A stretch of 64,000 nucleotides of DNA from Bugula neritina (Eukaryota; Animalia; Bryozoa), in assembly GCA_964035545.1 (NCBI GenBank), contig OZ037765.1, forward strand, positions 5,094,698 to 5,158,697. The letters are read 5' to 3'. This document shows positions 1 to 64,000 of this stretch, in pieces (the stretch's first letter is position 1; each line of letters starts with the position of its first letter). Both the position numbers and the translations under genes were made by a program. The notes below the pieces were generated by a model. The model saw only the letters and a list, made by a program, of their open reading frames with translations. It was not told where the DNA came from and ran no database searches.

Positions 1-2851
1 GTTTGTAAAGATGTTACAACAAAATCAAGGGCTTTTATGTTATTCATTTAAATTCAGCAACTACTATTGGATTAGCTCGGATGATGCAGGTCATGCTTGG
101 TTTAGCTTGAGGTAACTCCAGCTCCTGTAATAATCTGTAAAAGAAGTTCGGTTTCTGGGTTAGGGTATCCGCCTGCGGCGGCTCTCCGCAGTCTAAGATT
201 CTGGGCTAAGCACTCACTAGTACATGCTAAACACTCTTATTAAATTTTTCACCTATTCACAATCTCCCAGTATGCACACAAGCTCTATATTGTCAGAAAC
301 TCTGTATTCACACAAATTCTGTATCTTCAGTTTCTATACTCTATCTCACACACATTCTCATATTGTCTCACCTATTCTCACCTTTGTCCTGTTTGGGTAG
401 CGGTACACACTTTCCTATATTGTACTTTTGAAATTATTCCATGCGGACTACTTGTTACAATTGCTACATTCACTGATAAATGGAATTGTGCTGTCTATGA
501 AGGTAGATGCAGTAATAGAGAAATTAAGAAAAGCTTGTGTTCTAGATTAGAAATGTAGCATAAGAAGTTATGTTTTCACGAGGATTGCAACCCTCGTTTC
601 AAACCAAAAATTAATAACAAAATTTAAGAACTTAAGATATCTCAATTTCTCTGCTACTGCTCCTAAATGTGTTTATGAAGATAATAGCAAGAATAACTAT
701 CAAAATTAAAACCATGACAAAAAATGATGTCACTTAAAATTGGGTTTATCCTTTGAAAGCTTTTGCATAGAGAGACTTACAGTTTTATAAAGGCAAAGCT
801 AGTTATTAAGATGGTGGATAAATTCACTTTTTTTTAAAAGATCTAATAATATTGCTACAATGCTTATAGAATGGAAACTCTCGGAGTTTAGAAATAGAAA
901 TCAATGAAGTGCAAATATTGCAACCGTACAATGAAGCAGAACATATCTTTAATTTTCCTCTCCCGAGCACCACTTACACTGCCAGCTTTAAAGCTTCAAG
1001 AGAAGGCAGTTATGCTTTTTCTGAATCAGTCGCTTTTACAAGCCCTGATGGAGGTAGGCTATTTTAGTTTTGCTGTTTGTAAGCTGTACCGAGTACATTT
1101 GAGTAGGTAACATAATATTTTTATTTAATTTTATTTTTTAATATATTTAATATATTCAATAATTATAGGCACAGTCACTTGCAAAGAGTCACATCAATTT
1201 ATTTATGATAAAAACTTAACACTTTTAAATTGAAAATTATTGTTAATAAATGCAGTATACTAAGCTATGGCAGTTTTTGTAAAAAACTATCAACAATTTC
1301 GTCAACTGCTTTCTAGCAATGAATTAAGTAAACTTGTACTTGGTACAACTATCAACTTGCTGTTAATTATGCAAACTTGTATGAGTTGAAATAATGCATA
1401 AAAACAAAAAGAAGCTTATGACAAATTACTGAATGGGTTGATACACCCTCTTTAAAGCAATATGCCCTACCTATGAGATTTGATACACTGTTAAAAAATA
1501 ATTCTCTGCTGCTCAATCATAACCAAAAACTGAGGCGCGCCCCTTATGCCACTAGGCGGTCTAGCGCAATGTCACCATTGATGTAAGTTGATGTAAATAA
1601 CCAAAACTTAAAACAAATAATATATTCTATAAATCATATTTATATCAATGTGTTACAGATGTGTCATGAATACATATGTATAGAAACAGCCTGCAAGAGT
1701 AACAACTGCATATTATTAGGCCTTACAGAATTACAATTCTAAAACCTTTTAGACACAAAATTGCTTTATAGCCATTGAAATAAAACTAAACTCACCTGTG
1801 AAATTATTATTTCTTTTTTAGTAAAGAGATTAACAGCATCTGCTGTGAGTCATCACCTACCCACTTTGTTATGGTCTTTGGTTGTTCTGGTACCTATCCT
1901 ACTGCTATAGACATCTACGGGAGACAGGAAGTTGTTGCACAACTAAATGGTCTTTAGCAGTGAAATGTCCAAATCAATAATGTTAAAGTTGAATACAAGT
2001 TATACATGTAAATTATGTGATCAACATTTGTATTTTTATGTGAGCTGTGAACGTTATTTAAAAACCCACAAAATTTTGGTTGAGCTGAGATAAACATTGT
2101 ATTTTCGTTAAATGTTATATGTGCAAGTTTTGTTCCATGAATTATGCTTTTTCAATAAACAACTTTTCGAGAAGATAAAATGCGTTTTTTAAAAATAATG
2201 TTGGACTTTGTGAACAAAAAATCAGTCTTTGTTATATTATACTGGCATATTCAGTATTTGGAGCTGTGGAAGCATGCATCCCAGACTATTAATATTTCAT
2301 TCCAGCATTACTATGGCACAAACTTATAAAAGATGAATTTATAACTAATAGATAAATTTTGTATATGGTAATTATTTTAAGATATAAAATCTATGATAAA
2401 GATATTTTATTTGTAAGGAAAATTAAAGTTAAACCTCCCAAGCGTTATATCTTGGTTCAAAAAAGTTGTAACAATTAACACAACATACATTACATATACA
2501 TTACTGCAAAATAATGTTCTATCATGTGGATAAAATGAAGTGAAAATAATTCAGAGAAATATGGTAAATATGGAGCATAGCTTACAGAGCATTATAGTGG
2601 CTCTCAGCTAACATTATTAAGGGGGGGAGGGAGAGGGTTCGTTGCTAATATGCAGCTTCATTTCCTGGAGTTGTCAACTTTTTAATAATGTTCCTTTGCA
2701 ATACTGTGTCAAAGGCAGCTAGGAGTAAACAAAACTGCAGACTGCAAAGAGCACAGCAGAGAAAACAGGATAACTTATTTCAGTACCTTTGTGATTATTT
2801 TTTATTCTTTTGACTTTTTATCAATTTATCTCCAGTTATAAGGATATTCAA

Positions 2852-2993
2852 TAAAAGCCCGATGACAGCATATCTAACTATAAAGAACCGGACTAAACTA
2901 AACTTTTTATTTGTGATGAGTTATTACAAATAACAAAAAAAGTTTAATTTAGTCTAGTTCTTTGTGGTTAGATATGCTGTCATCGGGCTTTTA
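2852..2993. mobile_element. Small fold-back/MITE-like element (~142 bp) with long terminal inverted repeats
   Basis: taaaagcccgatgacagcatatctaac (from 2852) is the exact reverse complement of gttagatatgctgtcatcgggctttta (to 2993); imperfect pairing continues inward to about 55 bp per arm. Confidence 0.7.
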
Positions 2994-3638
2994 ATAAAAT
3001 ATAGAAAGCAAATACAACTGCAAAGAGCATTGAACTATAATTACAGTATATTGTAATAGAACAAACAAAATTAGGTCTACATTATATTAGTACTTTTATG
3101 ATAGCCACTAGGTAGTCTAACAAAAATGAAATCACACAAAATTGCTGAAAATATCAGGTAGGTGCTTCCTAGAGCACACAACTCCTAAATAAGTTTATTT
3201 TTACACAATATCTCACAAACCTTAAACTTGCAAAATAAAAGTAAATGAACGACACTAAGCTAGTTAACAGTATAAAAGCTGCATTTTAACAAGTCAACTA
3301 TATTTTACAGCAAAGCTTAAAAATATAACATATATAAACTTGCTTTTGACTAATTTTAAAAGAACCATATGTGTCATAAACAATTATTGAAAACTCCAGC
3401 TTTTAATAGAAAGTATTTTTACCACACAATAACGATTTTGTGTTTTCAAACAATACAAGAAAAAAAATCAACATTTTTAAACTAAATTGTTATTTTTTAT
3501 AGTTACCAACAGCATGAATAATTTAATAAAAACACTATGAGCTAAATACTTGTAGTACAAGTGTATTCTAGCAGTGAGCTAAATAGTTCCAGCAAGACAT
3601 GCAGCTCTCATTAATGCAGCAGAATGTAACATGAGTCA

Positions 3639-6301
3639 TCAAGTAGCCTCTGCTGTTCCCAATGTCCTTGGAGTTACGGGCATAGACAGGCCTGCCATTT
3701 CTGTAGACTGAGGATTTACAACATCTGAGGGGCTACAGTCGTACCCCAACTTCTTCATGTCTTTAGTAATGATATTGAATGTGACCGTGACATAGCCTTG
3801 AGATCGCACTCTGGTAACTGCAACATTGTAGTTGGACATACAGTAAATGTTTTAAATAATGTCTGCAAGTAATTTTTTCTAATGAAGGTTGGTAATAATA
3901 AGTTATAGATACATTCGAAATATATTCTTTACACTGATTGCCATAAACCAGATGCAACTCTATATCAGGCCATGTATAGTATTTTTCAGCAAAGAAAGTT
4001 GTTTTTATGCCAATACTTTAGATTTTTCAACATGAAAACCATTAAAACCTTATGAAAACAAACAAATCCTGTAAGCGTTGTTTCAAGAGCAAATCTTATA
4101 TATTTTGGTGCACAGCACAAGTAATAAATTTACTGGAAATGTATTTCTATGACTCAGCAAACAAAGAAAAATGTCTATTTGTTTCATTATAACCTGAAAA
4201 ATTCAATTGTCCTTCTTCATTATTAGTCTTTAAAATTCAGATTTATTGTCGTTGAAGCAGTAGTGTAATTAATCATTGCATAACTCCATTGGTAAAGCAA
4301 AACAGAAAATAGCACAGCATGAAAATTAAACAAAACGTTAAACATTATTTTGTGACTTTATACTACATTCACTGAACTAATATACAAGCAGAAACACTCT
4401 CAACTTAATATATACAGATTTGTTTATCAAACCTTCTCTCCCTTCGCCCTGAGCCACCACTTTCTGATCAACATATTCTGGACGTCTGCCAATTATCCAG
4501 CTGATGAACTTCTGAAACTTGGAGGTGGATTCAGGAACAAACATGGGTATCCTTCTGGTATGTCTTCAACATATGCATATGTTGAAGTTACCACACAGGA
4601 TACACACTAAATGTGTTTGTGTAATATGTTAAATTATGTATTGGAAAACAAACGCAGAAGGTACATAGAGTAGTAAAGAAATAGCCATACCACTGTAGCA
4701 ATTATAAAAACAATATATTTTATCAATTAAATATTAATAAGTTGAGCAAAAGTAAATTAGCTTGAAAAACCATCCGATTATCAATCATGAAAAGACAATT
4801 TTAGTTGCATATAGTTTTACTAAGTAATGAAATCTAATAAACATAATAGTCTACCTGCCAGGAGTTGTGGGTAGATGGCATGCACCATAACCCCGCACGA
4901 CGCCTTTACCAAACATGTCTAACCCATACACACTCAGCACCAGCTGCGGCCCTGTGGAATAACAGGAGACAATGATGACTAAAGAAACAAATTTGATGGG
5001 TAGAGATCAAATTGAAATAGTGTGTAATAATATAGCAGAATGCAAGACAATACTTACAAAATGAATAAATGAGAGTTTAGAAAAACTTCAGTAATATTCA
5101 ACAGGAGTAATAATTAGTAACATAACAGTAAAAACATACATCCATAAGGATTTGTGCTTTTAAAGGTAACATCTAAAGGAAAATTCCAAATGAAGATTTG
5201 TCGATCATCTGTACTCTTTTTAGCTGATTGAGTGAACCCTTCCTCTAGCCCCTGAATAACATACACAATATGCTAATACATGTTGGTGCACTTAGCAACA
5301 AAACAGACAACCTGCAATATTTAACCGGGTAAAGATTCAGCAACAAATTGTTAAACTCTAAATATCACATGTGGTTCAGTTTAGCCTGCGTCTAATTAGC
5401 AAAGACATTAAATTTAATGATCTTTTTGGGAAGAAATTTATCAGATGTCTAAAATGTTGAACCAGATGTAAACACTTACTGTTGTGATGACCCAGTCTTG
5501 TCCATATGTAAAGCAGTACTTGCAGTAAATGTCATCAAACTCAGGAAACTACAAAAAAATGATTGGCTACCTGTAGTGTGATCGAAAAATCACAATAACA
5601 TGATGATTATTATTGAAAAAAGCATCTTTACAGACTTGAAGTTACACACTACACAGACATTGAAACTTTTGATAATATCTACATTAAAACATATGCTTAG
5701 ATGCTAACAGCACTTCCATTAACAGTCATGATGAGTAATAGCAGTAGCCTAATAACAAAAAACAGCACATCTTACGAGTTAATAATGTTGTGCATTGTTC
5801 ACATTGTATAAAAATAATTTAAAAGTAAATTCTAAATGCCTATAAAGATGACGCAATTATAATAATTATCATGTATTGCAACTGAAAACTAAACAAAAGC
5901 AATTTATTTCTTGTTTAAATTGTTCAATATCTGTTTTTAGTTATTCCATATTTTACAGTAAACTAAAGTGATAGTAATAACGTAGGCAATATTTAATTGC
6001 AGTTTAGTAACTAAAATGCAATTCAGATCAGATGTAAAACTTTCTAAACTCTTAGAGTTATACTAGTAGTAATACTGATACTCGGTCTCATTGTCATTCA
6101 TGATTCACTCATTGTGATTTTAAATTTAAAGCGTTTAGCAAAGCACATAACATTAAATTGCTTTCAGAATACAAGTTTACTTAACTCAATTAAAATATTA
6201 TAAAAACTACACTTATACATTAAACTAAACTGAAATACCTCAGCAGTTTCTATTTGCCCTCCCAGCATAACCAAAAACACAGAATTTGTGCCGACCGCCA
6301 T
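3639..6301 (-). CDS. B9D1: B9 domain-containing protein 1 (MKS-module ciliary transition-zone protein), 6 coding exons
   Basis: Exons 6301-6239, 5548-5480, 5251-5140, 4951-4855, 4563-4433, 3817-3639 all have GT-AG boundaries and consistent phases. Spliced product: [165 protein letters not shown]..., which matches recalled B9D1 motifs ([34 protein letters not shown]). Confidence 0.95.
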
Positions 6302-6314
6302 GTTGGCTTCTATT

Positions 6315-6360
6315 GTTACCTCGCAATACCACCTAACTACAAAGCGTACTAGATTGGCTA
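6315..6360 (-). promoter_or_regulatory. Candidate RFX X-box-like site and CCAAT box upstream of the B9D1 start codon
   Basis: On the minus strand, ATTGCG-A-GGTAAC (6327-6315) has one perfect X-box half-site; AGCCAATC lies at about 6359-6352. Ciliary genes are commonly RFX targets. Confidence 0.35.
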
Positions 6361-7417
6361 CTGAACACCCAACTAATTTTGATAAAAACAAGTTAAAACT
6401 TTAGCCCGCTAAATACGCTTGCGTTTTCCGGTTTAAAAACATGTGCAGGAAGTTGATGCAAAATAAAACCTTCGGAGTGACGAGCTGCTCGAGTCTATTT
6501 TTCAACACAGTTATGCGAGAAAGTGTGTTGCACATTTTATTAGATGTAAAAAGATCATTGCTTTAAAATAATAATGATTGAGTGATAATTACAATATTCA
6601 AGCTCATACTTAAGTTCACTTTCAATCGCGTAAAACTCAAACTGAAAAAATCAGAATGAGAATCAGAATGATTATGATCACTTGGTGGACTCTCAGTCCG
6701 AGTCTCCTAGTCCTGGCTTACACTTACAGTTAATGTTATGGTTCATTTTTTGTTTACTCATTAATAATTAATTATTATTGTTAACTGAGCATTGTATCCC
6801 GTTTTAAAATAAGTAACTATCATTATTTAAAATTAATAATTTGATGACTACACTTAGTCTTACTCCTAATTTTACTAAACCATTCACCTTCAATTTTGTA
6901 ATTAATAACTTTCAGTTAGTGTTACACTCACTCTAACTTTGACTTTGAATTTTGGTCTTATCAACATTATAACCCAATTATGATTGGGTGACCATGATTA
7001 CTGATCAGGTAAATAATTTTCTTGTGCCAGATAAAGTTCAAAATGAAGATAATAAAAGAAAAACTGTAGCATTCTGAGTTTTCTATTCTATTGCACGATT
7101 ATTAATTTGTATACACATAATGATAATCCAATAGATTCTGATTAATGCCTAATTTATATTTTGAATTATTCTAGAGATTGTATGCACCTTGTGTTCAAGA
7201 GTTATTTGCGTTGATTCAAGCAACTATCTGCTGCTTACATTATAACCATTAGGAGCAGTAATGGAGAAATTGAAATAGCCTAAGTTCTTTAATTTTTTTT
7301 TATAAATTTTTTGCTACTTTTCTAATCTAAAACATAGGCTTTTCTCAATTTCTCTATTGCTGCACCTACCTCATTATAACACAGATATCTTGCTAATGTA
7401 GGGGCTGTACACCATGG

Positions 7418-7722
7418 TGTGGTGGTTCGTGGAACTACCAGCAGCACGACATGTAGGGTCGCGTAATTGACCCGGAACAATGGATAGCCAATTAGCGTAG
7501 TTGATAGTTAGCAGCAATTGTAGTTTCCCGCTGCTAACTCAGTCGAAGCTAGAGTGTGAAATAGATTAGATGTGTAACTTGTTTGGAGATAATGTATCGT
7601 TTTTATAATGTATAATTGTGTGTAAAATATACTCGTTCACTCGACTTATCCTGGTGCAGTTCTATAGTAAATAAATAGACTCTCTGGATAGCACATCAAC
7701 CCTAAATCTGAAAATCTTAACA
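7418..7722 (+). repeat. 5' LTR (305 bp)
   Basis: TGTGGTGGTTCG...AATCTTAACA; no differences from 14606-14910 seen by eye; contains AATAAA near 7670. Confidence 0.97.
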
Positions 7723-7723
7723 G

Positions 7724-7741
7724 TGGTGGCAGCAGTGGGAT
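7724..7741 (+). other. Primer binding site, tRNA-Leu type
   Basis: TGGTGGCAGCAGTGGGAT begins 1 nt after the LTR and is complementary, with at most one mismatch, to the eukaryotic tRNA-Leu 3' end (...AUCCCACYGCUGCCACCA). Confidence 0.8.
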
Positions 7742-7753
7742 AGTGCATCCAAG

Positions 7754-8707
7754 ATGGAGACTGAAAATGCTGGAACTCAACCACCGGCAATCGAAGGTGA
7801 GCGTAGAGACAATGCTGTAGAGACAATGCCTGTTAACCATGTAGTAGAAGAGCGAAGGGTTCCGCGAGAACTAGCTGAGGACCGCTACAGGTTAAAGGCG
7901 CCCACCTTCACGGGTGAAGAGGAGGTGGAACAGTTTATCCAAGAGTTTAGCGACGTAATGGACGTCGCTCAGTGGCCCCCTAGGGTGGCCTTGCTGAAGC
8001 TTAGAATGGCATTGATGGACAAAGCCAAGCCCTATGGGCTGGGCGTAGACATTGATAATATCTTTGCTTCTCTGCGGGCCCGCTTTGGCCTCTCTGCTAC
8101 AGATGCCAGGGCCCGATTGCAGAGGTTGCGGCGTGATCCCCGCACCCCGCTGCGGGAGCATGCCGCCGCGGTCATGAAGCTGGCACAGATCGCGTACAGC
8201 GACTTGCCCCCAGTCAACCGCGAGAGGTATACCCTCGACGCTTTCATAGCATCTGTCGACGATCTGGGTCTCCACCACCAGTTTCTAGCTAAGGGAGTCA
8301 CCACCGTTGAAGATGCTCTGACTGAGGGGGAAGCTTACCTCCTAGCTAATCAAATGCATAAAAGTCGCGGAAGCTCCCGCCAAGTGGAGATAGACCGCGC
8401 AGACACGGCCGCGGGACAAGGGGAGGAAACCCCCGCCGCGGCTGCCGTGTCCCAGTTGGCGACGGCATCAAAAGTCACTCAACTGACGGACATGCTAGCC
8501 AAGCTGATAGCAACACTGACACCACAAAACCCAGTGAGTACCGCCCCTGAGCCCATGCGGCCATCGGCGCCGCCACAGGGAGAAACGGTCAGTTTTTGCT
8601 GGGAGTGCGGAAATCAAGGGCATTTCCGCCGATATTGTCCCTTCCTAAATCAGGGGTTAAACTACCGCGGCCCGCAGATGTTCCCACCTTCCGCGGGCCG
8701 ACGATGA
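7754..8707 (+). CDS. gag: Retrotransposon Gag (317 aa) with capsid-like region and one CCHC zinc knuckle
   Basis: Starts just after the PBS; KAPTFTGEEEVEQFIQEF...W is a capsid-type motif; CWECGNQGHFRRYC fits CX2CX4HX4C. Confidence 0.92.
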   Translation: METENAGTQPPAIEGERRDNAVETMPVNHVVEERRVPRELAEDRYRLKAPTFTGEEEVEQFIQEFSDVMDVAQWPPRVALLKLRMALMDKAKPYGLGVDIDNIFASLRARFGLSATDARARLQRLRRDPRTPLREHAAAVMKLAQIAYSDLPPVNRERYTLDAFIASVDDLGLHHQFLAKGVTTVEDALTEGEAYLLANQMHKSRGSSRQVEIDRADTAAGQGEETPAAAAVSQLATASKVTQLTDMLAKLIATLTPQNPVSTAPEPMRPSAPPQGETVSFCWECGNQGHFRRYCPFLNQGLNYRGPQMFPPSAGRR

Positions 8708-11700
8708 AACCTCCAGGGAAGAAGAAACGCAGGTCACCCAGACGGGTACCGCGTACTGGCAACCAACAGTGGCAACAGCCACGACGGACCAGCAAGGGGC
8801 TTCGCCCCGCAGCTGCCTTTTCTATGCCCCTTCACAACAGATTCACAGGGCTACAAGTCCAAGAATCTGGATGGGAGCCCACAAAGGTAGCTGAGAATCT
8901 AGCCTCGGCACCCCCGAGGCCTACCTACCACCGCCCTAAGAGACCTCCTTCGCGACCCAAAGCGAGGGAGGTACTCCCTGCGAGAGTAAGGCCTGAAGGG
9001 AGAGTTCAGGTGCAGCCCCATGGGAACAGCTATTTCTTGCCCGGTAAACTGGAAGGCAAAGCTGTTACTTTCCTCATTGATTCGGGCTGTACCACAAACC
9101 TCTTAAGCCGCCAACTCTTCGACACCCTCAGTACTAGGGTCAGGGGCGAGATGGAAGCATACGAAGGGGAATACGGCACCCTCGCTGACGGGTCGTGCCT
9201 TCCCTTCTATGGTATAATTGAGCTGACGGGACGAGTCTGTGATCAAACGATCCAAGAGACGTTCATCGTCAGTCAGCTCAAGGAGGATGCTATCCTCGGG
9301 ATGCCGTTCCTTAAACGGCACGGATGTCACATAGATTTTAGCAGATCTGCAATGATGATGTCCGGGCGGGAACTCGCCTGCGTCGACAAGTTCGGCCGCC
9401 CTTTAGTGGGAGGTGTGCAAGTGGTACGCAACCGTATCATACCAGGCCGCTCCCGGGCTACCATTCACTGCAGGGTGAATAGTAGCCGGATCTCTGGACT
9501 CGGGGTGGTTGAAGGCGCGCACGAAAAGATCCAACTTGCCAGCAGTCTGAATCAGCTGACTGAGCAAGGGGAGATCTTAGTGCAGTGCGTCAACCCCTTT
9601 ACCGAGCCTATCAAGCTCCCGGCTGGGTCGATGCTGGGCCGTTTTCACTCTGTTCAGGAGGGAGACGTAGGCCCGTCGCTGGGTGATGCGACGGAGGCAC
9701 CCCCTCAGTGCCCTATTCAGGGACGAGGGGCAGTCCCAACACATCTCCGGGAGTTATACGAAACAGCCAGTGGCGGCTGCGCGAGTAACAGAGAACGCCA
9801 AGCTATGGCCAAGTTACTACGCGACTACGGTGATGTGTTCAGCAGCGGAGAGCATGACGTGGGACTGACTGGAATTGTCAGACACGAAATACCGCTGACT
9901 GCAGGGACAGTCCCTGTCCGGCAGCCCACACGCAGGCTGGGGCCGGAGAAAGAGAAGGAGGTTAGCCGACAAGTACGGGATCTTCTGGACCGGGGACTGA
10001 TAGAGCCCGTCCATAGTGCGTGGAGCTCGCCAGTCGTACTGGTCCGGAAGAAAGACGGCAGTTGGCGGTTCTGTGTGGACTACCGCAAACTCAATAGCGT
10101 AACCATACAGGACGCCTACCCTCTACCTCGTATTGACGAGTCATTGGACGCCCTAGCCGGCAGCAAGTACTTCAGTACGTTAGACTTGCTAAGCGGCTAT
10201 TGGCAGGTTCCTCTGAGTCCCGACGCCCAAGAGAAAGCGGCGTTTATCACACGGGACGGTTTGTGGAAGTGGAAGGTGCTGCCCTTCGGGTTAACCTCCG
10301 CCCCAGCCACCTTCCAGAGGCTGATGGAACAAGTCCTTAGCGGACTCCATTGGAAGACACTGCTGGTCTACCTCGATGATGTCATCGTAATCTCTCCAGA
10401 CTTCGAGACACATGTCAGTCGTCTGCAGGAGGTTTTCGAGAGACTCCGAGGTGCCGGTCTTAAGCTCAAACCTTCCAAGTGCGCTCTATTGCAGCCGGAG
10501 GTCAAGTATCTGGGGCACGTTGTCGGTCGAAACGGCGTGGCAACGGATCCCGAAAAGGTACGGGCAGTAGAAGACTGGGTCACCCCCCAAGACTTGACCG
10601 GACTCCGGGCTTTCTTGGGGCTGGTAGGGTATTACAGGCAATACATACCAGACTTTGCGGGCATAGCCCAGCCGTTAAACCGGCTCACCGCAAAGGGAGT
10701 GACGTGGCAGTGGACTCCAGTCGAACAAGAAGCGTTCGACCGCCTCAAGGGCTGCCTACTAACGGCGCCCATCTTGGCCTACCCAGACCCCACTCTGGAG
10801 TACATCCTAGACACGGACGCCAGTGACCAAAATGTTGGCGCTGTGCTGTCACAAGTGCAGGAAGGCCGAGAGGTAGTAGTAGCCTACTACAGCAAGTCTC
10901 TCTCACCCGCTGAACGAAATTACTGCACTACCCGCAAGGAGCTGCTGGCAGTAATCAAGTCAGTGAAGCACTTCAGACCATACCTATATGGCAGGAAGTT
11001 CCGGCTGCGTACGGATCATGCCTCGCTGATCTGGTTGTGCAGGAGAGCAGAGCCCTCTAGTCAGGTCGCCCGGTGGCTCGAAATCCTAGCTGAATTCTCA
11101 TACCGGATCGAACATCGACCGGGCAAGAGACACAGCAATGCGGATGGGTTGAGTCGCCGACCTGACGGAGGTTGCAAACAGTGTCTCAACATCGAGAGGA
11201 GGGATGGAGGTCCCCCACGATGCGAGTTGGAGACGCTGGCTCATCACGGAGCACCGTTTGACTGGGATCAAGGTCAACTCCGGCAAAGAGTTGATGAGTC
11301 CCCGGAGGATGTACAAAACCTCCGCGCCAACCCTGTACTGGCCGGTAATGTTCGAGAGCTGAAGAAGCTCCAAGAAGAGCTGCCTGGAGTCGTGGCAGAC
11401 ATATACCGGGCCAAAAGGGAAGGGCGACGACCCAGCGAGGAACGCATACGACAGGGATGCGCCGAGTTCCGGCTATACTGTCAGCGTTGGGACTCGCTGC
11501 GGATCGGGCAGGATGGGTTGCTAACCATCTCTCTAGCTGCCAGCGGCAGACACCCGGAAAGGAAGAGGGTAGTCTGCCCCACAGCCATCCGCCGTGAGTT
11601 GATTTGGGATACTCACAAGCAGGCCCACGCAGGGGTCAAGCGAGTGATGTCCAAATTACGACTCCGGTGGTATTGGCCGCAGATGGAGCGTGACGTCCGG

Positions 11701-13227
11701 CTCAGAGTCAAACAGTGTGAGATCTGCCAGGCCAGTAAGCATAGCCGCCCCCCTGGTGAAGCAGGACGGCGGAGGCTATATGCTGGTAGGCCCTGGCAAG
11801 TAGTCGCTGTAGACCTGGTCGGACCCATGCCCCTGACCCCCAGAGGCAATAATTGGATCCTAGTACTAACCGACCACTTTACTAGGTGGGCGGATGCTCT
11901 GGCTATCCCAGATGCATCAGCCCCAACAGTGGCCAGGGCACTAGACCAACATGTATTCTGTTATTTTGGGCTTCCCGAACAGATACACTCTGATCAAGGC
12001 GCTCAATTCCAGTCTCAACTGATGAGCGACCTTTGCCACCTCTGGGGAGTAAATCAGAGCAGGACCACCCCCTACCACCCTCAAGGTAACGGGGTGGTGG
12101 AGCGCAACAACCGGATGCTAGGTGATGCACTCCGGAGTCTCCTCCTTGGACGAGGTCAAGAGGAATGGGATACAGTGTTGCCGCAAGTCATGCGTGCATA
12201 CCGTAGCACCCCACACACCAGTACTGGTGAGACCCCAAACCTCTTGATGCTCGGGAGAGAGACTCGTGTCCCCGACCATCTCACCTATCACGTTCCAGAG
12301 CAAGATAACTCAGTCCACGAGTATGCCAGTGAACTAGTGGAACGGATGAAGGCCGCACACGATATACTGCGCCAACAGCAGTGGAAGGTGCGGCACGAAG
12401 ATTCCGATGAACCACCCCTCTATCAAAGGGGAGATAAGGTGTGGATGGTCAATTACCGTAGGCGCCGCGGACAGGCTGATAAGCTGAAGCCTAAGTTCGT
12501 AGGCCCCTACGTGGTTGTCGAGGCTATGCCCAATCATACGTACAAGATTGAGCGCTCAGGACAGGTGTCTATCCAGAATGAGTCTCGCTTGAAACCGTAT
12601 TGGGCTAGCCCCGGCGGAGTGGGAGAAGCCCCCCCGTTGTTAGAGCCCAGGAGGCAGACAACAACGCGCGGGCGACGGCGGCATGGACCTGAATACGAAG
12701 TGGTCATACCGCGGGAAGAAAACTTGGTGAGAGAGGAGCGGCAGCTTTTGTCAACAGAAGCGTGTCCGCCACCGCCAAGTCTAATTCCATCACTTCCAGA
12801 AACCGAGCCGGTTCCGGAAGTGCAAACCCCCACGGAGGGAGGGGCTCCATCCGGAGAACAAGAAGAGGTGATTGCTGACGGTGAAGTAGAGACGCCATTA
12901 GAGGCCCCTACTAACGAACCGGCAAGCGTGTCACCCCCCCTAGAAAGGGGACAGCGTACGAGGCAACCCCCCGCATACTTGAAGGACTTCGTATGTGACT
13001 GCGTTAAAAGCGGCACGCATGAAAGTCTAGGGGAAAACCGTACGAGAAAAGAATCGAGCAAATGTGGGAGTTGTCAACACCACGGAAATATCAACTTTTG
13101 CATCGGCGGAAATAGAAACAAAATTCATCCGCCGGGTGCACAAAGTCTTAATCACGCACCCCAACCACGTTGCTCGATCTTTTCATACGCTGATGCAGTC
13201 AGGAGTAGACGTGTTTCTAAGCAGTAG
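8596..13227 (+). CDS. pol: Retrotransposon Pol (aspartic protease, RT, RNase H, integrase with GPY/F module), -1 frame relative to gag
   Basis: LIDSGC (protease); WRFCVDYRKLN, LPFGL, YLDD (RT); DTDASD...ELLAV...TDH (RNase H); H-x3-H...CEIC, VDLVGP/SDQG/VERNNR (integrase HHCC and DDE); KFVGPY. The ORF is uninterrupted. Confidence 0.97.
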   Translation: MLGVRKSRAFPPILSLPKSGVKLPRPADVPTFRGPTMKPPGKKKRRSPRRVPRTGNQQWQQPRRTSKGLRPAAAFSMPLHNRFTGLQVQESGWEPTKVAENLASAPPRPTYHRPKRPPSRPKAREVLPARVRPEGRVQVQPHGNSYFLPGKLEGKAVTFLIDSGCTTNLLSRQLFDTLSTRVRGEMEAYEGEYGTLADGSCLPFYGIIELTGRVCDQTIQETFIVSQLKEDAILGMPFLKRHGCHIDFSRSAMMMSGRELACVDKFGRPLVGGVQVVRNRIIPGRSRATIHCRVNSSRISGLGVVEGAHEKIQLASSLNQLTEQGEILVQCVNPFTEPIKLPAGSMLGRFHSVQEGDVGPSLGDATEAPPQCPIQGRGAVPTHLRELYETASGGCASNRERQAMAKLLRDYGDVFSSGEHDVGLTGIVRHEIPLTAGTVPVRQPTRRLGPEKEKEVSRQVRDLLDRGLIEPVHSAWSSPVVLVRKKDGSWRFCVDYRKLNSVTIQDAYPLPRIDESLDALAGSKYFSTLDLLSGYWQVPLSPDAQEKAAFITRDGLWKWKVLPFGLTSAPATFQRLMEQVLSGLHWKTLLVYLDDVIVISPDFETHVSRLQEVFERLRGAGLKLKPSKCALLQPEVKYLGHVVGRNGVATDPEKVRAVEDWVTPQDLTGLRAFLGLVGYYRQYIPDFAGIAQPLNRLTAKGVTWQWTPVEQEAFDRLKGCLLTAPILAYPDPTLEYILDTDASDQNVGAVLSQVQEGREVVVAYYSKSLSPAERNYCTTRKELLAVIKSVKHFRPYLYGRKFRLRTDHASLIWLCRRAEPSSQVARWLEILAEFSYRIEHRPGKRHSNADGLSRRPDGGCKQCLNIERRDGGPPRCELETLAHHGAPFDWDQGQLRQRVDESPEDVQNLRANPVLAGNVRELKKLQEELPGVVADIYRAKREGRRPSEERIRQGCAEFRLYCQRWDSLRIGQDGLLTISLAASGRHPERKRVVCPTAIRRELIWDTHKQAHAGVKRVMSKLRLRWYWPQMERDVRLRVKQCEICQASKHSRPPGEAGRRRLYAGRPWQVVAVDLVGPMPLTPRGNNWILVLTDHFTRWADALAIPDASAPTVARALDQHVFCYFGLPEQIHSDQGAQFQSQLMSDLCHLWGVNQSRTTPYHPQGNGVVERNNRMLGDALRSLLLGRGQEEWDTVLPQVMRAYRSTPHTSTGETPNLLMLGRETRVPDHLTYHVPEQDNSVHEYASELVERMKAAHDILRQQQWKVRHEDSDEPPLYQRGDKVWMVNYRRRRGQADKLKPKFVGPYVVVEAMPNHTYKIERSGQVSIQNESRLKPYWASPGGVGEAPPLLEPRRQTTTRGRRRHGPEYEVVIPREENLVREERQLLSTEACPPPPSLIPSLPETEPVPEVQTPTEGGAPSGEQEEVIADGEVETPLEAPTNEPASVSPPLERGQRTRQPPAYLKDFVCDCVKSGTHESLGENRTRKESSKCGSCQHHGNINFCIGGNRNKIHPPGAQSLNHAPQPRCSIFSYADAVRSRRVSKQ
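8656..8720 (+). other. Putative -1 programmed ribosomal frameshift signal (G_TTA_AAC plus GC-rich stem/pseudoknot)
   Basis: The heptamer at 8656-8662 is in gag phase and is followed by a 5-nt spacer; CGGCCCGC (8668-8675) pairs with GCGGGCCG (8693-8700); loop TTCCC could pair with GGGAA (8716-8720). Confidence 0.7.
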
Positions 13228-13251
13228 TTCAAACCATTTCACACATTCAGT

Positions 13252-14317
13252 ATGTCTTACGACAACAGATCGTGGGGTGAGTTAACTATATCTTAATACG
13301 AAACTAGATTGCATCGCTCAGCTCTGACTCACTGAGTCAATCGAGCTGGAGATAGGTTAGTGAAATACCGTAGTAAGAACTCAGATTTTTATAATCTCAT
13401 TGCAATACGTGTTCTATCTGACTATTCACTACCATAAATCTCTACGAGGTAACTGAATTAGGAGTTGCCAAGCTGTTCAAGCTGACAACACAGCAGTGTA
13501 CTGTATTAACACTGTTGAAACTTTTTCAGATTACACTCGACCCGCTACAACCAGGGTACGGGATAGAACACTTCCCGCTCCGTATCCAGAGGAGTACGCT
13601 AGTGGTGACCGGCCTGAGCCACTACACCGCCGTTGGCGGTGGGTGTCTCCACAAACAGAAGAAGAAATAGAAACAGCCTGGGGGTCCAGAGGACGGACGA
13701 GATGCCAGATCTGTGGTGAAGATTGCGCCTCTCACCGCTCCCTTAAACTACACGTCAATGCTCATCTCCTACTAACATTCTGCCCCTGCGGGTACAATGA
13801 TGTGTATCCCTACCCCGTCACCAGACACAGAGCGGCGGGCTGTTTCCCTGGAGAAAACTACGTGGTCGACGCTAAGCTATACCCGGAGTTCCTCACACTT
13901 ATACGACCTCTGGTGAAGAAGGCCATGTTGTTAGCCGTTCTGTCCTCGGGGTTCCAACGTGTGTTAGACAACGCCCGCCAACAATCCCCGTTGGTGTCTG
14001 ACCGTCCTCAAATTACATACACCCCCGAGGAAATTACATACCCAGAAGAAGGAGAGATCTCCCCTACACCGGCGAAGAGACGAACCAGGTCCCCCAGTCC
14101 ACCCTTGCGCCGCAGACGGACACCGTCCCCAGACCCAGTACGCCTGGCTACCGTAGAAGAACGCCTCCTACGATTACAAGAAGAGTTCACCCAGCTGGCA
14201 CCAGATCTACTTAACACTACCACAGGACTCTTCCAGCTAAAGGGATCCGTATGCCGTATGAAACGGAAACTGCGTACATGCCAAGCCAAGCACCGGCGTG
14301 CCCAACAAGGACTCTAG
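13252..14317 (+). CDS. Retroelement accessory ORF3, probably spliced: C2H2 zinc finger, second Cys/His finger, Arg/Ser/Pro-rich basic segment and coiled coil
   Basis: The open frame 13496-14317 has no ATG near its start but has the acceptor ctttttcag|A at 13529/13530. In-phase donors lie at 13276|gtgagt (mini-exon ATG 13252) and 7796|gtgagc (in gag). CQIC-x12-H-x3-H motif present. Confidence 0.75.
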
Positions 14318-14594
14318 TTAGACTACCCTGAGTACTCCAACTCCGCCTCTTGGGAGAAGCCAAGATCGTGCAAATGCTTAACTGCTAGACAGGTTATTCC
14401 TTGTCTAATACCACAGCTAGCTAGTATTCCTCGTCTATCTACAGCTGGCCAATTGTATGCAACGGATCGTTAAATGACTCTGCCTATTATTGTGTCTCTT
14501 CCTGTATATTATGTATTATTTTGTCCACTGATGTACGCAATTACTATTGAATGTTTTTTTTTATATATATATATCAGAAAGATGGCTTTCTGCT

Positions 14595-14605
14595 GGTGGG
14601 GGCGG
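14595..14605 (+). other. Polypurine tract (G-rich) before the 3' LTR
   Basis: GGTGGGGGCGG immediately precedes the TG of the 3' LTR. Confidence 0.6.
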
Positions 14606-14910
14606 TGTGGTGGTTCGTGGAACTACCAGCAGCACGACATGTAGGGTCGCGTAATTGACCCGGAACAATGGATAGCCAATTAGCGTAGTTGATAGTTAGC
14701 AGCAATTGTAGTTTCCCGCTGCTAACTCAGTCGAAGCTAGAGTGTGAAATAGATTAGATGTGTAACTTGTTTGGAGATAATGTATCGTTTTTATAATGTA
14801 TAATTGTGTGTAAAATATACTCGTTCACTCGACTTATCCTGGTGCAGTTCTATAGTAAATAAATAGACTCTCTGGATAGCACATCAACCCTAAATCTGAA
14901 AATCTTAACA
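14606..14910 (+). repeat. 3' LTR (305 bp)
   Basis: Direct repeat of 7418-7722. Confidence 0.97.
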
Positions 14911-16962
14911 ATAGTAACTACAGATCCACTCATGCAAAATCTTGGAAGGGGCCTGGTGACACCTTGGAACAGTGGAGTGGAATAGCTTCAGAGGAAAATT
15001 TAGACTCCTAGTAAGAATAATGAAAATCCGAAATCCTTGCAGGGTCTCAACTGTAGCGGAACTGATAGCTTTGATTATTTACTGAGTGCAGCGAGGCACA
15101 TATCAAAGAATTATAGTCAAAGTGGATGGGTAATAGGTGGATATCTGTAGCCACTCAATGTTATTAGCAGCATTTTGTGGTGAAGAATAAAGACTTTGTA
15201 ATCATAAAGGACTATGTTGACTTCTTGTGTCACATAAAAGGAAAATGGACAAACTAGGCTTTAGTATTATACGGAAACCTAAAACTCCAAAACCAAACGA
15301 ATCAAAAGAATTACCACTGAACACAGAGATTTCCACAAGCTTTTTAAAAAAAGCAGATATTGAACTTTCAGATGCTCACTGTGTTGATTTTCTTAATTGA
15401 AAGAAAGCCTGTGAAAGTTTCTGAGTTGAGTAGAGCACACTTCTATGAAGAGCTGGAGAAGACTCAGAATGACCGTAGACAAATTGTTGATGGAAAAAAT
15501 AGTCTGTACCTAATTATTCTGTCAAATTGTAATAGTTTGTTGACTTTGATTAGGTTTACTGTAAAGAATGACATGAAGCAGTTGCAGACTGTAAACTTCT
15601 ATGTGAATTGACACTTTAAAAATAGCATCTGCATTTTTTTAGTGTGCAAGCAATAGAAGGAAAAGAAAAATCGACAGTACCTCGACTGAAAGTTTATATT
15701 CTGTTTGCTGGCTTTTTGATTGGTTCAGGCAATATCATTTTGAAAGTTGAAAATAGTTATGAAAACTTTTGCAGGTAAGCAGTTGGTAATCTCAAGAAGA
15801 AAATTTCTTTTTGAAAGGTAGAATAATTACAAACACTTGAGATGAATATTTTAAATGCATAAACTTCAGTGAGATTAATATTTGAATCTAAACAATAAAA
15901 GTAATAGAACCAATGCATCTTCAAGATACATATTTTTTGTAAAAATTGTAAATTGTAAAATTCCTTTGATTTTTTAGAACTAATTATTTAGCTCTTAAAA
16001 TGCATTGTGCCGTAACTTTACAAAACATGCTTATTAAAACATGCTTTTATAAAGCACCTTGCTCCAAGTTTTAAAGTCTTTTTTGTTGGACTTGCTGCTT
16101 TTTTATAACTGTTTTTATAAAAAAGTATTTTTAGCTGTAGCTAACTTTGCTCAACCCCATTCCGGCACTGCATTGATAGAAGAGGTTGTTGTAATTATCC
16201 AGGGTTTGTGTGCCCAGAACCTTTGAATGCATCAGAGTTTATAAAATGCTCAGGTTAGTTCTCTAATTTTTTCAACTATCACTACGTCTTCATTATTCAA
16301 ATGAATTTTTCATTCCGTGCATGGAGACAGTGTCAATTGAATAAAGCCACTACCATAAGAACATGTGAACTTTTCATTTGACGTAGTACTATACGAATCA
16401 ATTTGATGCGTGGAGACATACACTGTGTTTTCAAGCTTTGCATTGATGGCTGGAAACAGTTGCGTCAAATGAAACCACAGTCATAAGTTCATTCTTTCTA
16501 AGCAATGGAAACGCTATCTATGTATACTGTATATTTCTTTCTTTACCAACAAGTGGGTGACATATACATTTACTATCACATAGTCTAACGTGTAGTCTAG
16601 CTCTGTAGCATAGTTGTTCCCATATTTTATTAACTCATTATACCAATAGCTTTTGTCAGCCATTCTCATGTAAACCGTTTATTAATCAAATAATACCATA
16701 TGTCATTGTATTTACCTATTCTTATACTTGTTTTACTGGTTGTTCAGTTGCCATCTAGTGCTCATCAATACAGTCTTACTACAAAATCTCACATGTTTAC
16801 AATTTTAGTACAAAAAATAATGGTAACCTGTACAAGCACAAAACTTATTAACATGCTCTAGAGTCAAATGATTGTAACATAATGTAGCTCTTTACAAAAA
16901 TAATTTTAATTATATGGTTGGTGAGTTTATTAAAAATCAGTTTAATTTCTGCCCTTTTCTTC

Positions 16963-16994
<32 letters not shown>

Positions 16995-17090
16995 ATATAT
17001 TAGCAGAAGTAAAATGAGATTTGATTAATATAATGGCATTTATTACTAGTAGTTTCGTACACAAGAACGATGTGCACTCGTCAGATAAAT

Positions 17091-17214
<124 letters not shown>

Positions 17215-17583
17215 TTTCTTGTTAGTATCAATGTACCATGTGTTGCTGGCAATATTTTAGGTTTTAAATATTATTTGCTTTATTACCAGTGATAAGAATT
17301 GATACAAGAATATTTCTCGAGCTGTAATAAGGTAGTGTTGAATGTATCATGAAATAACTATGATCACATTGAATGGTGAAATGTTTGTGTAAGATTGTGC
17401 AGTAAGGAGTGTGGTACACATTGTTGTCTTAGCTAGATAACGAATGTGATGCTGATAATATGGAGACTGTGATATTAATCAGGAGAAAAATCTTAGGAGA
17501 TAAAACTTTATAACTAGTTGTGGACAATGCTTAGCTGAAGATAGATAGGTTTTCTAGCATCTCTTGTATCAGAAATTTACAGC

Positions 17584-20500
17584 ATGCTACAACCTAGAAG
17601 AAATATATTTTCTACTTTAGTTTTTCTTGGAATAACTTCATTATACTCAGGTTTGATAACTTCATTAAATTAGAAATGTGCATCTCACCTTAAACTTTGA
17701 TTGGTGTTGTTATTAGATAATATTTTGTTTATAGAGAAGTTTTAGTTAACACATGCATGTAGTATAATTATGTGTTTTGGTGTTTCAAAAATTTATTTTT
17801 ACTAAAAGGGGCTTTTGTTTTATTGGTACCAGTGTTGTTTACATTGTATATCAACTTCTTATTATTCAACATGTTTTCATTGCTAATCAAATAGATACAA
17901 AAAATGAATAAAGCCTTCTTATTATTTATATAATAATAATAGTTATGTAATAGTTGGCTTTAATGTAATTTTGCTGCTTTAAAAGCTTCATTGTTTTCTT
18001 ACTTGGCAGAATAGTGTGGTTATCAGTGTTTATTATCCGGTACACCATTGTTCCCTACTCCCTAGTATTGCCAACTTGAATGCTTTCAGTTGAAAGACTA
18101 TTTCAACTAATTTTCAATTTTATATTAACAACTGAGTAATTAATTTAATTACTATTTCAAAGTGGCAAAAGTTTAAATCTTATGATGAGGATAAACCTTT
18201 AGAGTGATAAAACATTTGGTGTGCAGCTTGATAGCTTTAAACTACTTCATTTTAGTTTTGGGAGCCAACCAGTGCCCACAAGGGTGGTACCCGTACAAAA
18301 GCCACTGCTATTTATTCTCTCAGTCTACGGCGAAATGGGACACAGCTAAGGATATCTGTGCAACTCGTGGGGGTAATCTCGCTACAATAAGCTCTACAGC
18401 TGAGGCGGTATGTTCTCTTGATTCTGACTGTAAATAGTTATATTCCAGATTGTAGATTAAAAGATGCAATTTAACTTCATATTTTGTAATTAGTTTGGCA
18501 ACATTCTATTGTGATGGTGTTTAGGTGATCATATACTTGTAAATGTAGCCTGCTTTAAAGTTATTAACTTATTTGGTGTCTTGACATCCTAAACTAAGTT
18601 TTGCACTCTACACATTTCATTTGTGTTGGCTGCATTAGAACTGAAGAGTAGCTGCTTATGGTACCAGATATATACAAGAAGACTGCTTCAATTATTTAAT
18701 AAATATGTGAATTTAGTAGCAAAACAAAGATCTTCTTTAAATGAAGTTTTTATGTAAATCTCATATTAGCTTCTTTTTCATATTAAACAGATGAATGTTT
18801 TTAGAATTTTCTGAAAACAAATCTAATTTTTAGAACTTTTATTCTCAACGAGTAAAAGCAATTGGGGGGCTCAAGACTTATTATGTGGGAGTCACAGATC
18901 TCGGTACAGAAGGAAAATGGAGGAATGTGGACGGCAGACCTTTTTCCTCAGACAAGGGGTTAGTAACTTTTTTGCATCAATTAATGTTAGTCGGCTTTTA
19001 TAAAAAGGTTTCCATGGTCAGTGCTAATCTGTTACTTGCCAAGTGTATGTTGGGACAAGATGGCGGCTGGAAACCAGAATGTAAAATGAAAACTTTCATG
19101 TCCAATAGAAACGCTTTTGCAAATTAAAACAGCTCAACTATTTCTAAATTAATTAAATCAAAGAAGAAGAAAACTGTATGAAAACTATATGCAAAGATTA
19201 ATAATTAGAGTTTAATCTCAAACATTTCTGTTTGAATATAAAAGAGGTGTGTTGCTGGAAAATCAAGTTACCAATCAAGTCGGCAAATTGGTTGAGCTAC
19301 ATTAACACCTGAGGCTCTAAGTAGTTTTTGTTAGAATTTATATTTTTAAAATAAATTAGTTTTTTACGATAATAGAATGACTGGACTCAATTTTATGCTA
19401 GAGAGCGTGTTTTGCAGCCATAGACTGAATTTTTATCCAAATTTAGGAAACAAAAATAAGAGAGATTGTTTAGATTAGCACTTAGCATTTTTACATTCAA
19501 TTGGGAGAAGACAACTCATAGTAAATGCATGAAACCTCTAATAGAAAGCATGAAAGTGAAGTATTCTTCAATAAGTTATAAAGCTTGTATGTAATTGTAT
19601 GTAGTTTTCCATCATCATTTACAAATATTAAAGAAACAAGCCATACACACATGATAGTATATCAAGATTAGACAGATTTTCTAGTACACTTGGATTTTTT
19701 GTTTTAGGATTTGGGCTAAAAGTCAGCCGGACAACTTGCACAGTGTTGAGAACTGTGGCAGCTACTCCACTTCTTCTCAGTATAAACTCAGTGATGTGCC
19801 CTGTTCTGTGTCTGCTAACTACATCTGCGCACGCAGCATAGGTTAGTCAGCTTTCTTACTCATTGATGACTCATCTGGAACTACCTACACAATAATGTCT
19901 AAAATCCTTAACCTTGCAATGGTGCAAATCAGTGTGCAGCTGTATAAAATACTCTAGAAAACATTGTAGAAATTTTCTTTTTCATTGTATTACTTGAATG
20001 GTTTGTGCTATTAATAAAAAGCTCAGGCAAGTTTATAGTCACTATTCCTGTGAGAACCCCTGACGGGAAGAGTTTTTTAAAACAGGCTAAGAACTTACTC
20101 ATATGTGATACAGAAGCAATTATGACTGGATGCTTTTCCTAACATCACCAATGGGATCTACGGAGGTTCAAACCCGTTACTTCATGTTCACTAAACCAAC
20201 GCTCTAACCCCACGGCTGCTCCCTATTAGTTTGTGCTATAATAATAATGTATAATAATCATATTTTTGGTTTATTATTTGAATATTAATTTTTGTGTTTT
20301 GTTTGTGTAAAATTTAAATTGCTTCAGATGTTACTGGGTTTTATTGTCAAATAATTTTATCAGTTTTATTTTAGATTATTTAGATCCATGTGACTATTCA
20401 AACGGCTGGAATCTGTTAAAAGGCAAATGTTACCGCTTCTACGAAGAGCCGACTACCTGGCCAGAGGCGAGGAAGATCTGCCAGAGAGATGATGGTGACC

Positions 20501-23500
20501 TGATAACTGTCAACTCTAACCAGGAGCTGGGACTAATCACTGAGTCGGCATCCTCCTATACCCGCACTCCTCGGTCTATCTGGGTCGGCTACTCTGACGT
20601 GAGTAAACTTTACCTGTTTACAGGAGTTGTCCCCTACTGTTTACTCTTTCAGTCTTTGTATTCCTAGCGTTTGTCACATATGTACATATCTATGGCATGC
20701 TATTTCCTATGAAAGGTGCTGAGCATCTTGTGTCAGCTAGCATTCAACAAGTACTGATTCTAGCTAGTCTAGCGGGTTGTACAGATGTTATAGTCCTCAG
20801 TAGGGGGAGATAATATTGAAGATGAGTGTGATCAGCCTTACGTATTCCATTCATTGTTTTCTTTTAATATTAAATTTACATTTTGGTGCACAGCATTTGC
20901 TAGTAGATAGATTAAGCAGTAAGTCTTATTGTCTCAATAGAGTTGGTATTTGACAGATTATCTATAACTTAGGATTAAGACTTTTTAGACTGATATGTTT
21001 GGTAGTTGTTCACAACATTGTCCTTTGTGTTTTTCAGGTATCTGTCGTAGACTTTATCATATATTTTCTTTTTTTTTGTTTCAAATTCAGAAAGACTTGA
21101 CGTTGTTTCTTGAAGAATCGCTGACACTTTACATTTATGCAGTATTACATCATTCACATATATTTTGGTTATCAGCTAAATACAACTTCAAAGTAGTATA
21201 CCCAATCATTTTGGTTTTATAATAAACTTTGTGCAAACATGTCTTGAATTACTTTGGGATGATGACTCGCTTGCTATCAGGACATTTTTGTTCATCTCTG
21301 CGAGTTAGACACTAGAACTAATACCACCTATTGCAATTGAACCATCATCCTGAAGCAATTCGAGGCATATATACGGAAAGTTTATTATTAAACCGATATG
21401 CTCTGGGCATACTACCCTGATAGCCAAGATATATATGTATATAATGTAATACTGCATCAATGCAACACGTCTGGGATTCTTTAATACTGGTTATACAAAT
21501 ACTGTTAGGATTTACAGCTACACCTACTTTTTAATTGTTCACTAGTGTGTATGCAATACGATGGTAAATTATGTGCTGCTGTATTCCTAGACCAATGCTG
21601 CCAACACTTTGAAATGGGTGGACCATGTTGTATCGAATGCTGCTTTCATGAACTGGGATCAAGCCAATGGAGAACCCAATCCTCAAAAGTACGGCAAATT
21701 ATCTTATTAATATCACCTATGAGTTTTTATACAAGAAGTTGTAATATTTTTAGATTTATGCATGAAGTGCTGTTAAAAACAGTTATATATATTTTGGTTT
21801 TATTTTAAATATTTTGCTGTCTGATTTGACTATATGTCTACTTGTGTAATAAAATGTAAATAACTTGATTTCATATCTACTCTATGTGATCCTGTGACTC
21901 TTATATTGTTTTGTAGCCATCCTAAAGGCAAAAACTGTGCTGCATCCATCACTTTGAACAAAAATCTATGGAAACTGGTCAACTGTGAAGGAAATGATTT
22001 AGCGTATATATGTGAAAAGTCTATAGGTAAATGTCTTGCAGTCGTGGTATCGCGTCTAGCCGATATTCAGCTGCTGTCTCATGTATTCTCCAAACTATTA
22101 GCTGGTATTCTCCTCAATACAGGGTGTAATAGAGTGTAGTTATGCTGTAGTAATTAGTATTCGTTGCTCTTTGAAGCGTCTTTGCTGTTACAACTGATTT
22201 GGTATTATATCTATACAGGACAATGCCCGGCTGGATGGAGAAGCAAAAATAATGTTTGTGTCAAGACCTTTTATTCTCTCGTGACGTGGCCAGAGGCTAA
22301 CGCTGCATGTGCTGGCTATGGCGGTAACTTGGCCAGTGTGGAGCAGGTCAAACAGTTTTCTACTTCTCTTTTCTTGTATGGCAATTGGGTTGATCTATCA
22401 GGTAAAATAGCAGTTTTTTTATTAAATCTTTTATAGCTGTCTTGACTTAATAAATTTCACTCATAAAATTGATATCTATATTGTGTTCACCAGCTATTAC
22501 AGTTATATACTACTGTATGCTACAGATATAAAGCATCAGACTCATGTACTTAGCATAGATATGTTGGTGAATTTAATCCTTAAACATTTGTTTTTCTGCC
22601 TTTAGACCGAGATTCTGACGATATATTTGTGGATGGTAACGGTAATCGTCCTCCCACTAGTCAAATGCCATCACAAAAGGCTAACAAGCAAATAGAATGT
22701 GGAGTTTGTAAGTTTTTTTCCTACAGCCATGTGGCTGTCATGTATAATTATGACTTTTCTTCGGGTTGACTGTAATATAGTATCCATTTGTATAATATAA
22801 TATACATATGTATAATATAATATCTATAAGTATAATATAATATCCATAAGTATAATATAATATCCATAAGTATAATAAAATTAGTTTTAAGTTTTTCTTG
22901 GATACTGGAAAATAAGTTGTAGTACTATAAATGAAGAAAGCAAAAATCACAAACGCAGGAGCCGTTCTTGTTTAATTACAACAACTATACATAATTATTA
23001 TTTGCATAATAATAATGTGAAGTTAATTTTATAAGATTCTTGTGCAGAACTCATTAATGTATGCAAGTTAAAGTATACGCAGATTAGAGTACATGTGAGA
23101 CATACATAATGAAACTGTGTTTATAGTATGGTAGTATTTTAGGCTTGTTCTGTTGTAGGGAACTCTAATCGTGTTGAATTAGACTCTTGTTATCGCTCTA
23201 AGTTCTATACATGCACTGCCAGTTTGGCTGCGGTGCAGGCAACTCCAACAGATGCTCCATCAGGTGGGGTTTTATTGACTATAGCTTTTTTCTAGTCACT
23301 AAATTGTATAATTAAAAAAGCTCACGCAAGTTTATAGTCACCAACCCTGTAAGAAAACCCCTGATAGAAAAAGTTTGTGGCTCAGGAGCAATTATGACTG
23401 GATGCTCTTCCTAACATCACCAATGGCCTTTGTCTGGACTCGAACCCATGACTTCGTGTTGACTAGGCAAATGCTCTAACCCCTAGACCACGGCTGCTTC

Positions 23501-26500
23501 CCACATAAATGCATAATTAACTACAAACTAATTGCTAACTAAAACTATTGTACTGTTATTTAGTTGGCAAGTTATTTTAGTCATCGAATTTCATGTTTTT
23601 ATTATCAATCAGGAAATAAACACCAGTAGGCTTGCCATCTTGCTAATGGATCCTAACATTCTTTTTTTATAATCTTGTGTAATGTCATGTGCCTCTGAGA
23701 AATAACTGCTGAGTATAACTAATATTTCATTGAAACTATGCCTCGTCTTTTTGCAAGAGAGAGGGCAATTGATTAAAAAGTAAGCTGAAAGTCGGTGTTG
23801 AGTATAATTTGGAGATTTTAAACTGAAAGGTTTTCTCGAAAGGAACTAGCAATTCCTTCTGCATTATGATTTAATGTTGAAGTAAAAAATTGCAAGATTT
23901 CTTCTATTAGTTATTATATTTTATTCAGTCAAGTCTCTGCAAAATATCGCTTTAGACATCATATCCCATGGAGGCCTCTTCTGGAAGTATATTCAGTTGA
24001 TTGCCATTTATTTGAAGCTGGTGACAAGTTTTTTTTTTTCAAAACTTTATTTTTGTCTTTGATTACAGATGGCTATGCGTGCTACGTTGGCTGGAAAAAA
24101 TACAAGAAGAGCTGCTACAGGCGGTTTGACAAGGTTTTGAGTTATGCTGCAGCAAAAGCTGACTGTAAGAACAACCAGGGAACACTGTTAGTCATCAATG
24201 ATATTGAAGAGATGGACTTTCTAGTCGGTCAGTGTTGTACACAGTTTTATATAGCTATCATCTCTGCTGGTTATACATGATAGTTGTATTCTGTTTATTT
24301 GTATATGTTATTTCCTGCTGTATGTTTCTGCCATCTTGTTTCAGCGGACAGCCTGTTACTCAACAGTATCGTATGGATAGGATATGATGATTTAAAGACT
24401 CCTGGGAGATATGAGTGGGTAGATGGTTCACCTAGTACCTTTACTTATTGGGCTCCTAATGAACCTAACAACCTTAATAATAAAGAACATTGTGTAGAGG
24501 TCAGTTATATGTTGTATTTCAGTTTTTATTCAGTTATATTTAATTAAATCTGTAAGTAATATATTCTAAGAGTATATTTAGCCAACGGCTGTGTATGGCA
24601 TATAGGTAAGGTAGGTAAAAATAGGCTGTAACTAAATCAAATCACTTCCTTCTCCAAATTTTCGTTACACTTATCTATTTGTTTAGCTTTAGCATTGTGT
24701 GTGGTACTAAGCATCTACTGTTTGCAACAAATGTGTCTGCAATATGGTACCGAGTTAATAGATGAGTATATATTGGAAGGCCACAGAATGGTGGCTCTTC
24801 AGCTTTTCCTATTTGTCTATAGTGCTAAAGCAACTTTCACATTGTTAGATTTGCAGCTAAAAGCTATTGTTTTTTTCATTTTAGCTGCAATGAGTAAGTT
24901 TGTAAAACACTCTTTTACTGATATTTGTTCTAGATTATTCCACTGACAGCATCACATCTTCACAATAATTCAATCAGCAATAAAATGCTTAAACTGCAAT
25001 TTTTGAAAATGAAATTATGTTTTACATATAACCAGAAATTACTTACTGTATGCCAGCTTCAATACATGTGCCCTGGTAATAGCAATGGGTCTTTTTAAAA
25101 CATACTAGTTATTTTGTTGCTGACTGTAGTTATGGTAATCACCAGTTCGACTCTAGAGGTTTACATTGCAGATGATGTCCAGGTCGTTCTCTAGCCCAGC
25201 CGTGTGGAAGGATACGGACTGTGCTGGCACCCGCCCGTACATTTGTGAGACATATGCTGTACCAGGAACCCAGGCTACTACTCCAATGCCCACCCGTATG
25301 TTGTTTCTTTACTTGTTCGACTGGTAATTAATGGAATTTAGTAATGCAAATTAAAGGTGACTTTACTACATTGTGTATGGATGTGGGTTATGGCACTAGA
25401 ATATTAGTTAGATTATGGTAAACAGTTTTAGTATACTTTCCTAGATTACGTGAAGTTTGAGCTCCTGCCACTATGCAATGAGGCCAGCTGTGTGTTTTAA
25501 AATGGACTGATCTTAGTATACTTTTATTATTAATAAGCTAAATGATAATTTTATTTTTATACCAAATAACTAATACTTTTATCCAATGTTTTACTAACAC
25601 ACACAACACATTTACACACCATGTTGTTGTCATCACCCAGGTCCCTGGTCTACAGAGTGTGGAGTAGGCTGGACTGTTGACCATCTCTCTGGAAACTGTT
25701 ATTACTTTAGTTTTGACTCCAAGAGCTGGCAGGCTTCTAGAAATGCTTGTAAAAAGATGAACTCTGACCTTATCAGCATTTCATCTAAAGTAGAGCAGCT
25801 GTTTATTCGAGGTGTGTGGCTACCATGTTCAATTCATCTTTTTGGATACAGGTGCAGATGGGATTAATTTGTAATACATGTTCATTCATAATTTTTTTTT
25901 TATGTAAACATTAGTGAGTTTTAAGCCTAGTTTTTCTCTTCTTTTTTTAAAAAAAAATTATTTACGTACTTTGAAATCTTATTTTTAGGTTGTGGCTTAT
26001 CTAATATGTCTAAATTATCTATCATACATGGATTATTCAATTATTAGTGCCCAGTTTTTGCTTCACCAATATCTTGCATTTGGTTATAATAAAGTTTATG
26101 TAAACGAGAAGAAAACTCTCTCTTTCCAGGCATACTGCGGGGCGACACTTCTGGTGCAATAGCGTACTGGACAGGGGGAAATGACAAAGCTGCGGAGCAA
26201 GGGTGGCGTTGGGTTGACAAAAGTCCTTTCAAATACCTCAACTGGAACGACGGTAGCTTTTTACCTTTACTCAACGTACTAGCCTATTAAACATTGTTCT
26301 GACTCAATTCGTAAAACAGTTTACTTGAGTGATTGGCCATTTAAACTTTGAATAAAGCAGAAGTGAAAGTTGACCTCCAGAATGCAGAATGCAGCCTCAG
26401 CTGATCTCCGCCTGTCTTGGTTTAATTTTTCTGCAGAATTCTTTCAACAGTTTATTGTCAGTCTTGCGAGGTGAAACTAATAAAAACATGTTATCTATGA

Positions 26501-29500
26501 CATATATTACATGTATATAGCATATTTTATATGTATATACTACATAGCATATATTGCATGTATATGACATATATTATATGTATATAGCTTATGTATGGCA
26601 TATTTTGTTCAAATTGAATGTTGGATAAAAATGATGCAATTCTGGAGTTGTCTTATCATAATGTGTACACTGCTCTATTGTAAGCCACTGTGTATTTTTA
26701 GGTGAGCCTAGCAGTGCAGTTGAAGAAGATTGTATAGAGATTTCTAGACTGAGTGGAAGATGGAATGATAACAATTGTGCTAGTTCGAGACAGTACATCT
26801 GTGAGAGACCTGGTATGCTTGCTACTCTTACCATACATGTGAATGGTAATCTGTCAATTGCTTCACATTCAGCACACAAAATAATCATTTATTTTGCTTA
26901 CAGTTAGTCTTGAATAAAGTTTAAACAATAGTTGACAGAATTTTGTTTTATAAAATGTAAAATATTTTGTTTGTTTACATTGCAGCACCAGTAAAGACCA
27001 ACTCTACCCAAATCAACACAACACCCCTGCCTACACGTATGTCATATTATTCAATACTTGATATTTTACGTGTTTAATATTTGGTATTTGCTTTCTAACT
27101 TTCAACTGTATTACTGCAAGTAATTACCACTATAATTCAATTGTGTGTGTGTGTCTTCATATTGTGTAATTCAATGAGAAACTTTTAGCAGTTGAATCAT
27201 CTATGAAGAAATTACTTACGCATTTTGTGACTACTATACTCTATCTAAAGTATTTTTGTATTACAATTTTCTAAACATCTGATTAAAATTCCATGTTGTT
27301 TTGTATCTAGAATTTACAGTCTAAACTGCCTTCTAAAAAGTGACAGTGTCAATATAAACAAAATCTCTCTGAAAAAATTCTGATGTTTCAATTCTTACAC
27401 CACAGTTACTGATAACTGTACGACAGTGGAGTTGATCTCCGGCACACACTGGGTACCAGACAGTGCTTTTCAGACCTCCTCTAACAGAGATGCCAATTCT
27501 GGCCCTGAAAATTCCCGGATAGATTGGACAGCCACTGGTAAGATATGAACCTACCTACAAATGATATTTTGTATAAATTTGCCACGGTGGCTGTATTCAA
27601 CATGTTTCATCTGAGTTGTCCACTCTTTATTCAAATATGTCTAATTTTTACCTGCTGCACTGCAAGCAATCTTCTCTTTGTCTAGATGTCAACATTGATC
27701 CATTTCTTAATTCAAGTAGCCATGCTTTCCTTACTCTAACTCAAACAAAGAAAGGCTATTGGTATCTGTGACATAATATTAAACCAGGTTTAAGCTTTAA
27801 TAAATAAATTTTTGTATAGTTTGTTTTAAAAATTGTTTTGTCATCCAATGGCTCGTATGAGCACATGCAGATTCGACCAGCTCAAACCCATACAGTTGTT
27901 GTGAGGCTGGGAAGGACTGGAAAAGGGTACATTATTTGGAAAACTTGTTGCTAACTTGTAGTAGTGAGAGAAAACATGACCAGTTATTGTTTTGAAGCAA
28001 ATTAAACTGTTCCTTATGACTAGATTGTGTCTAAATTTGTTGTACAACATAATTGTCACTTTGAATTAAATAAACATTGGTGCTAGCAACAGCTTTTCTG
28101 TTAACTTTCGCAGACGAGAAGATAAAGATTTCAACAGACAAGCAGTACAGATATAAACCTGTAGCCAACCTTAACCTGAAGAGCACCAAGTTTGTGACGT
28201 TCAGTGTGCAGGCGTGTAATGATGCTCACATCAGCTTGCAGCCAGCAGTTAATAATCTGACTCTGTATGTATTATTGTCTAATAAATTGTGCATTTGTTT
28301 ACTGCAATTTATTGTGAATTGCCAATGAAAATCGTAATATATAGCAGTAAAATATCATGTTTATCCTAAACTAAAGCAAGGGTGGGGGTGGGAGAAAGCC
28401 TGACTAAATTAACAGAAACTAAACTTACTAAAATAAACATGACTAAACATGCTTTATAGTTGAACATGACTTTTGTAATCGATGTTAAATGTTCACTGTT
28501 AGCCTGTTTCAATGTACAACCCAATTTAACGTCAACTTAGTATAATATGGTCTTGCTGGAAACCATTTTATTTTATACGACCTGCAATGTCAAACCTTAT
28601 CATACCTATAAGAACTCTGGTGTATATTCTAGTGATGCTTACGAGGTAGTGCTCGGTGGCTGGGCAAACACACAGTCAGTTGTTAGAAGTGAACACCAAG
28701 GTACCCTAACAACCAAGTACAGGGGCCGTGATTTGCTTAACTGTAAGCAGCCCAGGTAAGCTCTGCACTTGTTACATTTACAGTTCATGCAATTCATGCA
28801 ACTTAAGACTATTTCCTAAACTATCACCAATGTTTAAGTCAGTCAAGAGCTAATTCTAATTATTTTAAAGTTGCTTGTTGCATAACTTCCACAGTGGCTG
28901 TGATGTAGACAATAGGCTTTGACTTTGCATACTGGAATGGACAGGGAGGTTACATTTTGGTTTTAAAAACTCACTCAAAGATTGTATAAATAATTACTTA
29001 CAGACATTTCCAGAAAACATGAAGCATCAACAGTTTGGTATAAATATTATCTGTAGACAGTTTTGGATAACATGGAGCACAGGGAAGATCCAGGTTGGCA
29101 CAGGAAACAAGGTGTCTGGCAGTACTATGATTATGGAGCATGCAGTGACAGATTCCCTTACCATCTCTGGCATGGCTGTCAGCACTGGTTGGGGGGCTTC
29201 GGGTGAATGGGTCATCATCAACCCTCATGGTAGGTGTCTGTGTTACAGCTGGTTCAATAAAAAGCTAAACTTCGTAAATTTATATAATTAAAGTGTATAT
29301 AAATTATATATAATGTAAATAAAATTGATGAATTATATAATATGAGTAGATTAAATAAATTATATGATATAAAGAATACATCATGTAAGATTTGTGTTGA
29401 ACTTTTCAATCAAAAATAGATGAATGGAATGAATAAACAACTCCAAACTACTCTATTAACTAATGCTTTAAACTGCTCAACATGAATGAGTTTTTGTATA

Positions 29501-32500
29501 TCCATGTGCAGATATCACATCAATAATAAAAATAGCTAAAAAGGCATTTACCTCACAATTAGCTAAAAAAGCTAGGATAAAACTTTAGATACAAAAAAGC
29601 ATTGTAACTAAACAAACATTATTGATACATAATATAGCAAGTTGATGCAATGTTTCAACAATTGGTACTTGTTTCTCATGTTATTCTTTCTACAGCTTTT
29701 CATTGTGTACAGAACACCATGTTACCTGGAATTGATAAATCCCTGAGTCTTCTTATGCCACAACAGAGTGCAGGAAATCTTTGGCTGCCCTAAAGTATTG
29801 TTGTTTATTGTTGCAGTGAATGGTTGAAATGCTGTGTGTAATGTGATGGAGAAAGTAAGAGACACATAAACAAACTGTAATATTTCGTTACTGTATCAGT
29901 GTTAATGTTGTGACCTTCAGGTATGAGGCAAGGTGGTTGGAGTCCTAAATACTCAGTTAAGTCTGTCGCAGCTGGTACAGAGCAATACATATATGGTCAG
30001 TGGATTCAGGTTGACTTTGCTAAACCAACTCTCATCCAGTCTGTCACTACTAAGGGTTCAGCTACAGCTCTAGAGTTTATCACAGAGTACTACTTGGAAT
30101 TCTCTTATGACAAACCGAAGAGTTTTGAGCCCTACACAACTCCAGGAACTAAAAGACCTTTCGTAAGATTTTACTTTTTATCAATAAATTTTTACATCAA
30201 CTTGCTGTAAATTTTGATTTTTTGTTTAAATTTTAATTTCGGTGTCTTGTGATCTTGGGTTATTTTTTAGATGCTCAATTTTTGTAAGATTATATGTTCT
30301 GCCATTTTTTTAAAGCTCACTTCCTGTACCACATAATTGCTTGTTATAAACGATTAAAAATTAAATTATTTAGTCGACATTTTTCTAGACAGTATTTGGT
30401 TCAAAACTGTTCTTGAAGTATATAATTGTGTAACCGGGTCTTGAGTTGGTAACATTTTTTCTCTTATCAGTATTTTGCTGGCAACAAAGACTTTGATACA
30501 GCTGTTACCAATCAAATAGAATTCCCGTTTGAAGCGCAATATGTTAGACTAAGACCACGAAAATTCTATGGTTATCCTTCTCTAAGATGGGCGTTGGATG
30601 GATGTCCCCCACCAAGTGAGTTCTAAGCGGACACGGTTTTTTCATAACTGTATTCATTCTAGCATGGCTCAACTATACATCTCAATTTGTATAGCAAAAT
30701 ATATTAGTTTATTGTTTCTACTTTTTGAACAGTTATTTATAAAAGTCTATTAACTTTTGTCTTAAAAATGAATAATAAGACTTGTTTTATGGTATAAGTA
30801 TCTTTTGCACGTTTTTGTTACCCAGAATATTGCGAGCCAGAGCGACTAGTTACCGGAGAATCTCAGTTATCTGATTGGACGATTAAAACGAGCTCTCTGA
30901 AAGACGGTTATGTTTACGACAGCAGACTGACAGCACTTCCTGGAGGCAAGACTCCTAATGGTTGGCTGGCAGCTCTACCAAATGCTTTGGCTAACACTCT
31001 GTCTGAACAATGGATACAGGTACATGTGTTTTTATTTTATTAACTTGTCATATTTCTAATTTAAATCTCTTCTATTTTTAATGTGCATCCACACAGAGAT
31101 TTCACTACTGATCAGTGTTTTAAGCTTGAAATATGGAATTGCATTTGTTGGGTAGAAAAAACTGCACTGTATTTTGCTAAATGTTGTAATGTGTCTTTTG
31201 CTTTTTTACAATTACAGATCTACTTGATGCGAGAAATGTTAGTGCATGGAATCGTTACAAAAGGCCACAAGATCCAACCTTATTGGGTGAAGTCGTACCA
31301 GATACAGACCAGGTCTGTGTTTGGTGGATACAGATTCTATAATTACCAGGAGCCTTATGGAACAATCAAGGTGAGACATGGTTGGGACCTTCAGTTTTGT
31401 TTCCTTTTCATAAAGATATACTTTGTGCAAGGTGTGCATTCAAAGTAGAAGATGTGGCTACATTATTTAGATAACTAAATCCGATTTGATGTTTAGTTTG
31501 TTGCTGTTTTTGCCATATTGCAATAAATAGGATAAGGCCATGAGCCTATAAGGACAAAATAACAATACTTTTGAAGTAATTTGTGATTTAGACTTTCCAA
31601 GCTAACACAGATCAAGACACTGAAGTGACAAACATGCTGGGTAACCCTATTGTGGCCATGTATGTTAGAATCATACCTAAAGAGTATAACACTAACATAG
31701 CCATGAGGATGGATATTCTAGGCTGTCTGGAAGGTCAGTGACTCATCTCCCTCATCTCGTACTGCATGTGGTAAAACTACTGAAATACTTGGTTGAGTGA
31801 ATTTATTTATGGTTTCTCTCTCTTCATGCTTTTTAAAAGTATAAAGTAAACCTGTTTATGGTTTCACATAGAGGCTAGCCTTCTAAAAGTATAAAATCAA
31901 TTTTTCTATATCTGAGTTTACCAAATCGAAGGCTTCCAAAAGATTAATACATTTTTCTAATCTATATCTTTAATCTAATCTATATCTTTAAACTGGTTAC
32001 CTACTTGTATGAAATTGTTAGTAACCAACTTGAAAACAGACATGGAGACTATAGAATCTGTAACTACATTTATTTTGTGTTCTGTAGGTGATAAATTTGC
32101 AATAAGTTTGCATAAGTTTGCATTATTTATGAAAAATTTGCTACAAACTTGTAGCCATTGCTGTTAAAGTTGTTAGCAATTTTGCTTTTGAATAATTTTT
32201 GAAAACTGCCTCAAATTATTAGGTAAGTTACTATGTTCTTTTTGGTTGGTGTGAGCAAATTTTGTAATTGCAAAATCTAAAAAAAATTGACACTACGTAA
32301 TATGTTAAAACTAAGGTGAATACAGGGAATTTAGTTATGTTCTCAACTTTGTGTTGTTGACTAAGATTTTTGGCTCTGCTTTTGAGGGAGAGCTATTAAA
32401 TTTCAGTTTTCAACTATGCAGGATGTCTATTTACAGTTTAAAAGAGTTATTTTTTGTAAAATAATGAAGACAGTGCCATTTACATACAGTAAAATCCAAA

Positions 32501-35500
32501 TAAATATATTTTTGCACAAAGCTACAGCCATGGTGCCTACAATGTTAATATACAGGTGCTGTGTTGGACTAGGCATGTTTGCTGTGATGGATGTATGTAT
32601 GTTTGCTTCTCACGCAGGTTGTTCTTTGTCTCCCATAATAAATGGACCAACTCCTCTAGATGACACCAGACTCTCAGCCAGTGGATCTTTATCCTCTGAT
32701 TTTGGTCCAACTAAAGCTCGTCTGGATACCACAGGCTATGCTAGTGCCTGGATACCTAAAGTGTCAAAGGTTGCCAATGGCAGACCTTTTATCCAGGTAA
32801 TCTTTTCATATACATTGTGTGCACCTGATGTTTTGAATTGTGAATGTTTTGGTATCGTTGGTCTGATTGGGATGTTAGTATATGGTGTATGATAATATTG
32901 TTTGTTCCTTGGTAACTTATTTCTGTTCATTCTCTGCTCAGGTTGATTTTGGTGTGACTGAACGAATCTCAGCCGTCACAACTCAAGGAAGATCAGATGA
33001 AGATCAGTGGGTTACAGCTTATTCAATCTCTTATAGTGTGGATGGGAAAATATTTTATAACTATAAAAATGGGATGGTATGTAATTGAGTTGGTTTTTAT
33101 CTGCCGAAGCTCACATCTGCACGGCTATAATTGCACGGCTATATAATAGGTGTCATCTTGAATATTTTTGTAGCGATTTAAAGCGAACCTTGACAGAAAT
33201 ACAAAGAAGAAGAATTTTTTGCCGAGTGTGATTTCAGCACGTGTCATTAGGATTCATCCGCGGTCCTGGACTAAAAGGGCTGCCATGCGCATTGAGCTTC
33301 ACGGATGTTCTGGTGAAGTTTCTTTTTCAACTTGGTTTTCACAAATCTACTACCATGGTCATTTATTATTTACTGTTTATAATTGTGTTTTCACTCAAGT
33401 AAGCCTGCAATGCTGTTAATTTCTGCAATAGAGTGCCACATGTGATTTTGGAGAGTCGCGTAATTGTAGGATCTGCTGCAAAGAGTGTCGGCTGTTTCAC
33501 CGAAGGAAGTCATGCTGACTCATTTGATGGTCCCACCGCCTACTATACTTACAATAGTCCAAGTAAATGTGCTGCAAACTGCTTCAAACAAGGATTCATG
33601 TATGCCGGCCTCAGCAGATCCACTTGTAAATGTGGCAACTCTGTGAGTATTAGTCTTTCATAACTTTACTAGAAAAACTCACACGTTTGTAATATACCAA
33701 CATTATGTAATACCATGACTAAGTGGATTCTTGCAGCACTAAATTACTTAATTCTTATATCTTTGTACGGCCAAATGGGTTGTCATAGCTCATATGTGAT
33801 CAATACTGGTTTAGGTCTGCTGATTTTACAGAGACTGTTTGCAGAGTGTATATTGGTTATAAGTGTAGATATGTTTTAGCTGCCCTCTGGTGGTAAAAGT
33901 TCGAGATGTAACTACAAGTGTCGAGGGGATAGTAATTTCTATTGCGGTGGATTTGCACTTGGACCTGTCTCGGTATTTGAAACTGGAATAGGTTTGTGTT
34001 GATAAGTAATAAAATTTGTTGCTCTCATTATTTTATTTTTTGTTTTCTTTATTTATTTTTGTTGGCTGGAATGCTAATTGAAAAGCTCTGTAATATCTCT
34101 CTGAATTTGAACTCATGGTCACCTAACATTAGATGAAATATTTAAAATGTCAAATTATATTTTAAACTCTGTAAAGTGACTGAGCTAATTTAAACTTTTG
34201 TATTAAATGTTGTCTAGTTCATAGACTCTCTGGGTTTCTGAAACTGTGATGGGGGGGGGGGGGGGGGAGGTGGATTGGCTTGGTATCTTCACTTAGTCTA
34301 AATTTTGAAGCACATCATTAAAAGCTGTCTGTTCAAAATAATGGGTTTAGTCTTCACTACTCTTGATTAAAACTGTTTTACTACCACAACTCTGACTCAC
34401 TCAGGTCCTGATGATGAACGCTGTCCTGTGGGATACGACACCTACAACGGCAAATGTTTCAAGATCTCTAAGGCTATACAGAGCTGGCAAGATGCCAGAA
34501 CTTCCTGTCTGGCAGAAGGCGGAGATTTGGCTACAATAAATTCTGACGCTGACCAAGCTTATATCAGAACTCAGATGGCCAAATGTTAGTTTATGTCTTG
34601 TACTTAGTATATAGCTATAACGGTCAGAGTTTAGTCTTTAAAGCTGTTATATTATTGACTATTCCTGCTGCATTGGTGTATGTCCCGGGGCAAGCAATTT
34701 CTATGATCAAACATCCAAGTCTATGGTTGAACTCTAGAGTTGAAGTTATTGCTGAATTTAAACATTAGTCATGTTGGCCAGTTATTGGCTACAATGTTGT
34801 ATAGTCATGAAGAAATAGCTGATGATCAACCTGTAACAGTGGCTTTTTTTAATATACTTAGAAATATAGCTTATCACTAACTAATAGCTATTGATCAATT
34901 ACTAATTATCAACTATATTATTTGTTTTATTTTTTATATAAATCCCTATTAAGTTTAAACTATCAAATAAATTGTAGGAGCTTTTTGCTATTTTGTTGAC
35001 TTGCATAGTTGTGTTAAGATGTTAACTGTCACATGTTAACTGCTACTAACAGGATATAGAAATGTTTGCAGTGGACCGAGGTGCCTGGATTGGTCTAAAT
35101 GACCTTCAAGATCAAATGTCGTTTGAGTGGGCTGACGGTAGTCCTGTATTGGTGACATTCTGGCAACATTCTGAGCCCAACAACCATCTGGGGAAGAGAG
35201 AGGACTGTGTTGAGGCCATCTCGTATAAAGAGGTGTGTAGGAAATCACAGTGGTATTATATTATGATATTATATTATATTATAATATTATATTATATAAG
35301 TTAGTCTTGTAGTCGTTAGAGCATTGGCCTGGTGAACACGAGGTCAGTGGTTTGAGTTTAAGCACCAGCGGTGATGTTAGAAAGAGCATTCAGTCATAAT
35401 TGCTCTTTTACCACATTAGAAAAAGTCTCTACCTTGCTTTAAAAGTCTTTTCCATTAAGGGTTCTCACATGGCTAGTGACTATAAATCCACGTGAGTGAG

Positions 35501-38500
35501 ATATTTAAATAAATACCATAAATTCAATGATATATTCAAAGTATGGTGTATGTTTAGATGGGACAAGGCTATAAGAGCCAGAATTTGGATTCTAGCAACG
35601 GCTGGTGGAATGACAGGCAGTGTGAAGAATCTCGTTATTCTATTTGTCAAAGCAACAAGGTCAAAATAGCTACCCCAACAACAGCTGCCCCTCCCCCAAA
35701 AGGCTGTCCATTTGTAAGTGGATACTATAAGACTATATCAAGTACTTGGTGTTGAGACATTGCTATTGCATTAGATAGTTTATGTTGCTCTCAATTGACT
35801 CTGTGAAACTGTGTAAGAAGTATTGGGTAATCATTACTTAAAATAAAAGCAGTAGGTGCTAAGGTGTGGTAGGTTATGTGAAAGGTCTTCCTTCATATGT
35901 TCGGCTTTTCTCACCTATCTCTGCTTTGTCCTGTTCGAGTAGCGGGGAAGATCTTCCTTCATATATTCTGATTTTATTATTTTTTAATTTAAAGAGTTCT
36001 AGCAACCGAATCAAGTTAACTTGATGCACTGTTGGCTTTTTTTAATTTTTCTGTGTATACTTGAAGAACTGGAAAGCCTATCAGTCTTCCTGTTATCTGA
36101 TGATTGAACACGAGGAGACGTGGGGTCAGGCTAACACTGCTTGTCTTCAAGAAGGAGGAACACTCGTCAGAGTTAATGACCAGTAAGTGTAACACATACT
36201 CTGTCTTTGCTGGGAAATATGCAGAGGAAACTTGTCTTGGCAAGGAGACTAAGTATTTTATAGCTTTCGGTTTCGATATTAGAGATAAAGTGCAGGAAAA
36301 TATTTCTTTACAAATAAAAATGAATATGACTTTGTTTTAGGACAGATATTTATTTAAATTCTTGAAAGTATTTGTTCTATAAAGAATATTTAGGTATCGT
36401 TTGCATTAAGGGTAACATGTTGTTTTTGTTTTAATAATTTAGTTTAATAATATGTCTATTAATCAATATTTCTTATGTAGCTGCTGAGCTAGTTTGGGAG
36501 ACAGTCAGGTTTATTTATGTTTTTGAACAATATTATTTTTATTTTTGAGAAATATTTATATTTTTGAACAAAATATGTCTCTGCATATTTTCAACACATT
36601 TTCTCAGACGAAAAGATGCAAGATTCTCAAGTATTGGAGGCTCTAGGAAATTGTGTCTGCATTGTTTTTGTAATAAAGCTTCTAATTGTATAAACATTTC
36701 ATTTTAGCTTCTTGCCTTCACCACTGATGAGCGTAGTTGTGGTTCTGTAGTGCATTGAGTTCACTATGCAGATGCTGTACTGTAATGTAGGTTTGAGCAG
36801 AGTTTCCTAACAAAGGAGTTGTATGCTAGACAAGGATACAGGTATGACAAGGCAGCCACCCGCTACTGGGTTGACCTCCGATATAAAACTTCAACTAAAG
36901 AGTTTGTCTGGTCTAATGACTGGGATGTCATTCCATACACTAACTGGGCAAAAAGATATCCATTTGCGTCTTACTCTGTGACCACCAGTAAGTGTTGTTT
37001 GATTTTCAATGACTATTTTCAGCACCAAATAGTTATCTAGCTTAATATGTTGACTTGCGGTCAGTGTCTATGGTATTTTACAATTTTACAATTCTTTGAT
37101 CGCTTATGCCTGCAATATTCTTTTTAAGCTAGTTTATTTTCGTTTTCTATCATATTTTTACCGAAAAGTTATTTGTGGTATAGTTTTTGTTCATGCTATT
37201 TTGAACATGTATGGCTTCAGTATAATGAATTGTAAACACATACATATGAATTTAACAATACAATTTTATTACCACCTTGTGATTATAGTTTATCTTGTTT
37301 GTAGCACCTAGCAGTATTGGCATCTTTGCTCCAACAACGTTGTGTGTGGCTATGAATGGTAAGAATGAAGTGCCCCCAGGGGGCTGGGTTACAAGGTCCT
37401 GTGCTGGCAGAGCCTTCCCACTGTGTGAGAGACCTAGGGATGGGTACAAACAGCCTCCTCTTCCCACCTTGGCACCAGAAGACCTCTTTTGTCCAAGCGG
37501 TTGGTTTGGTGTTGGTTCCAACTGTTACCAGGTGTGTCCTAAACTAGTTTCTTCTACTGTAATTGTTTTTATGTGACTAGATCAAGTATGTAACATCTGA
37601 AATGTATTTGAAAGGTCAACCAGCCACAGGAAGCCATAGATAAGAAATCCTGGATGAGCGCAGAGCAGCATTGTGCTAAACAAGGAGCTCATTTAGCCTC
37701 CTTCAGTCATGGAAAAGACAATGATGATCTGTGGAAATCTCAGATTCTGTATGTATATACTGCACTGTGTCTTCTTTGGATGCGTTCTTTTTGATGATTT
37801 TGAGTTCATTTAAAGACACGTGACCTTACATGAAAATAAAAATCAACTGAATTTTTCTAATATTGGTATATTTACTAAGTTACTAAACAGCAAAGCTCAA
37901 ACTGACTAAACATAGTATATAACGACTTAGTATTCAGATGTCTATTGAAAGTCTGAACCTTCCTTAGCCTGCCTAATATATATGTTTATCGATAATATAT
38001 TTTATGATATATAGAGGCAAAAGTGAGTAATATTTATTCCTATGTACTTTTGACTCAGACGAATTTTGCTACTATAGGACATAATTCTATAATGGAAGTA
38101 TAAGATAGCCTTAAAGTTGTCCAAATTTATAACATTTTGTATCATAGTTTATAAATTTAAAACCACACTATTTTATAAAATCTTATTGGTTAGCATATGT
38201 TTATGTATAAATCTGTTGTTTGGGTGAATTTCACTAATTTGGTTTTAGAGGGCCAAACAGCGACAGCAGCCGATATTGGATTGGACTGAATGAAAGAGCT
38301 GCTGACAGCGGTGAGATATACTTTCAACTGAACCATTAATTTTATGGATATATAGATGTTTTAAGTTTTTTTGAAGTAAAATCAAATCAAACACAAGTCT
38401 TTGTTAGACTGTTTCGCTCCTTTTTTTGCTTTAAAACATTTCTACGATGTTTTATGTGAATTTTAGACAGAAAAAAAATAGTTTGGAAGTTACACTGGGT

Positions 38501-41500
38501 ATTTCTATTTGTCAAGGTTAAATTTACAAACACTTGCACATCATTTAAAGCTTTAGCAGAGTAAATAGCTAACAACCTGAAGTATTGGAGTATATTCTGG
38601 AAACTTCTAAACTTTCTTCCTTATCGCTGGTGCTGTGCTTAGAACTCAGTGGAGTTTCTGTCTGTCTGCGTGTATATCCTAGGGATTTATGTGTAATACA
38701 GGCTACAAGTGGGTGAGTGGTGATGCATTCACGTATGCTAACTGGAAAGAGGGTGAACCCAACGACTGGGATGGACTAGAACCTTGTGTTATGATGGATG
38801 GAGCTGATGGTAAATGGAATGACGAGAAATGCCATCTTTTGCTCAACTGGATCTGTAGCATTAGTCGAAGTGAGTCTTCATGCATTGTTTATGTGTAGCA
38901 CTTACTGTATACTGTGATGTTTCGTATGTAGTACTTACTGTATACTGTGATGTTTTGTATGTAGTACTTACTGTATACTGTAATGTTTCATGTGTAGCAC
39001 TTACTGTATACTGTGATGTTTCGTATGTAGCACTTACTGTATACTGTGATGTTTTGTATGTAGTACTTACTGTATACTGTGATGTTTTGTATGTAGTACT
39101 TACTGTATACTGTATTGTTTCATGTGTAGCACTTACTGTATACTGTGATGTATCATGTGTAGTACTTACTGTATACTGTGATGTATCATGTGTAGTACTT
39201 ACTGTATACTGTGTTGTTTCATATGTAGTACTTACTGTATACTATGATGTTTCATGTGAAACACTTACTGTATATCGTGATTTTGCATGTCTTATGATGA
39301 ACTGTTTCAGTTAACATTGACCTTAATGTTATTCTAGGTGATGCTGTTAACATCAAGCGCGTAACGACAACTCATGAACCAACATCTGGTCCGTGTAAGT
39401 AGACCATGTGCGGACAGTTTGAATAGTGAAACACTTATGCCTAATTCAATAAAGCAAAAGTAACCACTTTTTCATTTTAGATCCTCACCTTTAGATGAGT
39501 CATGCTTTACTTGTTTTAACTACACTCCTTAGCATGTCACGTATACATCACTTACCAAGTACGTTATCTGTTTCACTCTACAGCTGGACAATGCCCTGAT
39601 GGGGATGACTGGAAATTCTTCCAAGGAAACTGTTACTATCTGAACACAAAGCAGCAGACGTACAGAGAAGCTTCGACTCTCTGTAACGGTTTTGGTGCTC
39701 ACCTCGTTTCTATACAGTCATCTATAGAGAACAGTTTTGTCAGAGCTATAGTAAGTATTGGAGAGAATTAATATAGGAGTGTTTAGATGTTATATTGTGA
39801 GCATCTAATGTCATGAGTGAAATATACTGCAATCTTCAATTTTTTCATTCTTGTCATATTTTTCTGTCTGTAGTCCAAACATCTGGTAACTGATTTCATC
39901 GGGAGAATCACTCAGAGGTTACCTGGTGGAGTAGCCATGACAGTTTGGACTGGTCTCAATGAATTGGACAGGTCAAAAGGTCACAGGTAGGTGCTACTTT
40001 CAGCTTACTTTAGTTTGAAGTTGGTCAACAAAACTAGCCAGGTTGCTAAAAGATTGAGCTGATTTTTGCAGTAGACTACACAGACGAGTTTAATATTGAT
40101 GTAATGTAGTTTAGGTGTCCTGCCACTAAAGTAAAATAAATTTATCCACTCAGTTTTGAATTTAGTTGTTATCTTCTGCTACTAGTTGTTATATGTACCG
40201 TGAAGGTTGAGAAGATCGTCACTAATTTACAGGTGGTCTGACGGGGCGGGATATAAGTTCTCCAACTGGGCACTAAACGAACCCAATGATTACGGTGGAG
40301 GGGAGTACTGTACTGGATTGTTGGTAGCCAGTGGTAAGTTTGTTGTTATGACGCCGCATTCATGGCCGCATTCACTATGTCGTTTCTAGCTGGTCATTTC
40401 TAATTCGTAGGTTTGGTGTTGTGTGTTACCATAATATGTCTCTTTATATGTTTTTTCTGTTACATTTCCACTAGTTTTATGAATCACTGTTTTTTGTGTT
40501 GGGAGTGTAGGCTGCTTGAAGTTTGACATTGAATTATACAGAGAGTTCTGTATACTCAGGTGAATGGAATGACATGCACTGCTCAGCAAGAATTCCATCC
40601 ATCTGCAAGAAGAACCCAACGTCTGTGAAACCCATAAGTCCTACACCTCCCACACTAATAGATGCTTACTGTCCTTCGGGTAAGTCTCAGGGCTTGTTGA
40701 CAGTTTCTCTTGATTGATATATTTTTTATCTAACTAAACCTTAGCATTGTTTTGCAGTTATCTATGAGAAGGCAACTCTCAATGTGCACACTGGGTGATT
40801 ATTATGTACTAGGTATATCTTCACCCTATGGCAAACTTTAAATGTGGTTATAGTAAGAGGAACCTGAAATTACAATATTACCAATATTGCAGGTTACATG
40901 GGTTTTGAGAATTATTGCTACAAGATGGTAGTAAACAAGAGGTTAAACTGGACGTCTGCAGAATTTATTTGTGGTACAGAGGGAGGGCATCTGGCATATA
41001 TTCGTAACAGCAGAGAGCAGAGTAAGTATTGTAAACAATAAAGTATGTCTATTAGTGTAAGTAGCAAGTAAATGGTAGAGTCTCTCTTGCAGTCAGTCGA
41101 TACGACTATGACTGTTTTATGGATTCGGCTTAGATTTGGTTGCAGCTCTCCACGCAGCTCTGTTGTCAGCTGTCTGCTGCCAAGAACTCAAGTTTATTGC
41201 TCTCCATTTCATATTCCTCTTAGCAACATCTTTAAGTCTGAGTCTAGGTCGCCCTGTATTTCGTTTACCCTCTTTCAGCTGAGAGTAGAGCAATTGTCTT
41301 GGTAGCCGGCTATGTTCCATACTGTGCACATGGCCTAGCCATCTCAAGTTCTTTTCTATAAGGATGTCGGCCATGCTTGGCAAATTGGCACGTCTTAACA
41401 TTTCTTCATTCGTAACTTTGTCATACCATTTTACAGCCATTATGTCTCTCAGTTGCCTCATCATGAAAGCGCTTAGCTTCTTCACCTGTGTCCTGTATAT

Positions 41501-44500
41501 TGTCCATGTTTCTGCTCCATACAGCAGGCTTGAGAGCACCATCGCTCTGTAGACTTTACACTTTACCCTGATGGATACATGTCTGTTGTTCCAGAGTCTC
41601 TGCTGCAGCTTTCCGTAAGCCGCACTTGCTTCAGGTTCAGGTGGAGGGTGGATGAGTTTGATTGGCTGGTACATGCATTCTGTCTTTTTAATGTAGAGTA
41701 TAGCAAGATAAAGAGGTATACATGTGTTCATATTGGTGTTTTTAGCTTTCCTGACCAGCCAGCTGAATGCGGCAAAGAAAGCGAATGTTGCCTTGTGGTT
41801 GGGTCTGAAACATGGAAGTCTACACGGAGGTGTGTACTTCCGGCATACTGATTCTTACATGTGGTCATCTAATGAAGATGTCACTTATACCAACTGGAAT
41901 CATGGTGAACCCAATGGACAGAACCAGGTTACTAGTTATATTTTAATTACCAAATTAATAAGTTATTTGACTTGTTGTAATTTAGTACATTCTATTTTAA
42001 TCATAGTATTAATAATCATACTTGCATGTATTCTAGCTGTAAGCATTTTTCTGTTAATTGTTGAATTTTTAATAATTTTTTTTTGTTTCTCCAGAGATAT
42101 AATGTTTCATCAGATCAAAATTGAACTCCTAGTTTAAAAACAGAAGATAGGCAGTCATTATCAACATCTTAAACTTAAACATGCTAAAGTAGGTGCTTCA
42201 CTATTATTAAAATTTCCTTCTTCGAAAGTCATTTTGCATGTGAAAACTTTAGGAGGCATGTACGGAGATGCTGTTCAACCCAGCTGGCAGGTGGAACGAT
42301 GTCAGTTGTGCTTCAGAAAGAGGCTATATTTGTCGTAAGCCTAAAGACGGGACTGTAAAGACCCCTCCTGCCCAAGACAACTTTGGCTGTCCCCAAGGCT
42401 TCATTAAATGGGAGAACTCATGCTATAAGTACATCAGGTAATGGCGGAAAAAGCTTTTAGTAGTTTTTACCAACTTGGAAATATTTAGGGCTGATTGCAA
42501 TAGAATTGTAACATAAGTTTGAATTCTCTTGAAAAGTGGTATTTGTTTTTTAAGGTCTTATTTTGTAAAAAATAATATAGATTAGCAACTGCTTTACTCT
42601 CTTGTGTATAGCCAAAAGGGTACGTGGAGTTATATGGACGCCAGAGTGTGTGGTTCTGATGCTAACCTTCTATCCATCCAAGACCCATATGAGTATGCTT
42701 TTGTAAGGACTTTCATGTGGAAAAACAAACCAAGTGAAGATGTGTGGATAGGATTGTCTTCCCCTGCTGTATGTCTAAAGCAAGCTTTTGTTTTCAATTG
42801 CCACTTGTATCTTGTAAGGTCTACGGGAAATAAAATATGAAGGCATTCGGCCATCTGCTATTATGTAGATATCAGCAGAAAATTTATTCAACATGAATAT
42901 ATCAGAAAAAAAACCTTTGTAGTATTAAAGAAAAAAAATATCCCGAGAAGTTTTTTCTATTCTTAATGATTGAGGCATTTGTTTTTTTGTATATATTTTC
43001 ACAGTTTAAAATATGTAATCCTAAGTTTTGACGATGTGGAGAAGCATTATCAGAGCATTTAAATGGTTTCACATGTGAAAGCTGAACCAAGGAATACATT
43101 AATTAGGAGACTACAGTAGCTTAAATAAATCCTTTTTTCAATGTAACTGATATTTTATTTATAATTGAGAGTTGTGCCTCCTTAGCAGGTACATACTTTA
43201 ATCACACTTCTATTAACCAAAGTGGCGACAGCTTACACACTGAATGATTTATGGGATTTAAATGCTAGCTGCCACTGTAGCACTTCTCTATAAACAAATG
43301 ACCATGAAAACCCTTTTAAGCTCTCTTTTTTTTTTAAATTTGCTGTGAAGAAATATTGTTAAATATTTTTTTAAAAATACTATTGTGTGTGCTACTACCA
43401 AAATGTTTATTTACTAGAGGAACAAGTATTTAGCATAATTTAGGTATATTTAGCAGTCAAACTGTAAATTTTCATCGAGACTGCAGCTATATATTAAGGT
43501 GAAAGTATGCGCTACGTAAATAATGGGTGATTATCATACCACGTATACTGCAATATTCCTGACATTAATGGACTTAAACATGGTGTGCAAATGTCAGCCT
43601 CTGTTTAACTTGACACTCTTAAAGTGTATGCTGGGAATATTTTGGTGTATATTATTATTTATTTAGCACCTGTTCTGGTGTGTTTTACTTTTAAAACACA
43701 CGATTGATATTTTAGGACTCAAGCGGATTTGATTGGTCAAATGCCTGGCCAGTGGTTGTGACGTACTGGGGTGATAATGAGCCTTCATATTTGAAAGATT
43801 ATAAGAGTTGTGTGCTCATGGATACTGGATACGGCGAAGATGATGGGAAATGGAAAGTTAGGATATGCAATGAGATGCACTCGGCCATTTGCAAGAAACC
43901 GCTTGGTGAGTTTTTAATCTTAACTTGTTCTATGTATTCACCTCATACTGCCTTCACTCGTTTACTTCTGTTTCTATACTGAATTTCTGATTTTTCATGA
44001 CCTACAGTTTCTGAGTACTTTCAATAACATCTGCTCGAATAGTTTATATAGCCTATTTTTCTGTTAAGACTTTGCCTCTGTATTGAATTTTACAGCTGCT
44101 TTTTGCTGATGTTTGTAATGCTTATAATGTGCTTATGGTGTGCTTATGATGCTTATAATGCTTATGACCAACACTCTGCAACATTGCTTGCAGGTCATAG
44201 TGCTTTTAAATGTTGAATGATAATATTTTACCCAATAGTAAAAAGTTAGGTGTTTAAATGTAATGAGAGGGTTTTTGATCAATTTATTGGTGATGATTAT
44301 TATGATTGCTCAATTTTTAAAGGATTTTGAAACTATATTCAATTATCACAAAAGGTATGCCTTAAACCTTGGAGTATGCATTATATCACCTTGACCTTTA
44401 CAGGGGGTATACCGTACCCTCCCGCAAACACTGGAGTCTGTCGTGCGGCAGCAGGTGAGAACTGGATCCCCAACAGCGATGGTTTCTGTTACCTGTTCAA

Positions 44501-47500
44501 TGTTGACCCACGCTACACATTTGATGATGCTGAGAGAGCTTGCAGATCTGCAGGAGGTGATCTGGCATCTATTCACTCTGATGCTGACACTAACTTCATT
44601 ACCATACAGATGGAACACCTGGATGTTGTCGGTGGTAATGGCGGCACTAAACACGTTTGGATTGGCCTGAGGAAATCAGACAAGGGTAGGGTGTTATACT
44701 CATGTATTTGAGCTTTATTTTGTCTGTGTTATCTTTATTCAGAAAACATATTTAAACTAAATTTATTTAAATCCTAACAGTTTTGTTTTGCTTCCATGTG
44801 AGTTTGTGCAATATTTTTTGTTGAATTTGTTAAATTTTATATAGAAATGAGTTTGAAGTTTTCTAAAAACACTGTGGGCTCTATGTGCTTATAGAGGTGA
44901 AATGAAATGATAATCTATTTGATATTTTCTTTCTTTGCTCTTTAGGATCCCTTTCTTGGTCAGACAACTCCGGTGTAGCTTACACTAACTGGGCAAAGAG
45001 TGAGCCAAATTCCTTAGAAAACAATGAGAAGTGTACGGAGTTGTATTCCCCGTCCTCTGAGTGGAATGATGTTAACTGTCAATCTAAACGGGGATTCATA
45101 TGCCGCATTAAACAGGGTAATTGTTCAGAGTATACAATATGCATTCTACGTTCTATTCAGTTTCTGTTTCCAATTTCAGTTCCAGGTAATTTATAGGATT
45201 CTTATAGCTGTGTGATAAGTCCTGTTTTTCCCCCCAAGGACTTGACTATCTTCTGTATGAATGTATATTTGCATGATTTCGACCTAAGATTTGTTTTAGC
45301 CGGCTTTTATTATATAATTATATATATAATTTTAAGACCTCAACACAGTGCATTGGCTCGTGTTGCTGCCGCAAGACCGTAGCGGATTGTCTGAGTCACT
45401 CTAAATTTAAATACATGTTTTAGTAAATTACTAAGAGAATAGCCAAAGTACATATTACTTACTATTTCTGTTGAAATGTTCTGCTCTGACTGCAACTAGG
45501 AACAATCCGAATTCTTGTCACTTTTTCCTGTTTATTCATTTCATCAAACAGACCAGTTAATTGCTTGTATGCCTCTTATCCCACAGGTGCCCAGCCTTCT
45601 ACTTTTCCTACTCCGATCAACGTGCCCCCCACAACCCCCTCCATAGAGACTACTACTGGTGAGTTTTCACCTCCACATTCTATAGCACTCAGCTGTGTGT
45701 TACCTATAGTTTGGTTAATACAGTTTTATACATAAACTCGAGCATCATACACAAGTTACACATGACAATATGCTTCATGAAGTAATGCACAATGCTGACT
45801 TATACACTAGTACACTATCCAACACAGATGCCATTACTGTTATTACTTTCTCAGTTTCTACTTGTACGAAAAATTAAGCAACAGTGAAAATGTAGAATGA
45901 AATATATGAAATTTTGTAAAGAAGAAAATGGGAAATGAAAATCTAAATTTTTTTAAGGCGAACTGTGTGACTTTTTGCTTTTTAAGAATGGTTAACTCTG
46001 CCACTTCATATATAAATGATGTTTAACATCCTCACTTGTATTGAAGTTCAACCATGTCAACTTCGAGGATGGAAATACTACAATGGGAGTTGTTATCTCA
46101 TGGTTTCACAGTCTAACGAATATCTAAGGTGGAATCAAGCTAATGACTACTGTAAAGCCCCTGGAAGAGAGGCCTATCTGGTGTCAATACAGAGGTTGGT
46201 GGTTTTAAACTGTATAGTAGCTGTGCTGATTATCAAGTCTATGTTTACACATTGAATTATTTTTAGCCTCTCAACATGTTTTTTTAGGTTAGATGATTTA
46301 GAATTTTTCATTAGCTTTTTATTATTATACAGGAAACTCTCATTTTCTAATATAGAAAAATACCTTGATAAAATAATTATATAATTTTCATAAACTAGAA
46401 AAGTATGCATCATGAGTTATATTATATTGGCTAAATACGATCAGTTACCTGTCCACTTTCTATCTAAACTTTCTGTCACAGCGAAGCCGAGAATCAGTGG
46501 ATAGTGAACAACCTTCTACCGAGTGACGTTGAAGAGGTTGCTTGGCTGGGTCTAGCTAAGATGTATTCGGAAAGTGAACTCAGATGGGCTGACAATAGTT
46601 CCTTCCAATACACCAACCTCATTGATCATTCTCTACCTGGAACACAGGCTATGGAGTGTGTAGGCATTTCTGCCGGTGAGTTTCTGCTGAGTTTTATTCA
46701 GTGACTACTTCAGGATTGGGTGGTGTGCCGTATAGTCCGTAATATGTAGTCACTGATCACGGTGTAATCTATGGATCTTAGCCTAATTTACAGCAGCTGT
46801 AGAGTTGGTGTAAGTTATAAGAGGTAGTGGTTCACAGAGAATCATTCCATAAGCAGCTCCGAGTTGGGGGTTGGGGTTTCAACAGGCCCCAATTCCAAAC
46901 TAGAGAACCCCAAAGTACTGCACTCAGTCACCCTCAACTCGAAGCTGCTTATAGAGCGATTCACAAGTCTGCCTTGTATGTCTGCATCATTATGTGTAGT
47001 GAAACATGTTGAGTAAGAAAGAGTGATTACTAGTCTTTCTCAAATTTGTGTTTTGTCAATTTGTGTCTTTCTACAGAATGTGAGAGTTGTCGTACCTGAA
47101 AGTACTAATTAGTGTGAGTTGATTTTGCAGCAAAGTGGACTTTTAGGTACCTGTTGCCCAGTCGTGTTGAAAGTTTTTCTGTTTAGTTGTAATAGGTGAA
47201 AGTTGTTGTGTAAACTCTATATTTAAAGTGCTGCAATTTGCCTTGAATGAAAATTACATCAATAATTGAAGCCAGATCTGAAATTTGCTGTTATATGGAT
47301 GTGTAACCCCCTATTCACACTTACCGTACCGTACGCCGTAACAGCAGATTTTAGCGATTCTTGTTAACATCCGGAATAAATCGTACTCCGGTATACGTTG
47401 CGGCGCTGATCAAGCAGTGCTTGATTCAAAAAATCACGGCGGGCTCCTATTGGGTGGAATTGATCTGGTACTAAAATTTAAAGAACGTTTTCGCTAGTTT

Positions 47501-50344
47501 ATTTTAATCGCTTATTTTTGATTTAATTTAACCAATTCAAAAGTTTTAAAAGATTAAAAAATCTTTATCCGGGTTGTTTGAATTAAACTCAGCTTAAAAA
47601 TCTAGCTTTCCCTAATCACAAAACCAAGCAAACCAAAAACTTAAAAATGATTTGGACGGCCTAAATATTCATTATTTAAATTAGTTTGCGCAATTATTTT
47701 AAAAACGGATATATTTAAAAGAAAGATTCTTTTCATGTTATTGCTTTTATTTAGTAAATAGCATTTATATAACATCTTTCGATAAGAATGTTGCGAATAA
47801 TTTGTAAATAATATTCAAAGGCGTTCAAATCACCGCAGACAAGAGTTGGCTTTATTATGATTGGTCACAGCTCAACGGCATGCATTATACTTTTACGGCA
47901 ATGTGTGAACACCCGTTGACAAAATGCAACAGCGTCGCCATTTTATTTTTGCTGTTACGGCGTACGATACGGTAAGTGTGAATGAGGGGTTACTGTTGCA
48001 AGGCTATTCATTCCTGCCCTGTGCCTATCCAATTGTAGCCGGACTCAATGGTTCGCCAGGCACGTGGCCAAAGGAGTACTGTTTCTCAAGAAAGCCATTC
48101 ATCTGCGAGATCGACGTGAACAAGAAGATTAGAGCAACTACGGCAACTCCAGTTACAGACGGCAGTCTCTGTCACTTCCCCTTTCAATACAGAGGTCAGC
48201 TGTACAACACCTGTACCACGTATGGAGCTTCTTACCTTTGGTGTGCTACGACCGACAACTATGAAAGAGATGGGAATTTTGCTATTTGTGGTATGTTCAG
48301 CATTTATTGCATTCTGTTCTGTCTAATTCCATGGCAAACATGAAGAATCTTTTTGACGGCCATAAAATGTCTATATTTGGTGCTACACCATATTTGATTG
48401 GCTCTACTGGCTCACTGCGTTTCAAAGCTTCGCATTGTATAGATTTTTTATTTATTATTTGGAAAAAGTTGCATCGAATGAAACCATAACCATAAGTTCA
48501 TGCAAGCTGCAACCACGAATTCATGAGTATGAGTATATCCATTCGCATGTGCAGTGATAGAAACGCAGTGATTACTATAGTCTATAGCAATCCAACGTGT
48601 CTGTCAAGCTGTGACATTCTGCACAGCCATCTAGTTTCACCATGGCATTAAGTTTCACATTTCAGTCACTCTACAATACTAGACTCCTTCTGCTCTTCAT
48701 TTACATATTCTAATTTTCCTCATAGTTCCAAGTTTCTGCTCATTCTAGACCCTTACCGATGTGAACCTAGCCTAACAAGACACAATGAGTTCTGCTATTA
48801 TTTCTCCTCCTACATTGACCAGATGTCCTGGGTGGAAGCAGGGGCCAAGTGTGCTTCTATGGGCGCCGATCTTGCCTTTATAGGCTCACCTTCTGTGGAA
48901 AGCTTCATTGCTGGTCAGTGAATCTCCACTTATCTATGCACATGATACTGTGCCTAAAGTTGTTAAGAGCTGTGACTGTTTTTATACCTGTAAAATTATT
49001 GTGTTGTTTTGTATGTTGTAGATAACATTTTTGACATTTACTGGATTGGTTTGAACGACATCATGAATGAGCAAAGCTTTCAGTGGGCTCATAGACCAAA
49101 CCTTGTTGTGGTGAGTTTTACAATAGAGAAATATTTTACAATAGAAAAATTATAGTGGTTGTATCGAAGTTTTGTAGGTGTAGCCAATTGTTGAAAGAAC
49201 TTGTGTCTTTCTACAAGTACTTTATTTTTGATTCTAACAGAAGAAGTAGTGAAAGTTTCCTGGTGCGTTAGAGAAGTACAGTCAACACTCTATGATATTT
49301 ATCGTGTCATTTTGAATTTCCTTACACCCTTTAAATCTATACAAATTTTGCAGACCATAATGTTATTTCTACTTGTGCTACTATAAGCTGTTAGGCCAAC
49401 TGTCTTATTCTATAGCAGTATTGATTTTACTGTTGATTGATTTACCGCTGATTCTTCTCAGAACTCTAGTTTTACCAACTGGGGTGTTGGTGAACCACGC
49501 AGTATCTCTGGTTCAGAGGACTGTGCTCAAATAGTGAACGGTGTAGACAGTAGGCCTGGTGCCTGGCTCATGGAAGATTGTCTGACTCTGAGACGATACA
49601 TCTGTATGAAGGACGCAGGTCAGTGCAACAATCACCAGTCTTCTTCTTTTTCTTCTTCTTTTTCTTCTTCTCTTTCTGTGTCATGTTTACATATGGCGGC
49701 ACTAAGAAAAGGAGATTCACTGATTCTGTAATTCTTGTCGGAAGATATTCCATATTGGGATTTTTTTATATTCAGTTTTGCACTAATTACTAAAGACACA
49801 TTTCATGAAATTAGCGAGGTTTGTTTTGTTTTCATTGGCAGTTAGCACACAGTATAAATGTGTTTCTACACTAAAATATCATTTAGTGAATGCTTACATG
49901 GCAAATGAAAATTCATGATGGATTTTTGTTGGTTTTATAATTCACAAGGATTAATAAATTTGTAAGCTTTTTGTTTTTTATTTTGTAGAGTATGTTTTAG
50001 CAACAACCACTACACCAACTACCACAACCACTACACCAACTACCACAACAACCACTACACCAACTACCACAACAACTACTACCACAACAACCACTACACC
50101 AACTACTACAACAACTACCACACCAACTACTACAACAACTACCACACCAACTACTACACCCACTACCACAACAACCACTACAACAACTACTACACCAACT
50201 ACTACACCAACTACTACACCCACTACAGCACCCACTACAACACCAACAGCTGCAACAAAGGCAACTTTCTCAGCAGAAGCAAATGGAGGTTTAACACAGA
50301 ATCAATCTGCTCCTTTGAATGGTAAACAAACTACTAGTATTTGA
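17584..50344 (+). CDS. Giant multi-exon mosaic C-type lectin, paralog A (mannose-receptor-like): SP-CTLDx5-F5/8C[FAMeT insert]-F5/8Cx2-WSC-CTLDx8-FN2-CTLD-Thr mucin; 3' end uncertain
   Basis: The signal-peptide exon 17584-17650 (MLQPRRNIFSTLVFLGITSLYS) splices in phase 1 to 18256 (VLGANQCPQGW...CY). Dozens of GT-AG exons carry CPxGW..CY, WIGL, EPN/QPD, WND and YICE motifs. An in-frame TGA at 50342-50344 follows the Thr-rich exon, with AATAAA at 50555. Confidence 0.85.
20017..20223 (-). mobile_element. tRNA-derived SINE copy 1
   Basis: Homologous to 23314-23502 and 35304-35496; tRNA-like head plus the core TGGTGATGTTAGGAAAAGCATCCAGTCATAATTGC. Confidence 0.75.
22791..22877. repeat. 20-bp tandem repeat (tataatataatatccataag), about 4 copies
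   Basis: Directly visible periodicity. Confidence 0.8.
23314..23502 (-). mobile_element. tRNA-derived SINE copy 2
   Basis: Minus strand reads GGGAAGCAGCCGTGGTCTAGGGGTTAGAGC (A box)...GGTTCGAGTCC (B box), then the shared core and the tail GTGACTATAAACTTGCGTGAG. Confidence 0.8.
27406..30615 (+). other. Paralog A: first F5/8 type C (discoidin) domain split by a nested Methyltransf_FA-like cassette (exons 28114-28264, 28633-28755, 29057-29229)
   Basis: N-part C..ELISGTHWVPDSAFQTSSNRDANSGPENSRID (27406-27537); insert FSVQACNDAHISL...YEVVLGGWANTQSVVR...RQFWITW..G.IQVG...STGWGASGEW; C-part GGWSP...QWIQVDF...SVTTKG...FAGNKD...AQYVRLRP...LRWALDGC. Confidence 0.8.
30826..33311 (+). other. Paralog A: second and third F5/8C discoidin domains
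   Basis: EQWIQ...HGIVTKG...WVKSY...FQANTDQ...YVRIIP...MRMDILGC; and ARLD...AWIP...IQVDFG...AVTTQGR...QWVTAY...ARVIRIHP...MRIELHGC. Confidence 0.85.
33470..33991 (+). other. Paralog A: WSC carbohydrate-binding domain (2 exons)
   Basis: VGCF...SPSKCAANCFKQGFMYAGL...CKCGNS / CNYKCRGDSNFYCGG matches the 8-Cys WSC pattern. Confidence 0.85.
35304..35496 (+). mobile_element. tRNA-derived SINE copy 3 (degenerate)
   Basis: gttagagcattggcctggtgaacacgaggtc...ggtgatgttagaaagagcattcagtcataattgctc...gtgactataaatccacgtgag belongs to the same family. Confidence 0.7.
38891..39290. repeat. 33-bp intronic minisatellite, about 12 copies
   Basis: Unit is approximately atgtgtagtacttactgtatactgtgatgtttc; it explains the spurious 11-aa-periodic ORF 38880-39314. 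Confidence 0.95.
41082..41692 (-). mobile_element. 5'-truncated RTE-clade LINE fragment in an intron
   Basis: KVYRAMVLSSLLYGAETW...LRWLGHV..M...RLPRQLLY..L..G.R..GRP.LR..D...W...A.NR..WR is the RTE-type post-RT C-terminus. A short 3' UTR hairpin follows; possible TSD GTAGAGT (41075-41081 / 41693-41699). Confidence 0.85.
47306..47990. mobile_element. Non-autonomous TIR DNA transposon (MITE, ~685 bp), TA-flanked
   Basis: ACCCCCTATTCACACTTACCGTACCGTACGCCGTAACAGCA versus TGCTGTTACGGCGTACGATACGGTAAGTGTGAATGAGGGGT: about 41-bp near-perfect TIRs, TA on both sides, no transposase ORF. Confidence 0.85.
48151..48290 (+). other. Paralog A: fibronectin type II domain
   Basis: TDGSLCHFPFQYRGQLYNTCTTYGASYLWCATTDNYERDGNFAIC is a canonical FN2 signature. 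Confidence 0.9.
48749..49618 (+). other. Paralog A: final (14th) CTLD
   Basis: RCEPSLTRHNEFCYYF...MSWVEAGAKC...YWIGLND...FTNWGVGEPR...DCA...W...DC...YICMK. Confidence 0.8.
49989..50344 (+). repeat. Coding Thr/Pro-rich mucin-like repeat exon (ACN/CCA repeats)
   Basis: Phase-1 acceptor ttttgtag|AG at 49988/49989 gives EYVLATTTTPTTTTTTPT...; the listed minus-strand V/G ORF is its antisense shadow. Confidence 0.85.
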
Positions 50345-51672
50345 TTTTCGTCTTCTCTGTAATATATTGCTTATCTCCAGCTTTTCTAACAGAACTATGT
50401 TATAATAGCAATATCATCAGCTCCCTATTAGCTAACTGCTATACTCATACAATGCAATAGTAGCACTTCAACCATACGGTTTCTGTCTTGTTGAGATTGT
50501 GTAACAAACATTCTGAAATATTTAGGGTGCATTTCTCAAGTTAATCTTTGGCACAATAAAGCTGTAAATGGTACTTTTTCACTCTTAAAAACAGCTAAAA
50601 CTCATCTTATGTGCTGGTGTTTGTCTCACATTCATAAGAGGATTAGCTGCACTATTTTTCTGATTAATAATAGTAATGAGACAGTAAATTTCTGCTTCTA
50701 TGATACAAGAAAATATTGTTGACAGGTCCTTCTGCTGAATTGATAAAAATTTTACTACTAAATATTTTTGAACCATTTTAAAATGTTCAAAATTTTAGCA
50801 AAACTGGGGAATTGCTTACTGTGCATAATAATGTGAAGATTTATAAACATTGTGAAGCATATGGCTATATTATCATCAGGAAAACTAATCAATGCTGCAT
50901 GAATTGAATATTTTCACTGTTTTGTTTGCTAAAATTTGTAAGTCGCAGTTCATGATATCCTATATTTACATGAGCAAATTTTAATTAAGTTACAGAATTT
51001 TTAAGTGATGTATCGAGTTGATTGTGCGTTTATTTTTCAAAATTATAATCCAAGAGTTTACGTACGAACTTCACTCGGCTTTGTTGATTATAGCAGTATT
51101 TAGTATTTCCGGAGCATGCTTACTTGTATTAATGAAGAATCTTTGAACTCTTGGAACTATCAACACAAGAGTGTTTGAAAGTGCAGTTAGCTCTGAGCAT
51201 ATTAATACTCTGTCATCATTCGAAAATTTAATTAATTATTTTGAGGATATTCAGATAAATATTTTGACCCTTTCTAAGCTCTGTCAGACATGTTTTACTT
51301 GCTGCTTATTCGACAAATTCTTGCTGCCTCATATCTAAATTTTTGCTGCCTCATGACGTTTTGTAATACACTCCTACCACTATCTACACGTTTATCAAAC
51401 AGAGGCTGCGATTGTCATTCTATTTCTTATCGCGTGGGGCTGTGTCAGATAATGTTGATGAAACTGCCAAATATCTTTACTCTAAGATTGTACCATGGAC
51501 AATATGGTGCTCGGTGTTGGCATAGCTAGATAACGAGTTTAAGATTATGGAAAGACGACACATATAATCACATGAAGTCTTAGGAGATAAGGTTTTGGAG
51601 CTAGTAGTGTGAGGTGTTTGGATGAAGAAGGGTTGATTTTTCTTTGCACCTTGTTCACTTAGAATTCACAGA

Positions 51673-54600
51673 ATGCTGCAGCCTCGGAAAAGATTTTCTC
51701 AACTTTTATTTCTCTTAGAATTAATCTCATTATCTCAAGGTTTGGAATAAACGATATTTGCTATCATATTAACTTGTTGTGTTTTCTGTCGTTGAAAATT
51801 TTTTTATTTGTTTGCTGGTCAAAAATCTTGATAGTAGTTGCTTGGGTTGTTTTATATTGGCTTGTGAATTTTATTCACAATAAAATGGGTAATCATACAA
51901 TTTTTAGACTATATTTTGTTAAACAGTAACGTTGTGTTATCAATGTGCTAACATTGTGTTGACATTGTGCTAACATTGTGCAAAATGAATCTGTAAAAAT
52001 TACAATTAAACTAGTACATAAATTCAGCAAAGATGTTTGACATGGGGAGGGTTTGTTACAATAGCATTTTTTAGATATTTGCTGTAACAGTTATTCTGGT
52101 GCACTTTCTGCCTCTAAAATTGTATTGAGAATATTGTAAATCGTATTTAGAACAAAGTGAAGGGTTCTTCAATTCTTTTTGTCGATGTATATGTGTGTAT
52201 TTGCATATATTAATAGATTTTAGCTTATTTTTCAATGCTATCCTAATTTTAATGATTTATGTGATGCGCGCTGATTTTTGTGTCATTGTTTTTATAATTA
52301 TTGTTAGTTGAGAAATTTGTTACTATACTCCGCCATATTTTGTTGACCAAACAGGTGTTTTGATCGAGGATCATGTAAATATTTGTTAAATTTATATATA
52401 AATATGATACAGTGCTGTGTTGATCTGTGAAACTGGTGTTGATGTAAGTTACCTTAGTTGCATAATACTATCACACAGCTAAGATCTGTGTAATCGTAAA
52501 CAGGAAAAAGGGGCGTGTTGCTATCACATTTCTCTTATCTAAAGAAAACAAACTCGTTGACATAGCATTGCGCTATCTCTGATTTCATCTAACAAAAATA
52601 GCTCTGGTTTACTTATTCTTTCTCCAGGCTTTAAATTATTTTATATTGCAGCTGTTTTTAATAATATTAACTGTGTTTTGGCGGCTCAGCCTCTGCTAGA
52701 AGTAACCAACACATTTTTTCTGTAATTTTAGTCTTTGGAGCTAAGCAGTGCCCTCAAGGCTGGTATCCAAATGGCAAGTTCTGCTATTTCTTCTCTCAGT
52801 CTACGGCCAAATGGAACACAGCTAGGGACATTTGTGTGACTCGTGGCGGTACTCTGGCCACAATCTACAACGGGGGTGACGCAGTATGTATTACCTGCTT
52901 TTTTCAGATAAGTCAACTTGTGTATGGCTTCTTCATGTGTTATAGGCTGCTTATGTTTATGGTAAAGTTATGTATAATGTAATATTGAATGCTGCAATGT
53001 AGAAGCTCAAACACCTCTTAAACTGTTGTCAATCTTGTATGATGGGATGACTAGATGTTTTTCCCATATATGTCAAATTTTTGTAGAAAATATCTTTTAC
53101 TTTCTATAGATTCTATAAACGTTAAGATGTCTCTTAGGAACTCTTAGCGGAAAAATTTTAATAGCCCAAGCTCTTTAATCTTTTTTGATAAATGTTCGTT
53201 TGGTTTTGGTTTATGGTTGAGATTCTTACCAGAAAATAACATCTTTCGCTAAACTTTTAATCTATAAAAAAAAAGGTTTTGTTTAACTTTTTCAACTGCA
53301 TCCACCTCAAAGTTTCTAGCAATATAAAATATTATTAGAAAACTCTTGAACTTTACACCAAATGTTTCCGCATGCAAATGTGCCTTTAGTTTTTAGGTTC
53401 TAGTGTAATAGTTGTGAAGTAGGCGATATTTTTAATACATAATGATCATATGCTAAGCTACTTGTTACTTGTTGAAATTGCTTATCTTGGGTTTTAGTCT
53501 TTTCTATCTACAAGAGTAAGAGCAATTGGTGGAGGAAAAACGTTTTATGTTGGAATCACTGATGCTGGTACCGAAGGAAAATGGAGAAACGTGGACAAAA
53601 AGCCGTTTCCTCCGAGCAAAGGGTAACTTTAAAGTTATAATACACAATACACGTAGCTTTTTTTAAAACACCCATACATTTAAATGACTTTTGCAATAGA
53701 ATGCAATGGTACTTTTCATGCTTATTTTATTTTATGTTACAGAATCTGGGGTAAAAATCAGCCAGACAACGCCAGGAAATCTGAACACTGCGGCAGTTAT
53801 TCAGCATATATGCAATACAAGTTAAATGATATCTCTTGTAACCAGGCTGCCCACTTTATATGCAAACGCAGCATCGGTATGCGTACTTGATATAATACAT
53901 GTATATAAACTGCACGACATGCATTCTGTAGCCCACATGCTCTTTTCCACTGTTTAATTAATATTTGTCTCTGTTCATTTTTGATTTATAATTTAGTCTG
54001 AATTGAAGAAAAAAAGTACATATAGTTGAAACAGGAAAACATTGTTGAGAAGGCTGTAAAGCACAATAGCACTTAAGTTATTTACACAGACAAGCCAGCC
54101 ATGGTTTATAGTCTGTAGCACTTTAGTTATATATACCACATGTTGCTAACTATATAGTTATTGTATACGCAGCATGTTTCTAACTATGTAGTTGCTGTAA
54201 TTCGGTCTGTTTTGTTTATTGTAGACTATAGAGATCCGTGTGACTCTGAAAATGGCTGGCATTTGGTAGACGACAAATGTTACCGCTTTTACAGAGAGCC
54301 GACCACGTGGCCTGAGGCTAGGAGAGTCTGCCAAGATAACGATGCCGACCTACTTTCGGTGAATTCGAATCAAGAACTTACGTTGGTCAGCGAGTCGGTG
54401 TCCTGCGACAATGTCTCTCCTATCTGGCTGGGATACTCTGATGTATGCACGTATTTGTAGCATCTCGTGGTTGTGTCCTTATCATTGCATAACTCGTCAC
54501 GTTTCACTATCTCGTGAAGTAATCAAAGTCCACATCTAGTACCTTCGTCTTGGCTCACTCCTCAATCTTCTCCAGATATCAGCTACTCCTTATCTGCACT

Positions 54601-57600
54601 TGTTGATGAATATCCTGGCATATTACACTTGTCTACATATATATGTACTTACAACCTGTGTGAACGCTTACACACTTCTACATATACACCTACACACTTC
54701 TACATATACACCTACACACTTCTACATATACACCTACACACTTCTACATATACACCTACACACTTCTACATATACACCTACACACTTCTACATGTACACC
54801 TACACACTTCTACATATACACTTACACACTTCTACATATACACCTACATACATATACATGCACATCTACATACAGATTTATATATGCACACTCACACAAA
54901 TCTATATACATAGGTACTTACATGCACACTTACACACATCTCTATGCACATTTACACCCATCTAGGTACATATGTACTCATGACCTACATACACACCCAA
55001 CACATATTTGCATACACATCTAGATACAAACCTACAGTGTCGGGAGATTGTTCTGTTATTTTTTAGACTAATGCTGCCAATACTTTGGAATGGACGGACA
55101 AATCTAAGGTCAATGATGCTGTCATGAAGTGGGATAAGAAAAGTGGAGAGCCCAATGCTAAAAAGTAGGTTGTTTGCAGCAATTTTAAATATATCCAAAG
55201 ATACCATTCTCAATTCTCTCGCTTCAAATATCATTATCCAATCTACTTATGATTATACAGTAAGTATATTTTTAGGATCATACTAATGTAGATAACAGAC
55301 AATCTGCCTTGATCAATGACATTTGTTGCATTTTGTAGTTATCCAAAAGGTGAAAACTGTGCTGCTTCCATGACTTTGAACAAAAATATGTGGGAATTAG
55401 TAAACTGTGAAGGAAATGATATGGCATTTATTTGCGAAAAAGCCAAAGGTGAGATGTTATATTCTGGCTTTAGCAGGATGAATTATATTTTTTAGATAAA
55501 CAGGTATGTGGTTAACTTTGATGGTGAACCCACCGATGACTCTGGTTGTCTTGTACTTTCCTAATATGGAAAAATTTAAAGAAATGTTTCAAATTATATT
55601 GTTGTTTGTCATCAGTAACTTCCAGCAATTGTAAGCAATTACTCATTAAGCATTTTTCATTGATCTGTATGCTGAAAGAGGAGTGTTTGACTGTAGCCTA
55701 AGTTCTTATGTAACAGGTCAGTGTCCAGTTGGGTGGAGCAACAAGAATGGTATTTGCGCCAAAACCTTTTATTCTTATGTGACGTGGCCAGAGGCTAAAG
55801 CTGCATGTGCTGGCTATGGCGGTAACTTGGCCAGTGTTGACCAGGTCAAAGGTGACATTTTCTTCTCTCTTGTCGCTTATGGCAGCTGGATTGATCTCTC
55901 CGGTAAGTCTTTGTTTAATATTAGAGTTTTTATGAAGTTTATGTTACAGAAACCTGCTTTATTTTATTATATTTGTCAACAGTACACAAAGCTGAAAGTA
56001 TATGTAGTGTTTTATTTGAATAATGTGCTTGTATAATTATCACGTTATCATAATTATATAGGGTTTTCTGTTTTACAATTTTTAATTTTTGTACTTTTAC
56101 AGCAAAGAGTTATAATACTGGAAGAATATTCATTTAAAGATCATTGTTTGTAACTCTGTTGGTCAAATATCTCTTTTTGTCAAATATAAATTTCTATACA
56201 CTCCATAACTGAGCCAGTCTAACCATCTACCATCTTTCTTTCAGGAAAAAATGAACACTATGCCATGCTCTAATTTGTATACACTACTTATTCAGTTTAT
56301 ATTCCAAATTTGTTCTTAAAGTTTAAACTGACTAGATGTGTTTTACTCCTTTTCAGATCGACTAGTTGACGGTAAATTTGTGGATGAAAACGGAAATTCT
56401 CTTCCCACAAGTCAGCTGGCAGCGCAGAAGGCTAACAAACAGATAGAATGTGGAGCTTGTATGTTGTATTATATTATATATTGTATTTTCTCTCTGTATG
56501 TTATATTATATCTCCCTTCTAACTGTGGTTATGTGGCCATACATCCTGTATACTATATGCCTGTGGTGTAGATGATCTGAACCATCTAGTGTGTTCACCT
56601 CTTCTGCTATATCAATATTTGGTCTGTAAATCATGCTGACTTCATTTCCTGTTGCTTTCCTATAAAATGTTGACGTGCCTTAGAGTGCCCTGTCTGGTAT
56701 GCATTTCAGGGAGCTCAAATACATTAAGTTTGGATTCATGCTACGAATCGCGTTTTTACATGTGTGCTGCCGAGTTGGGAAAGGTTCGTGCGACTCCAAC
56801 AAAAGCTCCGCTGGGTAAGTTGCAGGACACTAGTTTAATTTTTTTTTCTTGATAATTCACTCTCATGGAAACTATAAATTTCTTCAATAATGTGTTTTTA
56901 TTTGAGATGATTCTTTGCTCAACCAATTTGATTCTTACTACAGACAAGTTAGTCTGCTATTCCGGTTGGACAAAGTACAAGAACAGCTGCTACAGGCGCT
57001 CAGATAAAGATCTGAATTATGCTGCCGCAAAAGCTGACTGTAAGAACAACCAGGGAACACTTTTAGTCATCAATGACATTGAAGAGATGGACTTTCTAGT
57101 CGGTCAGTGTTGTACACATCTCAGAGTTTATATAGTTAACATCTCTGCTGGTTACACATGATAGTTGTATTCTGTTTATTTGTATATGTTATTTCCTGCT
57201 GTATGTTTCTGCCATCTTGTTTCAGCGGACAGTCTGTTACTCAACAGCATCGTATGGATAGGATATGATGACTTGAAGACTACTGGGACGTATAAGTGGG
57301 TAGATGGTTCACCTAGTACCTTTACTTATTGGGCTCCTAATGAGCCTAACAACCATAATAATAAAGAGCATTGTGCAGAGGTCAGTTTTAGCATATAATC
57401 ATAATCACCTTCTTCGTGAATCAACTGTTATGTTAAATTATTTAACATTTAAAGTAATGTTTACATAACAGCATGTTGCTGTGATGTACACTGTAGTTTT
57501 GAGGTTCTCCAGTAACCCCTGTAGTGTAATGATGAGCACGGCTTGTAAGCCGGAAGTCTGTGGTTTGATTCCCAGTAGAGGTAATTATTTTGCATACTCA

Positions 57601-60600
57601 TGAGTAGAGAGAGTTGTCTCAGCTTGTCATGCTGTTGGTTTAGGTACAGCGAAAATCCTACTCAAATCCGGCCCTTTGGAACGATGTGGACTGTTCCGGA
57701 ACTCGGTCATATATCTGTGAAGCTCCTGCCGTACGAGGAGACAGCACTACTACACCAGAACCCACTCGTATGTCAGCCATGTCTTTATATCGACTCTCTG
57801 TTTTTGTAGTTTATTTGGACAAAAAGTCTCAACTTGAGACTAAATAATATTGAGCTTCTGTGATGAGATATTTTGTCTTTTTTTAATTGTTAATTTTAAT
57901 CTTATACTAAGTTGATGAAATTTTTATCCAATGTTTTACTAACACACACAACACAATCACACACCATGCTGTTGTCATCACCCAGGTCCCTGGTCTACAG
58001 AGTGTGGAGTAGGCTGGACCGTTGACCATCTCTCTGGAAACTGTTATTACTTTAGTTTTGACTCCAAGAGCTGGCAGGCTTCTAGAAATGCTTGTAAAAA
58101 GATGAACTCTGACCTCGTCTGCATTTCATCTAAGTTTGAGCAGTCATTTATTCAAGGTGTGTGGCTGTCATAAACTATACTCGAAGATATATTAGCTCTG
58201 TAATATAAAAGTTTACTTTATAAATCATATTATTTACCCGCATCTTATACATGTCTATACTGTATACATATACGTATGCATATACGTTTATCTATACAGT
58301 AAAGCTAATGTTCATGCATTTTGCAAGATTTTTAATAACTCATGTTTGTTTAGAATCTCTATTCCCCGTAAGATATTTTAATGGTGCAGTTTTCTTAAAT
58401 TGGTAAAGGACTGTATATGCTGCGACACGGGTACAATTATATTGAGAAGCTCATAAATTGGCCTGTTGTGAGTTTAACCTAAGAGCCAGTGTTCACATGA
58501 CCTTTCTACCAAATTCAACAAAAGTCTATTTCAATTTTTGACTCAAATTGGGAAAAAAGCTTGCAGCTGCCAATCTTGAAGATTTATTTATTTTATAATT
58601 TAATTCATGCTTCTTTACAAATTGATTCGTAACCTCAACTTTTTTTATTCAGATGAAAATAATTTATTACCACCCCTTTTTGGTAACACGAAGAATGTGT
58701 AGTTGAGCAAAAATTGTTATCTGTGACTGAGATATGTCGTAATATGCAGGTATGCTGCGAGGTGATACTACTGGGGCAATAGCATACTGGACAGGAGGAA
58801 ATGACAAAGCTGCGGAGGAAGGGTGGCAATGGGCTGATAAAAGCCCTTTCAAATACCTCAACTGGAATGACGGTAAGTTTTACTGGATGTGATTTATCTG
58901 AGTATCATGTATTGTATAAGTGTGATTTGTCACTACTTTATATTTGATTAGTTCTCCTGTAATGTGAAGTTATCACATCTTGCTATTAAGGGATTAGTTC
59001 TCCTGTAATGTGAAGTTATCACATCTTGCTATTAAGGTCAGGTAGCCAGTGTGTTGTTGCTTTGTGCTAAGATTTTTACGATGATAGTGTTTTACAGACG
59101 CCGGTCATGGTGAGTGAAATAACCTGTAGCCTGTAAACCGTTGCAGTTTCTTTAGCGGGCTGGCTGCCTAGCCTTGCACCTACTTGCTATATCAGTTGCT
59201 GGTTTTAGTGCACAGTTGTAGCCTAGTTTCCCTGTTTCCTGTTCTAGTTGCCAGGTGCTTTGTGAATTTTTGTGTAATCATACGGAAGGACAACTCCTTG
59301 TGAAAAGAAACAAAATTTATAATCAGAAGTTTAAATCTGGGAAGCTTAAACAATAGTTATTACTAAAAAAAGTTTGAGGTTAAATTTTTTCATGCCTTAT
59401 TTAAAATAGTAATAATTGAGTTACAAAATTTACAAAAATATGAAAAAAGAAATTTTTGTACAGAGGAGTTGTTATCCCCCAGTGGGCTCTGCATTCTAGA
59501 ACTTTCAATATAAAGATTACAATCTTTATCTCTTCCTAGTTTGTAAAAGAGTTTTTAATTTACATTGAATTTTTTAGATGAGCCTAACAATGCGGGCAAC
59601 GAGGATTGTATAGAGATCGTTGGGTTAACTGGAAGGTGGAATGATAATGGGTGTGACAAGTCAAGACAGTACATCTGTGAAAGACCTGGTATGTTTTGCA
59701 CCAGTTTGAGCTCTCTATTTTCTGTGAGGCCTTTTAACCATGTGTTGAAGGTAGAATGTTATTAGCTATTAGCCTGCCATTCTCTTACTAATAAGATTTT
59801 TATTGGCGTCATACTTATTTCCTTTTGCATTGTTGTCAAGAATGTATTTTAGGAGTTTTATTATTCATTATACTGTCTATTTTGAACTGCTTTGCTAAGT
59901 TGTCGTTTTTAAAACTAAAATATTTATTTACTGATGCTTTATTTATATTATAATATGCATCAATAATGTAGATGAAGAATACTTGTTGAAAAACTCTGTT
60001 TACAACAAATGTTTAAGTTCGTGGAAAAATCTGTTATTTTACAAATATTTTGTAGCCCCAGTAAAGACTAACTCTAACCTGATAAACACCACACCTCTGC
60101 CAACAAGTATGTACGGCATAACTTATAACTTCTTCACATAGCTGCAAATACAATACATTTATTGTGTAGTTTTTAGTTAGTTGTTTCAAGAGGAGTCACA
60201 ACATATTTTACTGGTCTCATTTCTTCATTATGGCTATTTGCATTTAGTTTAGGCTACTTTTTAGCTAAAAGTGCTATTTTAGACAGCCAATCATAATTTT
60301 CTAAACATCTGATTAAAATTCCATGTTGTTTTGTATCTAGAATTTACAGTCTAAACTGCTTTACTAAAGAGTGACAGTGTCAATATAAACAAAATCTCTC
60401 TGAATATTTTCTGATGTTTCAATTCTTACACCACAGTAACTGATAACTGTACGACAGTGGAGTTGATATCCGGCACACACTGGGTACCAGACAGTGCTTT
60501 TAAGACCTCCTCTAACAGAGATGCCAATTCTGGCCCTGAAAATTCGCGAATAGATTGGACAGCCACTGGTAAGATATGAACTCATCTACAAATTCTTGCT

Positions 60601-63600
60601 CGGGTTGAATCCCTTCTCTAGTTGTTTATTTCATTCCTTCATTTCATTACAAGTCATAGCTCTAAAGTAATATTGATGTTTCGGCTACTAAAAAATCTTG
60701 TGAATGGATTCTGTGAATTTTGGTTACATTTTTATCTGCCAATTTGCAGACGTCAAGATAAAGATCTCAACAAACAAGCAGTACAAATATAAACCTGTAG
60801 CCAACCTTAACCTGAAGAGCACCAAGTTTGTGACGTTCAGTGTGCAGGCGTGTAATGATGCTCACATTAGTTTGCAACCCACGGTCGATAACATCACCAG
60901 GTCAGTAATCTATTGTGGGCAGCTTTTATTGGGCCGTTCAAAATAATGTCGATCTTATATATGATATATTTTAATATAGCAAACATGTAGGTGGTATCTT
61001 ATATTATATTGATCATGTGTATAATATTGCATAATATAATAAAAATTTATATGGTCTCTTATAACATATAAAGGAACCTGAACTGGTATTTTTTCTTAAG
61101 TTTAAATGTCAATAACAAACCAAACAATGAGCACCTCAATCGAGTATTCTTATTCTAAACCCACTTCCACATGCATGAAGCTTCTTCATATCACAGACCT
61201 GCAATCTTTTAGAAACATGACAATGCACTTGAGATTCGATTACCTACGTATATTTGCCCTACTTCTCATGAGTTAGAATTTTTATTTACTGCAAGTTGCT
61301 AGGCTGTGTGATATATTAGAACTGAGAGCTAGCTGTTCCTGCTCAGCTCAATGCATTTTATATCTGGCAATTGCTAGCAATTCCATGGAGTAATGTTTCC
61401 CAGGTCTTAGAAACTACTTGAGCAGCCAACTCTATTGAAAATATAAAGAACTGAAAGGTTTTCACGAATTAATTTTGTGTTTTTGTACTGTTTTTCACCA
61501 TGAATACATGGCTACTTATCTTTATACTGTTTTAGTCAAGCTTTTGAAATTGTAATCGGAGGTTGGGGCAACACACAGTCCGTTATCAGAAATGAGCACC
61601 AGACTGCCGCACAAACTCAGTATAAAAAGGACAAGATACTGGACTGTAATTCTCCCAAGTAAGTGTTTACAGGTTGTTTTGTCGGCACACTGTTCCTCAG
61701 CTGTATGGAGTCATATCAACTGTTTGATATAATTATTATCTGTAGGCAGTTCTGGATAACATGGAGTACAGGGAAGATCCAGGTTGGCACAGGAAACAAG
61801 GTGTCTGGCAGTACTATGATTATGGAGCATGCAGTGACAGATTCCCTTACCATCTCTGGCATGGCTGTTAGCACTGGTTGGGGGGCTTCGGGTGAATGGG
61901 TCATCACCAACCCTCACGGTAAGCTGAGAACTGAGCTACAGCTACGAGTGCAGCCATGTTTTAGACAGGAAATATGCCTTGTTTCACCATTGTTTGACTG
62001 GAATCTTTATATTTTAGTGCTGTTGGTTTAATCATCACCCATTTGTAATTGTGGAACTTGAAGCTATATCTAATCATCATAATCATGTGGGCGCTTGCAA
62101 ATTCTGTTATACATTGAAACTTATATGAAAATCCAACGGTTGTTTTCAGTAACTATCTTAAATTACTTGAACAATTATTTGTATAATGAACACACCAGCT
62201 ATGGCTATAAGTTCATAAATGAAGGCAATTATTCAATGTTGTTTTAATTGATATATTGAGTAGCTTCTTATTTTAGGCAAGAGGAAAGGTGCCTGGAGTC
62301 CAAAGTATGCTGTAAGCCCTAAACCCGGTACTGCCGAGCAATACATATATGGTCAGTGGATCCAGGTTGACTTTGCTAAACCAACTCTCATCCAGTCTGT
62401 CACTACCAAGGGTTCAGCTACAGCTCTAGAGTTTATCACAGAGTACTACTTGGAATTCTCTTATGATAACCCAAAGAGCTTTGAGCCCTACACCACACCA
62501 GCAGCTAAAAAGCCTTTCGTAAGATTTTACTTTATATCAATAAGTTTTCACATCAACTCCATGTGCATTAGTTTTTCTGAAACTCATAATTATGGTGTCT
62601 TGAACTCATGATGCTTGCTGTGATTTTCTAGAAGGAAGTTTGTAGAATTTCATTTTTTGCAATTGTTTTGTTTCAGTATTTTGGTGGCAACAATGACTCT
62701 ACTACAGCTGTTACTAGAAAGATAGAGTTTCCATTTGAGGCACAATATGTTCGACTAAGACCACGAAAATACTATGGTTATCCTTCACTGAGATGGGCAT
62801 TGAATGGATGTCCCCCACCAAGTAAGTTTTGTTGTGAATATACCAGGCGGCAGCTATTTGTTATTAAAACTGGGTAGTTCAGTTTATTTTATTTTAATCT
62901 GTTATTTTTTTTCATAATTGTCAATCTTGTGTCATCATCAAATTGCTATTCAGATTTCACTTACCTCAAGTTACTATCTGTTAGTTTAACATATATCCGT
63001 AACTGACTCATGATAGTACAGGGTATCACTATAGAATTTTTGTCTTAGAATAAACCATATAACTTTTATGAAATGGTTTTACAACCTTGTTTTTTATGTG
63101 AGTTCACAAAGCAATCTTATGAAATGTATAAAAATGAATAATAAGACTTGTTTTATGGTATTAGTATCTTTTACATGTCTTTGTTACTCAGAATACTGTG
63201 AGCCAGAGCGACTAGTTACCGGGGAATCTCAGTTATCTGATTGGACGATCAAAACAAGCTCTCTGAAAGACGGTTCTGTTTACGACAGCAGACTGACAGC
63301 ACTTCCTGGAGGCAAGACTCCTAATGGTTGGCTGGCAGCTCTACCAAATGCTTTGGCTAACACTCTGTCTGAACAATGGATACAGGTACATGTGTTTTAA
63401 TTATATTAACTTGGCATGTTTCTAATTTAAATCTCTTCTATTTTTATTCACAAATGAAGTTTCACTGTTTTTTAGTCTGTTAGTTTGTGATTTATAATTG
63501 AATTTGTTTATATAATTTTTATTGATATAATTTATTTATCTGTTGAAGTAAACTTCACTGATTTTTGCTAAAAGTTGTAACGTGTCTTTTGTTTTTTGAA

Positions 63601-64000
63601 ATCATAGATCTACTTGATGCGAGAAATGTTGGTGCATGGAATCGTTACAAAAGGCCACAAGATCCAACCTTATTGGGTGAAGTCGTACCAGATACAGACC
63701 AGGTCTGTGATTGGTGGATACAGATTCTATAATTACCAGGAGCCTTATGGAACAATCAAGGTGAGACATGGTTGCTATTTGGTTTTAAAGATGATAATAT
63801 GCCTTTTTCTAAGTTATGTGGTAAGCAAAAACACATTAGTACTATGTTAGAAAGAGTAGATTGTTTTAATGGCTACTAGTGGGTTGCATTATTTACGTAT
63901 GAAGCAACAAGCAAGTGAGTAAATTCAATTTATTCTGAAGTAATTATTTTTGGGATTTAGACTTTCCAAGCCAACACAGATCAAGACACTGAAGTGACAA
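51673..64000 (+). CDS. Giant mosaic C-type lectin, paralog B (partial; runs off the window): SP-CTLDx5-F5/8C[FAMeT insert]-F5/8C...
   Basis: Signal exon 51673-51739 (MLQPRKRFSQLLFLLELISLSQ), exon 2 from 52732. Exon-by-exon collinear with paralog A with the same intron phases; no stops or frameshifts seen in the exons checked. Confidence 0.85.
54670..54850. repeat. 22-bp intronic minisatellite (acacacttctacatatacacct), about 8 copies
   Basis: Directly visible; explains ORFs 54600 and 54629. Confidence 0.92.
58946..59037. repeat. Perfect 46-bp tandem duplication
   Basis: gattagttctcctgtaatgtgaagttatcacatcttgctattaagg occurs twice in a row. Confidence 0.95.
59098..59109 (+). other. Candidate 12-nt frame-preserving microexon in CTLD5 of paralog B
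   Basis: gtgttttacag|ACGCCGGTCATG|gtgagt, phase 1-1. Confidence 0.5.
60437..62821 (+). other. Paralog B: discoidin domain with nested Methyltransf_FA-like cassette (60750-61918)
   Basis: Same exon layout and phases as paralog A. Confidence 0.8.

Follow-up and report, generated by a model that had tools for sequence, protein, structure and literature searches.

The stretch of DNA analysed here (64,000 nucleotides of the Bugula neritina contig OZ037765.1, hereafter the window) contains one complete Ty3/Gypsy element on the plus strand. Behind pol and ahead of the 3' LTR, where retroviruses keep the envelope gene, this element carries a third open reading frame (ORF3) that is a real gene under selection. 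Its product is not an envelope protein and is predicted to consist mainly of a compact double zinc-finger domain and a C-terminal coiled coil, and its message is very probably made by a splice from the start of gag. The same domain lies behind pol in most of the closely related elements in which it could be looked for.

The element is bounded by two 305-nt LTRs of the form TG...CA (7418..7722 and 14606..14910), identical at 305 of 305 nt. A primer-binding site, which we take to be of the tRNA-Leu type, lies 1 nt past the 5' LTR (7724..7741), and its motif is also found upstream of gag in the related loci L001, L007, L010, L012 and L018. Together with a polypurine tract (14595..14605), these paired LTRs and the primer-binding site mark the element as a Ty3/Gypsy LTR retrotransposon. 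The gag gene (7754..8707) encodes 317 aa including a CCHC knuckle, and the pol frame (8551..13227) has Pfam domains at positions 164-253, 498-657, 721-849 and 1010-1177 in the Gypsy order PR-RT-RNaseH-IN, with Ty3 RT as its best solved-structure match. The insertion is young, since gag and pol are intact, and its target-site duplication is imperfect (ATGG and ATAG, three of four bases alike). All coordinates, phases and lengths given in a first-pass annotation of this DNA were correct to the base. A G_UUA_AAC motif in the gag phase with a stem 3' of it (8656..8700) is likely a -1 frameshift site, judged from its sequence: the peptide context is preserved in the Gag relatives P0263 and P0285, and the stem is GC-rich but weak (z -1.5, with 13 of 200 shuffles equally good). 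Downstream of the element, C-type lectin and fibronectin type II exons (23870-24280 and 47909-48343) belong to a host receptor-like gene, and a 245-codon frame on the minus strand (41117-41854), with no Pfam match at E 0.01, resembles the C-terminal part of an ORF2 from a non-LTR (LINE) element. For the naming of the clade (Mag, Cigr, MolGy etc.), a short-motif search in the supplement of PMC2836005 gave no match.

The ORF3 frame (13457-14317) has 286 open codons and its first Met is codon 157, so that expression requires either splicing or initiation at a non-AUG codon; the main exon (13530..14317, plus strand) comprises 261 whole codons and the stop. A word-based search found 65 relatives among 749 candidates, with identities of 45-98%, and a full HMMER search found 104 cluster representatives with identities down to 26%. 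Among 30 proteins looked up, the named homologues were bryozoan only. Locus scans by ORF3 confirmed 0 of 9 viral and 0 of 76 metagenome stretches, and those by integrase 0 of 36 in viral and 0 of 40 in prokaryote genomes. For the analysis of selection, 16 common variants were taken from copies in two public runs, one intronic variant being dropped and two being seen in the RNA run only. Of the 15 that remained, 12 turned out to be synonymous, where 31% would be expected (P=1.4e-4), and indels are absent from the list. In the pol control, which covers 33 of the 40 variants listed out of 575, the core had 12 of 18 synonymous variants and the tail 2 of 7. Pairwise pN/pS of the third ORF came to 0.22, 0.10 and 0.09 among L004, L013 and L019, which form a distant sister family. 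The first-pass annotation had named the conservation and selection of ORF3 among other copies as a check, and both were found.

As that annotation also held, ORF3 is not an env gene. The most hydrophobic 19-residue segment of the product scores 1.5 and contains two Lys and one Arg, which leaves no membrane helix; there is no signal peptide, and a Pfam search with ORF3 and 75 family members gave no env family match. An envelope of the errantivirus type, that is a membrane glycoprotein, was considered and rejected on these features. The env genes of errantiviruses are themselves expressed by splicing.

The core of the protein (13640..13984) was modelled with AlphaFold2 as a compact double zinc-finger domain at pLDDT 94.1 and pTM 0.86. 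This model was built from 75 diverse sequences; an earlier one from 40 close relatives was poor, with pLDDT 53 and no fold match. In the model, a W-x-S/T-x3-T helix comes first at the N-terminus; the C2H2 finger is followed by a 5-residue strand and the C-x-C...H...C finger, and a V-D strand with further helices completes the domain. Finger 1 (13703..13765) has the spacing C-x2-C-x12-H-x3-H and finger 2 (13781..13843) the spacing C-x-C-x12-H-x4-C, both as originally read from the window, and the ligands are near-invariant and retained down to ~25% identity. In 65 distant rows of the alignment, C38 and C61 are present in 65/65 and H51 and H55 in 64/65 each, while C63 and H76 of finger 2 are found in 63/65 and 61/64. 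The last Cys of finger 2 is kept in 36/64 distant and in 17/17 close rows. Finger 1 fits the pattern C-x2-C-x3-F-x5-L-x2-H-x3-H, with Phe in 33/61 and Leu in 50/65 distant rows and with Cys instead of Phe in the window copy. It falls below the Pfam cut-off (Pfam on the 75 members gave weak C2H2 matches only, in at most 8 of them), and its best profile match to C2H2 DNA-binding proteins has E 1.7e-6. In position numbers that follow established C2H2 geometry, +6 is mostly hydrophobic and basic residues are retained at +2, +3 and +5, and the link between the fingers is 5 residues long and hydrophobic, with no TGEKP-type linker. By its sequence, finger 1 would not be a standard base reader.

Against 48,161 solved chains, the core model had 0 matches at Z >= 5, and Foldseek found none at E 0.001 in the PDB and viral models, an absence that does not prove a new fold. 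The closest structures at the level of the fingers are tandem C2H2 DNA binders (Z up to 3.6, rmsd 2.8-3.0 over 49-57 residues), and the atlas matches of the domain are unnamed clusters and generic C2H2 families (0.86-0.90). Kruppel-type C2H2 proteins such as SALL, ZBTB and Kaiso resemble ORF3 in the pattern of finger 1 and, roughly, in how the two fingers are arranged, whereas the 5-residue link, the C-x-C second finger and the flanking helices and strand in one domain, for which there is no whole-domain match (Z<5), set ORF3 apart from Kruppel-type arrays.

The coiled coil at the C-terminus (14144..14314) is predicted as one long helix with pLDDT 72-91, and its heptads, already noted in the first reading of the DNA, score above 100/100 shuffles. 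It is a family-wide feature: for 18 of 23 homologues, at most 2 of 100 shuffles were as good. Upstream of it, a basic Ser/Thr-Pro stretch (14069..14131) is a candidate nuclear localisation signal that is lineage-specific in this form. The RRRTPSP-like stretch had been compared to the hepadnavirus core; just 3 of 65 close relatives have it, and this likeness is therefore discarded as that of a lineage-specific insert. Other basic runs downstream of the domain were present in 15 of 23 distant homologues examined. Taken from these models, the product is predicted to be nuclear, multimeric via the coiled coil and nucleic-acid-binding. Among export-signal patterns, class 1a was present in 10 of the 39 upstream segments, where shuffles gave 6.3 (19/300 as high), and the other classes were below chance. 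Upstream of the domain, 10 of the 39 distant members have an acidic double-Leu motif, compared with 1.7 among shuffles (0/300).

Expression would start from a predicted first coding exon within gag (7754..7796, 14 codons and 1 nt, with the donor GT at 7797) and continue behind a predicted acceptor formed by a pyrimidine run and CAG (13507..13529). The donor 7796|7797, after 43 coding nt and in phase 1, fits the acceptor 13529|13530 and gives a protein of 276 aa; it is the only donor of the element with 6/7 consensus matches. The relative P0022 (261 aa, on one 5,320-nt contig) has 14 N-terminal residues that are the start of the Gag protein P0222, followed by Asp and then by ORF3 sequence, at the codon and in the phase predicted from the window DNA alone. 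On a rough count, a random in-frame fusion of gag and ORF3 would match both points by chance in about 1 in 12,650 cases. This junction is found in 1 of the 65 relatives, on a contig that may be RNA or DNA, and other internal deletions occur in the ORF3 family (P0041, P0080, P0171). The Glu-Gly-Glu encoded at the donor is conserved in 43/48, 43/49 and 49/49 Gag relatives (those 49 with a sufficient N-terminus among the 120 Gag hits listed, in an alignment that the motif itself perhaps anchors), and the adjacent columns vary and the arm length differs. Where the Gly at the donor is changed, 4 of 6 relatives have Ser or Arg, the codons of which are able to retain GT; protein constraint is a possible other cause of this conservation. 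At the other end, 15 relatives of ORF3 have a frame that stays open across the acceptor; their residues there are Ser (14) or Leu (1) and then Asp or Gly, which fits a kept CAG or TAG. Because of the P0022 junction and the conserved donor and acceptor codons, the gag-to-ORF3 splice is the most likely route by a wide measure, with the joined protein seen in one relative and deduced for the window copy. The RNA run (0.06 share) had 20 contigs on the element, with the acceptor uncovered and spanned by none of them, and the 15 of 106 joints listed include none at the predicted sites; these contigs do not count as evidence that the element is transcribed. Directly after the gag donor, a 14-nt tandem duplication (7803-7829) adds three residues that were seen in 0 of 49 Gag relatives.

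The first-pass annotation had proposed two routes into ORF3, and the one from gag has held up better than the other, a mini-exon (13252..13276) that would be read from its own ATG at 13252. As the main route, driven by an internal promoter, this mini-exon is very unlikely. Its donor 13276|13277 (25 nt, phase 1, of the form G|GTGAG) does fit the acceptor 13529|13530, giving 270 aa, but the phase is all that speaks for it besides this donor, and the donor type is not rare (4 G|GTRAG sites per 7.5 kb). No joint was seen in either run across the region with both sites, where the single RNA contig lies outside the sites, and no relative was found that starts with the mini-exon peptide, whereas P0022 starts with Gag. 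Just upstream of the mini-exon ATG is an acceptor-like AG (13250-13251). With a 26-nt internal exon there, a message begun in gag would lose the frame of ORF3, which could possibly act as an off-switch.

The distribution of the domain was followed through the Gypsy clade. In a cluster of 34 members found by the longer-protein search (P0289), the domain is the end of the Gypsy Pol frame, and P0292 from this cluster is 55% identical to the window pol over 1,338 columns. Related loci were then chosen on their integrase only, which left 34 confirmed out of 178 stretches; 15 of these end less than 1,000 nt from the match and are untestable. The testable close loci number 12 (integrase identity 53-63%, at least 1,300 nt beyond), and 7 of these have the domain after pol at E 1e-18 or better, as a separate third ORF in L004, L013, L019 and the broken copy L006, as a fusion to Pol in L001 and L002, and in one or the other arrangement in the broken locus L008. 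A diverged finger pair is present in the other 5 (L012, L007, L015, L016, L020), as a weak domain match in L012 (iE 0.004) and as seen by eye in the rest. Aligned to the core as a group, these five loci matched over 33 columns with a probability of 82%, and 0 of 60 column shuffles scored as high; this alignment may reflect generic C2H2 likeness. Among distant loci with comparable DNA, the domain was found in 0 of 7. In the integrase trees, a single branch sets the carriers apart, with support 82/97 for 30 rows under a mixture model and 100/100 for 21 rows (nine left out) under a simpler model.

Several related loci have further features. In L007:1125-7628, L012:1067-7381 and L015:1447-3438, Pol is extended by 500-600 low-complexity residues and ends in the diverged zinc-finger pair and an acidic tail, with no coiled coil. 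The order in L022:2-3427 is unusual for Gypsy-like elements, with the match to integrase upstream of the frame for RT; we assume this order to be Gmr1-like. The Pol-fused element L001 has a strong donor in its 5' leader (L001:539) and, at the end of the integrase tail, an acceptor-like AG before Asp-His whose phase agrees with that in the window, and its fused domain may thus also be freed by splicing; the idea that fused elements have no donors was dropped on account of this leader donor. About 165 nt upstream of the third-ORF ATG, L004:3060-3090 (also L006, L013 and L019) has a branch-point-like CTAAC, a pyrimidine run and TAG, in copies so alike (95%) that their conservation of this region is uninformative. 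One or two copies of the domain are also present in the proteins P0072/P0161, P0118, P0288 and P0107, three of them annotated proteins of Watersipora subatra or Bugula neritina. In the tree, the annotated proteins from these bryozoans fall in at least two places among element-linked rows; they may be domesticated genes or annotated remnants of elements.

The nearest precedent is CERV of the C. elegans Ty3/Gypsy element Cer1, described as a spliced, Gag-sharing, non-env nuclear regulator that acts in the export of unspliced RNA (PMC10309623). Both CERV and ORF3 are non-env frames that follow pol and precede the 3' LTR, the spliced RNA of CERV shares the Gag N-terminus as does the ORF3 relative P0022, and CERV has a cysteine finger, a leucine zipper, a basic signal and Ser-Pro phosphorylation sites to which the features of ORF3 are alike (PMC10309623). 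In contrast to the ~276 aa and two predicted exons of ORF3, CERV has 517 aa in five exons, and its finger is a C4-type loop, whereas ORF3 has C2H2 and C-x-C/H/C fingers and no C4 arrangement (PMC10309623). The CERV zipper is N-terminal and shared with Gag, while the coiled coil of ORF3 is C-terminal, a comparison made by description only; further, CERV has a G-protein-like domain, of which the fold searches with ORF3 returned no row, its non-finger part being a low-confidence linker and one helix (PMC10309623). CERV has been reported as confined to nematodes, with no homology stated outside them (PMC10309623).

Other third ORFs share the position or the logic. Errantiviruses and env-carrying Ty3/Gypsy elements have a third ORF after pol as does the window element, and the passages of PMC13524379 that were searched contain none of the strings 'zinc', 'accessory' and 'splic'. 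ORF3s of LTR elements are in general expressed by splicing, and bdelloid LTR elements carry non-env ORF3s (GDSL esterase, DEDDy exonuclease, TM and coiled-coil types) in the env slot like the window element; the portion available mentions no zinc-finger type among them, and the window ORF3 has no Pfam match to those enzymes (PMC5408684). The sORF1 and sORF2 of the Drosophila MDG1 group are, like ORF3, accessory frames of env-less Gypsy elements under purifying selection, but unlike ORF3 they encode 70-110 aa, lie mostly upstream of gag and are unspliced, and sORF2 is a membrane protein (PMC11952523). Env, enzyme or membrane ORFs and clades, and not the ORF3 domain, are treated in the passages of PMC8556966 and PMC2836005 examined. 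No description of this protein family was found in the literature searched, in which subscription papers and Repbase entries were not covered and supplements only for PMC2836005, so that an earlier annotation there is possible. A complex-retrovirus-like organisation in Gypsy is thus already known from CERV, and the 'undescribed accessory-gene system' of the first-pass annotation was an overstatement (PMC10309623); what appears to be new is the protein family and its clade-wide spread.

As to function, the reading that we rank first, tentatively and at somewhat less than even likelihood, is by analogy a nuclear adaptor by which the element exports its unspliced RNA. A splice would join the first 14 codons of gag to the acceptor behind pol, and the resulting accessory protein with its double zinc finger and coiled coil would enter the nucleus and multimerise through the latter. 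It might then bind a folded stretch in the intron, switching output from spliced to genomic RNA, a step that we also consider plausible without favouring it outright, and would license the export of full-length RNA, the task of CERV in Cer1 and of Rev in HIV. The strongest donor lies 43 nt into gag, so that unspliced RNA must escape splicing; export is ranked first because of this donor and because CERV does that job, and further because finger 1 looks like a non-standard base reader and the predicted intron has such a folded stretch (8820..8990), a candidate response or packaging element. At z -5.07, with 0 of 200 shuffles as stable, this stretch is the top of 123 windows scanned, and the 12 most stable folds among these are all inside the predicted intron; RNA folding in retroelement coding regions can have other causes. 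In structure it is a set of three hairpins at the non-enzymatic start of pol, and dimerisation is a further candidate role. Against export stand the lack of any conserved export signal enriched in the family, the finger-level structural neighbours, which are all DNA-binding C2H2 arrays, and the acidic double-Leu motif, which fits an activation domain. Of the Pol-fused elements, L010 and L012 have no donor at 6/7 and the two of L007 are far downstream. The last CERV exon can share the polyprotein frame (PMC10309623), and Pol-fused relatives therefore do not exclude an export role.

Several of these points bear on rival readings. Close behind in rank, though less likely than not, is that the spliced protein dimerises through the coiled coil and acts on its own LTR by binding DNA or chromatin, either as an activator or against silencing, comparable to Tat/Tas-like feedback. 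The profile match of finger 1 and the alignment of the finger pair to tandem C2H2 arrays over ~50 residues agree with this, but solved C2H2 structures are mostly DNA complexes, which biases the neighbours, and the missing TGEKP-type linker and the hydrophobic +6 speak against it. The acidic motif would suit an activator as well, although it was picked post hoc, 4 of its 10 occurrences belong to one subfamily and the window protein does not have it. Basic runs often precede the coiled coil, domains are duplicated in the annotated bryozoan proteins, and this role would work as well from a Pol fusion. Fusion is also the basis for regarding the domain as an integration-targeting or particle-borne chromatin tether, on the integrase when fused and in trans when split, which is quite unlikely. 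Chromoviruses carry a chromodomain behind integrase at the end of Pol, and the domain has that place in P0292 (five listed members of 2,373 aa), L001 and L002, closing the Pol frame after integrase; however, 300-700 low-complexity residues separate the two in fused forms, splicing could still release a fused domain as in Cer1, and the separate gene in the window family and in L004, L013 and L019 has no known route into the particle. The least probable reading takes ORF3 for neutral sequence, captured or read through, and the P0022 junction for a chance deletion. It would account for an ORF3 with no ATG of its own, for a family rich in deletions and for the window copy having no RNA junction, where the RNA contigs do not lie over the acceptor, but it is already contradicted by the selection data, with the excess of synonymous variants in ORF3 set against the pol tail and the low pN/pS in the distant sister family, as well as by the retained zinc ligands and the clade-wide place after pol.

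Unspliced-RNA export or LTR activation in env-less LTR retrotransposons is known in few cases. If a regulatory role holds, ORF3 would be a second, apparently unrelated spliced regulator marking a Gypsy clade, and complex-retrovirus logic would have arisen again in retrotransposons. A broader version, which we regard as unlikely in full, is that a whole marine-invertebrate Gypsy clade has been 'complex' since its origin, with a Rev-like export protein that has a new double zinc-finger fold and no relation to Rev or CERV, that binds a folded element in pol RNA, and that moved between Pol fusion and separate spliced gene and was domesticated by hosts more than once. ORF3 supplies a compact and confidently modelled domain without named family or fold match, the split and Pol-fused elements form a natural comparison, and the bryozoan proteins are perhaps domesticated copies. 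Third ORFs such as this one should not be labelled env by default.
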